Position numbers and translations under genes: made by a program. The notes beneath the pieces are model-generated. The model worked only from the letters and a program-made list of their open reading frames with translations, did not search any database and was not told the origin of the DNA. DNA of 63,455 nt from an uncultured Actinomycetes bacterium (GTDB taxonomy: Bacteria > Actinomycetota > Thermoleophilia > RBG-16-64-13), in assembly GCA_937148845.1 (NCBI GenBank), contig CAKZRW010000067.1, positions 1-63,455 of the forward strand, given 5' to 3'. Shown here in pieces: positions 1-63,455 of the stretch; position 1 is the stretch's first letter; each line of letters starts with the position of its first letter.

Positions 1-36
1 GCTGTTCCTTGTCAACAAGGTGTGAGGGCATTACAG

Positions 37-1413
37 CTAGCGCAAGAAAGGCGGTACTTCCAGCTCTTCTTCCGGCGGCTCCCCACTCCTGGTTCCAGAG
101 GCCCCAGCTGGCTCCACTCCCAACTCCTTGGTCGCTTCCCGAGCGGCCTCCCGCGAGAGCACAGGTCCCACGCTCGGGCGCACCGTGGGGGCCGAGCCAC
201 CGGTGGTCGAGGCCGGACCCGTGACCGACCCCAGGCTGATCACCGTGGCCTCGGTGCTCTGGGCAGGGCCGAAGCCAGCCTCTACCAGGCCTTCTTGCTC
301 GGTGGTGACCTCAAAACCGGTGGCCACCACCGTCACCCACAGGGTGTCTCCGAGCGACTCGTCTACTACCGCACCAAAGATGATGTTGGCCTCCGGGTCA
401 GCGGCGCTGTTGATGATCTCGGCAACCTCATTTACCTCGTAGAGGGAGAGATCAGGACCGCCGCTCACGTTGAGAAGGATGCCTCGCGCCCCCTGGATGG
501 TCGTCTCCAGCAGAGAAGAGTTGATGGCCATCTCGGCCGCCTTCTGGGCCCGCTGCTCGCCACGAGCCCGGCCGATGCCCATGTGGGCCGTCCCCGCGCC
601 GGTCATGATCGTCCGCACGTCGGCGAGATCGAGATTGATGAGCCCCGGGACCGTCACTAGGTCACAGATGCCCTGCACTCCTTGGCGAAGCACATCGTCA
701 GCCAGACGTAAGGCGTCGATCATGCGGGTGCTACGGTCAGCCACCTCAAGCAGCTTGTCATTGGGCACCACGATCACGGTGTCGGCCTTCTGTCGCAAAG
801 CCCGGATACCTTCCAGAGCCTGGAGTGTCCGTCGCTTACCTTCGAACGCGAAGGGTCGTGAGACCACCCCGATAGTCAGGGCTCCCACCGACTTGGCTAT
901 CTCCGCCACTACCGGCGCCGCCCCCGTTCCCGTGCCGCCACCCTCGCCGGCCGTGATGAACACCATGTCGCTGCCCTTGAGCATGCTCTTGATCTCGTCA
1001 TAGGCGGCTAGGGCCGCTTCGCGGCCGACCCTGGGATCCGAGCCACCCCCTAGACCCTTGGTCAACTCGCGACCGATGCGCAACTTGTGGTCGGCCTCGC
1101 ACATAGCCAGGGCCTGAGCATCGGTGTTGATGGCGATGAACTCGACCCCCTCTAACCCGGCTTCGAGCATGCGGTTGACTGCGTTGGTGCCCGCGCCTCC
1201 CACGCCCACCACCCGGATGACCGCCGGGAAACTGCGCGAGGGTTGGATGAGGGTCCGGCGAGCCACATCGGGAGCATCCGCGCCCACACTACCCCCCTGC
1301 TCGACCGGAGCCGCACTTCCTCCGCCCGGCCCAGCTTCGCCACTCTTGTCAGCAGCGGTGGCCCGGAAGAGGAAGCTGAGCCCGCTGTCTTTCAGGCTAG
1401 ATCTTTTTTCCAC
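37..1413 (-). CDS. ftsZ: Cell division protein FtsZ with ~60-aa N-terminal extension
   Basis: VVGVGGAGTNAVNRM, tubulin signature GGGTGTG, T7 loop INLDLADV, C-terminal core peptide LEVPPFLR; GTG start preceded by GAGAGG, overlapping the end of parA. Confidence 0.97.
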   Translation of the reverse strand: MEKRSSLKDSGLSFLFRATAADKSGEAGPGGGSAAPVEQGGSVGADAPDVARRTLIQPSRSFPAVIRVVGVGGAGTNAVNRMLEAGLEGVEFIAINTDAQALAMCEADHKLRIGRELTKGLGGGSDPRVGREAALAAYDEIKSMLKGSDMVFITAGEGGGTGTGAAPVVAEIAKSVGALTIGVVSRPFAFEGKRRTLQALEGIRALRQKADTVIVVPNDKLLEVADRSTRMIDALRLADDVLRQGVQGICDLVTVPGLINLDLADVRTIMTGAGTAHMGIGRARGEQRAQKAAEMAINSSLLETTIQGARGILLNVSGGPDLSLYEVNEVAEIINSAADPEANIIFGAVVDESLGDTLWVTVVATGFEVTTEQEGLVEAGFGPAQSTEATVISLGSVTGPASTTGGSAPTVRPSVGPVLSREAAREATKELGVEPAGASGTRSGEPPEEELEVPPFLR

Positions 1414-2155
1414 GGAGCACCTCTCTCGCCAGCTGCCGGTATGCCATCGCCGCCTGGCTGTCCGGCGCGTATTTCAGCACGGACTCCCCGCGCACAGGAG
1501 CCTCGGCGAACTTGATGGTCTTGCGGATTGGCGTCGAAAACACCAGATCTCCGAAGTTCTGTGTAAGCACCTCTACAGCCTCTCTCCCATGCACCGTACG
1601 AGAATCGTACATCGTCGGCAGGATTCCGGCGATGTGAACATTCGGGTTTAGGTTCTCTCGCACCAGTTCCAGCGTCTTCTCCAACTGCGCTAGACCCCGC
1701 AGGGAGAGGTACTCACATTGCACAGGCACGATGACCGCATCCGCTGCCGTGAGCGCGTTCACCGTCAGCAGACCCAGGGAGGGAGGCGTATCCACCACGA
1801 TGAGGTCATACCGGTCCAGCACTGGAAGCAGGGCTTTGCTCAGCACCCGCTCCCGGCCGATGAGGGAGCTGAGCGCGATCTCAGCCGCAGCTAGGTCGAT
1901 GCTCGCGACCGCCACATCTACCTCCCCCGGCAAGATGACGTCCTCGATGCTGACCCCCAGGACCATGACGTCGTACATGCTGGGACGGACCAGATCGGGG
2001 TTGAACCCGAAGCTCATGGTCAAGTTGCCTTGGGGATCCATATCCACAGCCAGGACACGATAGCCCATCTCGTGGAAGGCCACCCCCAGGTTGACAGTGG
2101 TAGTGGTCTTTGCCACTCCCCCTTTCTGATTCGCAAAGGTCAGGACTTTGGCCAA
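1397..2155 (-). CDS. ParA/Soj-family ATPase
   Basis: Deviant Walker A NQKGGVAKTT, VDMDPQGNLT, Walker B VVDTPPSLG, IVPVQCEY; AAGGAGAGG RBS before TTG start. Confidence 0.95.
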   Translation of the reverse strand: MAKVLTFANQKGGVAKTTTTVNLGVAFHEMGYRVLAVDMDPQGNLTMSFGFNPDLVRPSMYDVMVLGVSIEDVILPGEVDVAVASIDLAAAEIALSSLIGRERVLSKALLPVLDRYDLIVVDTPPSLGLLTVNALTAADAVIVPVQCEYLSLRGLAQLEKTLELVRENLNPNVHIAGILPTMYDSRTVHGREAVEVLTQNFGDLVFSTPIRKTIKFAEAPVRGESVLKYAPDSQAAMAYRQLAREVLRGKKI

Positions 2156-2309
2156 GACCTCTCCTTAGTATTAGCCCGGAACAGGTGGATCAAACTCGGT
2201 TACCTTTTCGTAGAACTGGCGGAAATTCCTTTGCGGGACCGTAAGCGTCCCCACCACTCCAGGTCAGCCCAGCGGCGACACGGTAGATACGGCGCCCAGC
2301 GAACACGCC

Positions 2310-3755
2310 TCAGCGGGTGGCGGTCTCCAGACCTCCCGGGCGGAAGCTGACATTGGTCGGCACTGGCGGTGAGTGCGACTCACTGAACTCCCGCAGTTCC
2401 TTGAGATAGTCGCGATTCTCGCGCACATGCTCCCAGGCCCGACTCATCAGGTATCCCTGGACCTGATGCTTGCGATAGCGGGGCGCCTTAGGTTTGAGCT
2501 CGAATATGCGCTTCGCGCCGTAGAATCGCTTATGGGCTTGTAGGATGGCTTCCTGCAATTCGTAAGGCGTCATCTGCTTAGGCCAGAACACTACGTGGTG
2601 GCCGTCATAGAGACTCCAGTTCTTGGTGAAGATGCGCCCCTCGGCCTCGAACTGGGCCGTCTGTCGGGTCCCGGGTAGCGGAGTGAGGGCCAGGAACTGC
2701 ACCGTATTGAGACCGTGCTCCAGCGCGAAATCGACGGTGCGGGAAAGCGATTCCAGAGTGTCGGAGTCGGCCCCGAAGACGAACATGCCGTGGGTCCTTA
2801 TCCCACGCTTCGCCAAAGCCTCCAACCCGCCCGCCATGTCATCCAGGCTGGATTCCTTGTGATACTCCTTGAGAGTGGCCGGGTTGACCGACTCCAATCC
2901 CAGGTAGACGATGCGACAACCGGCGTTCCATAAGAGGTCGAGCAGTTCTTGGTCGACCACCCCGTTCTTGCACACCGAGTCCACCCGGATCTGGGCGAAG
3001 AAAGAGGTGTCGAGTTTGGCCCGGATCATCTCCGCTAGCAGCTCCTTGCCCCGGCGCTTGCTGATGAAGAAGTTGTCGTCGTAGAAGAAGACCTTGTCGT
3101 GCTTCATGCGTTTGAGCTGTTTGACCACTTCCGCCGGGTCGGCCACCCGCACTCGGCGCCCGAACATGAGCACCACCGAGCAGAACTCGCACCCGTAGGG
3201 ACAGCCCCGCGAGGAAAGCATCGGAGTCGGGTATACCTTGTCGCCGTTGACCACCAGGCTCAGGTCGGGCCAGGGCAGCTCGGTGAGGGAGGCCAGCAGC
3301 GGTCGGTCGGGGTTGTTCACCACCGTACCGTCAGCAGCCCGATAGGTGAGACCTTTGATGCTCTCCAAGGAGCCGCGGCCCTGGAGATACTCGACCAACT
3401 CCACCAGGGTCTCTTCACCTTCACCCCGCACGACGTAATCGCAGAAATCCATGGCCTCCTCGGCGAGGAAGGTCACATGTGGCCCGCCCATGACCACAGG
3501 AATGCCGGCATCACGCACCCGCTGCGCGTAGCGATAGGCCCGGATGGCTGTGGAAGTGGTGGTGGAAATGCCGACCAGGTCGGCAGAGAGCACGTCGTCC
3601 CAATCCACGTCGCTCAGGCTTTCGGCGTAGATCCGGACCTCGTGTCCACGCTGGGCCATCATCGCCCCCAGCAGAGGTAGCCCGAGGCGTAACTGCCTTA
3701 CAAAACTGTACACATGAAAGCCGGGGGCGGCAGGTTCGATGAAGATTATGCGCAC
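2310..3755 (-). CDS. B12-binding domain radical SAM protein
   Basis: N-terminal cobalamin-binding segment (DLVGIS..., VVMGGPHVT, VVRGEGE) and SRGCPYGCEFC CxxxCxxC motif, GLES. Confidence 0.9.
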   Translation of the reverse strand: MRIIFIEPAAPGFHVYSFVRQLRLGLPLLGAMMAQRGHEVRIYAESLSDVDWDDVLSADLVGISTTTSTAIRAYRYAQRVRDAGIPVVMGGPHVTFLAEEAMDFCDYVVRGEGEETLVELVEYLQGRGSLESIKGLTYRAADGTVVNNPDRPLLASLTELPWPDLSLVVNGDKVYPTPMLSSRGCPYGCEFCSVVLMFGRRVRVADPAEVVKQLKRMKHDKVFFYDDNFFISKRRGKELLAEMIRAKLDTSFFAQIRVDSVCKNGVVDQELLDLLWNAGCRIVYLGLESVNPATLKEYHKESSLDDMAGGLEALAKRGIRTHGMFVFGADSDTLESLSRTVDFALEHGLNTVQFLALTPLPGTRQTAQFEAEGRIFTKNWSLYDGHHVVFWPKQMTPYELQEAILQAHKRFYGAKRIFELKPKAPRYRKHQVQGYLMSRAWEHVRENRDYLKELREFSESHSPPVPTNVSFRPGGLETATR

Positions 3756-3874
3756 TGTACACTCACCATTTGGCGTTCAACGACGCGACAGGTATGGTAG
3801 CACACGGCTTCCCACAGACGACCAGTCGTCAGGGCACCATCCAGCCATCTGGAGAGCACTCAGGTACCGCAAAA

Positions 3875-5368
3875 TCACCCCGCGGACGGACTTACCGGAC
3901 CTACACCTTGTTCCGTGGTCGCGATCCCCGGCGCCACCAGCGGCAACGTTATGCGGAACCGGGTCTCTGTCTCCGTGTCCAGCAGTTCCACCGTTCCGCC
4001 GAGGAGCCTGCATATCTCCTTGGTCAGTGCCAGACCTAGACCCAACCCCTCCACCTGTTTGCTGGCACTCCCCCGGTAGAACCGTTCGAACAGGCGGCCC
4101 CGCTCCGGCCAAGGCGGGGGTGGCCCCTGGTTCCAGACCTCTATGAAAATGCGCTCAGTCCGGGAGTAGGCTTCGATCCCCACGGGACCGTCCTTGCCCT
4201 GCGGACCATACTGGACCGCGTTGCGCAAGAGATTGGCCAGCGCCTGGCGCAGCATGTCGCCATCGGTCGTCACCTGCAACCCCTTGTCCACTTTCACCGT
4301 GACCCGCTCGGTCTCTGTCCAACCCGCCCGAACCAGGGCACCCACCTCCTCTCCGATCAAAGCGTCCAGAGCTACCGGCGCCAGGCGGGGTCGGAACTCC
4401 CGGGAGTCGTAACGGGACAGGGTCAGCAGAGCGTCGATAAGCCGTTGCAGGCGAAGAGACTCTTTGTTGATAGCCACGGCCGCCTTCTGCCTGAGTTCCT
4501 GATCACTCGCTGTACCATCCAGAAGAGCTTGGGAGAAGCCCTGGATGGAGGTCAGAGGCGTGCGCAGCTCATGAGCAGCGGTCGCCACAAAAGCGCGCAA
4601 AGAGTCCTGGCTGTGCTTGATCTCATTGCGACCATGTTCCAGACTGTCCGCGAGTTCCTGCAGCTCTCCCGGGTAGGTGCCTGTGATAGCCCGGTCATAA
4701 CGTCCCTGGGCCAGGTCATGGGCCGCAGCCGAGAGGCGCCGAAGAGGGCGAGCAAGCCAGGCGGCCAGCCCCCACCCCACTAGCGCAGCGACCGCGGCCG
4801 CTGCTGCGGCGGAGATGCCCAGGACCTTGAAAACGTCCGTCCTCAGACTAAGCGCCGCACTGCGAGGCAGGGTGACCACAGCCAGACCCACGCTCCCGTC
4901 CGGCATCCGTAGAGGTACCGAGGCGAAAATCACGGCCGTGGCCCTGCTCGCGCCTTCCAGTTCCGCGAGCAACCTTCCGCTGCCTGGACGTTCCCGCGCG
5001 GCCAGCTGCGCTATCTCTTTGAGCCTCTCCAGGGGCTCCTTGCGCACGGGTATGCGACCAGCCCCGGCCAATACCTCGTCTTCCCCGAAGAGGACGATGC
5101 CAGCACCACTGGGCAGGGCCTGCACACGGGCGCGAAGGAACATGGAAAGCATGTGCGACCGCATGCCGCCGCCGGTGAGAAGCTCAGGAACGTTCTCGAT
5201 CTGCTCGGCTGTGGCTACCGCCTCCTCAAGCAGAGCCGCTTCCTGCCGGTCGAGCACGTAGTCGCCCAAGAACAGGTAATAGACGGCGCCCACCACGCAC
5301 ACAGCGAAGAGAGCTACCCCAACCAGGGCCCCCATGAAACGGGGGCGGAGAGAGCGCCGGCCCTTCAT
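3875..5368 (-). CDS. Membrane sensor histidine kinase (2 TM, HAMP, HisKA, HATPase)
   Basis: H-box AHELRTPLT, N-box NLLRNAVQY, FERFYRG, GLGLGL; overlaps regulator stop (ATGA). Confidence 0.93.
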   Translation of the reverse strand: MKGRRSLRPRFMGALVGVALFAVCVVGAVYYLFLGDYVLDRQEAALLEEAVATAEQIENVPELLTGGGMRSHMLSMFLRARVQALPSGAGIVLFGEDEVLAGAGRIPVRKEPLERLKEIAQLAARERPGSGRLLAELEGASRATAVIFASVPLRMPDGSVGLAVVTLPRSAALSLRTDVFKVLGISAAAAAAVAALVGWGLAAWLARPLRRLSAAAHDLAQGRYDRAITGTYPGELQELADSLEHGRNEIKHSQDSLRAFVATAAHELRTPLTSIQGFSQALLDGTASDQELRQKAAVAINKESLRLQRLIDALLTLSRYDSREFRPRLAPVALDALIGEEVGALVRAGWTETERVTVKVDKGLQVTTDGDMLRQALANLLRNAVQYGPQGKDGPVGIEAYSRTERIFIEVWNQGPPPPWPERGRLFERFYRGSASKQVEGLGLGLALTKEICRLLGGTVELLDTETETRFRITLPLVAPGIATTEQGVGPVSPSAG

Positions 5369-6177
5369 CCGCCAGCTCCGCTCACGTCGTCGACCAAGAA
5401 CTCGCCGGGGGCCTGTTGGCCGTCGGTCGATAACTCGCTGTCGGCCCGTTCGTTGTCTAGCGATGGCTCTTCCGCTGGGGCCTCGTCGGGGTCTGCTCGG
5501 TAGCCCACTCCCCAGACGGTCTTGATGATCTTGCCCCAGCGTCCCAACTTCTTGCGCACTTGCCCGATGTGTACGTCCACCGTGCGGACGTCACCGTAGA
5601 GATTGTAGCCCCAGACTTGCTCCAGGAGTCGCTCGCGGGTGAGGGCGAGCCCCCGGTTGAGGAGAAGATAGTGAAGTAGGTCGAACTCTTTCGGCGTAAG
5701 ATCGACCATGACACCGTCCACCTTCACCGTACGTTCAGCCGGGCTCAGCACCACCTCTCCGAGGACCTGTGTATCGGACCCGGGGTCAAGCGCCCCGCTA
5801 CGACGAAGAACAGCGCGGATGCGCGCCAGGAGCTCGCCCGGGCTGAACGGTTTCACCACATAATCATCAGCTCCCAGTTCAAGGCCGAGTATCTTGTCGT
5901 TTTCGGCGTCGCGGGCAGTCAGAATGATGACCGGAACCTGGGAACCCTTCCGCAGTCTCCTCAGAACCTCGAAGCCCGACTCGTCAGGCAGCATGAGATC
6001 GAGCACGACAAGGGAAGGCGCGCTTTGCGCAATGACTAGCAGCGCCTCGCTTGCTGTCCCTGCGGACCGCGCAGCGTAGCCCTCGTGGGCTAGATAGAGC
6101 TCCAGGAGTTCCCGGATCGAGGAGTCGTCCTCGACCACCACGATAGTCTGTTTGGACGGATGCTGACGGGCAGGCAT
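5365..6177 (-). CDS. OmpR/PhoB-family response regulator
   Basis: VVEDD, LDLMLP, GADDYVVKPF, LTPKEFDLL, RTVDVHI, TVWGVGY; ATG at 6177 follows GAAGGGAAGG (preferred to track start 6279). Confidence 0.93.
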   Translation of the reverse strand: MPARQHPSKQTIVVVEDDSSIRELLELYLAHEGYAARSAGTASEALLVIAQSAPSLVVLDLMLPDESGFEVLRRLRKGSQVPVIILTARDAENDKILGLELGADDYVVKPFSPGELLARIRAVLRRSGALDPGSDTQVLGEVVLSPAERTVKVDGVMVDLTPKEFDLLHYLLLNRGLALTRERLLEQVWGYNLYGDVRTVDVHIGQVRKKLGRWGKIIKTVWGVGYRADPDEAPAEEPSLDNERADSELSTDGQQAPGEFLVDDVSGAGG

Positions 6178-6317
6178 GAAAGAGGCCTTCCCTTCGTCGC
6201 CGTTCCCACTGTCATCCCACGCCAGGATGACCAGGGGCGGGGCAGGCCGCGCCACCTGGCCGCGGCCCGCCCCGCCCACCGCTGCCTCTATCTTAGCCGC
6301 GGTGGTAGCTTAATGTT

Positions 6318-6887
6318 CTAGCCCGTTGTCGAGCCCGAGGGCACCTGCTCAAGGTACTTTTCTACCAAATCGCGCAGCTTCTTGAGTGTTTCAGTCAGAT
6401 CCTGCCGAGCCTTGGTCAGAGTCTCGCGTTGACTCTTGAGCTGCTCCAGCAATTGGTCCAGTTGGGCCTGGTCGGTCGGCGTCATCTTCTCCCGCAGCTG
6501 CTGCAAGAACGACTGCCAGTCATCGGCGCGTTTCTGCCACTGCTTCATTTGCTTCTGCCACTGTTCCGCGCGGTCTCGCCAACGTTCGGCGCGATCTTGC
6601 CAGCGACCGGTGCGGTCCATCCACCGGTCACACATGTCGCGCAGCCGTTCCTGGTCGCTCCACATCATCCCCCGTCCCCAGGCCGGCGGCCAAGCACCGG
6701 GCTGGGCCCCCCCTGGGTTGCCACTCCCCGCCCCGCCGCCAAGCAAAGCCATCTGCGGCGGGAGAAACGCCCAATCGTCAGAATCGGAGCCAGCCGTCGT
6801 GGCCGCCCAGGCTCCCGCGCCAGCCCCTATCACTACGACCGCCGCTATCAGTGCGACCAGCCATTTGCGTTTCCAGAGTGCTCTCAC
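6318..6887 (-). CDS. Exported/membrane-anchored coiled-coil protein, probable accessory partner of the two-component system
   Basis: Basic N-terminus plus hydrophobic stretch ending AWA; Trp-heptad and Gln/Leu coiled-coil; GGAGG RBS; first gene of the regulator-kinase run. Confidence 0.7.
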   Translation of the reverse strand: MRALWKRKWLVALIAAVVVIGAGAGAWAATTAGSDSDDWAFLPPQMALLGGGAGSGNPGGAQPGAWPPAWGRGMMWSDQERLRDMCDRWMDRTGRWQDRAERWRDRAEQWQKQMKQWQKRADDWQSFLQQLREKMTPTDQAQLDQLLEQLKSQRETLTKARQDLTETLKKLRDLVEKYLEQVPSGSTTG

Positions 6888-6988
6888 CTACTGCACCTCC
6901 GTGATTTTTCGACCTCACTCGAAGGCTTCCAGTCGGGCCGGCACCACGCTCGGGTGGGCCCTGACCCCGGCCTGCGAGACTATGCGAG

Positions 6989-7020
6989 ATTATGAACCTC
7001 TCATGTAAGGAAAATGTGAA
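6989..7020 (-). promoter_or_regulatory. Putative promoter with OmpR-family tandem direct-repeat box
   Basis: TGTAAG-N5-TGTGAA (7004-7020, 11-bp period) next to a minus-strand CATAAT -10-like hexamer (6989-6994) upstream of the 6887 gene. Confidence 0.4.
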
Positions 7021-7033
7021 GCGTTGGCCCGAT

Positions 7034-7445
7034 TTAGGGCCGCGTAGTCACCGCCCCCCACACATCCACCGCGTCCAGGGTCACATACTTGCCAGTGGCG
7101 CTGCTGTTACTGCGCACAATCTTGACTACGTGGGGACCATGGGGAAGCGTCCCGGTGGACCGCACGTTCACCTGAAGCACGAGCTCTGGTCGACCGTGGA
7201 AAGTGTGTGGGTCTTCCTTTCGGCGACCGATTCCCCAGGGTCGACGCTCACAAGGTGAAGTTAATGACTCCAGCTTCGCCGGCGACTTGCTGACGGCTTC
7301 CAACACAGGGTCATAGCTGCTCTTGCTTCCCCAGGAGGCACTGATGGCCACAACGTTGACCGCGATTGACCTTCTTGCCGATGACATGATTGTTGCGCTC
7401 GCTCACTGCGGCATCGGTGCCCCACCCTCTAACATCAAGGGCCTT
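7034..7445 (-). pseudogene. Decayed remnant of a subtilase (S8) peptidase gene with C-terminal beta-domain
   Basis: Across frames: KALDVRGWGTDAAV...VIGKKVNRG / VNVVAISASWG..SYDPVLEA / VAGEAGVI (subtilase-like), then QVNVRSTGTLPHGPHVVKIV...GKYVTLDAVDV; frameshifts and large deletions. Confidence 0.55.
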
Positions 7446-7564
7446 GCTGTTCACCATTTCGCAGCGCCAACCGACTCACCATTGAGTCGTCGCGTGGACC
7501 TGCAATACGGTGCAAGCACGCCGCAGCAAACGAGACCGGGAGCAAAGGAGGCCGGGAGGTGGCC

Positions 7565-8155
7565 ATGCGACGCTCGTACTTGCTTCTCCTGGTCTTCGCC
7601 CTGGTGGCCTCGTTAGCCGTGGTCCTGATCACCGGCTGCTAGGACACCCCCGTTTCCAGCACGTCTCCAGCCGCCGGAGGTAATGAGGGTAGGGGGGCGG
7701 GATCCGCGGAGGACGTCCCCACGGTGCCGACCTCGACTGCAGCCACAACGCACTCTGCCCCCACGACTGCGGCCGGAGTCACCTTCCCGCCCACCATTGC
7801 AGCGTGCGGATCTTCTGAAGCCTCGGGACTTACCCCCGGCGGGTCACCGACCATCTTGCCCGGGTCGGCAAGCTCTCTCACGCCAGATGAGCTTGAGAGC
7901 GCCATGCGGTCACGGGGCATGAGGCAGCCGCGGCAGACACAGGTCTACGACTACAAAGTCTTCGGCCACCACGCTGCCGCCTACGCTCTGGCCGCCGATA
8001 AGAACGTGTACTTGGTCCTTCTGAGCGATGAGACCGGCGGTTGGGCCATTCTAGCTGCTTACACAGGCCTGGACTAGGAGGAGATCCGGGCCGACCTCAG
8101 GACGAAGGGTGCGCCCGAGGACTTGATCGAGTGGGCAAACCCGGGTCGGGGGTGA
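7565..8155 (+). pseudogene. Lipoprotein gene interrupted by two in-frame TAG codons
   Basis: GGGAGG RBS, MRRSYLLLLVFALVASLAVVLITGC lipoprotein signal, TAG 7640-7642, same frame as ORF 7724-8077, TAG 8075-8077, then protein-like EEIRADLRTKGAPEDLIEWANPGRG to TGA 8155. Confidence 0.7.
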
Positions 8156-8349
8156 GAATGCCCGCCGCCGTCACCGGGGACTGCGGCGCATGGCCTCTGC
8201 CTCTAGCGAACGGGTGTCGAGGGTGGGCTGACCGTCGACGACGCTGCTCAAGGTTTACTCCCTAAGCTGCCGGGTATTAGTAGCGGGTAACCTCAGGATA
8301 GAATCAGGTAGACCAGACGGAAGAGCTGGCGGCAAGCGGCGGGGTGGCC

Positions 8350-8700
8350 ATGAAAGTGGGAATCAGCAACTTGGAGGAGACGCCTCTTCTCAAGCTGGAC
8401 GGCGACATCGACCACAGCAATTGTGGCACTCTGGAAAAGGCCCTCGAAGAGGTCATAGATCCCCAGACGCAAGCAGTTCTCCTTGACCTGGAGAGCGTGG
8501 ACTACATAGACAGCGGCGGCCTGTCCGTCATCCTTGCCACCCTGCGCCAGTTGCGCGGGAGAGGCTGGCTCGGTGCGATCGCGCCGAACGGCAATGTCAC
8601 ACGCCTCCTGGAAATCGTGGGGCTGTTGGTGGATCCCCACTTCCGAGTGTTTGCTGATCGCGACGAGGCCAAGGCCTACCTCGCCAAGGCGGCCGGGTGA
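8350..8700 (+). CDS. Anti-sigma factor antagonist (STAS domain, RsbV/SpoIIAA-like)
   Basis: LDGDID, LLDLESVDYIDSGGL with phosphorylatable Ser; start could be GTG 8344. Confidence 0.88.
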   Translation: MKVGISNLEETPLLKLDGDIDHSNCGTLEKALEEVIDPQTQAVLLDLESVDYIDSGGLSVILATLRQLRGRGWLGAIAPNGNVTRLLEIVGLLVDPHFRVFADRDEAKAYLAKAAG

Positions 8701-9131
8701 TGATAGCTTCTGCAGCCCACCGCGAGTTCGAGAAGGTCTTCCGGGCCAGAGCCGACACGTCAGAGCTCGCCGCCATCCGCAGGTTCGTGGAGCAGATCGC
8801 CCTGGAAGTAGCCCTGGACGTGGAACGCATCTTCGATTTGAAAGTCGCCGTATCGGAGGCTTGCGCGAACGCCCTTGAACACGCGGGATGTGAGTCAGGT
8901 TGGCTGGAGGTCTGCGCCCGCTGTGAGGGCCACCGGCTCACGTTCATCATCACTGACAGAGGTCTATTCAAACCGCCCTCTGCCGAACGCCGAGAATGTC
9001 CTAACCGCGGCATGGGCCTACCCCTGATGGTTGCGCTGATGGACGAGGTCAGTTTTGCCCGGACCCCCGGGGGAGGCACCCAGGTGAGTCTGTCTGTATT
9101 CCTGGACAAAGACGCCACGCTCTCGCTGTGA
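8697..9131 (+). CDS. Anti-sigma factor / Ser kinase (RsbW/SpoIIAB-like HATPase)
   Basis: AVSEACANALEHA, ITDRG, RGMGLPLMVALMDEV, GGTQV. Confidence 0.88.
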   Translation: MMIASAAHREFEKVFRARADTSELAAIRRFVEQIALEVALDVERIFDLKVAVSEACANALEHAGCESGWLEVCARCEGHRLTFIITDRGLFKPPSAERRECPNRGMGLPLMVALMDEVSFARTPGGGTQVSLSVFLDKDATLSL

Positions 9132-9195
9132 GCGAAGAAGCAGACGCCTTGTCCTAGTCAGCTGCTGGTCGCGGGCCCAAGCGGCCGCCTTCTCT

Positions 9196-10296
9196 TCACC
9201 CCGTGCCACCGTTCCCCTCGCCCTCACGGCCAGCCAAGACGCGCATCATGACCCCGGATTCGTCCGAACGGCCTTCTTCCCAGACCCGCACGCGCCCGAT
9301 GAGGGCAGCCGCCGGGGTGCGGCGAGACTGCAGGGCCTCCACCAGGGCAGCCGTCCGTTCCGGAGGAACGGCGAGAACAAGCCCACCCGAGGTCTGGGCG
9401 TCGGCGCACAGCACACGCTCCCACTCACTCAGGCCGTCGGCGAAGGCAGTCCAGCCGGCGACGAACTCCAGATTGCGCCTGGTGCCGCCCGGGATGATTC
9501 CGGCTTGAGCTAGTTCGCGAGCCCCCGGGAGAACCGGCAACTGATCGAACCATAGCTCGATCCCCACCCGGCTGGCTCGACACAGCTCACTAAGATGCCC
9601 AAGCAGACCGAAGCCGGTGATGTCGGTCACCGCCTTGAGGCCAAACTGGCGAGCCACCTCTGCCGCCGCCCGGTTGAGCTCGGCCATGCACGCAGTGGCT
9701 GCCGCTATGATCTCTGGAGCCGCTTTTTCCTGCTTGATGGCGGTGGCGATGATTCCCGTGCCCAGTGGCTTGGTCAGCACCAGGTGATCGCCAGGGCGAG
9801 CAGCGGCATTGGTCATCTCCTCGCCTGGTCGTAAGAGGCCGGTCACTGCCAGCCCGTACTTAGGCTCAGGGTCGTCGATGGTGTGACCACCGACGATGGT
9901 GGCCCCTGCCCGAGCCGCCATCTCGGCTCCTCCGCGTAGGATTTCCGTTAGGTACTCCAGGGGGAGCACCTCCGACGGAAAGCAGACGATGTTGAGGGCC
10001 GTTACCGGGGTGGCTCCCATGGCGTAGAGGTCGGAGAAGGCGTTGGCGGCAGCGATACGGCCGAAATCGTAGGGATCGTCCACCACCGGCGTGAAGAAGT
10101 CCACCGTCTGTACCAGCGCAAGCTCCTCTGTGAGCTGGTAGACCGCGGCGTCATCCAGAGTGTCGGAGCCCACGAGAAGACGAGGATCTTCGACCCGAGG
10201 GAGACATTCCATCACTTGCCCCAAGACCTTGGGGCCGAGCTTGCAGGCTCAACCAGAGCCGTGCGACAGAGTGGTCAGGCGGGGAACGTCACTCAC
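9196..10296 (-). CDS. selD: Selenide, water dikinase SelD, itself a selenoprotein (Sec16)
   Basis: DDAAVY, QTVDFFTPVVDDP, GGHT, TDITGFGLLGH, DAQTSGGL; true start GTG 10296 after AAGGAGG gives MSDVPRLTTLSHGSG-U-ACKLG with in-frame TGA at 10249-10251. Confidence 0.96.
10218..10235 (-). promoter_or_regulatory. Putative bacterial SECIS hairpin
   Basis: GCCCCAA-GGUC-UUGGGGC stem-loop starting 13 nt 3' of the UGA, with GU in the apical loop. Confidence 0.75.
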
Positions 10297-10479
10297 CGAG
10301 TCTCACCTCCTTCCTGGCGAGGCGCCCAAGCTGCTCCGCGGCGGATTGCCTTAGCGGCGAGCAGCTCTTCACACACCCGCGGCTCCTCACGCGACTACAC
10401 TAGCAGATGCCGGCCCCCGACGAACGTATGCCGCTCCTGGACTGGGCGCTGGGACCAGGTCGAACCGACGTCCAGGCTA

Positions 10480-10513
10480 TTGACTTCTCCTCGCTATTGC
10501 AATAATGTTGCAA
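10480..10513 (+). promoter_or_regulatory. Sigma70-type promoter overlapped by a Nur/Fur-family operator
   Basis: TTGACT (10480)-17 bp-TAATGT (10503); palindrome TTGCAA-TAATG-TTGCAA at 10497-10513 covers the -10. Confidence 0.75.
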
Positions 10514-10518
10514 CTGCA

Positions 10519-10944
10519 ATGACTCACCATGCGACTCAGACCCTACTCGAACTGGGTTACCGGATGACCCCCCAGCGCACGCTGGTCTGGGATGTCCTTC
10601 GCCAAAGCGGGGAGCATCTCACCGCCGAGCAGATCTGCGCCCGGGTACAGGAGCAGTTCCCCCACGTCAACATGTCCACCGTGTACCGGACACTGGAGCT
10701 CCTGGTGGAGCTCAATCTGGTCAAAGAGACCTGCCTGGGGCCTTCCCGCCGTTACTACGAGGTAGAAGAAGAAGTACCCCATCACCACCTGGTATGTGAA
10801 CACTGCGGAAAGATCGTCCACATCCACGACGAAGACTTGGGGAACCTGCCCCGACTGCTGGAAAGAGAGCAAGGCTTCGTCGCTGAGGAGCTCACCGTTT
10901 TCGGCCACTGCTTGGACTGTGGAGGTGACCATGCACATCCCTGA
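10519..10944 (+). CDS. Fur-family metalloregulator, Nur-like
   Basis: GYRMTPQR, STVYRTLELL, HHHLVCEHCG, FGHCLDC; ATG 10519 lies about 10 nt from the -10 with no RBS (leaderless or near-leaderless). Confidence 0.9.
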   Translation: MTHHATQTLLELGYRMTPQRTLVWDVLRQSGEHLTAEQICARVQEQFPHVNMSTVYRTLELLVELNLVKETCLGPSRRYYEVEEEVPHHHLVCEHCGKIVHIHDEDLGNLPRLLEREQGFVAEELTVFGHCLDCGGDHAHP

Positions 10945-11926
10945 CGGCTTCGTCGACATCCCCACTGCCGCGGTGACGGGAGCGCTCTCTCTGGGAGCAG
11001 TAGCCTGGGCGGTGCGCAAGAGTAGCAAGGAGTCGGGCGACCGTACCATCCCGCTCCTAGGCGTCACCGCAGCTTTCATATTCGCGGCGCAGATGCTCAA
11101 TTTCCCCATCGCAGCGGGCACTAGCGGCCACTTCTTGGGGGGGGTGCTGGCCGCTGCGCTGCTCGGGCCATGGATAGGGAGCTTAGCCATAACCATCGTG
11201 GTGGCGGTGCAGGCCCTAGCCATGGCCGACGGAGGCATAACCGCCCTGGGAGCGAACGTACTCAACATGGCCATCATCGGCGTTTGGGCGGGCTACGGGC
11301 TCCTCGTGCTGCTCAAGAAAGCACTGCCCCGCAACCTCATCAGCTATCTTGTGGCCTTGGCCGTGGGCTCCTGGTTCTCCATCGCGCTCGCCGCAGCTGC
11401 CTGTGCAGCGGAGCTCGCCGTGTCAGGTACGATCCCTCTGCGTAACGCACTTCCCGCTATGGTCTCGGTCCACATGGTCATCGGCCTGGGTGAGGCTCTG
11501 ATCACCGTGGCGGTCGCCTCGGCAGTGCTCGCGGCGCGGCCGGACCTGGTCCGCAGCTACGACCTGCCCCGCGAAAGCCTGGCTCGCACAGGCGCCCCTC
11601 GGACCCAACGTCGAGTCCGTTTCTGGTCTTTCGTGGTGAGCCTATTCGTGGTGGCTTTGGCTCTGGCCGTTTTCATCTCCCCCTTCGCCTCGAGCGCCCC
11701 CGACGGTCTGGAGAGTGTAGCTATCAAGCACGGAGCCGAGCAGATGGCGGCGGAGACTCCGGTCTGGCGTTTCTCTCCTCTGCCTGACTACCAGCTACCC
11801 GGCATCGAGAGCGAGACTCTGTCCACAGCCCTGGCTGGATTGATCGGCACGGCCGCCCTGTTCGCCGTGGTCGTACTGGCCGGTCGCGCCTTAGGGCGTC
11901 GTCGCACCGGGCAGCAGGCTGGATAA
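10931..11926 (+). CDS. ECF Ni/Co transporter substrate component NikM/CbiM fused to PDGLE (NikN-like) domain
   Basis: GGAGG RBS then MHIPDG N-terminus, GTSGHFLGG, ADGGITALGAN, HMVIGLGE, C-terminal SSAPDGLE. Confidence 0.92.
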   Translation: MHIPDGFVDIPTAAVTGALSLGAVAWAVRKSSKESGDRTIPLLGVTAAFIFAAQMLNFPIAAGTSGHFLGGVLAAALLGPWIGSLAITIVVAVQALAMADGGITALGANVLNMAIIGVWAGYGLLVLLKKALPRNLISYLVALAVGSWFSIALAAAACAAELAVSGTIPLRNALPAMVSVHMVIGLGEALITVAVASAVLAARPDLVRSYDLPRESLARTGAPRTQRRVRFWSFVVSLFVVALALAVFISPFASSAPDGLESVAIKHGAEQMAAETPVWRFSPLPDYQLPGIESETLSTALAGLIGTAALFAVVVLAGRALGRRRTGQQAG

Positions 11927-11942
11927 GGCTGGATAAGCGGAG

Positions 11943-12710
11943 ATGACCGTTCCAGGCTCGGCAGTCGGTGGCCTGAACCTGTTGCACCGGCTTGACGCCC
12001 GCGTCAAGATCGTGGGTCTCGTCGGGTTCGCCGTAGTGGTAGTGACCACGCCCCCCCAGGCTGCCTGGGCCTTCGTTCTCTACGCTCTTACTCTCGTCTT
12101 TCTCGCGGCTTTGGCCCGCCTCTCTCCGCTCGCCGTCGGAAAGCGGCTTCTTGTAATCGTGCCTTTCGTGGTCGTGGTAGCCATCTTTCTTCCCTTCTTC
12201 CATCCGGAAGGCCGGGTTCTTGTGGAATGGGGGCCGCTCCGCGTGACCGACCGCGGAGCTCTGATCTTTTGGAATACTGCAGCCAAAGCTGTACTCTCCA
12301 CTTGGGGGATGATAATCCTGGGCCTTACCACCAGCTTCCCCGAGCTGGTGAACGGTCTGAGCGATCTGCGGATGCCGCGCGTCTTCGTGCTCACGCTGAG
12401 TTTTATGCACCGGTACAGCCGCCTGTTCCTGGAAGAGTCCCAAAGCATGCGCCGAGCCATGGCCTCCCGCAATTACAACCCCCGCTGGCTGGGCCAGGTC
12501 CCAGCCTTGGGGAAGATGTTGGGCGCCCTTTTCTTGCGTAGCTACAGCCGGGGCGAAAGAGTCTATGTGGCCATGGTGAGCCGAGGTTACGAGGGCACTT
12601 TTGCGCTCAACGGCAGGCGAAGGCTCCGGGCTACTGACCTCGCCTTCGCGGTCTTTATCTTGGGAGCTGCGGCCGTCATCAGGATCGTGGTAGCCGCGGG
12701 AGGCTTCTGA
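11943..12710 (+). CDS. ECF transporter T component (CbiQ/NikQ)
   Basis: LHRLDARVK, multiple TM segments, AMASR and AMVSRGY motifs. Confidence 0.92.
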   Translation: MTVPGSAVGGLNLLHRLDARVKIVGLVGFAVVVVTTPPQAAWAFVLYALTLVFLAALARLSPLAVGKRLLVIVPFVVVVAIFLPFFHPEGRVLVEWGPLRVTDRGALIFWNTAAKAVLSTWGMIILGLTTSFPELVNGLSDLRMPRVFVLTLSFMHRYSRLFLEESQSMRRAMASRNYNPRWLGQVPALGKMLGALFLRSYSRGERVYVAMVSRGYEGTFALNGRRRLRATDLAFAVFILGAAAVIRIVVAAGGF

Positions 12711-13534
12711 TGTCCCGAGCAGTATCTTCAGGTCCCGTGGCGACCCTGCACGCGGTGTCAGCCGACACGGATGTCCCTGCAGTCCTGGTGCAGGGCCTGA
12801 CCTTCGCCTATCCCGACGGCACGGAGGTGCTGCGCGGCATCGACCTGGTGGTGCAACGAGGCGAGTCGGTCGCTCTGGTCGGTCCCAACGGGGCCGGGAA
12901 GAGCACTTTTCTGCTCCACCTCAACGGGATACTGCAGGGCAGCGGTCGGATCTCTATCTTCGGGCTCGCCGTCGAGACCAAGAACCTGCGCGAGGTCCGC
13001 AGGCGCGTGGGCTTGGTGTTCCAAGACCCCGAAGACCAGCTCTTCTTGGGCACTGTGGGACAGGACGTGGCTTTCGGACCTGCCAACCTGGGGCTGAACG
13101 AAGAAGAGGTCTCTCTTCGGGTGGAGGAAGCGCTCGAAGCAGTGGGGATGCTAGGAAGCGAGGAGAAGTGCAGCCACCACCTCAGTTTCGGGCAGAAGAA
13201 GAGGGTAGCTGTAGCCACGGTTCTTTCCATGCGGCCGGACCTACTCGCTCTAGATGAGCCCACCTCCAACCTAGACCCCAAGTCCCGCCGGCGCCTCGTC
13301 CAGATCCTCGCCGCTCTTCCGGTCACCAAGATCGTGGTGACCCACGACCTCCCCCTCGCCTTCGAGCTTTGCGAGCGCACCGTGATACTGGATGGGGGTC
13401 GCATCGTGGCCGACGGCCCCACAGAGCAGATCCTCCTAGACGAACGGCTTCTAGCCATGCACGATCTGGAGCTGCCTTACCGGTTTGCTCCGCCTACCTC
13501 CCACAGCTGCCGGGCGAGCAGTCGCCCTGGATAG
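12710..13534 (+). CDS. ECF transporter ATPase (CbiO/NikO)
   Basis: GPNGAGKST, VFQDPEDQLF, HLSFGQKKRVA, LDEPTSNLD. Confidence 0.94.
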   Translation: MSRAVSSGPVATLHAVSADTDVPAVLVQGLTFAYPDGTEVLRGIDLVVQRGESVALVGPNGAGKSTFLLHLNGILQGSGRISIFGLAVETKNLREVRRRVGLVFQDPEDQLFLGTVGQDVAFGPANLGLNEEEVSLRVEEALEAVGMLGSEEKCSHHLSFGQKKRVAVATVLSMRPDLLALDEPTSNLDPKSRRRLVQILAALPVTKIVVTHDLPLAFELCERTVILDGGRIVADGPTEQILLDERLLAMHDLELPYRFAPPTSHSCRASSRPG

Positions 13535-13574
13535 ACGTGGTCTTCGGGCCCACCGTGGCCTTCACGGGGGGCAG

Positions 13575-13778
13575 TCAGCTCTCAGGCTGGTCGGCGATCG
13601 GCTCCTTGTAGAGATCGGTCTTGTACATCACGCAATCGGGATTGATACAGAACCAGACCCGGTAGGTGCTGCATTCCCCGTTCGAGCGACTGACCCCGGT
13701 GCCAGTGCGCTCTTCCTCTTCCACGCGGTCCTGCAGAGGCTTCCCGCAGTTGATGCAAGTCTTCACCTGGTCGCTCAT
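13575..13778 (-). CDS. Small zinc-ribbon-like protein (67 aa)
   Basis: AAGGAGG RBS, MSDQVKTCINCGKPL...WFCINPDC (CxxC and CxxxxC pairs). Confidence 0.65.
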   Translation of the reverse strand: MSDQVKTCINCGKPLQDRVEEEERTGTGVSRSNGECSTYRVWFCINPDCVMYKTDLYKEPIADQPES

Positions 13779-13825
13779 CTTGGTCCTCCTTGCCATACCA
13801 AGCTTCGGCCTCCCCCTCTCTTCCT

Positions 13826-14452
13826 TCACCGCGGTTCTGCCAGGCGTCTCCCGATCTCCAGTGCCAAGTCTCGGGCCTCCGGATACTTAAGGATGTCACC
13901 TTTGCGGTCGGTCAAGGGATAGAGAGCTTCCCCCACCGGACTTACTTCGAGCACGTGCCACAGATATCGCACTGTGCGGCGACTCCCTTCGAAGACTTGG
14001 GGCAAGTCCGTGCCGGCACAGCTCAAGAAGGCCCCCCGCCGCGGCCTCCGGCCGGGCTCCAACAGGGGCTGCCGCAGGACGTACTTGAGGCCCCAAAACG
14101 GCTGACAGCGGTCGATCATTATTTTCGGCACCCCCGGCATTCCCATGGCATAGACCGGCGCCGCCAAGACTATGGAGTCGACCGAGCGCAGAAGTGGATA
14201 CAACCTCTGCATGTCGTCCTGTTGGATGCAGTGGCCGTCTTTCAGACAGGCATCGCAGGCTCGGCAACCCCGTAGGTCAAGGTCGCATAGACTCAGCTTG
14301 GTCACTCGGGCGCCGCCATCAGCTGCCGCTGCCAGGCACCAGTCGAGCAGAGTCTCGGTGTTGCCTCCTCGACGAGCACTACCAGCCAGACCCAGGATGG
14401 TTATCGGTGACATAACGTTATCTGCGCGGTCTCGGTCGACTCCCTCACCCAT
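13826..14452 (-). CDS. Flavodoxin family / iron-sulfur flavoprotein (NADPH-dependent FMN reductase fold)
   Basis: GSARRGGNT, CRACDACLKDGHC (CxxCxxCx5C), QDDM, APVY, IDR; start may be ATG 14413. Confidence 0.88.
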   Translation of the reverse strand: MGEGVDRDRADNVMSPITILGLAGSARRGGNTETLLDWCLAAAADGGARVTKLSLCDLDLRGCRACDACLKDGHCIQQDDMQRLYPLLRSVDSIVLAAPVYAMGMPGVPKIMIDRCQPFWGLKYVLRQPLLEPGRRPRRGAFLSCAGTDLPQVFEGSRRTVRYLWHVLEVSPVGEALYPLTDRKGDILKYPEARDLALEIGRRLAEPR

Positions 14453-14521
14453 CCGTTTCCCTTCCTCACCCTCGCCTTTCTTGTCGGCCAGCCGGGGCCT
14501 CCGTCACGCCTTCAGCCCCAG

Positions 14522-14734
14522 CTACTCCGTCACGCCTTCAGCACAGTAGTAGCCCGTCGTCAAGTGGTACTCGCGCCACAAGGCGCAGTCGTCGCATACG
14601 CACCCCCGTCGACGCACCGTGAGCGGGCTCTTGCCTTTGGCACAGTAGAAACCCATGTCATCGTGGTTCTTGGAGGGACACTCCCCGCAGATACATTTGC
14701 CCATATTCTCCGGAGTATCAGCCACCTTTCCCAT
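14522..14734 (-). CDS. Small Cys-rich protein (DUF2769-like)
   Basis: GGAGGAGG RBS; CICGECPS...FYCAKGKS...GCVCDDC...YYC pattern. Confidence 0.75.
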   Translation of the reverse strand: MGKVADTPENMGKCICGECPSKNHDDMGFYCAKGKSPLTVRRRGCVCDDCALWREYHLTTGYYCAEGVTE

Positions 14735-14784
14735 GTCCGCCTCCTCCACATCTTTCGGGTTCGTCGACTAGAAACGACCTTCCC

Positions 14785-15780
14785 TCAAGGTTTACGGCCC
14801 AGAATGAGTTGGGTCTGATTGGTCTCCAGGTCGAGTACCACCACCTCCTCGAAGCCAGCTTCTACCAGCCAGGTCCGAAACTGCTCCTCCGTCCAGACTC
14901 CGCCGTCCTCAGTGGATTGAAGCATGTTCACCGCGAAGATAGCCGCCCGCGGGCTGCGACCCCAGACATATTCCTGGATGGCGATCGTGCCTCCGGGCGC
15001 AGTGATAGCGAAGGCTTCGCGCGTGATCCGAGCCGCCACCAGCGGACTGTAGATGTGATGGACATTACCGAAGTAGACCAGGTCGAAGACACCTGCCGGA
15101 AGGGCCTCGGTGAAGTCCCCACCGACCAGCCTGATGCGCTCAGCGTCAGAGCCCAGATACTCTCGTGCGTGCGGCAGGACTTCCACGCGGTCGAAAAGAG
15201 TCGCCTGCACCCCGTGCAGCGCAAACTCGCGGGCCACATGCCCTACGGCACCCCCGATATCCACCATGGTGCGTATAGGACCGGCGTATTCCAGGCAGCG
15301 CTCGACAATCTCACTCACAATCTCCGGGGCACGCTCCCCCATGGCCTTGACCATGACCGTGCGGTCCTTATGCGCAGGATCCCGGGGAGCGGGTCGCCCA
15401 CTCTTGATGACTGCCGGGAGTTCGAGCCAACCCCTCACCTTCCGTGCCTGGTGGAGGATGCTGTACCGCTCGACGCGCGCTCCCTGCGGGAGGAGATGTT
15501 CTTTGGCCGTGGCGGTCAGGCGGTAGAGCCCTGACCCGGGTAGGTCCGGCCGCCCGCCTGCCTTCTCCTCCTCGACCCGCTCCACCAGCCCTTCGGCCAC
15601 CAGCGCTTCCAGCACAAGGTAGGTGGCACGAGGATCCGCCTCGGCGGCCGCAGCCACTGCGGCTGCCGAGGCGGGTTCTTCACGGGCCAAGGCATCGATC
15701 AACCCAGCGGCCAGAGCTCCCGCTAACAGCAGGAACCGCTCGATCTGCACCCTGTCGATCAGAGACCTCTCGAACGTCAT
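14785..15780 (-). CDS. SAM-dependent O-methyltransferase (type 2, with dimerisation domain)
   Basis: VDIGGAVGH, LFDR, VGGDF, GNVHHIY, PGGTIAI; ATG 15780 after GGGGAGAGG. Confidence 0.85.
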   Translation of the reverse strand: MTFERSLIDRVQIERFLLLAGALAAGLIDALAREEPASAAAVAAAAEADPRATYLVLEALVAEGLVERVEEEKAGGRPDLPGSGLYRLTATAKEHLLPQGARVERYSILHQARKVRGWLELPAVIKSGRPAPRDPAHKDRTVMVKAMGERAPEIVSEIVERCLEYAGPIRTMVDIGGAVGHVAREFALHGVQATLFDRVEVLPHAREYLGSDAERIRLVGGDFTEALPAGVFDLVYFGNVHHIYSPLVAARITREAFAITAPGGTIAIQEYVWGRSPRAAIFAVNMLQSTEDGGVWTEEQFRTWLVEAGFEEVVVLDLETNQTQLILGRKP

Positions 15781-15828
15781 GTCCTCTCCCCGGTCAGGGG
15801 CAGCCACAGCCGGCCGCGCCGACCAGCT

Positions 15829-17037
15829 TCAGCCTTTCTCCAGCGGCAGGCCAGCAGCCACCCACTCCTCCAGACCCCCGGCGAAATCCAGAACCTTACT
15901 GAAACCCAGTTGCCTCAGCTTGTCGGCGGCGATGCCGCCGGCCTCACACCTGAACCCATTACAGTAGACCACAATGGTCTCCTCGGGCTGGAAGCGCTTG
16001 CGTGCCTCGCGAGCGAGGGCTCGGAAATCGATCCACTCCGCGCCCGGCAGGTGGCCCTGCTTCCAGTGCTCTTCTCCCAGGACGTCGACCAGGCGGAACT
16101 GTTCTCCCCGTCCTGTCATGGCCTGCAACTCGGCTAGGCCGATCACCCCCACGCTTGGCCGACCAGCCCCGGGATCATAGTAGACCACGTATGCCGACGT
16201 AGTGTGATACCCGGCTCCCCGAAAGATCCGCCTGCGGCCAGGCTCGGAGGCGTCGATCACGGCTAGCGGATGCCGGCCTTCGCTCTGCAGGTGAACGGTC
16301 ACCTCACGCAGAGCCGCAGCCAACTCCGCTTCGGCAGCCGTGCCCACCGCGTAGTCCAACAAGGTACGGCCGTCATCGGGGGTGTCCGAACGGGCCAGTA
16401 CGGCCACCGGCTTACCATGTTTGACGAGCAGCCAGCTCCTTCCCGACTCGGCCAGCTCCTTGAGCTGGGAAAAGACTTCCTCCGCCGCTCGACCAGATTT
16501 CGGGGCCGGGCTTATAGCCGCGGTCTCCCGGTCCCGCACCTGGTGCACCAACTCGTTGGCCTGAGCCAAGTGCGCCACCAAGAAAGTGGTAAGTTCCAGG
16601 CCAGCAGGCAACCCAGCTACCCGTTGGTCTCCCGGCTCGGCCCCTTCTTCCGGCGTCATCACCAGCGCCACCGGCTCCACCTGGAGACCTCGTGCCAAGA
16701 GGGCCACGTTCAACGAGCAGTCATCGGTCACCGTCAGGTAGGCGGTCGGGCTTAGTTTGTCTCGCAACAGATCGAGCAAGTCTTCGTACCACCGGGCCAG
16801 ACCAGGCTTGAGGTAGAGCTCGACCACAGTGCGATGAGAATGCCCGCCATGGCTGTGCTCCACCAGCAAGACGTGACCGAGCCCGTCTTCATCTTCACCC
16901 AAGACCACGAAGGGCTGGGCGTCTTTCACCAGCCGCAGGTAGAAGCCTGGCTCGAAACTTGTACCTACCGTGCTCTGCCGCTCAGCCCGCAGAGCCCCGA
17001 CCTTATCCGCTCCTACCCTGACCAGCCTCAAGGCCAT
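15829..17037 (-). CDS. Uncharacterised (possibly GNAT-like) domains fused to C-terminal rhodanese domain
   Basis: LVDVL...GHLPGA, IVVYCNGFRC, LGFSKV..FAGGLEEW; start MALRLV at 17037 after GGGAG; the longer track ORF overlaps an opposite-strand gene. Confidence 0.75.
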   Translation of the reverse strand: MALRLVRVGADKVGALRAERQSTVGTSFEPGFYLRLVKDAQPFVVLGEDEDGLGHVLLVEHSHGGHSHRTVVELYLKPGLARWYEDLLDLLRDKLSPTAYLTVTDDCSLNVALLARGLQVEPVALVMTPEEGAEPGDQRVAGLPAGLELTTFLVAHLAQANELVHQVRDRETAAISPAPKSGRAAEEVFSQLKELAESGRSWLLVKHGKPVAVLARSDTPDDGRTLLDYAVGTAAEAELAAALREVTVHLQSEGRHPLAVIDASEPGRRRIFRGAGYHTTSAYVVYYDPGAGRPSVGVIGLAELQAMTGRGEQFRLVDVLGEEHWKQGHLPGAEWIDFRALAREARKRFQPEETIVVYCNGFRCEAGGIAADKLRQLGFSKVLDFAGGLEEWVAAGLPLEKG

Positions 17038-17189
17038 CCGCTCCCAACGTAAGTCACCGGCCCTAACCCCACAGGGGAACGACACGTCGTTCAGCGAGCG
17101 TGACCGTTCCTCGCTTGCCCTGTGCCGTCTAGATTTCCCATTCCGCTGTTTCCACAATCCAGTTCGCTCGGTTCCACTACAATGCCCCC

Positions 17190-17663
17190 ATGTGGGTGAT
17201 CGCACACGCGTTTTCCGGTCTGGCCTGGGGCGTTTGGGCGCCGCTAGGTTTGGCAGCTCTCTTGCTGACTTCCCTCCTCCTCCATCTCCTGCTCGACCTT
17301 GTGCCCCATTGGGATTACACCCGCCACCGCCGGCGGCATCTTTGGGCGCTCGGCGACCTCGTCCTCTCCGTCGCGAGCGTGGTAACCCTGGCCCTCCTCC
17401 TCGACTTAAAGTTGCCGGCCGTGCTTGCCGCGGTGGTCTCGGCCCTACCCGATCTCGACGTGCTGGACTCCCTTCTGACCGGGTGTGGTCGCCGCCAGGC
17501 TGCCGGCGACGCGTCTGCGCACCGCGGACCAGCACGTCGGCGACTGTTCCCCAGCCACTGGGAGCGGTTCCCCCACGGGCAGGCCGGCCCGCGGTCCGGT
17601 ATCGCGGTGCAGGCGGTTGTGGTACTGGGCTCACTTGCCGCCGTCTTATTCTCCCCCAGCTGA
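17190..17663 (+). CDS. Membrane protein, putative metal-dependent hydrolase (YdjM-like motifs)
   Basis: Hydrophobic helices with N-terminal His, HLLLDLVPHWD and LPDLD motifs. Confidence 0.65.
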   Translation: MWVIAHAFSGLAWGVWAPLGLAALLLTSLLLHLLLDLVPHWDYTRHRRRHLWALGDLVLSVASVVTLALLLDLKLPAVLAAVVSALPDLDVLDSLLTGCGRRQAAGDASAHRGPARRRLFPSHWERFPHGQAGPRSGIAVQAVVVLGSLAAVLFSPS

Positions 17664-17732
17664 GGGTCTTGCCTGGCGGGAGCGCCGCCCTCCTGGTGGG
17701 CTCCTCCGGCAGACGGCGGCGCAGACCGGTCG

Positions 17733-19263
<1,531 letters not shown>

Positions 19264-19266
19264 ACC

Positions 19267-22200
19267 ATGAGCAACCCTCCCCGCACGACTGCCGCTGAAC
19301 CGCAGACGGCCTGCGGGCCCCCCTATGACTTTCAGCACCTCATGGCGAGAAGGGTGGAGAACATCATCCTGGCGTCCAGCGTCTACGACACTTTCATCCT
19401 GGAAGAAGACGGGCGCCTCAACGAACTACTGTTGAGCGAGTTCCTGGACCTCAACCTGCATCACACTACGGGTGTCCGCCACGTCACGAGCGGGGCTGAA
19501 GCCCTGTCGCTGGCCGCCTGCGAGAGCCGTTTCAATCTCATCGTGACCGCCTGCACGCTGGCCGATATGGATGCCGCCGAGCTGGCCGCACGGGTGAAAG
19601 AGGCAGGACTGGATGTCCCGGTCATCCTACTCGCCTTCGACGGAGGAGAATTGGCAGACTTCATGGCCCACCACGACACCTCGCCTTTGGAACGCATCTT
19701 CCTGTGGCAAGGCGACCCCCGCATCTTGCTTGCCATCACCAAGTACATGGAGGACAAGCTGAACGTCGCCTACGACGTGGGGGTGGCCGGAGTGCAGGTC
19801 ATCCTCTTGATTGAGGACAACATCCGCTACTACTCTTCCTTCCTCCCTCTTATCTATACAGAGATCATCAGCCACTCCCAGCGCTTGATCAGCGAAGGGG
19901 TGAACCTACCCCACAAGATCCTGCGTATGCGGGCGCGACCCAAGATCTTGCTCTGCACCACTTTCGAAGAAGCTTGGGAGTACTTCTCTCTTTACAAGGA
20001 GGAGGTGCTCGGGGTCATCTCCGACATCGAGTTCCCGGTGGAAGGCCAGCTCAACCCCCAGGCCGGGGCCAAATTCGCCCAGAAAGTGAACGAGGCCTAC
20101 TCCGACATCCCTGTGCTCCTCCAATCGAGCCGCCCCGAGAGCGAGGCTCAGGCCCGAGAAGTGGGCGCCGCCTTCTTGCTGAAGGGGTCCCCCACTCTGC
20201 TGCAAGACCTGCGACGATTCATCGTGGAGAACTTCTTCTTCGGCGATTTCATCTTCCGGCTGCCCGATGGCACCCCGGTGGGACGGGCCCCTGATCTCAA
20301 GACCTTGCTCGAGATGCTACGCACGGTACCAGCCGAGTCGATCGCTTACCACGCGGAGCGCAACCACTTCTCCCGCTGGCTGAAAGCCCGCACCGAGTTC
20401 CGCCTCGCTCACCTGCTGCGACCCCGTACCGCGGCCGACTACTCCACGGTGGAGGACCGCCGGGCCTACCTCATCGAGCAGATCCACAACTACCGTCGCG
20501 AGCAAGCCCAAGCCTCGATCACCGACTTCGACCCCACCACCTTCGACCCCGAGAACAGCTTCGCCCGTTTGAGCGAGGGTTCCCTGGGTGGTAAGGCGAG
20601 AGCCCTGGCCTTTGCGCGTCATCTGCTGCGTGACTCCGAGCTGGAGGACGAATTCCCCTCGCTGGACATCGCGGTGCCGGCATGCGCAGTCCTAGGTACC
20701 GACACCTTCGACCGCTTCCTCGATGACAACGACCTGCGCCAGTTCGCCCTCAGCTCCGCTGACGACAAAGAGATGGAAGCCCGCTTCCTTGCGGCCCGCC
20801 TTCCAGCCGAGATAGAACAACGCCTGGCTTCCTACCTGGATCTGGCCCGCTATCCGTTGGCCGTCCGCTCCTCCAGCCTCTTGGAGGACTCGCAGTACCA
20901 GCCCCTGGCCGGCGTCTACCGCACCTATATGCTGCCCAACAACCATCCTGATCCGGCAGTGCGCCTCGAACAACTGCTGCGAGCCGTCAAGCGCGTCTAT
21001 GCCTACACCTTCTCGAGCTCGGCCAAGAACTACTTCAAAGTGACGCCCTATCGGCTCGAGGAAGAGAAGATGGCCGTCATCATCCAGAAACTGGTGGGAA
21101 CAGCCCACGGCAGCAGGTTCTACCCCAGCTTCGCCGGTGTCGCCCGTTCCTACAACTTCTACCCGGCTCCCCCCGCACGACCCGAGGACGGAGTGGTGGC
21201 GGTGGCCCTGGGGCTCGGCCGCACGGTCGTAGAAGGGGGGCTTTCCCACCTCTTCTGCCCGCGCTATCCCCGGCATCCTCTCCTACCCTCGACCCCAGCT
21301 GAGTTGCTCGCCAACTCACAACGGGAGTTCGTGGCTCTGGAGCTCGAGGCGAACGAGGCCGAAGTGAGCGAGCGTCGCTACCCGCTCTCTGTTGCGGAGA
21401 GGGACGGCACCTTGCGCCCTTTGGCTTCAACGTACGACCCTAGCAGCGATGCAGTCTACGACGGCCTCTCTCGTAGAGGCATCCGTCTGGTGACCCTTGC
21501 TCCCCTGCTCAAAGACAGATCCGTGCCTCTCTCAGCCCTGCTCTTGCGTCTCCTCGAGCTGGGACGCTGGGGGATGAACACCGAGGTGGAGATAGAGTTC
21601 GCCGTCCAGCTGGGAGCTTACCACGAGGGAGGACCGCAGGCCCTCGGACGGGGGGAAGGCTCCAAACCCGGCGCTACAGCCAAGAAAGCTTGGTTCGCCT
21701 TCCTGCAGATGCGGCCGCTCGCCCTAGGCCGAGAGAGCGGCGAATTCGAGCTGGAAGAGTTCGCGCCCGAAGAGGTGCTTGTCTACTCGACCAACGTGCT
21801 TGGGAACGGGCGCCTCTACGACCTCCATGACGTGGTGACTGTGGACTACGAGCGCTTCGATAGAGCCCAGACCAGGGAGGTGGCCGCCCAGGTAGCCAGT
21901 CTGAACACGGAGCTAGTCGAGGAGGGGCGGCGGTATCTACTCCTGGGACTGGGACGTTGGGGCTCAGCCGATCCCTGGCTGGGCATCCCGGTCACCTGGG
22001 AGCAGATCTCGGGGGCCCGCGTGATCGTGGAATCAGGGCTCAAAGACATAAAGGTCACGCCTTCCCAGGGTAGCCACTTTTTTCAGAATCTGACCTCGTT
22101 CCGCGTCGGCTATTTCACGGTGAACCCCGAGGGCGGGGAGGACCGCATCGACTGGGGCTGGCTGGCCAGGCAGCCGACCCGGAAAGCCCTTGGCTACGTC

Positions 22201-22299
22201 TGCCACCTGCGCTTCGACCAGCCACTCTTGGTGAGCATCGACGGCCGTCAGCAGCGGGGCGTCATCCTCAAGCCCAAGAAGGTCGAAGGGCGGGCTTGA
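19267..22299 (+). CDS. Receiver-like domains fused to PEP synthase/PPDK nucleotide-binding domain
   Basis: ILLIED and GVISDIEFP receiver-like segments; GSLGGKAR, PLAVRSSSLLEDS, MAVIIQ, GLGRTVV, VEIEFA; C-terminal SQGSHFFQNL. Confidence 0.85.
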   Translation: MSNPPRTTAAEPQTACGPPYDFQHLMARRVENIILASSVYDTFILEEDGRLNELLLSEFLDLNLHHTTGVRHVTSGAEALSLAACESRFNLIVTACTLADMDAAELAARVKEAGLDVPVILLAFDGGELADFMAHHDTSPLERIFLWQGDPRILLAITKYMEDKLNVAYDVGVAGVQVILLIEDNIRYYSSFLPLIYTEIISHSQRLISEGVNLPHKILRMRARPKILLCTTFEEAWEYFSLYKEEVLGVISDIEFPVEGQLNPQAGAKFAQKVNEAYSDIPVLLQSSRPESEAQAREVGAAFLLKGSPTLLQDLRRFIVENFFFGDFIFRLPDGTPVGRAPDLKTLLEMLRTVPAESIAYHAERNHFSRWLKARTEFRLAHLLRPRTAADYSTVEDRRAYLIEQIHNYRREQAQASITDFDPTTFDPENSFARLSEGSLGGKARALAFARHLLRDSELEDEFPSLDIAVPACAVLGTDTFDRFLDDNDLRQFALSSADDKEMEARFLAARLPAEIEQRLASYLDLARYPLAVRSSSLLEDSQYQPLAGVYRTYMLPNNHPDPAVRLEQLLRAVKRVYAYTFSSSAKNYFKVTPYRLEEEKMAVIIQKLVGTAHGSRFYPSFAGVARSYNFYPAPPARPEDGVVAVALGLGRTVVEGGLSHLFCPRYPRHPLLPSTPAELLANSQREFVALELEANEAEVSERRYPLSVAERDGTLRPLASTYDPSSDAVYDGLSRRGIRLVTLAPLLKDRSVPLSALLLRLLELGRWGMNTEVEIEFAVQLGAYHEGGPQALGRGEGSKPGATAKKAWFAFLQMRPLALGRESGEFELEEFAPEEVLVYSTNVLGNGRLYDLHDVVTVDYERFDRAQTREVAAQVASLNTELVEEGRRYLLLGLGRWGSADPWLGIPVTWEQISGARVIVESGLKDIKVTPSQGSHFFQNLTSFRVGYFTVNPEGGEDRIDWGWLARQPTRKALGYVCHLRFDQPLLVSIDGRQQRGVILKPKKVEGRA

Positions 22300-22372
22300 C
22301 CCAGGCCCTGAAGCAGGGATCGCCAAGCCTGTCACCCGTGACGGGGATCAGGCCAGGCCCACCAAGGACAGC

Positions 22373-23167
22373 CTAGAGTCTGACCGGGATCCCGGCCGCG
22401 GCCAGATGCAGCTTGGCCTGCCGGATGGTGTACTCCCCGTAGTGGAAGATGGAAGCCGCCAGCACCGCATCGGCCCCGGCGTCCCGGATGACTTCGACCA
22501 AGTGGTCGAGGGTCCCGGCTCCGCCGCTCGCGATCACGGGGACGTTCACTGCCTCGGCCACCGCCCGGGTGAGCTCCAGGTCGTAGCCGTCCTTGGTACC
22601 GTCCCGGTCCATGGACGTAAGCAGGATCTCACCTGCCCCCAGCGCCACCGCCCGTTTGGCCCATTCCACAGCGTCCAGACCGGTGGGGATACGGCCCCCG
22701 TTCACATAGGCTTCCCAACGAGGACCACCCGCCCCGGCTCTGGCTCGTCCTGCCTCCCGGACCTCCACCCGCTTTGCGTCGATGGCTATGACCACGCACT
22801 GGGAGCCGAAGCGGCGAGCACATTGGGTGATCAAACTGGGGTCGCGGATGGCCGCTGAGTTCAATGAGACCTTGTCGGCCCCGGCGCTGAGTAGAGCCCG
22901 TACGTCGTCTTCGCTACGGATGCCTCCCCCGATGGTAAAGGGGATGAAAAGCTCCTCCGCACAATGACGCGCCAATTCCACCATGGTGTCGCGCTTTTCA
23001 TGCGAGGCCGTGATGTCGAGGAAGACCACCTCGTCGGCCCCTTCACGGTCGTAGCGCGCTGCCAGTTCCACCGGATCCCCGGCGTCGCGGATGTCCACGA
23101 AGTTCGTGCCCTTTACGACCCGGCCCCGGTCGACGTCAAGACAGGGAATGATCCGCTTGAGCAACAT
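22373..23167 (-). CDS. hisF: Imidazole glycerol phosphate synthase cyclase subunit
   Basis: [43 protein letters not shown]. Confidence 0.97.
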
Positions 23168-23179
23168 CTTGCCCGCTCG

Positions 23180-23992
23180 CTAGTTCGTTTCCAGGCTGAT
23201 TGCGCCCTCGCCCCGGCGGGCAAGCCCCTCCGGCGGCCCGGCCTGGCCGGCCAGGACGGCATGTGCCTGCGCTACCGTGAACCTCTGCTCGTAGAGGGCC
23301 CGGCCCACGATCACTCCGGTCACCCCCAGGGGTTCCAGCTCGCGCAACAAGCGCAGATCCTCCAGGCTAGCCACTCCTCCCGAAGCGATGAGCTCCACCC
23401 CCTCTTTGCCCGCCCGTCGGAGAGCCGCGGCTAACTCGCGGATTCCGGCGAGGTTCACGCTCTGCAGCATGCCGTCGCGGCTGATGTCGGTGAAAAGAAT
23501 CTCCCGCACCCCCACTTCGGCCAGCTGGAGAACGAGGTCGACCGCTCGTACCGCGCTGCGGGAGACCCAGCCGCGAGTCTTCACGTAGCCCTCCTCGGCG
23601 TCCACGGCCACCACCAGCCGGGAGGACCCCAAGAGCTCCAGCGCCCGCTCGACAAAGCCCTCGCTCTCCACCGCCTGGGTGCCCAGCACTACTTTGGCCA
23701 CCCGACTGCCCCCCAAGCGAAGCAAGACCTCCTCGGTACGCAGACCACCCCCGGTCTGCACCGGCACGGGTACGGCCTCGGCGATGGCCTCGACCACAGG
23801 GAGGTTGCGCGGCAGGCCCTCTCTCGCCCCATCCAGGTCGACCACATGGAGATAGCGAGCGCCCTCGGCCACCCAGTGGCGAGCCATGGCCACCGGGTCG
23901 TCTCCGAACACGGTCTCGTCGGCAAAATCGCCGCGCCGCAGGCGCACGCAACGGCCGCCCTGGATATCGATGGCTGGAATCAACCTCACCAC
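23180..23992 (-). CDS. hisA: ProFAR isomerase
   Basis: IPAIDIQGGRCVRL, LHVVDLDGA, QTGGGLR, TDISRDGML, IASGGV, GRALY. Confidence 0.95.
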   Translation of the reverse strand: MVRLIPAIDIQGGRCVRLRRGDFADETVFGDDPVAMARHWVAEGARYLHVVDLDGAREGLPRNLPVVEAIAEAVPVPVQTGGGLRTEEVLLRLGGSRVAKVVLGTQAVESEGFVERALELLGSSRLVVAVDAEEGYVKTRGWVSRSAVRAVDLVLQLAEVGVREILFTDISRDGMLQSVNLAGIRELAAALRRAGKEGVELIASGGVASLEDLRLLRELEPLGVTGVIVGRALYEQRFTVAQAHAVLAGQAGPPEGLARRGEGAISLETN

Positions 23993-24020
23993 AAAGACCT
24001 CCGTGCAGACTTCGTCTTGC

Positions 24021-24668
24021 TCAATCCGCCGAGCGTTCCCCCGTCCCTAGCCCAGCCCGCCTGGCGAAGTTGAGATAGAAACGCAGCCCCAAGCTACTCG
24101 ACTTCTCGGGATGGAACTGCACAGCGGCCAGGTTCCCACTCGCCACAGCCGAGACGAAGCGCACTCCGTCATACTCGGTCATCGCGAGCACAGGGGCCGG
24201 CGAGCGCGGCACTACCGCGTAGCTGTGCACAAAGTAGAAGGCCGAGCCGTCGGGTATGCCTTCGAACAGGTCGGAATCGGCGCACAGCTCCACCTGGTTC
24301 CAGCCGATGTGAGGCACTTTGACCCGGGGCGGTAGGGCCCGGACGTCCCCCGGCAGGAGCCCGAGGCCCTGGACGCCGGGATCCTCCTCGCTCCCTTCAA
24401 AGAGGAGCTGCAGGCCTAGGCACACCCCCAAAAAAGGCACCCCCGCTTCGATCCGCTCTCGTAGCGGTTCCACCAAACCCTTGGCGGTCAGCTGGGCCAT
24501 GGCCGCACCGAAAGCACCCACCCCGGGCAGAACTAATCCTGCCGCCTCAGCCATCAGCTCCGGATCGGCGCCCACCAACGCTTCCACTCCCACGTGCTCA
24601 AAGGCTTTCTGCACCGAGCGAAGGTTGCCCGAACCGTAATCGACGATGTAGAGGAAACGATCGCCCAC
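24021..24668 (-). CDS. hisH: Imidazole glycerol phosphate synthase glutaminase subunit
   Basis: VDYGSGNLRSV, LPGVGAF, GVCLGLQ, VPHIGWN, YFVHSY, QFHPEKS. Confidence 0.96.
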   Translation of the reverse strand: MGDRFLYIVDYGSGNLRSVQKAFEHVGVEALVGADPELMAEAAGLVLPGVGAFGAAMAQLTAKGLVEPLRERIEAGVPFLGVCLGLQLLFEGSEEDPGVQGLGLLPGDVRALPPRVKVPHIGWNQVELCADSDLFEGIPDGSAFYFVHSYAVVPRSPAPVLAMTEYDGVRFVSAVASGNLAAVQFHPEKSSSLGLRFYLNFARRAGLGTGERSAD

Positions 24669-24715
24669 GTTTCACTGCTCCTTAGCACTAGGGGACCCGG
24701 CCCGAGGAGCAGAAC

Positions 24716-25354
24716 TCACAGGACTCCCTTGGTGGAGGGTATTCCGGAGAGTCGCGGGTCAGGGCTGACCGCCTGCCGCAGCGCCCGAGCAAAAGCCTTG
24801 AACACCGCCTCGATGGAGTGATGGACATCACCTCCGGCCAACACCCGCACGTGCAGGGTCAGCTTGGCATTGTTCACCACGGCCCGGAAGAACTCCGCCA
24901 CCAACGCCGAGTCAAAACCAGCGATGTTATCCCCCACCGGGCCGCCTTCGTAGGCGAAGTAAGGTCGTCCGCTCAGGTCCACCGCCACCAGAGCCAAGGC
25001 CTCGTCCATGGGTACAAGCGCGTGGCCATAGCGGGTCAGTCCGCTCTTGTCGCCTACAGCCTGGGCCAGCGCTTGGCCCAGACAGATACCGACATCCTCT
25101 ACCGTGTGATGTCCTCCCGTGTGCAGGTCACCGTGGGCTTCCACTTGCAGGTCGAACAGCCCGTGGCCTGCCAGTAGCTCCAGCATGTGGTCGAAGAAGC
25201 CTAGGCCAGTAGAGACGACGGCATGGCCGCCGCCATCCAAGTTGAGACGCACCGCCACGGCCGTCTCCCGGGTCTTGCGTTCCAGGGTCGCCATCCGGGA
25301 GAGAGATCCGGTTTGCTGCGAGGGGGTGTCGGCCTGCAAAGATGCCTCCCTCAT
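24716..25354 (-). CDS. hisB: Imidazoleglycerol-phosphate dehydratase
   Basis: [43 protein letters not shown]; start uncertain (ATG 25294 possible). Confidence 0.95.
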
Positions 25355-25509
25355 GAGATGCCGATCAAGTAGTCACGGAGAGGAGAATAGCACAGAGGCC
25401 CGCGGCCACGATTACGAGCGCAGTCGACCGAGAAGAGTGAGCAACAGATACCAAGCCAGGACAGACCGCGAAGGCTTCTCGGCATTCGGTCGGTAGACAG
25501 CTAGTTACC

Positions 25510-26871
25510 TCATTCTGTGGACTGGGCCCGCATCTCCGCCGACCGCCGGTGGAATACGAAACCTTCGCATTCGGCGATAGTGGCGAGAGGCCCGCTCAGT
25601 TTGGCCGCCGACTCTTGGCTGAGCTCCACGTAGGAGGACCGACGCAGGAACACATCTACCGAGAGAGGCCAGGAGAAGCGAGCGGAGCCACCGGTGGGAA
25701 GGACATGGTTGCTGCCAGCGACGTAGTCCCCATAAGCAGTCGGTGCGTGGTGACCCAGGAACACCGCTCCCGCCGGGCCGACCCGCGCGAAGAGTCGGCG
25801 CGGCTCGGCCACCTGCAGTTCAAGATGCTCGGGAGCATAGGCCGCCACCAGAGCCACGGCCAAAGCCTCGAAGTCCTCACCCGGCGCCGGGAAGAAGGCG
25901 TGGAGATGCTCGGCAGGGGAAACCGTAGGTCGGGGCGCCACCGCGTCGGCTACTCCCTGCCCCTCGTCGGTCACCTCGAGCGCCTTGGCCGCCGTCCCTA
26001 CCGACTGCCGAAGAGCCTCCACTGCTCGAGCCACCGCCAGGCACAATTCCTCGCTTTCCGCCAGCAGCACGGCTTGCGCGCCGCTGCCGTGTTCCTCTTG
26101 GGCGAGCAGGTCCACCGCCACCCAGTCCGGACAGGCAGTGTGGTCGGCGATCACCAACACCTCGCTCGGCCCAGCCAGACTGTCTATACCGACCGCTCCG
26201 TACACCTGCCGCTTGGCCTCCATGACGAAGGCGTTGCCAGGACCGCATATCACATCCACCCGCGGCACGGTCTCGGTGCCATAGGCCATGGCGGCGACTG
26301 CCTGGGCTCCTCCCACCCGGAACACCCTGGTCACCCCCACTAAGTGAGCAGCGGCCAGCACCGCCCGGTCGACACTGCCATCTCCACCGGGTGGCGTGCA
26401 GATGATGAGTTCTTCCACCCCGGCCACCCGCGCAGGGACCGCGTTCATCAGAACCGTAGAGGCATAAGCCCCGTGGCCACCAGGCACGTAGAGTCCGGCC
26501 CGCTCGACCGGGCGATAGCGCAGACCCAGGACCTGCCCCTGGGGACCTACCGCCTCCCAGTCAGCTCGACGCTCGTGAGTGTGGAAGAAGACCAGGTTGT
26601 CCCTGGCCGTCTCGAGAGCAGAGAGCAGAGAGGGATCGATCCCGCCAGCGGCGGCTTCCAGCTCCGCCCGAGGCACCTCCAGGCCCTCGGCGGTTGCTCC
26701 CGGCCAGTCGAGACGAGCAGTGATCTCCACCAGGGCCTGGTCGCCGCGAGCGCGTACTGCGGCGAGCAGTCCAGCCACGACCTCTGCCACCTCCCTGTCT
26801 TTGCTCTCGGCCGGACGCAGAGCGGCGACCTCAGCCTCGACCTGGTCTCGCCGAAGCGCGTGTATCTGCAT
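25510..26871 (-). CDS. hisD: Histidinol dehydrogenase
   Basis: GLYVPGG, GGAQAVAAMAYGT, GPGNAFV, AGPSEV, PEHLEL, GDYVAGSNHVLPT. Confidence 0.95.
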   Translation of the reverse strand: MQIHALRRDQVEAEVAALRPAESKDREVAEVVAGLLAAVRARGDQALVEITARLDWPGATAEGLEVPRAELEAAAGGIDPSLLSALETARDNLVFFHTHERRADWEAVGPQGQVLGLRYRPVERAGLYVPGGHGAYASTVLMNAVPARVAGVEELIICTPPGGDGSVDRAVLAAAHLVGVTRVFRVGGAQAVAAMAYGTETVPRVDVICGPGNAFVMEAKRQVYGAVGIDSLAGPSEVLVIADHTACPDWVAVDLLAQEEHGSGAQAVLLAESEELCLAVARAVEALRQSVGTAAKALEVTDEGQGVADAVAPRPTVSPAEHLHAFFPAPGEDFEALAVALVAAYAPEHLELQVAEPRRLFARVGPAGAVFLGHHAPTAYGDYVAGSNHVLPTGGSARFSWPLSVDVFLRRSSYVELSQESAAKLSGPLATIAECEGFVFHRRSAEMRAQSTE

Positions 26872-29800
26872 CAGACCCCCCGGCTACGCTGGCCACGGAC
26901 GGGACGTCCCTGACACACACAGTCATCGCCCAGTAGAGCCTTGAGCTCAGCGAAGAGGCCCGCCTGCGGCTCGACACGGAAACCGTCACCGAACCGCAGC
27001 CGATGCACCCCCTGGCGATGCCGCACATACATGTCGACCCAGCAGGGACCGGGGAAACGAGACAGGATGTGCTTGAGGTCCTCTATCACGGTGTGGGGGA
27101 AGGCCTCTCCGTCCACGGTGAGTGCGACTGGTTCCAACCCGGTCTTGGGCGAGAAGGCTTCGATGGCGAGGGGGATGAACTTGGTCTCCGTCTCGTCTTT
27201 GTGGTCGACTCGGCCTTTGACCTTGACCACCCTGTCCTCCACCAAGAGATCCTTGCTCTCCTGGTAAACACTGGGGAAGCAGAGCACCTCCACCGTGCCC
27301 TCCAGGCCTTCCAGGGTCACGAAGGCCATGGTCTCCCCGGTCTTCTTGGTGGTGATGCGCTTCACTTGGCTCACCATGCCGATGATGGTGGTCACGGTGC
27401 CGTCGGGCAGGTCAGCCAGCTGGGCGATGCTGTGGCCGGCTTCCCGGCGGATGTGGTTACGCAGGTCATGCAGGGGATGGGCGGTCACGTAGAGACCCAG
27501 AGTCTCTTTCTCCAAAGCAAGCAGCTCTTCTCGGCTGAAATCTGCGGTGGGAATAGGTACGGGCAGGACCCCGTTGCCGTTCTTCTTGGGCCGGTCGCCG
27601 GCCCCGTTCCCGCTGGCTTCCTCGTCGACGAACAGATCGAAGATGGAAGCTTGACCTCGATCCGCGTCAGCCTTGGTCTTCTTGCCATAGGCCATGGCCT
27701 GGGGCAGGACGGATAGCATGCCCCGGCGTGAGGGGCCGATGGAATCCATAGCTCCGGACTTGATCAGACTCTCGACGGCCCTCTGGTTTACGACAGTGAG
27801 ATCCACCCGCTCGCAGAAGTCGAACAGGTCGGTGAAGGGACCGCCCTTCTCGCGCGCTTCCAAGATGTTGCGGATGGCTGTCTCGCCCACGTTCTTAACC
27901 GCGTTCAGCCCGAAGCGGATGCGCCCTTCCACATCGCGGAAGTCCAGCACCGACTCGTTGATGTCGGGCGGCAAGACCTCGATGCCCATCTCGTTGGCCA
28001 CGTTGACGTAGAAGGGGACCTTGTCCTTGGTGTCCATGACGCTCGAAATGAGCGCCGCCATGTATTGGACGGGATAGTTGGCCTTGAGATAGGCGGTGCG
28101 GTAGGAGATGAGTGCGTAACAGGCGGCATGGGACTTGTTGAACGAGTAGTCCCCCGCACGCTCCATGAGCGACCACAGATAGTCGATGACCTCGGGTGCC
28201 GTGCCAGTAGCGGCAGCCCCGGCGCGGAACTTGGGTTCGAGCTCGTCAAGCTTGGACTTGATCTTCTTGCCGATAGCTTTGCGGAGGTCGTCAGCCCGGG
28301 CCGGGGTGAAACCGCCGATGACTTTCGAGATCTCCATCAACTGCTCTTGATATATGGCCACCCCGTAGGTGGGGCTCAGGATGGTGCGTAACCGCTCATC
28401 GGGGTAGACGATGCTCTCGGGATCCCGCTTGTTGCGCGCGTATTGCGGTATGAAATCCATGGGTCCCGGCCGGTAGAGAGCGACCAGGGCGATAAGGTCG
28501 TCTAGCTTAGTGGGCTGGATCTCGCGTAGAGCTTCCCTCATCCCGCTCGATTCGAACTGGAACACCCCTTCCGAGTCGCCCCGGGCCAACATGCGGAACG
28601 TGGCCGGGTCATCCAGCGGGATGGTTCCGATGTCGAACTCGGGATCGATCCCAGAGCGGATTATCTTGACCGCACTGTCGATGACGTCGAGGTTGCGCAG
28701 GCCAAGGAAGTCAATCTTGAGCAGCCCCAGGCGCTCCACGTCGGTCATAGAGACCTGAGTGACCACCTCGGCCTCGCCTTTCTGCATGAGAGGCAGGTGC
28801 TCGGTAAGCGGACCTTTGGATATGACCACGCCAGCGGCATGGATGGAATCCTGGCGGATCAACCCCTCCAGAGGTCGGGCGATATCGACTACTTTGCGCA
28901 CCAGCTCATCACTGTCATAGGCCTGGCGCAGCTCCCCCCGGGAATCGGCCAAGCAATCCGCCAAGGTGATGTTCAGCACTTCCGGCACCAGTTTGGCGAT
29001 ACGGTCGGCCTGGCTGTAGGGCACATCCATCACCCGAGCAGCATCGCGAATGGCCTGCCGCGCTTTGATGGTGCCGAAGGTAGCGATCTGGGCCACGCGG
29101 TCGCGCCCGTACTTGTTGGCCACGTACTCGATCACCTTGTCGCGCCCGCTGACCGAGAAGTCGATGTCGATGTCGGGCATGCTGATGCGGTCGGGGTTGA
29201 GGAACCGCTCGAAGAGCAGGTTGTAACGGATGGGGTCTAAGTCGGTGATGCCCAAGAGGTAGGAGACCAGCGAACCCGCTGCCGAACCCCGTCCGGGCCC
29301 CACCGGAATGCCCGCTCGTTTCGCGTAGCTGACAAAGTCCCATACAATCAAGAAGTAGGGCGGGAAGCCCATCTTCTCGATCACGGCGAGTTCGTTCTCG
29401 AGCCGTTCCCGGATCTCAGGGGTGACGGCTTCTCCGTAGCGGCGCCTCAAACCTTGCTCGCAGAGTTCCCGCAGGCACGAGGCTTCATCGTGGCCCGGCG
29501 GCACCGGGAAGTTGGGGAGCAGCATCCCTCCCAACTCGATGTCTACGTTGCAGCGCTGGGCGATCTCGAGCGTAGTGGGGAGAGCCTCGGGGAAGTCGCG
29601 GAAGGCGCGGCGCATCTCTTCCGGACTCTTCAGGTAGAACTCTTCCGAACTCAGCCGCAAACGGTCTTCATCGGCCAACCGGGCCCCGGTCTGGATGCAG
29701 AGCAGCACATCGTGCGCCGGCGCATCCTCTGCCCGCAGATAATGGACATCGTTGGTGGCCGCCAGCTTCAGACCGGTCTCCGCAGCTAGCTCAGCCAGGC

Positions 29801-30512
29801 GAGGATTGACCTCGGCCAGCTCGGGTATACCGGTCGATTGCATCTCGAGATAGACATTGCTTTCCCCGAAGATGTCGACCAGCCGTTCGACCTCGGCTTT
29901 GGCAGCCCCCAGCTGTCCGTTTTCCAGTGACTTGGAGAGACGCCCACTCGGACAGCCGGAAAGACAGATGAGTCCCTCAGCATGCGCTTTCAGGACCTGA
30001 TAGTCCACCCGCGGCTTGTAGTAGTAGCCCTCCAGGAAGGCCAAGCTACCCAAGCGGAGTAGATTGCGATAGCCGACCTGATCGCGGGCAAGGAGGGTGA
30101 GGTGCCAGCGCTGCTCGTTCTGGGCCTCCTTACGGAAGCGGTCCTCCACCACATACGCCTCCAGCCCGATAATGGGCTTGATGCCGGCCTTACGGCAGGC
30201 TAGATAGAACTGGATGACGCCCGAAAGTACCCCGTGATCGGTGATGGCCAGCGCCGTCATACCGAGCTCGGCCGCCCGGGTGACAAGGTCCTCCACCTTG
30301 CAGGCTCCATCCAGGGCGGAGTAGTGGGTGTGCACATGCAGATGACAGAAGTCCGCCTCTTTGGCGACCCGATCGCGAGGTTCCTCTCGCTCGCTGACAG
30401 AGACGGAGTCCCCCATGGTGGAGACGGCTCCCTCTGCGTCGCCGGCGTTTTGCTGGCCGACGGCCTCAGTTGCGTCAACAGATTCTGCGTCGAAAGATGC
30501 CGGTGATTGCAC
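26871..30512 (-). CDS. dnaE: DNA polymerase III alpha subunit
   Basis: PHP HLHVHTHYS and TDHG, GPGRGSAAGS, FERFLNPDRISMPDIDIDF, LLKIDFLGL, FNKSHA, C-terminal OB fold; start uncertain. Confidence 0.97.
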   Translation of the reverse strand: MQSPASFDAESVDATEAVGQQNAGDAEGAVSTMGDSVSVSEREEPRDRVAKEADFCHLHVHTHYSALDGACKVEDLVTRAAELGMTALAITDHGVLSGVIQFYLACRKAGIKPIIGLEAYVVEDRFRKEAQNEQRWHLTLLARDQVGYRNLLRLGSLAFLEGYYYKPRVDYQVLKAHAEGLICLSGCPSGRLSKSLENGQLGAAKAEVERLVDIFGESNVYLEMQSTGIPELAEVNPRLAELAAETGLKLAATNDVHYLRAEDAPAHDVLLCIQTGARLADEDRLRLSSEEFYLKSPEEMRRAFRDFPEALPTTLEIAQRCNVDIELGGMLLPNFPVPPGHDEASCLRELCEQGLRRRYGEAVTPEIRERLENELAVIEKMGFPPYFLIVWDFVSYAKRAGIPVGPGRGSAAGSLVSYLLGITDLDPIRYNLLFERFLNPDRISMPDIDIDFSVSGRDKVIEYVANKYGRDRVAQIATFGTIKARQAIRDAARVMDVPYSQADRIAKLVPEVLNITLADCLADSRGELRQAYDSDELVRKVVDIARPLEGLIRQDSIHAAGVVISKGPLTEHLPLMQKGEAEVVTQVSMTDVERLGLLKIDFLGLRNLDVIDSAVKIIRSGIDPEFDIGTIPLDDPATFRMLARGDSEGVFQFESSGMREALREIQPTKLDDLIALVALYRPGPMDFIPQYARNKRDPESIVYPDERLRTILSPTYGVAIYQEQLMEISKVIGGFTPARADDLRKAIGKKIKSKLDELEPKFRAGAAATGTAPEVIDYLWSLMERAGDYSFNKSHAACYALISYRTAYLKANYPVQYMAALISSVMDTKDKVPFYVNVANEMGIEVLPPDINESVLDFRDVEGRIRFGLNAVKNVGETAIRNILEAREKGGPFTDLFDFCERVDLTVVNQRAVESLIKSGAMDSIGPSRRGMLSVLPQAMAYGKKTKADADRGQASIFDLFVDEEASGNGAGDRPKKNGNGVLPVPIPTADFSREELLALEKETLGLYVTAHPLHDLRNHIRREAGHSIAQLADLPDGTVTTIIGMVSQVKRITTKKTGETMAFVTLEGLEGTVEVLCFPSVYQESKDLLVEDRVVKVKGRVDHKDETETKFIPLAIEAFSPKTGLEPVALTVDGEAFPHTVIEDLKHILSRFPGPCWVDMYVRHRQGVHRLRFGDGFRVEPQAGLFAELKALLGDDCVCQGRPVRGQRSRGV

Positions 30513-30636
30513 GAGGCTTCCCTAGGAATACGGACTTGGACAAACGCTTCGCTTAGACCTGATTCTACCCAAAGGCCCCTTCGCCCTCAAGGAACTAGGA
30601 TGACTACCAGCGGACAAAATCCGCTAGGAGCGGGTT

Positions 30637-31218
30637 TTAGGTAAGGACTGCGATCAGCTCCGCTGCCGCGGGGAACAAGGACTCCAGTTTCTCCCGGACC
30701 CCCAGCTCGAAGTCCTCGTACTCGAAGCCGGGACTCACCACGCAGCCCACCAGCGACCAACCGTTTACAGCCCCCGACTCCGCCGGGGCCACTCTCGCCG
30801 CCACCCAGCGCCCCCCGGGAACCAGCGCCTGCGGCGAGCCCGGCCCGAGCCGCAGCCGCTCATAGGACCCGCGACCAACCTCGGGCGGCATCTGCTCTGG
30901 GGCCAAGAGAAACAGCTCGGTCGGGAGCCCGGCATGGTAGAACCATACCTCGTCAAACCGCAGTCGATGGAAGCGACTGGGCGATTCGCTGGTGAGGAGA
31001 TAGAGGATGGAAGTGACCAAAGACCGGGGGCCGACTGGAGTGGGTACCAGCACCGGCGAACGGTAGGTCTCGCGGAAATAGCCGCCCTCCTGGTGCGGCC
31101 GCAACCCCAGAGCCGCGACAACTTCCTCGCTGCTCCTCGGAGCGCCGTTTGTCAGCTCGGCGCCGCCGGGCGCGCTATTCTTCGACCTGGACGGGGTTGC
31201 GTAGATATCCCACCCCAT
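30637..31218 (-). CDS. Cupin superfamily protein (DUF985/Cupin_5-like)
   Basis: LGLRPHQEGGYFRETYRS, TSILYLL, FHRL, DEVWFYH, GCVVSPGFEYEDFEL. Confidence 0.88.
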   Translation of the reverse strand: MGWDIYATPSRSKNSAPGGAELTNGAPRSSEEVVAALGLRPHQEGGYFRETYRSPVLVPTPVGPRSLVTSILYLLTSESPSRFHRLRFDEVWFYHAGLPTELFLLAPEQMPPEVGRGSYERLRLGPGSPQALVPGGRWVAARVAPAESGAVNGWSLVGCVVSPGFEYEDFELGVREKLESLFPAAAELIAVLT

Positions 31219-31960
31219 CGATCTCCACCTCGACCTCGTCGCCCGGCCGCAGTTCCCCGACGCCCGGCGGGGTCCCCAGCATGATGAGGTCGCCGCGTTT
31301 CAGGGTCATAGCTTGGCTTATCAAGGCGATGATGGTGTAGGGGTCGCGGATCATATCCTTGACCTGCCCTTCTTGTCGTAGACGACCGTTGACCCGGGTG
31401 CGTATCCAGGCTTCGGGCGAGGGTTCTTCGGTCTCCAGGAACGGCCCCGCCACGGCGAAAGTGTCGTAGCCTTTGGCTCGCCACCACTGCTTGTCTTTGG
31501 CCTGCAGGTCACGTTCGGTGACATCGTTGGCGCACGTCCATCCCCAGACTGCCCCTCTTGCTTCCTCTGGAGTGACCCGACGGATATCACGGCTTATGAC
31601 CACCGCAAGCTCACCTTCGTATTCCACCCGGGTGGCGTCCCGCGGATAGACGATGACCTCGCCATGCCCTATGAGACTCGAAGAAGGCTTGAGGAAGAGT
31701 AGAGGCGGCGGCATCTCTCCCGCAGGGGGAGCCGTCACCTGCTGACCTTGAGCCGTGCGCTCGGCCATCTCTTTGATGTGGTCCGGGAAGTTCCAGCCTA
31801 CAGCTAAGATCTTGCCCGGCGCCACCGGGGGCAGCAGCTCCACCTCCTCTTCCCGCACGCTCCGGCCGGCCAAGGGTTCCGGAGCCTCGACCAGATACCC
31901 GGCACAGGTGACCCGCGCCCGGCACTCCATGCCCTGCCACAGGATGCGCGCGATCTTCAC
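31175..31960 (-). CDS. Fumarylacetoacetate hydrolase family protein
   Basis: LFLKPSSS, EYEGELAVVI, ANDVTERD, RAKGYDTF, GDLIMLGTPPGVG; GTG 31960 just after cimA stop. Confidence 0.92.
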   Translation of the reverse strand: MKIARILWQGMECRARVTCAGYLVEAPEPLAGRSVREEEVELLPPVAPGKILAVGWNFPDHIKEMAERTAQGQQVTAPPAGEMPPPLLFLKPSSSLIGHGEVIVYPRDATRVEYEGELAVVISRDIRRVTPEEARGAVWGWTCANDVTERDLQAKDKQWWRAKGYDTFAVAGPFLETEEPSPEAWIRTRVNGRLRQEGQVKDMIRDPYTIIALISQAMTLKRGDLIMLGTPPGVGELRPGDEVEVEIDGVGYLRNPVQVEE

Positions 31961-31964
31961 GGGC

Positions 31965-33659
31965 TCACACCCCCGCCGCTCCCGCGCCGCCTTGGACACC
32001 TCTACCGGATTCGCTGTCGCCGGGCGCGCGGTAGCCGCGCCCTTCGTCGCCGGCCTCTGCCGGTCCCGGCGTCTGCGCGTCCTCACCAGCCTTCAGCAGG
32101 CCGTAACAGATGGAGTCGACCAGAGCCTGCCAAGAGGCCTCCACTACGTTGACACTCACGCCTACGCTTCCCCAGTTCTCATGGCCGTCCGAGGAATCGA
32201 GCAGAACACGGGTCTTGGCCGCGGTGCCCTTGTCCTCATCCAAGATGCGCACGCTGTAGTTGACCAGGTGTATGTCGTGCACCCGCGGATACTTGCGTTG
32301 GATGGCAAGACGCAGGGCTTTATCCAGCGCGTTGACCGGTCCGTTGCCCTCCGCCGTCTCGATCAGACGCTCCCCGCCGACGTGGACCTTGACCGTGGCT
32401 TCACTAGTGGTCTCGCCGTCTGCCCGTTTCTCCACGATGATGCGGAAGCTCTCCAGCCGGAAGAGCTCGACCTGCAGCCCCATCTCCGCCCGCAGCAACA
32501 ATTCGAAGGAAGCATCGGCGGCTTCGTAGTGGTAGCCTTCGTACTCTTTCTCCTTGACCCGGGCCAGGATCCGCTCGATCAGCTCTTTCTCGTCGTGCCC
32601 GGGATAGCCGAGCTCACGGATACGCTGCTTGATGGTGGCCCGGCCCGAAAGCTCCGACACCAGGACATGGGGAGTGTTGCCCACCAAGCGGGGGTCGATG
32701 TGCTCGAAGGTCGACGGATCCCGCTCCACCGCGGCCACGTGCATCCCCCCTTTGTGTGCGAACGCGTTACGCCCTACGTAGGGCTGATGGGGGTCGGGAG
32801 CCACGTTGCAGAGCTCGGCCACGAAACGAGCAGTGTCGGTCAGCCGCTCAAGATTCTCCAAGGAGATGCAGTCTATGCCCATCTTGAGCTTCAACGCAGG
32901 GATGATGGAGCACAGGTCGGCGTTTCCGCAACGTTCACCGTAGCCGTTGATGGTCCCCTGCACCACATCCGCCCCTTGCGCTACCGCCACCAGCGAGTTG
33001 GCCACCGCGCAACCGGCATCGTTGTGGGTGTGGATGCCCACGCGACAGGCTTCCCCCAAGGCTTTGACCACCTCCGCGACTACCTCGCTCACCTGGAAGG
33101 GCAACGCCGCCCCGTTGGTGTCGCAAAGACACACTGCCTCCGCCCCTGCCTCCACCGCCGTTCGCAGACACTCCATCGCATACTCCGGATCGTGCAAGTA
33201 GGCGTCGAAGAAGTGCTCAGCATCGTAGAAGACGCGCTTGCCCTGCCGGCGAAGGAAGTCCACCGACTCGTAGATCATGTGGAGGTTCTCCTCCCGGCCG
33301 ACCCGCAACACCTTCTTGACGTGGAGTTCCCAGGTCTTGCCCACCAGGGTCACCAGAGGCGTCCAACCTGCGGCCAGTGCGACCAGCCCAGCGTCCTCAT
33401 CCGCCCTGACCTTAGCCGGCCTGGTCATGCCGAACGCCGCCACCACCATGTCCCCCAGGTCCACCTGCTCAAGACGACGGAAGAACTCGGCATCTTTGGG
33501 GTTGGAGCTAGGAAAACCTCCTTCGAGGAGGTGGACTCCCAGCTCCGCCAACCGCACAGCGATGCGCACCTTTTCGTCGACGGATACGCTCAGGCCCTCC
33601 CGCTGCATGCCGTCGCGGAGAGTGGTGTCGTAGAGCAGTAGTGGGCGCCGCATCTGCAT
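31965..33659 (-). CDS. cimA: Citramalate synthase (LeuA/CimA family)
   Basis: YDTTLRDGMQREG, SNPKD, YDAEHFFD, LCDTNG, HTHND, GERCGNA, FAHKGGMH, GNGPVNALD. Confidence 0.9.
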   Translation of the reverse strand: MQMRRPLLLYDTTLRDGMQREGLSVSVDEKVRIAVRLAELGVHLLEGGFPSSNPKDAEFFRRLEQVDLGDMVVAAFGMTRPAKVRADEDAGLVALAAGWTPLVTLVGKTWELHVKKVLRVGREENLHMIYESVDFLRRQGKRVFYDAEHFFDAYLHDPEYAMECLRTAVEAGAEAVCLCDTNGAALPFQVSEVVAEVVKALGEACRVGIHTHNDAGCAVANSLVAVAQGADVVQGTINGYGERCGNADLCSIIPALKLKMGIDCISLENLERLTDTARFVAELCNVAPDPHQPYVGRNAFAHKGGMHVAAVERDPSTFEHIDPRLVGNTPHVLVSELSGRATIKQRIRELGYPGHDEKELIERILARVKEKEYEGYHYEAADASFELLLRAEMGLQVELFRLESFRIIVEKRADGETTSEATVKVHVGGERLIETAEGNGPVNALDKALRLAIQRKYPRVHDIHLVNYSVRILDEDKGTAAKTRVLLDSSDGHENWGSVGVSVNVVEASWQALVDSICYGLLKAGEDAQTPGPAEAGDEGRGYRAPGDSESGRGVQGGAGAAGV

Positions 33660-33676
33660 GAGACTTCCTTGGCTGG

Positions 33677-34552
33677 CTAAACGGCGTCAACGGCCGTGCC
33701 GGTGTTACGAGTGTACTCGCGGAAACGGGCGATGATCTCCTTGGTCACGGGTCCCGGCACCCCGGCCCCGATAGGCCGCTTGTCCACCTCCACCACCGGA
33801 CCCACCTCAGCCGCGGTACCGGTGAGGAAAGCCTCGTCGGCCGTGTAGACATCGTACAGGGTGTAGAAGCCTTCCTCCACCTCGAGTCCCATGCCCGCCG
33901 CCAAGCGCATGACCACCGCCCGGGTGATCCCTTTGAGAGCCCCGGTGGCCGGATGGGGGGTGAGCAACTTGCGTCCCTTGACCATGAAGAAGTTGTCCGC
34001 CGTGCACTCACACACGTAGCCCGAAGTAGTGAGAAACAGACCTTCGTTCACTTCGCAGCCGCGTAGCTCCAAGGCGCCCATGACGTTGTTGAGGTAGTTG
34101 AGACTCTTGACAGCCGGGTTGAGAGCTTGCGGATCGTTACGGCGGGTCGAGAGGGTGACGACCTTGAAGCCACGCTCATAGACCTCGGGGGGATAGAGGG
34201 TGATGCCGCCGGCGATGCAGAATACGGTGGGTCGGGGGCACTTGGCAGGATTAAGACCCAGATCTCCCACTCCCCTTGTCACTACCAGCCGAATGTAGCC
34301 GTCCCTGGCGTCATTACGGCGGATGGTCTCCATCATCGCTGCTATCAGTTCGTCGCGAGAGAGCGGGATCTCGAGGGCGATGATCTTAGCCGACGCATAC
34401 AGCCGGTCGATGTGGGCGTCAAGCTCGAAGACCCGCCCCCCATAGGTGCGGATGCCTTCGAACACGCCGTCACCGTAGAGCAGACCGTGGTCGAAGACGC
34501 TGATCTTGGCGTCCTCCTTGCTGTAGAACTCGCCGTCGATGTAGATCTGCAT
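33677..34552 (-). CDS. ilvE: Branched-chain amino acid aminotransferase
   Basis: DHGLLYGDGVFEG, KSLNY, LKGITR, ADEAFLTGTAAEV; ATG 34552 after GGGAGG. Confidence 0.93.
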   Translation of the reverse strand: MQIYIDGEFYSKEDAKISVFDHGLLYGDGVFEGIRTYGGRVFELDAHIDRLYASAKIIALEIPLSRDELIAAMMETIRRNDARDGYIRLVVTRGVGDLGLNPAKCPRPTVFCIAGGITLYPPEVYERGFKVVTLSTRRNDPQALNPAVKSLNYLNNVMGALELRGCEVNEGLFLTTSGYVCECTADNFFMVKGRKLLTPHPATGALKGITRAVVMRLAAGMGLEVEEGFYTLYDVYTADEAFLTGTAAEVGPVVEVDKRPIGAGVPGPVTKEIIARFREYTRNTGTAVDAV

Positions 34553-34736
34553 GTGGCCCTCCCTGCGTCCCTTTCGCCTCTCCGCCCGCTTACTCAAGTT
34601 TCTGAGAACCCCGGAGGTTTCGACACGAATAACGCAGTATACAAAATCTGCCCCTTTTCCGGGCTGACTGCGCCCCATGGGCAGATTGCAGCAAGGATTC
34701 CTGCACGAAGAGAGGCCCCCCGCGCCCCCTCGATGC

Positions 34737-36911
34737 TCAGGTCACAAGCCTCCCTACTTGGAAGACGATGATGCCCAGCAGCAGAGCCAGCACCAGCATC
34801 AGCCCCAGTTGGACGCCCGTCCAGCGCCAGGAGTGGGACTCCTGCCGGATGGCTGCTACCGTGGCCACGCAGGGTACGAAGGTCATCTGCACCACGAGGA
34901 AAGCGACTGCCGCAGCGGGCACCAAGAGTCCTGCCAAAGCCTCTGCCAGCCCCGGACCCGCCACCCCGCTCTCGCTCCCGAAAAGAACTCCCAGCGTGGC
35001 CACGCTGTTCTCTTTAGCCACGAAACTGGAAAGAAGGGCCACGATCAGCCGCCAGTCTCCCATCCCGAGCAGCGAGAAGAAGGGGGCAAGCCCCCGCCCG
35101 ATCACCCCCAGGACACTCTGCTCGGGAGTGCCGCCCGGGAAATTGGAGAGCACCCATACCACGGCCGATACCAGCACGATGACCGTGCCCGCTTTCTTCA
35201 AGAAGGCGATGATATTCCGCCACACGTACAGGCCAATGGTGCGCGCGTTGGGAAGATGATAGAGCGGCATCTCCATGATGAAAGCGCTGCGCTCCCCCTT
35301 GAACACCAGCCTGTTGACCGCCACTCCCACGATAGCCAACACCACCAGGTTCCCTCCTACCAGACCCACCAGAGCCCAAGGGGCAGCAGCTCCAAAGAAG
35401 GCCGGGGTGAGAAAGGCAAGGACCGCTAGACGACCGGTGCAGGGCACAAAGGGGGTAAGCATCATGGTGAGCATCCGGGCCCGCTTCTCTTCGATGATAC
35501 GCGTGCCCAGGATGGCCGGGATGTTACAGCCGAAACCGAGCAACAAGGGCATGCACGACTTGCCATGCAGACCCATCCAGTGCATGTAGCGGTCCATCAC
35601 ATAAGCGATGCGAGCCATGTACCCTACATCCTCCAACAAACCGAGCGCTGCAAAGAAGACGATGAGGATGGGGATGAAGGAGACCACAGTGCCCGCTCCC
35701 GCAAGAGCCCCATTGACGATCAACCCCTCCAGCCACTCGGGACCCCACGCCAGAGCTTGGCGCAGCGGGTCTGAGAACGGCCCCGAGATGAGCCCGCCCA
35801 GCGCCCGCGAGGCTGGTCCCGCCACCTGGTAGGTGATCCAGAAAAGTATAGCCAGCGCCGCCAGTAACAACCCTAGCCCCCACAAGGGGTGAGTGGCTAC
35901 CCGGTCTACCCGATCGGTGATCCCAGCTACACCGCGGCGCGGCCGTACTACGGCCGCGCGCACCATCCTCGCCACCCAGTCGTAACGGCCTCCAGCGATG
36001 TCGAGATAAGCGTCCTCATGTTGAGCTAACAGGGGATGTACGGCTTCCCACACTTCCGGGACTCGCTCCCGGACCAGGTTGGCAGCGTCGACATCCCCCT
36101 CCAGCAGTTTGAGAGCCACATACGAGACCGGATACTCAGGCGGAAGCCGCCCCTCCAGCAGCCTCTCGAGCTCAGCCAATACCGGCTCGTGTTTGGCTCG
36201 GATGCTTGGCCGATTGGGCCGGAAGCGACGAGGCTCCTCGACCACTGAGACTGCCGCTTCGACGAGGTCCTCAAGACCTCTACGCTTGCTCGCCACGAGC
36301 TCCACCACCGGCAGACCCAGAGCGACGGCCAGCACAGGTACCTCCACATGCACCCCATGGGCCTCCGCTACATCGACCATGTTCACCCCTACCACTACCG
36401 GGACGGGCAGCATCAGGAGCTCCGCTACCAGATAGAGGTTCCGTTCCAGGGAAGCCGCGTTGACGATGGCGATGACCACGTCGGGCCGCTCCTTTAGAAG
36501 GTAGTCCCGGGCGATGCGCTCCTCCTCCGAGCCGGAAGTAAGAGTGTAGGTGCCAGGGAGATCGACCAGCTCGATGCGCAGAGGTCGCGCTTCAGTGAGG
36601 CGGAGGGTATGGTGGGGCCTCGGTAACCGGTGGGGACCTCCCGGTCGCGCATGACCCGGGCGGGCCGGCCCGGGGAGAGCTCTTAGACCTCGAGGGCCGC
36701 CGCCCGCACTCCCAGACCTCGGGCCTCTGGGCCGGTACTCGAAGTACCCGACCTTGCGCTCCACCGTCTTCCCCGGCCAGTTGCCGACATGCTGGTTGAG
36801 TCCGGTCAGGGCGTTGAAGACAGTGCTCTTGCCCACATTCGGCTGACCGGCAAGAGCTATGCGGAGAGGCCGGGGCGACCTGACCGGACTTGGGCCTCTA
36901 CTCTCTGCCAT
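34737..36911 (-). CDS. feoB: Ferrous iron transporter FeoB
   Basis: GQPNVGKS, VGNWPGKTV, DLPGTY, NMVD, GFGCNIPA, VPC, AKEN; start taken at ATG 36911 overlapping feoA end. Confidence 0.95.
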   Translation of the reverse strand: MAESRGPSPVRSPRPLRIALAGQPNVGKSTVFNALTGLNQHVGNWPGKTVERKVGYFEYRPRGPRSGSAGGGPRGLRALPGPARPGHARPGGPHRLPRPHHTLRLTEARPLRIELVDLPGTYTLTSGSEEERIARDYLLKERPDVVIAIVNAASLERNLYLVAELLMLPVPVVVGVNMVDVAEAHGVHVEVPVLAVALGLPVVELVASKRRGLEDLVEAAVSVVEEPRRFRPNRPSIRAKHEPVLAELERLLEGRLPPEYPVSYVALKLLEGDVDAANLVRERVPEVWEAVHPLLAQHEDAYLDIAGGRYDWVARMVRAAVVRPRRGVAGITDRVDRVATHPLWGLGLLLAALAILFWITYQVAGPASRALGGLISGPFSDPLRQALAWGPEWLEGLIVNGALAGAGTVVSFIPILIVFFAALGLLEDVGYMARIAYVMDRYMHWMGLHGKSCMPLLLGFGCNIPAILGTRIIEEKRARMLTMMLTPFVPCTGRLAVLAFLTPAFFGAAAPWALVGLVGGNLVVLAIVGVAVNRLVFKGERSAFIMEMPLYHLPNARTIGLYVWRNIIAFLKKAGTVIVLVSAVVWVLSNFPGGTPEQSVLGVIGRGLAPFFSLLGMGDWRLIVALLSSFVAKENSVATLGVLFGSESGVAGPGLAEALAGLLVPAAAVAFLVVQMTFVPCVATVAAIRQESHSWRWTGVQLGLMLVLALLLGIIVFQVGRLVT

Positions 36912-37176
36912 TCCCACTCTGTTTGTGGCCGGGATCCGGCTCCTCGGCCCCCGGTTTCGGCTCCACCAGGACTTTCTCAGCTTGTCCTCGTCCAAGCGCC
37001 ACCCGGGCTCCGTGGACCTCCACGATGACCGGGCCCCGGCCTCGGTTCTGAAGCACGCAGACCTCGCATCCAGGAGTAAGGCCCAACGCAATCAGCCGGG
37101 CAGCCAGACCCCGCCCGCACGGCAAGGCCACCACTTTGGCGAACGCCCTCTCCGGAAGATGTGCCAGTGTGCTCAT
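36898..37176 (-). CDS. feoA: FeoA family protein
   Basis: RLIALGLTPG...GPVIVEVHGARVALGRGQAEKV; directly upstream of feoB. Confidence 0.9.
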   Translation of the reverse strand: MSTLAHLPERAFAKVVALPCGRGLAARLIALGLTPGCEVCVLQNRGRGPVIVEVHGARVALGRGQAEKVLVEPKPGAEEPDPGHKQSGNGRE

Positions 37177-37616
37177 CGTCTCCTGCCCTTGGCGTAAGAG
37201 ACGAAGTAGGCCAGAGTGTCAGGCTCCAGCACGTGCTCGAGTTTGCACGCAGTACTCTCGGCTCGTTCTTCGGGAATGCCCAGCACACCGGTCAGAAAGT
37301 CCTTGATGGCAAGATGTCTACGCTCCACTTCCAGCGCGATGCGGAAGCCTTCCTCGGTGAGGGTGACATGTCCGTAGCGGGCGTGGGTCACCAGACCGCG
37401 CCCGGCCAGCAGCTTGAGTGCGCCCGTGACCGAGGGCCGCGACACCCCTAACTGGTCGGCGATCTCACTCACCCGTGCGACCCGCGAGGACCGCTCGACC
37501 TGAAGGATGGCCTCCAGGTAGTCTTCCAAGCTGGCGCTGAGCGGCTCGGCTTGAGATGGTGGCAGCGCCTGTACCTCGCCCGGCATGTGAGCCCCTTCCC
37601 TCGCTAGCACTTTCAT
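37173..37616 (-). CDS. DtxR/MntR-family metal-dependent repressor
   Basis: SLEDYLEAI, IADQLGVSRPSVT, RRH, ACKLEH; start may be ATG 37586. Confidence 0.92.
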   Translation of the reverse strand: MKVLAREGAHMPGEVQALPPSQAEPLSASLEDYLEAILQVERSSRVARVSEIADQLGVSRPSVTGALKLLAGRGLVTHARYGHVTLTEEGFRIALEVERRHLAIKDFLTGVLGIPEERAESTACKLEHVLEPDTLAYFVSYAKGRRR

Positions 37617-37623
37617 GTAGGCA

Positions 37624-37658
37624 GTTAGGTATGCCTATTTTAGTGTGCGAAGCCTAAC
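37624..37658. promoter_or_regulatory. Putative DtxR/MntR-type operator region
   Basis: TTAGG-TATG-CCTAT palindrome (37625-37638) within a GTTAGG...CCTAAC inverted repeat, immediately upstream of the repressor-feoA-feoB operon. Confidence 0.6.
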
Positions 37659-37695
37659 AAAGCAAGGGGGGGGACGCAAGAAAGAACGCGAAAGG

Positions 37696-37786
37696 CTTTC
37701 TTGGCGGACGAACGACCTACTTGGCGGACAAACGACCTTCCTGGTAGACAGACGACCTTCTCGGCAGGCGGGTGACCTTCTTGGCG
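37696..37786. repeat. Imperfect 20-bp tandem repeat, about 4.5 copies
   Basis: TTGGCGGACGAACGACCTAC / TTGGCGGACAAACGACCTTC / CTGGTAGACAGACGACCTTC / TCGGCAGGCGGGTGACCTTC / TTGGCG. Confidence 0.8.
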
Positions 37787-37799
37787 CTCGAGCGAACCG

Positions 37800-38737
37800 C
37801 TACACGGCCACGGACTGGGGCTCGACGGCAACGCCCGCCACGACCGTCTGGTTGCGGCCTTGGGCCTTGGCTCGGTAGAGTGCCTCATCGGCGGCTTGTA
37901 TCAGAGCGTCCACGGTACCTCCACGGTAAATAGCGCCCCCTATGCTTACAGTCACCGCCACCTGCTGAGCCTCTACCGAAACCGGGGTCTGGCCGACTCT
38001 AGTCCGGATCCGCTCCAACACCGGGAAGATCCGTTCTGCGGGGAGACCAGGCAGTACGATCAGGAACTCTTCCCCTCCGAATCGCCCCAGCGAGTCGTAC
38101 GAGCGCAAAGCTGCCTGGACTCGTTCCACCACCACCCGGAGAACGATGTCACCTACGACGTGGCCATGAAGGTCGTTTATGCGCTTGAAGTGGTCGATGT
38201 CCAGTAGGCCGACGCTGAGCGCCCGTCCCTCCCGCTCCGCCCGAGACAGCTCTTCTTCCAGTCCGGCCAGAATACCTCTCCGGTTGAGGACGCCAGTGAG
38301 GGGGTCGGTCACGGCAAGCCGCTCCAGCGCAGTCTTGGCCTCCAACAGATTGCGGTTCAGCTCCACGAAGCGCTTGCCTACCAGAAGCCGAGCCCGCAGC
38401 TCGTCCCGGTCAAAGGGCTTGAGTATGTAGTCGTCAGCGCCCGCTTCAAGAGCCGTGGCTAAGTCCTGCTTGTCGGCCCGGGAGGTCAACAGAATGACAT
38501 AGGGCGGATCGTCCAAGCCGAGCGCGCGCAGACGGCGACACACCTCCACCCCGTCCAACCCTGGCATCATCCAGTCGAGTATGGCTAGCGCGGGCGCCTC
38601 GTCCTGGGTGAGGACTTTCCAAGCCTCCTGTCCATCCACCACGGCCACTACCTGGTAGCCCCACCTCTCGAGAACCTTCTGCAAGAGAAGCCGAGAAGAG
38701 GCGTCGTCGTCAGCGATCAGCACTTTCGTGGTGGCGC

Positions 38738-38741
<4 letters not shown>
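37800..38741 (-). CDS. Response-regulator diguanylate cyclase (REC-GGEEF)
   Basis: LIADD, ILDWMMP, TDPLTGVLNRR, DIDHFKRIND..GH, I-site RSYD, RFGGEEF. Confidence 0.94.
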
Positions 38742-41944
<3,203 letters not shown>

Positions 41945-42082
41945 CCTTCAACTGTTCTCCTTTGACAAAGTCGGGCAGACGACCCGTCGTTTGCAATATC
42001 GGCAGGAACCGGGGTCGCCCTTTAGAGGCGATGCTGCGGTTGAGAAGAGGCCGCTAGAAATAAGGGCCGGGGGGCCGCCGTA

Positions 42083-42514
42083 CTACCGCGGCAGAATGGG
42101 GATCACCACCACCGGCCGTTCGGCGTGGTTGAGGATGTGGCGGCTTATCGAGCCTAATACCAGCTCTTTGATGCCCGCCTGCCTCTTACGAGCAGCCACG
42201 ATCAAAGTGGCATCGCGAGACTCCTCCAAGAACACCGGCCCCGGCTGTCCGCGCACCAATCGGGTCTCGCAAACCACCTCCGGCTCCAGCTCGGCGACCT
42301 TGGCCACTGCCTCGGCCAGCAAGGCTTCGGCGGTTTCACGAAACTCGTCGTACACCTCTTGTCCAGCCACGCCGCCACTCAAGATAGACGCAGGCACGTC
42401 CCACGCCGCGATCAGGCGAAGCGTGGCTTTGCGCAGGGCCGCCTCATGCGCCCCGAACTCAAGCGAGGCCGCCGCCTCCTCGGTGCCGTTGATAAAGACG
42501 GCGACAGTCTCCAT
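42083..42514 (-). CDS. Universal stress protein
   Basis: UspA pattern, LVLGSISRHILNHAERPVVVIP; degenerate ATP-binding motif. Confidence 0.85.
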   Translation of the reverse strand: METVAVFINGTEEAAASLEFGAHEAALRKATLRLIAAWDVPASILSGGVAGQEVYDEFRETAEALLAEAVAKVAELEPEVVCETRLVRGQPGPVFLEESRDATLIVAARKRQAGIKELVLGSISRHILNHAERPVVVIPILPR

Positions 42515-42616
42515 CGATCCCCCTTGTCAGACCAGCCTCCAGCGACACTTTCACTATAGCGGCCGAAAGCCGAAGCGAAAACCGGCTGCTCAGAAGACCC
42601 GGCGAACTGGGAGAAC

Positions 42617-43051
42617 TCAGTCCTTCTTTACCGGAGGCACGATAACCACCGGGCAAGCGGCATGATGCATCACGTGCTGACTGACGGAACCGAGCAGCAG
42701 TTCGGCGAAACCACCCCGGCCCCGCCGGCCCACCACCACCAGGTCGGCGTGTCGGGACTCCTCTACCAAGACTTGGCCCGCGTGACCCTCGCTCACCACC
42801 TCTTCCACGACTAGGCCGGGCTCCACGGCCTTGGCTGCGTTCACACTCTCCGCGGCGATGGCCTGGGCCTCCTCCTGGATGGCTGTGAAAAGGTCGGCCG
42901 CCATCTCCGGACTCACCATCACCACAGGCGGCACCTCCCAGCTGGCCACCACCCGTAGCTTGGCTTTGTGGGCGACAGCCTCCCGGGCTGCGAACTCCAC
43001 GGCCGCATTAGCTCCTGCAGAGCCGTCCGTCCCCACTACGATGGTCTTCAT
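42617..43051 (-). CDS. Universal stress protein
   Basis: MKTIVVGTDGS, VVGRRGRGGFAELLLGSVS, CPVVIV; GAGGAGG RBS. Confidence 0.92.
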   Translation of the reverse strand: MKTIVVGTDGSAGANAAVEFAAREAVAHKAKLRVVASWEVPPVVMVSPEMAADLFTAIQEEAQAIAAESVNAAKAVEPGLVVEEVVSEGHAGQVLVEESRHADLVVVGRRGRGGFAELLLGSVSQHVMHHAACPVVIVPPVKKD

Positions 43052-43173
43052 GGGAAGCACCTCCTCGCGCCACTCGAGGGCACTGTCGAGCCAGTATTCG
43101 TTCCATTACTGCTTCAGGTACCCGGCCCTTGGATGCATCAGTCCTTGGGGATCGGCGGCTTGAGATCGGCGGC

Positions 43174-44235
43174 TCAACCTGCAGCCACGAACCGGGCCAC
43201 CAGGTCGCCTACGTCAGTGGTGCCCATGCCCATCCGCCCGGCGTTCAGCGACTTCATCTTGCTGATAGCGTGGATGATGCCCTGCTCGACCCAGCCGGCT
43301 GCTTCAGACTGTCCCAGGAAGTCCAGCATCATCTGCACCGCCCCGATGGCTGCCAAGGGATTGATGACATTCTTCCCTGTGTACTTGGGCGCAGAGCCAC
43401 CGATAGGCTCGAACATCCCGATCTTGCCCGGATGGATGTTACCACCGGCAGCCACTCCCATCCCGCCCTGGATCATGGCCCCCAGGTCGGTGATGATGTC
43501 GCCGAACATGTTGTCGGTGACGATCACATCAAACCATTCCGGGTTCTTGACGAACCACATGCAGGTAGCATCGACGTGGGCGTACTCCCGCTTGATGTCA
43601 GGGTAGTCGGCGTCGCCGACCTCGTTGAAGGCCCGCCACCAGAGGTCCCAGGCGTAGGTAAGTACGTTGGTCTTGCCCACCAGGGTGAGCTGCCGCCGGC
43701 GGTCGGGACGGCGAGCGTACTCGAAGGCGTAGCGCAGGCAACGCTCCACCCCCAGTCGAGTGTTGACGCTCACCTGAGTGGAGATCTCGTCCGGCGTGCC
43801 CTTCTTGAGGAAGCCCCCCGTGTTGGCGTAAAGACCCTCCGTGTTCTCGCGTACCACCACGAAGTCGATGTCTTCGGGCTCCTTGTCCTTGATGGGCGTC
43901 TCCACTCCGGGAAGCAGCTTGACCGGACGCAGGTTGACGTAGAGGTCGAGAGCGAACCGGGCCTTGAGCAGGATGCCTTGCTCCAGGATGCCGGGCTTGA
44001 CCTCGGGATGACCGATGGCTCCCAAGAAGATGGCGTCGTGGTCAGCCAGTTCGGCTACCGCCGAGTCGGGCAGAGTCTCACCCGTCCGCAAGTAACGTGC
44101 GCCGCCGAAATCATAGTGGGTGAGCTGGTAAGTGAAGCCGGCCCGAGCCGCCGCTGCTGCCAGAACCTTGAGACCTTCCGCCACCACTTCCGGGCCAGTG
44201 CCGTCGCCCGGTATCACCGCGATCCGATAGTCCAC
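43174..44235 (-). CDS. leuB: 3-isopropylmalate dehydrogenase
   Basis: IAVIPGDGTGPEV, VNLRPV, VVRENTEG, TDNMFGDIITD, FEPIGGSAP; follows leuCD; start GTG 44235 or TTG 44277. Confidence 0.92.
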   Translation of the reverse strand: MDYRIAVIPGDGTGPEVVAEGLKVLAAAAARAGFTYQLTHYDFGGARYLRTGETLPDSAVAELADHDAIFLGAIGHPEVKPGILEQGILLKARFALDLYVNLRPVKLLPGVETPIKDKEPEDIDFVVVRENTEGLYANTGGFLKKGTPDEISTQVSVNTRLGVERCLRYAFEYARRPDRRRQLTLVGKTNVLTYAWDLWWRAFNEVGDADYPDIKREYAHVDATCMWFVKNPEWFDVIVTDNMFGDIITDLGAMIQGGMGVAAGGNIHPGKIGMFEPIGGSAPKYTGKNVINPLAAIGAVQMMLDFLGQSEAAGWVEQGIIHAISKMKSLNAGRMGMGTTDVGDLVARFVAAG

Positions 44236-44273
44236 TTCCTGTCCTTTCGTCGTTGGGAGGCGCCGCGGCCGGC

Positions 44274-44774
44274 TCAACCGGCCGCGGCGCGTTTCTTGAG
44301 ATAGGGAAGCAACCCCCCCACCTCCACCAGCTCCCGCATGAAAGGCGGAAGCGGCTGGGCTTGGTAGGTCTTGCCGGTAGTCAGGTTGACGATCTCCCCG
44401 GTGGCAAGGTCCACGGAGAGCTCGTCGCCCCGGTTGGTACCATCCACAGCCTCCGGGGCCACCAGGATGGGCAGCCCGGTGTTGAAGGCATTGCGGTAGA
44501 AGATCCGGGCGAAGCTCTTCGCAATCACCACCGAGACGCCAGCGCCTTTGAGAGCCAGGGGGGCGTGCTCGCGGCTGGACCCGCAGCCGAAGTTCTCCTG
44601 CGCCACCACGATGTCACCGGGCTGGACCTTGCTAGCGAAAGTCGGGTCGGCGTCTTCCATGACGTGAGCGGCCAGCTCCTCGGCCGTCTTCATGTTGAGG
44701 TAACGGGCGGGGATGATGAGGTCAGTGTCGATATCCCGCCCAAAGGTCCAAGCCCTACCCCGCAGCGCCGTCAT
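44274..44774 (-). CDS. leuD: 3-isopropylmalate dehydratase small subunit
   Basis: [33 protein letters not shown]. Confidence 0.94.
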
Positions 44775-46093
44775 GCCTGCCCCCTTTCTCCCGCGACGCC
44801 GGGACCGCCTGCGGGGGTCGCCGGCGCCGCCACCCCGATCTGCTCCGGGGTGGCGATATGTCCTGCCACCGCACTCGCCGCCGCCACGTAAGGGCCGGCC
44901 AGGTAGACCTCCGAGCCCGGGTGGCCCATGCGTCCCACGAAGTTGCGGTTGGTGGTGGCCACTGCCCGCTCCCCTTCCGCCAGGATGCCCATATGCCCGC
45001 CCAGACAGGGCCCACAGGTGGGAGCCGACACCACCCCTTCCGCTTCCACGAACACGTCGAGCAGGCCTTCGTCATTGGCCTGTTGCCAAATGGCCTGCGT
45101 GGCCGGGATGACTATCAGCCGTACATCCTTGTGTACCTTGCGTCCGCGCAGTACCTCTGCCGCCTGGCGCAAGTCCTCGATCCGCCCGTTGGTACAGCTG
45201 CCGATGACCACCTGGTCGATCTTGACGGAGTCGAGTTCCGCCGCTGGCTCGGTGTTGGAGGGAAGATGCGGCTTGGCCACCATGAGCGGTATCTCTTCGG
45301 CCCTCCAGAAATAGGTCTTCTCGTACCAGCAGTCGGGGTCGGAGGTGTAATAACGCGGTTCCCTGCGGAAACGACCCTCCACGTAAGCCCTGGTCACCTC
45401 GTCGGGCGCGATGATCCCGCTCTTCCCCCCGGCCTCGATGGCCATGTTGCAGATGGTGAAGCGCGAGTCCATGGACAAGCCGCGAATAGCCGAGCCTGCG
45501 AACTCCATGGCCTTGTAGAGGGCGCCATCCACCCCTATCTGCCCGATGATGAAAAGGATGACGTCCTTCCCGGTCACGAAGGGCCCCAGACTGCCCTCTA
45601 CGGTGTAACAATGCGTCTCCGGCACGCGAAACCAAGCTTCTCCCGTTGCCATGGCCCCGGCCAGGTCGGTGGAGCCCACCCCGGTGGCAAAGGCTCCCAG
45701 GGCACCGTAGGTACAGGTGTGAGAGTCAGCCCCCACCACCACGTCACCCGGGCCCACCAAACCCTGCTCGGGCAGGAAGGCGTGTTCGATGCCTACCCGG
45801 CCCACATCGTAGAAATGGGTGATGCCGTGCTTGGCGGCAAATTGCCGCATCTGCTTGACCAGGCCGGCTGACTTGATGTCCTTGTTAGGCGTGAAATGAT
45901 CGGGTATAAGGGCGATCTTCTCGGGGTCGAAGACCCTCTCGAATCCGGCTTTCTCGAATTCATCGATGGCGACCGGCGCAGTCACGTCGTTACCGAGGCA
46001 GAGATCCACTTTGGCCATGACCAGGTCTCCCGGAGCCACCCTCTCCTTGCCAGCCGCTCGGGCCAGTATCTTCTCCGTCATGGTCATGCCCAT
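44771..46093 (-). CDS. leuC: 3-isopropylmalate dehydratase large subunit
   Basis: MGMTMTEKILA, GADSHTCTYGA, IGSCTNGR, CGPCLG, TTNRNFVGRMG; GGAGG RBS before ATG 46093. Confidence 0.95.
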   Translation of the reverse strand: MGMTMTEKILARAAGKERVAPGDLVMAKVDLCLGNDVTAPVAIDEFEKAGFERVFDPEKIALIPDHFTPNKDIKSAGLVKQMRQFAAKHGITHFYDVGRVGIEHAFLPEQGLVGPGDVVVGADSHTCTYGALGAFATGVGSTDLAGAMATGEAWFRVPETHCYTVEGSLGPFVTGKDVILFIIGQIGVDGALYKAMEFAGSAIRGLSMDSRFTICNMAIEAGGKSGIIAPDEVTRAYVEGRFRREPRYYTSDPDCWYEKTYFWRAEEIPLMVAKPHLPSNTEPAAELDSVKIDQVVIGSCTNGRIEDLRQAAEVLRGRKVHKDVRLIVIPATQAIWQQANDEGLLDVFVEAEGVVSAPTCGPCLGGHMGILAEGERAVATTNRNFVGRMGHPGSEVYLAGPYVAAASAVAGHIATPEQIGVAAPATPAGGPGVAGERGQA

Positions 46094-46262
46094 GCGCAGT
46101 ACCTCCGATCGTCGATACCCAGAAGCGATTAGAAGCCGCCCGTCACCCGCCCGAGAGCGCGGCAGCCAAAGCAAGCGGGCCAGTCATTGTAGTCCACGCG
46201 GACCTGGCGCGACAACCGCACTGACCCCGGCTTCGCCCCCACCCACAGTACCGCCCGGCTGA

Positions 46263-46319
46263 GGTACGCGGACTTCGGTGGTATACGGACCCCGGTGGTA
46301 CGCGGACCCCGGTGGTATA
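46263..46319. repeat. 17-bp tandem repeat, about 3.4 copies
   Basis: GGTACGCGGACTTCGGT / GGTATACGGACCCCGGT / GGTACGCGGACCCCGGT / GGTATA in the divergent intergenic region. Confidence 0.8.
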
Positions 46320-46433
46320 GTCAGCGGAGGCTGGCTCATACCACTGACTGCGAAGTCGGAGCCCGTTGACTGGTGGCCTCGCTCGGCAGGCCAGCAGAGG
46401 ACCAGGAGACTTGTCCGCCACGCGTCCGGTCGC

Positions 46434-48938
46434 ATGAGACTCATCCGCCGCGCATCTACTCATGAGGTCTGGCCGCTCAGGCCTGACGCGCCTGCGGCCA
46501 CAAAGCTCGTTTACCTCGGGGTAGGTCTCGCCTCGGGCTCCGCTCCAGCTTATGAGATCGTCCTCACCCGCCTCTTCGCCATCGCTCAGGGCTATCACTT
46601 CGCTTTCTTGGTGGTGAGCCTCGCTCTCCTGGGCTTTGGCGCCAGTGGGACTGCTCTGGCCCTAGTGGGCCGAGATACGCGACCGCTTTCCCCGAGCAGT
46701 CTCCCGCTTCTTTCCGCCTTTCTCGCTGCTTCTTTCCCCCTCGCCTACCTGGTGGCCGACTACCTACCGGTGGATCCCTACCGCTTGGCCTGGAGCCTGG
46801 GACAGTCCTTTTGGTTGGCCGGGTATCTCCTCGCCCTGGCCGTCCCTTTCTTCCTGGCCGGTACTGTCCAAGGCTTGGCTCTTTCGTTATGGAGTAGAAG
46901 CGCGACCCGGATCTACGCGGCCAGCCTTGCCGGCTCGGCCTTCGGCTGTGGAGCGGCCCTTGGGGTCTTGAGCGGCGTCACCGCCGAACGGTCCTTGCTC
47001 GTCATCGCTCTGCTTGGCACTGGCGCCACGCTCGCCTTCGCTCTGGCCAGACCGCCGCTCTGCCCGCTCCGTAGCTGGCGGGGAGGGCCGACCGTAGCGA
47101 TCGCGGGCAGCCTGGTGATAGCTGCGGGTCTCGCCCTCTGGCAGGCTCCCTCCTGGTTCGACCTGCGTCTCTCCCCTTACAAGACCCTCGCCCAGATCCT
47201 GCGCTACCCGGACGCACAAGTGGTCGACCAGCGTTCCGATGCTTTCGCGCGCATAGACGTCATCAAGAGTACCAGTCTGCGCTCGGCACCCGGGCTCAGC
47301 CTTGGTTTTCAGGGAGCATTCCCAGAGCAGATCGGGCTGGTGGTAGATGCCGACAACCTCTACACCTTGACACCCCGGGATCAGGTGTCCCGGCAGCTGC
47401 TCGACGCCCTTCCCGTGGCCCTACCCTTCGCCCTGCGACCTGATAGCCAGGTACTGATCATCGAGCCGGGAGGGGGCTTGGATGTCTGGGCGGCCCTCGC
47501 CGGCAGGGCTCGTTCTATCACCGTAGTCGACAAGAACCCGGCTTTGGTGGAGACCATCCGGCAGCAACCAGGTAATCCCTATGCGGAGCCGGGCGTGCGA
47601 GTTGTGACCACAGACCCCCGCGGTTTCCTGGCCCGCACCGCCACCCGCTACGACCTCATCGACCTCGCCCTGAGTACCAACTTCCGCCCAGTGACCGCAG
47701 GAGCCTTCACCCTTTCCGAAGACTATGCCTACACGGTGGAGGCCTTTCGCGCCTACCTGGACCGACTCACCCCTCGAGGGATCCTCGTGGTGCAGCGCTG
47801 GCTGCAGCTTCCACCTTCGGAAGAACTGCAGGCCGGGGCTCTCCTCGTCGAGGCGCTTTACCAAACGGGCGTGAGCCGAGCGGACGAGCACCTGGTGGCG
47901 CTGCGTTCCTTCAATACCATGCTCCTGTTGGCGAAGACGGAACCATGGACCGCGGAGGAGATTGACCAGGTCAGAGAATTCGCGACGAGCCGCCAGTTCG
48001 ACTTGGTCCATTGTCCCGGCCTCAAGCCCGAGGAAACCAACCGCTTCCAGCGACTGCAGTCCGACGTCTACTACGAGTCCTTTAGCAAGTTGCTCGACTC
48101 TCCTGGTCAGCTTTTCGCCGACTATGACTACGACGTCAGACCTCCCCGTGACGACCGCCCCTTCTTCTTTCACTTCTTCAAGTGGCGGCAACTCCCCACG
48201 CTCATCGGCCTCCTAGGCAAGACTTGGCAGCCCTTCGGGGGGACGGGCTACCTCCTCCTGCTAGGACTGCTGGGAGCGGTGGTGGTCATGGCCTTATTCT
48301 TGATCTTGTTGCCGGTCCTGGTCCTCGCCAAACGGGACCGGCTGGCGACCGCAGCGAGCCAGGGGGAAGGCCCCTCTTCAGCCACCCGCCTGTCCCGCTG
48401 GCGCCTCGTAGCTTACTTCTCTGCTGTCGGGTTAGGGTTCCTCCTGGTGGAGATCCCCCTCATCCAGCGCTTCGTGCTCTTGCTCGACTTCCCCGTGCAC
48501 GCCTTCACAATGGTGCTGTTCGGGCTGCTCGTCTTCTCAGGGGTGGGCAGTCTGCTCGCTGAGCGGGTGCCGTGGCGCGCAGCCCTTCTTTTGCTAGCTG
48601 GCCTCATAGTAGCCTATGCCTTGCTGCTCGACCGGGTGGTCTCGTGGCTGCTGCCCTATCCTCTGGCCCTCCGTCTGGGCGTGGCACCGGTCCTTCTTGC
48701 CCCGCTCGGTCTGTTGCTCGGCATCCCCTTTCCCCGCGGCATCGCTCTTCTGCATGCAAGAGCCCACGCCTACATCCCTCTGGCTTGGGGGGTGAACGGA
48801 TTCACCTCCACCCTTTCCGCCATTCTGGCCACCTTGATCGCGCTCTCCTTTGGGTTCCGGTGGGTGCTGCTGGCTGGCGCTCTCGCGTACCTTTGCGCCT
48901 TGAGCCTGGTCCCGCTCTCTTCCCCGCGCCGTCGCTGA
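46434..48938 (+). CDS. Multi-pass membrane protein with central spermidine-synthase-like SAM-binding domain
   Basis: YEIVLTRLF..HFAF..SLALLGFGASG N-terminal TM block, VLIIEPGGGLDV, YTVEAF, DDRPFF, C-terminal TM block with AWGVNG; start uncertain. Confidence 0.8.
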   Translation: MRLIRRASTHEVWPLRPDAPAATKLVYLGVGLASGSAPAYEIVLTRLFAIAQGYHFAFLVVSLALLGFGASGTALALVGRDTRPLSPSSLPLLSAFLAASFPLAYLVADYLPVDPYRLAWSLGQSFWLAGYLLALAVPFFLAGTVQGLALSLWSRSATRIYAASLAGSAFGCGAALGVLSGVTAERSLLVIALLGTGATLAFALARPPLCPLRSWRGGPTVAIAGSLVIAAGLALWQAPSWFDLRLSPYKTLAQILRYPDAQVVDQRSDAFARIDVIKSTSLRSAPGLSLGFQGAFPEQIGLVVDADNLYTLTPRDQVSRQLLDALPVALPFALRPDSQVLIIEPGGGLDVWAALAGRARSITVVDKNPALVETIRQQPGNPYAEPGVRVVTTDPRGFLARTATRYDLIDLALSTNFRPVTAGAFTLSEDYAYTVEAFRAYLDRLTPRGILVVQRWLQLPPSEELQAGALLVEALYQTGVSRADEHLVALRSFNTMLLLAKTEPWTAEEIDQVREFATSRQFDLVHCPGLKPEETNRFQRLQSDVYYESFSKLLDSPGQLFADYDYDVRPPRDDRPFFFHFFKWRQLPTLIGLLGKTWQPFGGTGYLLLLGLLGAVVVMALFLILLPVLVLAKRDRLATAASQGEGPSSATRLSRWRLVAYFSAVGLGFLLVEIPLIQRFVLLLDFPVHAFTMVLFGLLVFSGVGSLLAERVPWRAALLLLAGLIVAYALLLDRVVSWLLPYPLALRLGVAPVLLAPLGLLLGIPFPRGIALLHARAHAYIPLAWGVNGFTSTLSAILATLIALSFGFRWVLLAGALAYLCALSLVPLSSPRRR

Positions 48939-48943
48939 AAAGG

Positions 48944-49747
48944 TCAACGCCCGCCCCGCACCAGGGGCACGAAGATGACGCCGGTGATGTTCTCGGAGAC
49001 CACCTCCCCACCGCTCTTGGTGATCCGCCACAGAGTCTGATAGCCGCCTGGGGGCCCCACCGGGATGACCAGACGTCCCCCGTCCTTCAACTGCTCGATC
49101 AGCGGGGGCGGCACGTGGTCAGGAGCTGCGGTGACGATGATGGCATCGAAGGGAGCATGATCCGGCCAGCCGTAGTAGCCGTCGGCGGTCTTGGTGTGGA
49201 TCTGGGTGTATCCCAGACGCTGGAGACGCTCCGCTGCGCTGGCCGCCAGCTCAGGGATGATCTCTACCGTATAGACCTCGTCGGTCAACTGGGCTAGCAC
49301 TGCCGCCTGGTAGCCGGAGCCGGTCCCGATCTCGAGCACCTTGTCTCCCCGCTCGACGGCAAGCAGCTCCGTCATGAGCGCCACGATGTAGGGTTGACTG
49401 ATGGTCTGGCCGTAGCCGATAGGCAGGGGATGGTCGTCATAGGCCTGCTCGACCTCTTCGGGGGGGACGAACTCATGGCGTGGCACTTGCTCCATGGCCG
49501 CCAAGACTTCCGGGTTTTCAATCCCCCTGATCGCGATCTGGTATTTGACCATGGCTCGCCGCGCCTCGAGGTAGAGGTCGGCGCTCGCCGGTTCGCTTAC
49601 GGAGGTCTCCGTCCCTGCAGAGTGCTCGGCTGGGGACTCACGGCACGCCATGACCCACCAACCAACCCCAAGTAGGGCCGCAAGCAACGCTGGCGCCAGC
49701 CCTCTGGCCAGCGAAAGCCGGGGTGCCGAGCTAGACCGAGACATCAT
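48944..49747 (-). CDS. pcm: Protein-L-isoaspartate O-methyltransferase with N-terminal signal/lipoprotein-like extension
   Basis: VPRHEFVP, PIGYGQTISQPY, VLEIGTGSGYQAA, APFDAIIVTAA, GGRLVIPVG, FVPL; hydrophobic leader ending VMAC; start uncertain. Confidence 0.92.
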   Translation of the reverse strand: MMSRSSSAPRLSLARGLAPALLAALLGVGWWVMACRESPAEHSAGTETSVSEPASADLYLEARRAMVKYQIAIRGIENPEVLAAMEQVPRHEFVPPEEVEQAYDDHPLPIGYGQTISQPYIVALMTELLAVERGDKVLEIGTGSGYQAAVLAQLTDEVYTVEIIPELAASAAERLQRLGYTQIHTKTADGYYGWPDHAPFDAIIVTAAPDHVPPPLIEQLKDGGRLVIPVGPPGGYQTLWRITKSGGEVVSENITGVIFVPLVRGGR

Positions 49748-49828
49748 TACAAGTATACTCGCCAGGCGTGTGAGCCCGGCGGGCAGCGATACCCCTGAGC
49801 GGTCCGGCTCGCGTGCTACCCTACCGCC

Positions 49829-50512
49829 ATGAACCCACTCAGCTCCGGAAGACGAGGACGGATCCTGGCTCTGGTCGGGGTAGTCATCCTCTTCGCCATC
49901 GTGATCGGCGGGCTGCTCCCCAACCTGGTCATCATGGGATTGGCGGCTTCGCACGTAGTGCCCGACCCCGAGGCGGCCCCTTCAGCCCAGGTCGCCATCG
50001 TGCTGGGGGCCAAGGTCTACCCCGACGGCTCTCCCTCGCCCATGTTGGCCGACCGCCTCGAAACCGCCGTCGCCTTGTACAAACAGGGAAAAGTGCGCAA
50101 GCTTCTCCTCTCTGGGGACCACGGCCAGAAGACCTACGATGAAGTGAACGCCATGCTGCAGTACGTACTCGCGAGCGGAGTGCCCTCTCCAGACGTGTTC
50201 ACCGATCACGCCGGATTCAGCACCTACGAGACGATGTACCGGGCCCGGGACGTGTTCCAGGTCACTCAGGCCCTGGTGGTCACTCAGCGTTTCCATCTTG
50301 CCCGGGCTGTGTACACGGCCCGCTGCCTGGGTCTGGAGGCCACGGGAGTGGAAGCCGACCTTCGCCCCTATTTCGACGAGACCCGCTTCTCTCTCAGGGA
50401 GTGGCCCGCCCGGATGAAGGCTTTCCTTGAGTTGCACCTGACCAAGCCGGAACCTACCTACCTGGGCCCGCCCCTTCCTATCGATGGCGACGGGCGGGCC
50501 ACGCGGGGATGA
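49829..50512 (+). CDS. SanA/YdcF (ElyC) family protein
   Basis: N-terminal TM, AIVLGA, LADRL, LLSGD, DHAGFSTYE, VTQRFHLARA, RE. Confidence 0.9.
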   Translation: MNPLSSGRRGRILALVGVVILFAIVIGGLLPNLVIMGLAASHVVPDPEAAPSAQVAIVLGAKVYPDGSPSPMLADRLETAVALYKQGKVRKLLLSGDHGQKTYDEVNAMLQYVLASGVPSPDVFTDHAGFSTYETMYRARDVFQVTQALVVTQRFHLARAVYTARCLGLEATGVEADLRPYFDETRFSLREWPARMKAFLELHLTKPEPTYLGPPLPIDGDGRATRG

Positions 50513-50524
50513 AGGAGTGGCTCC

Positions 50525-51337
50525 ATGGACCTTTCGCTGAACCTCTCGCAGCGTTCTCGAGCCGAAGCGCGACCACGACGGCTGGTCACCATCACTTTCG
50601 ACCTCTGGAACACCATCTACTCCGCCGATGGACCGACAGGGGCAGTGGTGCGTTCGGCCCGCATGAGACTGGTGAAGCAGGCTCTCGCTCAACATGGTCT
50701 CCAGCCGGGCGAGCCGGAGGTGGAGGCCGCGTATCGCAGCGGTTACGATGCCTATATGGCAGCCTGGACCAGCGGCCGTCATTTCGGCGCCCGCGAACAG
50801 GTCCTTCACATTCTGAGCTACTTTGAGCTGCCTGAGGCGGCCCATGACCAAGAAGTGATAAAGGAGACCGCTCAAGCTATCGAGGAGACAGCCCGTCTTT
50901 GCCCGCCGACGCTTCTACCGGGCGTTCGCGAGGTGATCCCAGCCCTCGCTGCAGCTGGTTACCGCTTGGGCCTCATCTCCGACACCAGTCTCACTCCAGG
51001 ACGCGTCCTTCGGGAGTTTCTTGAAAAGGACGGTCTGGCCGAGCACTTCACGGCGCTTACCTTCTCGGATGAGACCGGTTTCCCCAAACCCGATCCCCGG
51101 ATGTTCCGGCTCACTCTCGCCAGCCTCGGCTGCGAAGAGGACCCGGCAGTGGCTCCCGGCGAAGCTGCTCACATAGGCGATACTCCCCGCACGGACATCG
51201 CCGGCGCCCAAGCCGTAGGGATGATCGCCGTGCGCTACACAGGAGTGAACGACCACCAAGAACCGCCGCCGGCCGATTTCGTCATCGGCCATCATAGGGA
51301 GCTGCCCGAGCTGTTACTGCGCCTAGAAAAGAGATAG
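50525..51337 (+). CDS. HAD-superfamily hydrolase
   Basis: TFDLWNT, LISDT, KPDPRMF, HIGDTPRTDIAGA. Confidence 0.88.
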   Translation: MDLSLNLSQRSRAEARPRRLVTITFDLWNTIYSADGPTGAVVRSARMRLVKQALAQHGLQPGEPEVEAAYRSGYDAYMAAWTSGRHFGAREQVLHILSYFELPEAAHDQEVIKETAQAIEETARLCPPTLLPGVREVIPALAAAGYRLGLISDTSLTPGRVLREFLEKDGLAEHFTALTFSDETGFPKPDPRMFRLTLASLGCEEDPAVAPGEAAHIGDTPRTDIAGAQAVGMIAVRYTGVNDHQEPPPADFVIGHHRELPELLLRLEKR

Positions 51338-51380
51338 CTCCCGGCCCCGTTCGCAGACCCGGAGAAACTGCAGTTGGCGC

Positions 51381-51480
51381 GACGGGACCCTGGTCTGCGG
51401 GCAAGGTCCTAGGTTCGGGGGCAAGGCGCCAGGTTTAGCGCAGGGGGCTAGGTTCACGGGGAAACGTCCTGGGTTCGGCA
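51381..51480. repeat. Degenerate ~20-bp tandem repeat, about 5 copies
   Basis: GACGGGACCCTGGTCTGCGG / GCAAGGTCCTAGGTTCGGGG / GCAAGGCGCCAGGTTTAGCG / CAGGGGGCTAGGTTCACGGG / GAAACGTCCTGGGTTCGGCA. Confidence 0.5.
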
Positions 51481-51608
51481 GGAATGTTTAGTAACTCAAT
51501 AAGCTTAGTATAATATAGGCGAGTGAGAGCGTAACGGATTGAAGACCACCACAAGCCTGAGGGGAAGCGCGCCCGACGGCAAGCGGAGGCAGAGGCAAGG
51601 GAGCGCGA

Positions 51609-52706
51609 GTGGACTCATCGACAGTGGAGTCGTCGGTGGTGGGGCCATCGGCGGTGGAGCCAGCTGCAGTGAAACGAGCGACAGCAGAATCTTCGGTAGC
51701 ACGGCAGCCCGCTCCGGAGCAGTACGCGGCGGGGCAGCCAGAAACTGAGCCAGTCACAGGCCCAGTTTGGCTTGACCTTCCCATCAAGGAAATCATCGAG
51801 CGCTATCCAGAGGTGGGGAATGTCCTCAGCACGTTCGGGGTAGGCTGCGTCGACTGCACTGTGGGGTCCTGTCTCCTGCGCGACATTGTCTCCATTCATG
51901 ATCTTTCGACTGAGGACGAAGAGGCGCTCCTCGAGCGCCTGTCGGTCATCCTCTCCCCTGGCCGACCGCTTCGTATAACGTCTTCGGCAAGGACCGGCGA
52001 ACCGGGAGCCGCCGTCCGCCCGAAACAGAGCGGAGGCCAGGCTGCGACCCCAAGCTACTCACCACCTGTCAGGCAGCTGGTCCAGGAACACGTGCTCATC
52101 ATGCGCTGGGTGAACCTGGTGCCGCGCCTGCTGCGGGTGATAGACCTCGCCGAGTGCGAGCACCGTGGTTGGATCCGGCAAGGCATCGACTTCATCCGTT
52201 CCTACGCCGACCACTTCCACCATGCCAAGGAGGAAGACATCCTTTTCAATTACTTCGATGAGGGCAAGGACATCATCCAGGTGATGTTGAGCGAGCACGA
52301 GACGGCGCGGGCACACGTGCGAGCAGCAGAAGCCGCCCTGACCGCTGGTGATCTGCAAGGGGTCACCGACCATCTCCAGGCCTACGCGGAGCTGCTCGCT
52401 GAACACATCAGCAAAGAGGACGACATCCTCTACCCGTGGATGGACCGGCAGCTGAGCACGGGCCAAGTAGGTGAGATGTTCAGGCGATTCGCGGAGGTGG
52501 ATAGTACGGCAGACGCAGGCACAACCCACACGGTCGGATTGCAAGGCGTGTCCGTCCGTCAAGACGCAGCCGACTCTCCAGAGGCGGCACCGTCCCACGA
52601 GGGCCAGGGGCTTCCCGGGAGTCGGTTCACGCAACGATGTACCCAGTTGATCGCAGACATCGAAGAGTTCGTTGCTCGACGTGAAGAAAGCGAAGGTGGA
52701 GTATGA
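51609..52706 (+). CDS. Hemerythrin-domain protein with N-terminal CxxC (DUF1858-like) domain
   Basis: IKEIIERYPEV...GCVDC; LVQEH, HHAKEEDILF, EHE, HISKEDDILYP; start uncertain; TATAAT at 51509. Confidence 0.8.
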   Translation: MDSSTVESSVVGPSAVEPAAVKRATAESSVARQPAPEQYAAGQPETEPVTGPVWLDLPIKEIIERYPEVGNVLSTFGVGCVDCTVGSCLLRDIVSIHDLSTEDEEALLERLSVILSPGRPLRITSSARTGEPGAAVRPKQSGGQAATPSYSPPVRQLVQEHVLIMRWVNLVPRLLRVIDLAECEHRGWIRQGIDFIRSYADHFHHAKEEDILFNYFDEGKDIIQVMLSEHETARAHVRAAEAALTAGDLQGVTDHLQAYAELLAEHISKEDDILYPWMDRQLSTGQVGEMFRRFAEVDSTADAGTTHTVGLQGVSVRQDAADSPEAAPSHEGQGLPGSRFTQRCTQLIADIEEFVARREESEGGV

Positions 52707-53176
52707 GCCCTTTCGAAGGTTGCCCAGGTTCCCGGATCATGGACTTACGCAAACCAGAGACTACGGAGGAGTACGCCACGGGAGCGGTGACGCCTTCGCA
52801 GCTCAGACAGTGGCCCATCCAGCTGCACTTGGTGTCACCGGCCGCTCCCTACTTCCAGGGAGCCGACGTCCTGCTTGCGGCCGACTGCACCGCATTCGCG
52901 GTGGGCGGCTTCCACAATGACTTCCTCAAGGGCAAGTCGCTAGCTATCGCCTGCCCCAAACTGGACGAAGGGCAGGAAGAGTACGTGGAGAAGATCCGCG
53001 ACCTGATCGACGAGGCCAAGATCAACACTCTCACCACCGTGATCATGCAGGTGCCCTGTTGCCGGGGCCTGGTGGCCCTCGCCGAGGAAGCCGCCTCGCG
53101 CTCCTCGCGCAAAGTGCCCATCAAGGCCGTGGTGGTAAGTCTGCAGGGAGACGTCCTCTCCGAGGATTGGTTGTAG
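52703..53176 (+). CDS. Cys-rich putative Fe-S/metal-binding protein (C-terminal domain of hcp-associated ferredoxin-like family)
   Basis: GCPGS, LRQWPIQLHLV, AADC, IACPKLD, MQVPCC. Confidence 0.78.
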   Translation: MSPFEGCPGSRIMDLRKPETTEEYATGAVTPSQLRQWPIQLHLVSPAAPYFQGADVLLAADCTAFAVGGFHNDFLKGKSLAIACPKLDEGQEEYVEKIRDLIDEAKINTLTTVIMQVPCCRGLVALAEEAASRSSRKVPIKAVVVSLQGDVLSEDWL

Positions 53177-53202
53177 ACCCATCTCCTCTTCTCCCCACCC
53201 CC

Positions 53203-53231
53203 GGGGCCGTCCGCAAGGGCGGCCCCCTTTC
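53203..53231 (+). terminator. Intrinsic terminator-like hairpin between convergent genes
   Basis: GGGGCCGTCC-GCAA-GGGCGGCCCC followed by CTTTC. Confidence 0.65.
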
Positions 53232-53259
53232 TTGGGCGGCAGGTCAGGTAGCCTTCCGG

Positions 53260-54117
53260 CTACCCCTCCGGTTCGAACCGGCGCTCAGCCAGTGCCTGCA
53301 CCCAGCGCAGACCCACCGGAGTGGCTATGCCTGGCAATCTCGCCAGAGCCGCCTCCCGGAGATCGACCGACATGGTCCAGGCCTTCGGCTGGTCGGCCGC
53401 CCAGGCCACCAGGCGCACGGTCACCCCGCGGTCGTCGGCATCGATGACCTGCACGACGGGTTCCGGCTCCGGGATGAACAGCGGATGGGCCCGCGCCAGC
53501 TCCAGAAGGAGCTGGCGCACCGCCTCGATTTCAGACCCGTACTCCAAGCGCAGGGCCACCAGCGCGGGCATCCGGGGATCAACCACACTGTAATTGCGGA
53601 TGGTGCGGTCAGAGAGCACCTTGTTGGGGATCACCAAGCGCCGGTTGTCCCACACGCGGATACGGGTGTAGAAGAGGCCGATAGACTCCACCGTTCCGAA
53701 CTCGTCCTCGATGAGCACATGATCGCCAAGACGGATGGGCTGGGCGAAGGCGATGATGACCCCTGAGACCAGGTTGGCGATGGTGGTCTGCGCGGCGAAG
53801 GCGACAGCGATGCCCACCACGCCGCCGGTGGCGAACATGGCCGTCGCCAGTTGGTTCAGCCGGGTGGACTTGATGAGCCAGAAGATCACCCCCAGAGCCA
53901 CGAAAAAGAGCACCACCGCCGACAACCTCTGGATCATGCGGAAGCGGGTGTAGGCGCCAGGATCGGTCTCGGCGAGATTCCGGCTCTTGGAGAAGCGGTT
54001 GATGGCGCGCTTGACGAGCTTGTACACAAGCCAGGCGCCCGCCAGCACGACCACTACCACGATGGCGTCGAAGAAGTAATCTTTGTTCTGTTGCCAGAAG
54101 CTCATGCTCGCACCCAC
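53260..54117 (-). CDS. MscS-family mechanosensitive channel
   Basis: 3 TM helices, AFAAQTTIANLVSG, PIRLGD, GTVESIGLFYT, IPN. Confidence 0.92.
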   Translation of the reverse strand: MGASMSFWQQNKDYFFDAIVVVVVLAGAWLVYKLVKRAINRFSKSRNLAETDPGAYTRFRMIQRLSAVVLFFVALGVIFWLIKSTRLNQLATAMFATGGVVGIAVAFAAQTTIANLVSGVIIAFAQPIRLGDHVLIEDEFGTVESIGLFYTRIRVWDNRRLVIPNKVLSDRTIRNYSVVDPRMPALVALRLEYGSEIEAVRQLLLELARAHPLFIPEPEPVVQVIDADDRGVTVRLVAWAADQPKAWTMSVDLREAALARLPGIATPVGLRWVQALAERRFEPEG

Positions 54118-54313
54118 ATGCCCACTCAGGCCGAACAGCGACCCCGAACCGGTTGCGCCCCTCAGAAGCTTGGCTCAACTATAGCGCGCCGAGCCCTCGC
54201 GAGGACAGGCGAGGCAGACGGCCACAGGCCGAGCCAGCCTACAGGCGTAGCTCGGGAGTCCCGTGGGAACTTAGACTGGAGGTGGTGTTCGTCGCCGCCG
54301 ACGTAGGGAGGAC

Positions 54314-55090
54314 ATGGCTATGACCGACGAAGACCCTAGACCACAAGACGCCCGCCCTGCCGAAGACAGTCTGGCCGAATACCGGCGCAAGCGCGACTTC
54401 ACCCGCACGCCGGAGCCGGCAGCCGCCGCGCCGGCGCCGACCGCTCGGGCGCTAGGCTCGGCGGCTGCGACGCCCGCGGCCAGCGCGCCAAGCCTGGACG
54501 CTACCGACGGCGCGCGGGGCCGCATCTACGTCATCCACAAGCATGATGCGTCCCAGCTCCACTACGACTTGAGGCTCGAGCTTGGCGGGACGCTCAGATC
54601 GTGGGCCGTTCCCAAAGGGCCGTCTCTCGACCCAAGCGAGCGGCGATTAGCTGTGCAAGTGGAAGACCACCCCCTCGAATACGCCTCTTTCGAAGGGACC
54701 ATCCCCGAGGGCGAGTACGGGGCGGGGACCGTCATGGTCTGGGATATGGGCTGGTGGGAGCCCGATGAGGCCTGGATGAAAGAGTCCAAGGGCCACCAGG
54801 TCCTTGCGCCCGAGGAGGCTCTAGCCAAGGGGGACCTCAAGTTCATCTTGCACGGGCAGAAGCTGCAGGGAAGTTGGGCTCTCGTGCAGATGAAAGGCCG
54901 CGGAGCCAAGAACTGGTTGCTCATCAAGCACAAAGACGGGTACGCCCAGTCGGGAGTTGACATCACCGCGGCAGCCCCTGACTCCGCACTCAGCGGGCGC
55001 AGCCTGCAAGAGATAGCTGCCGGCGCGCCCCCGCGACCCCGGCAGGATGAAGCGGCGGTGGGGGGAGGGCCCGATTCCAGTGGTCCGTGA
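54314..55090 (+). CDS. Stand-alone LigD 3'-phosphoesterase module
   Basis: YRRKRDFTRTPEP, VIHKHDASQLHYDLRLE, SWAVPKGPS, VEDHPLEY, GEYGAG.V.VWD. Confidence 0.92.
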   Translation: MAMTDEDPRPQDARPAEDSLAEYRRKRDFTRTPEPAAAAPAPTARALGSAAATPAASAPSLDATDGARGRIYVIHKHDASQLHYDLRLELGGTLRSWAVPKGPSLDPSERRLAVQVEDHPLEYASFEGTIPEGEYGAGTVMVWDMGWWEPDEAWMKESKGHQVLAPEEALAKGDLKFILHGQKLQGSWALVQMKGRGAKNWLLIKHKDGYAQSGVDITAAAPDSALSGRSLQEIAAGAPPRPRQDEAAVGGGPDSSGP

Positions 55091-56063
55091 ATCCCCGCAG
55101 GTACGTGCCTCGAGTCAGGTCTTCCGCCTAGGCGAGAAGGAGGTGCGACTCACCCACCTGGACCGCCTCTACTATCCGCAGGCCGGCTTGACAAAAGGTG
55201 ACCTGCTTAACTACTACCTGACGGTTTCTCCCTATCTGCTCCCTCATCTGCGCCGGCGGCCTCTTACCCTCGAGCGCTGGCCTGAAGGTGTGGAGGACGG
55301 CTCTTTCTTCCAGAAGGACGCTTCTCCCTACTTTCCGCCTTGGTTGCGCACTTTTCCCGTGGAGCGCAAAGACCGCCAGAAGATCGTCCATTATCCGCTG
55401 GTGGACGACGCCGCTGACCTCCTTTATCTCGTGAACCTGGGGACTCTCACCTTTCACACCCAGATGGCCCGCATCGACGACCCCGAGCATCCGGATATCA
55501 TGGTGCTCGACATCGACCCCCCCGAACTCCCGGCCGGGAGCGCGGCCCTTTCCGGCGCGTCCTTTGGCGACTCCGTTCCTACTTCTTTCCAGCGGGCTGC
55601 CGAGGTCGCCTTTCTCCTGCGCGACGCCTTAAGGGAGGCAGGCTTCGACCCCTTGGTGAAGACCTCGGGCAAGCGCGGCGTGCACTTGGCCTTCCCCCTG
55701 ACTGGAGACCTCGACTACAGTCAAGCCCGAGCCCAGCTCAAGGAGCTGTTCGCCGGCCTCGTCAAGAAGCATCCCCGCCTGCTCACCACCGACATCCGCA
55801 AAGCCAAGCGGGGCGGACGCGTCTACCTGGACGCGCTGCGCATGTCCCCGGGGGCGACCATCGTCCCTCCGTACGTGACCCGTCCCACCCCCGAAGCGAC
55901 CGTGTCCACTCCCGTTACGTGGGAAGAGCTTGCCCACGTGCAGGATGGGCTCGCTTTCACCGTGCTCACCGTGCCTGCCCGGCTCACCCAGACCGGCGAC
56001 TTGTGGGCACCGCTCGCCGGAAGAGCGGATGGGATCGTATCCGCCGCCACTTTAGGTTCGTAG
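55047..56063 (+). CDS. Stand-alone LigD polymerase (AEP primase-polymerase) module
   Basis: LTHLDRLYYP..TKGDL, RWPEG, FFQKD, LDIDP, KTSGKRGVH, VYLD, VSTPVTWEEL; start uncertain. Confidence 0.9.
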   Translation: MKRRWGEGPIPVVRESPQVRASSQVFRLGEKEVRLTHLDRLYYPQAGLTKGDLLNYYLTVSPYLLPHLRRRPLTLERWPEGVEDGSFFQKDASPYFPPWLRTFPVERKDRQKIVHYPLVDDAADLLYLVNLGTLTFHTQMARIDDPEHPDIMVLDIDPPELPAGSAALSGASFGDSVPTSFQRAAEVAFLLRDALREAGFDPLVKTSGKRGVHLAFPLTGDLDYSQARAQLKELFAGLVKKHPRLLTTDIRKAKRGGRVYLDALRMSPGATIVPPYVTRPTPEATVSTPVTWEELAHVQDGLAFTVLTVPARLTQTGDLWAPLAGRADGIVSAATLGS

Positions 56064-56077
56064 ACCAAGGAGGCATC

Positions 56078-57076
56078 ATGATCATCCTGGTATCGGGCGC
56101 CACTGGCTTCGTGGGAGGAGCTATCACCCGGCACCTGCTGGATGCCGGACACCAGGTCCGTGCCCTCACCCGTTCGACCGCCAGAGCCCTCAAACTGTAC
56201 GCCTCGCACGAGGTCGGCCGTCGCGCTTTGGCCGAGAACCGGCTGACCTTCACCAGCGGCGACGTGACCAGACCCGACACCTTGCGGGAAGCCGTGCGCG
56301 GAGTGGACGTGGTCATCCAGGCGGCGCAATTCACCGGGGCCCCCGTGGAGAATCCCGCCCACGGTCTCACCTACATGGCCGTAGACCGCGACGGCACGCT
56401 CAATCTTCTGAGTGCCCTCGCCCAGGTGTATCAGCGACCGACCGCTGACCCCGCGCTCGCTCGCTACCCAGAAGGCGCTCCGCCCTTCCTCTATATGAGC
56501 GGCATCTCGGTAGCACCAGACAGTCCTTTCACGTGGGACCAGGCCAAGTGGCAGGCGGAAGAAGCCATCCGCGGCAGTGGCTTGGACTGGACCATCGTGC
56601 GCTCCTGCTGGGCCTACGGACCCGAGGATAAGGCTTTGAACCGCCTCCTCGGCTATTCAGATCATCTGCCCTTGGTGCCAGTGTTCGGCAACGGCAAGCA
56701 GCCTTTGACCCCGGTGTTCGTCGAGGACATCGGCCGCTTCTTCCGGCTGCTTGTCGACCATCCGGAACGGGCCAGAGACACCACCTTCCGATTCGGGGGT
56801 CCTGACCTGGTCAGGCTCGATCAGTTCCTGGAGCTGGCCCTCCAGGCCATGGGGCGGCGGCGGTTGATCCTACACATACCCAGATCGGTGGGCAAGCTAC
56901 AGGGAGCTATCCTTCAGTTCCTCCCCAGTCGGCCTCTGACTCCGACCGCGGTCGATTTCGTGGCGCAAGCCGGAGCCATCAGCGAGGCCGACCGCGCCTT
57001 CCTGGCCGAGCGCTTCCCCGAGTTCCGAGCCACGCCGCTCCGGGAAGGGCTGGCCTATCTGCGGAAGCGAGGCTAG
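56078..57076 (+). CDS. NAD(P)-binding atypical SDR / epimerase family protein
   Basis: ILVSGATGFVG, GDVT, AKWQAEEAIRGSGLDWTIVR, PVFVED; AAGGAGG RBS before ATG 56078. Confidence 0.88.
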   Translation: MIILVSGATGFVGGAITRHLLDAGHQVRALTRSTARALKLYASHEVGRRALAENRLTFTSGDVTRPDTLREAVRGVDVVIQAAQFTGAPVENPAHGLTYMAVDRDGTLNLLSALAQVYQRPTADPALARYPEGAPPFLYMSGISVAPDSPFTWDQAKWQAEEAIRGSGLDWTIVRSCWAYGPEDKALNRLLGYSDHLPLVPVFGNGKQPLTPVFVEDIGRFFRLLVDHPERARDTTFRFGGPDLVRLDQFLELALQAMGRRRLILHIPRSVGKLQGAILQFLPSRPLTPTAVDFVAQAGAISEADRAFLAERFPEFRATPLREGLAYLRKRG

Positions 57077-57241
57077 CCAAAGGGCAAGCTGTCCCCCCTG
57101 CAGCGAGTGTCAACAACCCCGGTGGCACGGTTCCCCGCTGCTGTGCCTCACTAGCGGCGAGTGGCGACAGCACGAGTCGCCAGAGTCGCCAACACCAGGT
57201 CCGACGCACAAACCTCGGGACATCCCGGCCCGACGAAGCCC

Positions 57242-57272
57242 AAAAAGGGCCGCCCCGGAGGGCGGCCCTTCT
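57242..57272 (-). terminator. Intrinsic terminator of the adhesin-like gene
   Basis: AAGGGCCGCC-N6-GGCGGCCCTT stem followed by a U-run on the minus strand. Confidence 0.75.
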
Positions 57273-57297
57273 CCAACGTGAGTAGCGATCCGATCAC

Positions 57298-60200
57298 CTA
57301 CTTCAGACCAATGTTCACCTGTGGCTGCTGCCCGGAGTCCAACGTGACTCTGATGAAGTAATTACCTTTCGGGAACCCTTTCGTCGACAAGTTGAAAATG
57401 TACTGCTGCGAAATAGGGTCGTAGCGGAACAAGATCCCTGTGTTAGCCTGTGACGCTACCGTCATCTCCTCTTCGCCGGACGGCACCACGGCCGAATACT
57501 TCCAGAAACTAATGGTGGCCACCGCAAAATCGATTGGTGTCCCAAATGCGTCGAACACCTGGAACTTCACGGGGATGGTGCTACCCGCCTTGAACACGCT
57601 CACCGGAATGCCGTGACCAGGCGTGTTGATCGGCGGCAGGAAGAAGCTATCAGACATGCCGTACAAGATGCGGGCGGTGGTGGCGGTCACCGTGCTGATC
57701 TCGTAGTTACCGGCATCCGCGCCGCCCAAGACGAAGTCACTGGGCTCGGCGGTGACGGTCCAGGTGCCCACGTTCTTGCTGGCGAAGGTGCCCTTGGCTC
57801 CCGCCGCCACCTCCACGGTCACCTCCTCGGCATCCACGATGCCAGCGGTGATGCTGGGGCTGTGGATGACCGCCTCGGTGGTGCCGTCGTAGACCTTGTC
57901 CTCAGCCACGAAGGCCACGGTGAGCGGGGCCGGGGTGATGTCAGCCTGGGTGGCGGTCACCGTGCTGATCTCGTAGTTACCGGCATCCGCGCCGCCCAAG
58001 ACGAAGTCACTGGGCTCGGCGGTGACGGTCCAGGTGCCCACGTTCTTGCTGGCGAAGGTGCCCTTGGCTCCCGCCGCCACCTCCACGGTCACCTCCTCGG
58101 CATCCACGATGCCAGCGGTGATGCTGGGGCTGTGGATGACCGCCTCGGTGGTGCCGTCGTAGACCTTGTCCTCAGCCACGAAGGCCACGGTGAGCGGGGC
58201 CGGGGTGATGTCAGCGGTCAGACCGCTAGGCTGAGTCAGCGTGTACATGCCGGCGTTCGCCCCCGCCAGCTTGACTCCGCTCACGGTCACCGGCTTGTCG
58301 CTGCCCACGTCTTTCGTATCAAAAGAAGCGGAATAGGTGGATGCGTCGATCGTGACATCATGGCCTGAGACTACGCCCACCAGGGTCGCACCGCTGAAGT
58401 CCACAGTGGCTGCAGTAGTGCCGTCATAGACCTTGTCTTGGGCCACCGCTCCGGTGATGGTGACATTGATCCGGTAGATGGTAGCGGTCGTCGTGACGGG
58501 CAACACGAGGGAGTAGTTGTCTCTGTCCGTACCGGACAGCGCGGCACCGTTCAGGGTGACGGTCCATGTCCCCGGATCGGCACTGGCGAAGGTAGCGTTG
58601 CCCCCGCCGAGGTTGACCACATCGCCCGGAATCAATCCGATGAGGCCACGATCAACGATGGTAGCGCTGGTGGTGCCGTCATACGGCTTGTCCGCCGCTG
58701 TGAACCACCCGGTGACTGGTTTCGGCGTGATAGTCCCGGTGGCTGTGTTCAAGGACACCGCGTAGTTATTCCCTGAGGCCCCGTCGTTGACCGTGTAGCC
58801 CGTGACCACCAGGGTGCTGCCGTTCGGGCCAAGCACGTCCTTCGACTGGAAAGCCTGGCTCAGGCCAGTCACTGAGTCGCTGCCCTTCAGCCCGCTGACA
58901 ATCGGGACAGCCGAGGAATCAGTAGTCCCATCGTACACCTTGGTGTCGCTCGTGGCGGATACGGTCAGAGGCGCCCTGGTTATGGTGAAGTTGGCCGTGC
59001 TGCCTATGGCGAACTGATAGTTGGGAGCGCTCAGGCCGCTCACGTCGGTGACACTGATAGTGTAGGGACTACCGGCGACCGCCTCCCCGGGACCGCGGCT
59101 GATAGATGCCGTGCCAGTGATATTCGAATTCGTCGCGTGGTCGTCGAACTTGAACCGCTGAATGTGTAGGTGAGCGTGGGATCGGGATCACCGTAGGTCT
59201 TGGATTGGGCGGTGGCGTTCACGCTCAGCGTGGCCTTTGTGATGGTGAGATCGGCACCAGTGTAGCTGATTGTGTAGTAAGGCCTCAAGGACAGCGTGCC
59301 CTGGTTGATCGGGTAGACTCCCGCGGCCTCTCCGGCCACCCGGCTCAACGCGCCACTGAAGCTGTCCCCGCTCTGCAGAGCCCCGGTATACGTGTAGGTG
59401 AAGGCCGGGTCATCGGCACCGTAGACCTTGGTCTTGGCGTGGGCGGTCACCGTGATGGGTATAGAGCCCCTCAGGCCGAAATTCCGCGTGTAGTCGGTGT
59501 TTCCCGACTGCTGGAAGTAGTATCCCCACTGGAACAGCGACGAATCGTAAGCACAGTCAGCCCGCCCGCTTGTGGCGTTAATCGGAAGAGTCTGCGTGAA
59601 CGCACTCGGGTCTACCAAAGGCTTGACAATCGCGACGATCACCCGGTCGTTGTTACCAGCAACGTTGTTCCCGGTGTCGTAGAAGCCGCTGGTGTTGGTC
59701 GTCCCGCTCCAGCGGAGGGAATCGCTAGCGTCCAAGGTGCCGATGGACCCGCTATCCAGGTAGACCCTCACGCCGATGCCAGATATGCCCACCTCGCCGG
59801 GGTCCTGGGTCCCGTCACCGTCAGCGTCGTGGAACACAGTACCCGTGTATCTCCGGGTGTCGGTGAACGTCGTCCTCGCCACCCGGCCGGTCTCGTTTCC
59901 TGTGGCTACCACGTCGTAGTCGGAGATGAAGTAGTAGGCGATCCACAGCTCTACGCTGATCGTCCCGTCCTCCTGAACCTCGGCGTCGGTCTCGTACGAC
60001 CAGGTCATGCCAAGGGTGTCGTTCACCACCACGTGCACGGTGGTGTCGCCCTGCCAGTTCTCACCGGTGAGGGTGACTCTACCCCCCGGAGGGTAGTCGG
60101 GCTGGTCGCTGACAATAGTCGGTACGGGAGACTCCGTGGTAGCCAGGGAAGTCTCCGGTCCTGTCGCGCTAGTCCCCTCCGTAGCTGACGTGTCAGGGGA

Positions 60201-60319
60201 GTTCTCTTCGAAAAGAGCCGCGCTGACTGGAGCTGTCAGCAGTAACATGAGAGCAAGCACCCCTAAGAACAGAATAAGAAGCGTTTAGTACCTCCAAAGC
60301 CCCTAGTCCTCGTTGTCAC
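57298..60319 (-). pseudogene. Large secreted adhesin-like protein (SdrD-B-like, MBG and YDG-type repeats, C-terminal PxKF domain) broken by two 1-nt frameshifts
   Basis: ORFs 59040-60260 and 57298-59043 join if one base is added near 59155; signal peptide MTTRTRGFGGTK-TLLILFLGVLALMLLLTAPVSA restored by one base near 60285; VFHDADGDG, KVYGADDP, KVYDGTT repeats, AGSTIPVKF. Confidence 0.8.
57679..58215. repeat. Near-perfect intragenic tandem duplication, 270-bp period (90 aa)
   Basis: 57679-57945 and 57949-58215 read identical; translation repeats ADITPAPLTVAFVAEDKVYDGTT...YEISTVTAT. Confidence 0.93.
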
Positions 60320-60402
60320 CCTCCTCAGTGGGAACCAGGCCCCGATACGATTGGGCACCCTGCGCGTGGCCACACACGCATACAGGGGCGGCCGGATGCC
60401 GT

Positions 60403-60498
60403 AACCCCGGCAGCCCGGCCACCCCTGTCATAGTGAACCCGACCTGGGTCCGTGACTTTGCGTCCCCGCCTTGCGGCGGGTTTGCCCTTTTCGTGGGT
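60403..60498 (-). ncRNA. Cyclic-di-GMP-I (GEMM) riboswitch
   Basis: Minus strand AAAAGGGCAAACCCGCC-GCAA-GGCGGGGACGCAAAGTCACGGACCC...GTGGCCGGGCTGCCG fits GEMM P2 (GNRA loop, GACGCAAAG) and P3/P1; lies in the 5' leader of the adhesin gene. Confidence 0.88.
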
Positions 60499-60705
60499 CG
60501 CGGTCCGGCCCCTTGTGTTACGTCAGGGCCGACCTGAGTCGGATTCTACCTTGCCCCGAGTCTCGTGTCCCTAGACCAAAGTCTAGTTTTTCTCAGACGC
60601 AAACCACCAATACCGCAGTGGAGCGCTCGGACTCGGAAGAAAAGCTTCTGGGCGATCCGGCCGGTGTCCGGGCGAACCTCGGTGTTCTACGACCCAGGTG
60701 GTTCC

Positions 60706-61734
60706 TCAAGCCCCCACGTACTTCGCATAGAGCGCTCGAGCCAGCTTCTGGTCGCGGGTTCCGCGCACGATGGTGCGACCATCGTAGAAGACCACGAGCT
60801 CCTGCTCTCCCACGGGGAAACGCAGCATGTGCTCGCTCCCCTCTACCGGCCCCAAGGCACTTAATCGCTGCCGCAGTTCAGCGAGGGACATGGGGCCAGT
60901 CGCCATGTTCCATATCTGCACGGCATTCTGGCCGCAGAGGCTGGTGACCCGCGTGCGCGGCACGCCTTCGAGGAACTCATACTTGCCGGCGCAGGCGGGA
61001 CAGTCGGCCCAGGCGAAACTGCTGAGCGGCATGACCTCGAACGAGCGGCGCCACAGATCGATGAGCACCAGTTCTCGACTGACGGGGGCCTTGTCAGGGT
61101 CGGCGATGAGGATCTTGAGAGCTTCAGCCGCCTCTAAAGAGCCGATGACCCACGGGGCGGCATTCACCACCCCTGCGGTGTCGCAAGTGAGAGTACCGCC
61201 GCTGGGTGGCCCGCTCACCAGGCAGCGGAAGCAAGGCCGCTCGCCGGGCAGGAAAGTAGCGGTCATCCCTGTGGAGCCGATTGCGCCGCCATAGACCCAA
61301 GGGATGCCTTTCTTGAGGGCCACATCGTTGATAAGAAAGCGTGCCTCGAAGTTATCCAGACCATCAACGATGACGTCGGCCCCTTCCACCAGTTCCTCGG
61401 CGTTCGCGGGGCTGAAGTCGGCCACCACTCCTTCCACCTCGACCGCCGAGTTAGCCTCGCGCAGGTGGCGTGCGGCCGCCTCAGCCTTGGGAAGGTTCTC
61501 CTCGATGTCGCGCTCGGTGAAGATGACTTGTCGTTGCAGGTTGTGGTATTCGATGAAGTCACGGTCGATGATGCGCACCCGTCCCACTCCGGCCCGCACC
61601 AGAGCCGCGGCGATGACCGTCCCCAAGGCGCCGCAGCCCACCACTACAGCGAACCCTTCCCCCAGCCGCCGCTGCCCTTCACGACCGATGCCGGGGAAGA
61701 TGGTCTGCCGCGAGTAACGGTCGATCTCTTCCAC
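60706..61734 (-). CDS. ThiF/MoeB-family adenylyltransferase
   Basis: RYSRQ, VVGCGALG, IDRD..E.HNLQRQ, DGLDN, PCFRC, TCDTAGV, CPAC. Confidence 0.92.
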   Translation of the reverse strand: MEEIDRYSRQTIFPGIGREGQRRLGEGFAVVVGCGALGTVIAAALVRAGVGRVRIIDRDFIEYHNLQRQVIFTERDIEENLPKAEAAARHLREANSAVEVEGVVADFSPANAEELVEGADVIVDGLDNFEARFLINDVALKKGIPWVYGGAIGSTGMTATFLPGERPCFRCLVSGPPSGGTLTCDTAGVVNAAPWVIGSLEAAEALKILIADPDKAPVSRELVLIDLWRRSFEVMPLSSFAWADCPACAGKYEFLEGVPRTRVTSLCGQNAVQIWNMATGPMSLAELRQRLSALGPVEGSEHMLRFPVGEQELVVFYDGRTIVRGTRDQKLARALYAKYVGA

Positions 61735-61760
61735 GCACCCCCTCCTCGGATCGTCGGGCG

Positions 61761-61786
61761 GGGCGGCGCCGCCAGCGGCGCCGCCC
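61761..61786. other. Perfect 12-bp inverted repeat between cysK and the moeB/thiF gene
   Basis: GGGCGGCGCCGC-CA-GCGGCGCCGCCC; no U-tract, so more likely an mRNA-stabilising or pausing hairpin. Confidence 0.5.
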
Positions 61787-61809
61787 GTGCGCCCCGCACC
61801 TAGGCCGAA

Positions 61810-62775
61810 TCACACGTCCGCGAACAGCGCGGTCGACAGATACCTTTCCCCTGCATCGGGCAGGATAACCACCATGGTCTTCCCCGCGAACTCCGGACGC
61901 TTGGCCAAGCGCACTGCTACCGCTGCCGCCGCCCCACTCGAAATGCCGCACAGGATGCCCTCTTCGCGAGCCAGTCTGCGCGCCATCTCGATAGCTTCTT
62001 CGTTCTCCACCGTCTCCACCCGGTCCACCAAGGAAAGATCGAGGTTCTTAGGGATGAACCCAGCGCCGATACCCTGAATCTTATGGGGCCCCGGCTTGAC
62101 CTCTTGGCCATTCAGGGTCTGGGTTATCACCGGACTGGCGGCCGGCTCCACCGCCACCGAGTAGAGCGGACGTCCCCTGACTTTCTCGAAGTAACGCGAC
62201 ACACCCGTAAGGGTCCCCCCCGTTCCCACACCGGCCACGAAAATGTCTACCTGGCCGTCGGTATCGGTCCATATCTCTGGGCCGGTGGTCCGCTCATGGA
62301 TGGCGGGATTGGCCGGGTTGTCGAACTGCTGAGGCATGAAGTAGCGCTCGGGATCGCTCGCCACTAGTTCTTCCGCCGCCCGGATGGCACCCTTCATCCC
62401 CTCGGCTCCCGGTGTGAGTAGCAGGTTGGCCCCCAAGAAGGCCAGCACTCTGCGCCGCTCCAGGCTCATAGTGTCAGGCATGGTCAGAGTCAATCTGTAA
62501 CCGCGGGCTGCGCACACGAAGGCCAGGGCGATACCCGTGTTGCCGCTGGTCGGCTCCACGATCTCGGTGTGCGGCTTGATGATGCCCTGCTCTTCGGCAT
62601 CCCAGATCATGGAGGCACCGATGCGGCACTTGACCGAGTAGGAGGGGTTGCGACCCTCGATCTTCCCGATCAGCGTGACCCCGTTCTTGGCGGCTTCGGC
62701 ACCTCCCACCCGGTTCAAACGCACCAACGGAGTGCGCCCGATCGACAAGGAATTGTCGCTAAATACTGTAGTCAT
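61810..62775 (-). CDS. cysK: Cysteine synthase A
   Basis: [61 protein letters not shown]. Confidence 0.96.
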
Positions 62776-63455
62776 GCTGTTCTCCTTCGCTTGCGGCCCG
62801 CTGTGACACGGCTAGAGCCTGGTCCAGGTCAGCAAGGATGTCGTCGATATCTTCGAGCCCTACCGAGATACGGATAAGATCGGGCGTCACTCCTGCCCGT
62901 AGTTGCTCTTCGGGGGTGAGTTGCTGATGGGTGGTGCTGGCGGGGTGAATGACCAAGGTCTTGGCGTCAAGGACGTTCGCCAGATGGGAGGCCAGCTTGA
63001 CCGAGTTGACGAACCTCTTACCCGCTTCCAAACCACCTTTCACCCCAAAGCTGAGGATGGCTCCCGGCCCGAGCGGTAGGTATTTCTGCGCCCGCTCATA
63101 GTCGGGATGACTGGGAAGGCCGGCGTAATCTACCCAGCTGACTGCGGGATGGGCCGCCAAGAACTTGGCCACTGCCAGCGCGTTTTCAGCGTGTTTGCGT
63201 GCCCGTAGCGGCAAGGTCTCCAGACCCTGGATGAAGAGCCAGGCGTTGAACGGAGAAAGGGCCGCCCCCAGGTCGCGCAAGAGACCGGCCCTGATCTTGA
63301 GGACGTAGGCCAGTCCAGGCACGACCGCCTTGTCGTGATACCCGAAGGCTTCCCAGAAGTTGACCCCGTGGTACGCCGGGTCTGGCTCGGTGATCTCTGG
63401 GTATTTGCCCGCCGCCTTCCAGTCGATCGTTTTTTTGTTGATTACGGCTCCCCCG
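62759..63455 (-). CDS. metY: O-acetylhomoserine sulfhydrylase (5' part outside the window)
   Basis: [61 protein letters not shown]; frame open to window end. Confidence 0.88.

Follow-up and report, generated by a model that had tools for sequence, protein, structure and literature searches.

The locus described here, from a soil actinobacterium, raises the question of why an ftsZ gene should directly follow a parA gene, and whether the two products act together. In the window, meaning the whole stretch of 63,455 nt of DNA that was analyzed, parA2 lies on the minus strand at 1397..2155 and encodes a 252-aa ATPase with a deviant Walker A motif (NQKGGVAKTT). It has a TTG start, 5′ of which a Shine-Dalgarno-like sequence, AAGGAGAGG (AAGGAG-type), was read at 2158..2166 on the same strand. 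ftsZ2, which encodes a second FtsZ paralogue of 458 aa from a GTG start, follows at 37..1413 (minus strand), and its own Shine-Dalgarno-like sequence, GAGAGAGGT, falls within parA2 at 1419..1427 (minus strand). The original prediction had pointed to a 17-nt overlap and to an ftsZ ribosome-binding site inside parA, and both were confirmed: the overlap spans 1397..1413 on the minus strand, with the parA TAG at 1399-1397 and the ftsZ2 GTG at 1413-1411. Judged from the sequence, this is a putative translational-coupling junction. The same 17-nt overlap was common to 22/22 loci of the same family, and overlap or direct abutment of the two genes recurred class-wide, so the arrangement is not a product of chance. 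On the same strand 5′ of parA2 there were genes for a B12-binding radical SAM enzyme, a histidine kinase and a response regulator, and inspection of the window ORFs together with Pfam found no mur, fts or parB gene among the same-strand genes upstream, in agreement with the first reading that ftsQ, ftsA, mur genes and parB are missing there. The downstream side had been described as cut by the window edge and truly is cut off, since the window begins at base 1 of contig C67, which ends 36 nt 3′ of ftsZ2. A consensus scan of positions 1-4000 of the window gave no promoter or terminator, a result that is uninformative since the genome has 62% GC.

The original prediction took the gene for an ftsZ that lacks its usual dcw neighbors; instead, it is a second copy. 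Counting the ftsZ genes and checking the dcw cluster, as had been suggested, gave two ftsZ copies and an intact cluster on contig C25, where the ordinary ftsZ, encoding 362 aa with 67% identity in the core, sits in the order mur-ftsW-ftsQ-ftsZ-sepF-divIVA. ftsZ2 is thus a paralogue and not the dcw FtsZ, and a reading in which ftsZ2 was relocated out of the dcw cluster is ruled out by the gene on C25. Neither MinC (MinC_C) nor MinE turned up in this genome, whose completeness is 96.9%; its Soj-ParB pair is on contig C47 and its scpA on contig C31, not at parA2-ftsZ2. In a sample of 301 genomes from the phylum, two FtsZ matches were present in 23/23 genomes of the class and one in nearly all others. 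Five of the 11 listed exceptions with two FtsZ were examined, and in these the ftsZ copies stood in tandem, without parA; tandem actinobacterial copies formed clades separate from the ParA-linked FtsZ copies, which were recovered as a single clade (SH-aLRT 94). Retention of a second FtsZ beside the dcw copy has been described for Hyphomicrobiales (FtsZ1/FtsZ3) and Bradyrhizobium in the available part of bioRxiv 10.1101/2025.09.29.679267. These duplications and the tandem ones of Actinomycetota differ from the present case in being mostly truncated or tandem, and the available part of that source describes no ParA partner and no conserved N-terminal tail for any of them.

The survey of parA-ftsZ adjacency that had been called for found the parA-ftsZ2 pair in 22/22 loci of the family, in 16/16 other Thermoleophilia genomes (by coordinates) and in 76/80 named MAG loci from Gaiellales, Solirubrobacterales and Thermoleophilaceae, the other four loci ending within ~400 nt after parA. 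The ParA2 type was present at E <= 1e-90 in 242/251 genomes of the class, covering 99/100 genera and all 12 families, and outside the class no published genome gave a match better than 2.4e-80. A parB partner beside the pair, named at the outset as evidence that would count against a ParA-FtsZ unit, was found in none of 102 loci. The genes flanking parA-ftsZ2 differ between orders, so it is the pair alone that is conserved. One rival explanation would be that a duplicated ftsZ landed by chance beside an orphan parA and that the adjacency is meaningless, but this is contradicted by the conservation pattern, in which overlap or adjacency has been kept over those families and genera while all flanking genes change, and by the trees, in which there is one clade of ParA2 and one of FtsZ2; we give it almost no weight. 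parA2-ftsZ2 is a self-contained, putatively translationally coupled module and a hallmark of the class Thermoleophilia. The proposal of a dedicated ParA-FtsZ unit is in this respect strongly supported by comparison, through a coupled pair that is class-wide; it had missed the paralogue status of the ftsZ, the N-terminal peptide of its product and the group to which the ParA belongs.

FtsZ2 has a complete and apparently polymerization-competent FtsZ core. Pfam matched Tubulin (PF00091; E 6.6e-47, 160.7 bits, cut-off 33) to residues 66-225, the GTPase domain with GGGTGTG (739..1218, minus strand), and FtsZ_C (PF12327; E 3.4e-35, 120.7 bits, cut-off 27) to residues 274-368, the C-terminal domain (310..594, minus strand), just N-terminal to which is the T7 loop NLDLADV with its two aspartates. 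The NCBIfam ftsZ equivalog TIGR00065 scored 415.1 bits against a cut-off of 295.2. The translation continues with a disordered C-terminal linker (aa 369-447; 73..309, minus strand), and tblastn matches of FtsZ2 to many relatives end near residue 370. At the end is the C-terminal peptide EELEVPPFLR (40..69, minus strand), containing LEVPPFLR and kept at the end of FtsZ2 in relatives as (D/E)L(E/D)(V/I)P(P/S)FL(R/K); GGGTGTG, the T7 loop and this core peptide had all been noted before and were read again in the translation. In FtsZs that have been studied, the conserved C-terminal tail binds membrane anchors. There were no fixed differences between ParA-linked and ordinary FtsZ at positions where both are conserved at 90% or more, and the longer tree branches of FtsZ2 compared with ordinary FtsZ indicate that it evolves faster.

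These features bear on the possibility that ParA2-FtsZ2 is a separate positioning or segregation cytoskeleton and does not place the ring. FtsZ2 filaments, regulated by ParA2, would then move or anchor some other cargo, such as the nucleoid, a structure at a cell pole, or the region of the chromosome or condensin. The faster evolution of FtsZ2 would suit such a system, and the dcw ftsZ, intact with sepF and divIVA, could suffice for division. Against this, FtsZ2 retains the anchor-binding C-terminal peptide, and the lack of any fixed change at strongly conserved positions is consistent with FtsZ2 mixing into the Z ring. PldP, a relative of ParA2, moreover has a division phenotype and septal localization, with deletion giving minicells and PldP foci lying at the division site, as described in the available text of PMC3989709.

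Pfam assigned ParA2 to AAA_31 (E 1.6e-56), with further matches to MipZ (E 1.4e-11) and CbiA, and among its nearest relatives of solved structure are ParA (8ray) and Soj (1wcv, 2bek, 6iub). No NCBIfam model was above its cut-off, the MinD model TIGR01968 scoring 51 bits against 213. The protein ends ...AREVLRGKKI, and no C-terminal extension or extra membrane helix was seen in the translation. The MinD/MinC/MinE and MipZ/ParB systems are similar in that a ParA-family ATPase is tied to FtsZ, and the MipZ model of Pfam does match ParA2; they differ in that ParA2 comes without MinC/MinE, a C-terminal membrane helix or an adjoining ParB. Identity as MinD was rejected from the missing MinC and MinE, the missing C-terminal helix and MinD models far below their cut-offs; a MipZ-like identity was likewise rejected, with ParB adjoining in 0/102 loci, as was Soj, from the lack of an adjoining parB and a position outside the Soj clade. 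In the ParA tree, which like the FtsZ tree had been suggested beforehand, ParA2 fell inside a ParA_FtsZ2 clade (support 100/99), and the Soj clade was separate (99/90). ParA2 is within a non-Soj actinobacterial ParA group that also holds the scpA-linked PldP-like ParAs (99/90). Within that group it was joined with a third actinobacterial ParA clade (98/93), a grouping named only after the tree was seen, and not with the scpA-linked PldP-like clade; the topology joining ParA2 to the scpA-linked clade was 8.4 log-likelihood units worse, with a p-AU of 0.050 that is borderline and does not reject it, and both stems are long.

Among known systems the PldP group is of interest as sharing this non-Soj group (99/90) with ParA2. 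PldP (Cg1610, Corynebacterium glutamicum), Rv1708 and SCO1772 ‘ParA2’ are, like ParA2 of the present locus, short deviant Walker A ParAs without a ParB partner. By their gene order, Cg1610 and Rv1708 presumably belong in the scpA-linked ParA clade. The group has the order parA-X-scpA, which is retained in some Thermoleophilia and not in this genome. ParA2 differs in always being coupled to a second FtsZ, whereas PldP is described as partnerless, and PldP/Rv1708 as without a known partner and ‘enigmatic’ in function, in the available part of bioRxiv 10.1101/2025.07.02.662783.

The extreme N-terminus of FtsZ2 stands out as a place where the two proteins might touch. Its first 20 residues, MEKRSSLKDSGLSFLFRATA (1354..1413, minus strand), were delimited from alignment A1 and are a candidate ParA-docking and ATPase-activating tail; the N-terminal linker that follows (aa 21-65; 1219..1353, minus strand) is variable and of low complexity, differing in length and sequence among relatives. 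The consensus of the peptide over the 88 sequences of A1 was MAxKRASMREGPLAxLFRxTE, with M1, S6, L15 and F16 invariant and R4, M7, L12 and T19 conserved at 90% or more. FtsZ2 thus opens, at its very N-terminus, with a short basic peptide that is conserved and continues with a flexible linker, and its gene adjoins that of its ATPase. N-terminal tails of ParB, ParG, PomX, McdB and MinE stimulate their respective ATPases, and flexible N-terminal tails with this activity are the rule among partners of ParA-type ATPases. The N-terminal peptide of FtsZ2 is the likeliest site of the predicted contact with ParA2. A 22-column motif HMM searched against six-frame ORFs of this genome had FtsZ2 as its sole significant match (E 1e-8). 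The N-terminus of the genome's own ParB (MAKRPALGRGLAALLGE) was absent from the motif HMM matches in this genome, so the similarity of its tip is a resemblance by eye and not detectable homology. When ParA2 was co-folded as a dimer with ATP and residues 1-45 of FtsZ2 (alignments A2, A1), the scores were 0.12 and 0.02, the mark being 0.32, in a run without controls that speaks neither for nor against binding. It is possible that the peptide does not contact ParA2 and is instead a tag, either for membrane binding or for regulation (a phosphorylated RRxS-like site would be one such), or else a handle that some other protein grips; coupling would then serve co-expression, and ParA2 would act indirectly or via the FtsZ core. 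The invariant serine in a basic context (K/R-R-A/S-S) could be read in this way, the likeness to the ParB tip is not statistically detectable, and the FtsZ core is the target of known ParA-like regulators of division, MipZ and MinCD among them.

Patterns in other Actinomycetota favor a contact with ParA2. A small unnamed ORF followed parA in 13/13 scpA-side PldP-like loci of published genomes, its start overlapping or closely trailing the parA stop in all 13 and its position often just 5′ of scpA. There were also relatives with scpA directly after ftsZ2 (3/41, namely G026, G031 and G036, one whole family, and in addition locus L042), and at these loci ftsZ2 sits in the slot held by the small ORF elsewhere. 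The N-terminus of the small ORF was MxRRASLPGADELFRxT in 13/13 scpA-side loci, and the part that it shares with the FtsZ2 tail is short, consisting of RRAS(L/M), 5-7 residues and LFRxT. An HMM of the FtsZ2 tail placed 11/13 of the small ORFs among the 30 best-ranked of 2653 six-frame ORFs from 42 loci, with single scores that were not significant (E 0.2-20); a 45-position tail profile searched over five other Actinomycetota genomes did not recover them. The small ORFs had no known family in Pfam (7 ORFs) or NCBIfam (4 ORFs). A high-confidence fold was predicted for the C-terminal half; a Foldseek search of the model against PDB gave no match at E <= 0.001, and the best structural matches, weak ones at Z 3.6-6.2, were almost all ribbon-helix-helix domains, which the C-terminal domain looks like in the model. 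A small tailed ORF coupled to the nearest ParAs in other Actinomycetota is newly seen here. With like tails on FtsZ2 and on a small ORF that follows related ParAs, FtsZ2 looks like a ParA partner in which the DNA-binding domain has been replaced by FtsZ. A peptide serving as a tag fits poorly with these observations, in that its like is found at the very N-terminus of an otherwise very different small ribbon-helix-helix-like ORF right where a related ParA precedes, in that FtsZ2 and the small ORF share a ParA neighbor and not the rest of the protein, and in that activating tails are so general among ParA-type partners; we consider the tag improbable. The same observations lend something to a separate cytoskeleton, as the module probably arose at a parA-(partner)-scpA-scpB locus concerned with chromosome organization and the replaced domain looks like a DNA-binding ribbon-helix-helix. 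Weighed with the features of FtsZ2 and the phenotype of PldP given above, a separate cytoskeleton seems unlikely to us.

The explanation that we favor, and hold to be fairly probable, is that a second FtsZ came to partner a ParA-type ATPase directly within a coupled module, with docking by the tail, a role at the division site and an origin from a small partner. We infer physical binding between ParA2 and FtsZ2 and a role of the pair in division positioning. ATP-bound ParA2 dimers would occupy a surface, with the nucleoid as the likeliest one, and the N-terminal tail of FtsZ2 would dock on ParA2 and stimulate ATP hydrolysis; in this way FtsZ2 assemblies would be shifted or kept in place with respect to the chromosome. 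FtsZ2 may then use its FtsZ core and C-terminal peptide to seed, join or restrain the Z ring formed by the ordinary dcw FtsZ, and since no MinC or MinE was found the pair would help choose the division site. The module could have originated when the tail and linker of a small ribbon-helix-helix partner were joined to a duplicated ftsZ. A more far-reaching version, which we would put at slightly less than an even chance, is that the FtsZ polymer is at once the cargo and the activator of ParA, that the tail moved to it from a small DNA-binding partner of a PldP-type ParA, so that a ParA system linked to the chromosome became a direct Z-ring positioner, and that the PldP-type ‘orphans’ of most other Actinomycetota have an overlooked small ribbon-helix-helix partner with a tail of this kind.

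Two kinds of known system come close to this proposal. In Myxococcus xanthus, PomZ is ParA-like, PomX carries an N-terminal ATPase-activating peptide, and the PomX/PomY cargo scaffold recruits FtsZ. PomXYZ is similar in that the cargo positioned by a ParA-type ATPase marks the site of the Z ring or stimulates its formation, and in that a short, basic activating peptide stands at the N-terminus of the partner; the difference is that the cargo is the PomX/PomY scaffold, whereas in Thermoleophilia the tail sits on FtsZ itself. In type Ib pairs (ParF/ParG of TP228, ParA/ParB of pCXC100, delta/omega), the tail, linker and ribbon-helix-helix-like layout is shared with the small ORF, at the level of the weak matches of Z 3.6-6.2, and the FtsZ2 tail resembles the tail of that small ORF with its type Ib architecture. 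The present case differs from type Ib pairs in that the partner of ParA2 is a whole FtsZ, not a ribbon-helix-helix protein, and in being chromosomal and class-wide.

No published description of a parA-ftsZ2 module was found in the literature searched, and we know of no earlier case of a tubulin-family filament as the cargo of a ParA system. If the proposal is true, this would be the first such case, and it would have come about by a domain swap behind a conserved ATPase-activating tail. The choice of the division site in Actinobacteria is described as open, with Min and Noc lacking and PldP/Rv1708, the one candidate ATPase, partnerless, in the available parts of PMC3989709 and bioRxiv 10.1101/2025.07.02.662783. 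That a related ATPase appears tied to a copy of FtsZ throughout a whole class suggests a direct physical link between this kind of ParA and FtsZ; taken with the likeness of the FtsZ2 tail to that of a small protein encoded beside PldP-like ParAs, it makes the question of division-site choice testable.

The parA gene of the window (parA2, 2155..1397, minus strand; 252 aa, TTG start after an AAGGAG-type ribosome-binding site) overlaps the ftsZ gene that follows it (ftsZ2, 1413..37, minus strand; 458 aa, GTG start), as the original prediction had it: the two genes share 17 nt that end with the parA2 stop codon (1399-1397), and the ftsZ2 ribosome-binding site, GAGAGAGGT, lies within parA2. FtsZ2 matches Tubulin and FtsZ_C in Pfam and the ftsZ equivalog in NCBIfam (415 bits vs a cut-off of 295), and its translation keeps the predicted GGGTGTG motif, T7 loop (NLDLADV) and C-terminal peptide (LEVPPFLR). 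ParA2 matches AAA_31, CbiA and MipZ in Pfam, and the NCBIfam ParA models are all below cut-off. Since base 1 of the window is also base 1 of its contig, in an assembly of 2.66 Mb, 124 contigs and 62% GC, the DNA 3′ of ftsZ2 is truly missing. On the 5′ side of parA2 and on the same strand are a gene for a B12-binding radical SAM enzyme (2310-3755, minus strand, 155 nt from parA2) and a histidine kinase and response regulator pair (3875-6279), the latter adjoined by a 189-aa ORF (6318-6887, minus strand) with a hydrophobic N-terminal segment and a Trp/Gln/Arg-rich repeat region, RWQDRAERWRDRAEQWQKQMKQWQKRADDWQ. The original claim that this ftsZ lacks its dcw neighbours is better put as a second ftsZ beside an ordinary one. 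A tblastn search of the assembly found another FtsZ on contig C25, of 362 aa and 67% identical to FtsZ2 over the core; its gene is preceded by murE, murF, mraY, murD, ftsW, murG, murC, murB and an ftsQ-like gene and followed by sepF- and divIVA-like genes, all named from ORF starts and not by a family scan, with no ftsA seen in this stretch. Judged by gene content the C25 cluster is a dcw cluster of actinobacterial type, which makes the ftsZ of the window the second of two copies. The other ParA of the genome (contig C47, 40% identity to ParA2) is encoded directly 5′ of ParB, and neither MinC nor MinE was detectable in the source genome.

Across the genomes compared, the parA2-ftsZ2 module is class-wide in Thermoleophilia. 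FtsZ matches were found in 40 of 41 relatives searched, with two copies in nearly all; parA is followed by ftsZ2 with the same overlap in 22/22 loci of the source genome's family, and in all 16 genomes searched from six other families the ParA and FtsZ matches lie, by their coordinates, next to each other on one strand. The adjacency also holds in named MAGs (Gaiellales, Gaiellaceae, Solirubrobacterales, Solirubrobacteraceae, Thermoleophilaceae and Thermoleophilia, all Actinomycetota), where FtsZ lies directly 3′ of ParA in 76 of the 80 loci found with ParA and the sequence of the remaining four ends within about 400 nt past parA. ParA of the FtsZ2-linked type (E ≤ 1e-90) occurs in 242 of 251 class genomes, covering 99 of 100 genera and each of the 12 families sampled. 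Beyond the class, the best match to ParA2 among published genomes has E 2.4e-80. A sample of the phylum (n = 301 genomes) gave two FtsZ matches in 23/23 class genomes and one in nearly all others; 11 exceptions outside the class were listed with two, and the 5 examined are tandem ftsZ pairs with no parA nearby. Flanking genes are conserved within families only: the source genome's family has the radical SAM gene 5′ throughout, not conserved there in other orders, and, 3′ of the pair by about 500 nt, a class IV aminotransferase, while Solirubrobacterales and Thermoleophilaceae have ArsA-like ATPases 5′ on the opposite strand and a gamma-glutamyltranspeptidase 3′. A ParB relative was present in none of 102 loci, in agreement with the predicted lack of parB, and since neighbours are shared within families only, conservation across families is confined to the two genes themselves.

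The FtsZ2 of every lineage begins either at the parA stop or in overlap with it, and its first residues form a conserved N-terminal peptide, here called the tail (class consensus MAxKRASMREGPLAxLFRxTE; MEKRSS(M/L)KDSGLSxLFRATE in the source genome's family). Among 88 sequences residues M1, S6, L15 and F16 are invariant and R4, M7, L12 and T19 at least 90% conserved; a strict pattern recovers the tail in 90 of 98 loci with both genes, five of the eight misses having visible motif variants and three being apparently frame-shifted in the assemblies. Searched against 38,437 six-frame ORFs of the source genome, a tail HMM found FtsZ2 alone (E 1e-8). The tail leads into a variable linker rich in Pro, Glu and Ala (about 40 to 170 residues), beyond which lie the FtsZ core and then a C-terminal linker, also variable, that leads to the C-terminal peptide. 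The N-terminal linker carries second motifs in Solirubrobacterales-type loci (L040, L048, L053-L060 and others; HPRE(S/T)GLPHPAL and ERLRHAFSSEIPENVMD) and in Gaiellaceae-type loci (L036, L052, L062 and others; TVEHVPDF and PEPAPRLHR(V/A)P), and these lineage-specific motifs are possible additional binding sites. A quick tree of 58 FtsZ cores unites the ParA-linked copies in a single clade (SH-aLRT 94), on longer branches than those of ordinary copies, and places tandem duplicates of other families in separate clades. The tandem pairs (loci L111-L120 of other Actinomycetota families; G269:C180, G226:C33, G276:C25, G083:C63, G163:C1) have second copies in a clade of their own, one very divergent at 48% identity to the query core, and arose by a duplication independent of that which gave the ParA-linked copies. 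A recent survey counts at least five independent FtsZ duplications, with copies mostly truncated (bioRxiv 10.1101/2025.09.29.679267). The first glycine-rich loop of FtsZ2 (residues 73-77, window 1183-1197, minus strand) reads GGAGT; 60% or more of the ParA-linked copies have GGAG, against GGGG in ordinary FtsZ of the phylum, and since some FtsZ2 retain GGGG the change has not become fixed. At positions at least 90% conserved in each set no fixed differences separate ParA-linked from ordinary FtsZ, so that nothing in the alignment suggests that FtsZ2 lost GTP binding or polymer interfaces. Such a complete FtsZ could conceivably form, together with ParA2, a cytoskeletal system unconnected with division, a reading we regard as unlikely.

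A second parA-like gene is described in all actinobacteria, including SCO1772 (“parA2”) and the PldP gene of C. glutamicum (PMC4255298). Other accounts describe PldP (Cg1610) as a homologue of Rv1708 that has no partner ParB and whose loss leads to minicells and to cells of variable length (PMC3989709), Rv1708 and MSMEG_3743 as MinD-like (PMC10482377), and PldP, still in 2025, as an orphan of “enigmatic” function (bioRxiv 10.1101/2025.07.02.662783). The solved structures nearest ParA2 are 4pfs and 5if9 (“cobyrinic acid a,c-diamide synthase”; E about 1e-59), which rank above ParA 8ray and Thermus Soj. A careful maximum-likelihood ParA tree (n = 64) contains four well-supported groups: Soj, with ParB next (99/90); scpA-side, with a small ORF next (99/97); a third actinobacterial group, with a small zinc-ribbon-like ORF next in 3/6 loci (100/100); and the FtsZ2-linked group (100/99). 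Soj stands apart from the other three combined (99/90), and the FtsZ2-linked ParAs join the third group (98/93). Constraining them to the scpA-side group, a grouping named after the tree had been seen, was 8.4 log-likelihood units worse (p-AU 0.050, no clear rejection), and the long stems of both groups make attraction between stems possible. Strong ParA matches in Thermoleophilia genomes are of two kinds only, Soj and FtsZ2-linked, the latter thus being the sole non-Soj member there. We conclude from these relationships that ParA2 is probably a relative of the PldP/ParA2 group, with strict orthology not claimed. In the third group (L152, L153, L155, L157, L159, L167; ParA near bases 1460-2270 of each) the zinc-ribbon-like ORF, with two CxxC pairs and, close to its start, a short ALYS(T/A) motif common to these ORFs, follows ParA in L152, L153 and L159 and was not seen after it in L155, L157 and L167. 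The ParA frame in other orders is open for 20-75 residues further upstream (L036:3779-4771, L091:3929-4771, L065:3890-4750), with a putative start MGL(S/M/F)(R/D)(L/R); that of the source family starts directly at the P-loop strand.

A counterpart of the tail is carried by a different protein beside related ParAs. Outside Thermoleophilia the best genomic matches to ParA2 are 48–56% identical, and in 13/13 such loci of published genomes the start of a small ORF (114-192 aa) lies at or just past the parA stop, with an overlap of about 16-32 nt in most and a short gap in one (L130). Examples are L130:2331-2672, L131:1149-1499, L132:2258-2782, L133:2255-2611, L134:2252-2608, L137:2255-2665, L138:920-1495, L139:2256-2750, L140:2256-2828 and L141:1098-1487; three more loci of this kind, in unpublished genomes (G041, G057, G085), were left out of counts and trees. 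The N-terminus reads MxRRASLPGADELFRxT, with a variant, GRASLPGADELFR, in one family, and shares with the FtsZ2 tail (K/R)R(A/S)S(L/M), 5-7 residues and LFRxT. Single scores of the FtsZ2-tail HMM on small ORFs are not significant (E 0.2-20); 11 of the 13 are nevertheless among the 30 best-ranked of 2653 six-frame ORFs from 42 loci, with a hypergeometric p of about 4e-21 that is overstated because the loci are related. Aligned with one another, the small ORFs are conserved in the tail and in a C-terminal domain and variable in the linker between the two; no Pfam or NCBIfam family matches them. An AlphaFold model (mean pLDDT 77; 87-98 over residues 50-114) gave no Foldseek match at E ≤ 0.001, and in a full structural scan ribbon-helix-helix domains stood almost alone at the top: the TraM N-domain (Z 6.2), the PutA domain (5.2), the CopA and ParD antitoxins, the centromere-binding ParB of pCXC100 (4.8), omega (4.3), ParG (3.6) and McdB (3.6). 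By the tool's guidance such Z values are low, so the C-terminal domain is only tentatively ribbon-helix-helix-like. An scpA-like gene follows the small ORF in 5/13 loci, and scpA lies directly 3′ of parA in one further locus of the same ParA clade; scpA is also directly 3′ of ftsZ2 in 3/41 relatives, of one family (G026, G031, G036), and in locus L042 (Pfam E 8e-21). By gene order, ftsZ2 beside scpA fills the slot of the small ORF elsewhere.

These patterns are consistent with ParA2 having FtsZ2 as its direct partner by way of the tail, which we think fairly probable. The tail would dock on ATP-bound ParA2 and stimulate it, ParA2 would bind the nucleoid, and FtsZ2 would mix with or nucleate the ordinary Z ring and thereby contribute to site choice. 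An alternative explanation could be that the tail has another role, as a phosphorylated or membrane-binding tag, with ParA2 acting on the FtsZ core; this seems quite improbable to us. The original idea of a dedicated ParA-FtsZ division-positioning module is right in spirit, the pair being coupled and class-wide, but incomplete, having missed that this FtsZ is a second paralogue and that it bears the tail. A full-text literature search, with subscription journals mostly outside its coverage, returned no published account of the module. The small ORF may be the missing partner of the PldP-like “orphan” ParAs of other Actinomycetota. The parA2-ftsZ2 module would be a variant among known ParA-based positioning systems, with a direct bearing on which partner and function PldP-type ParAs have, both still unsolved.
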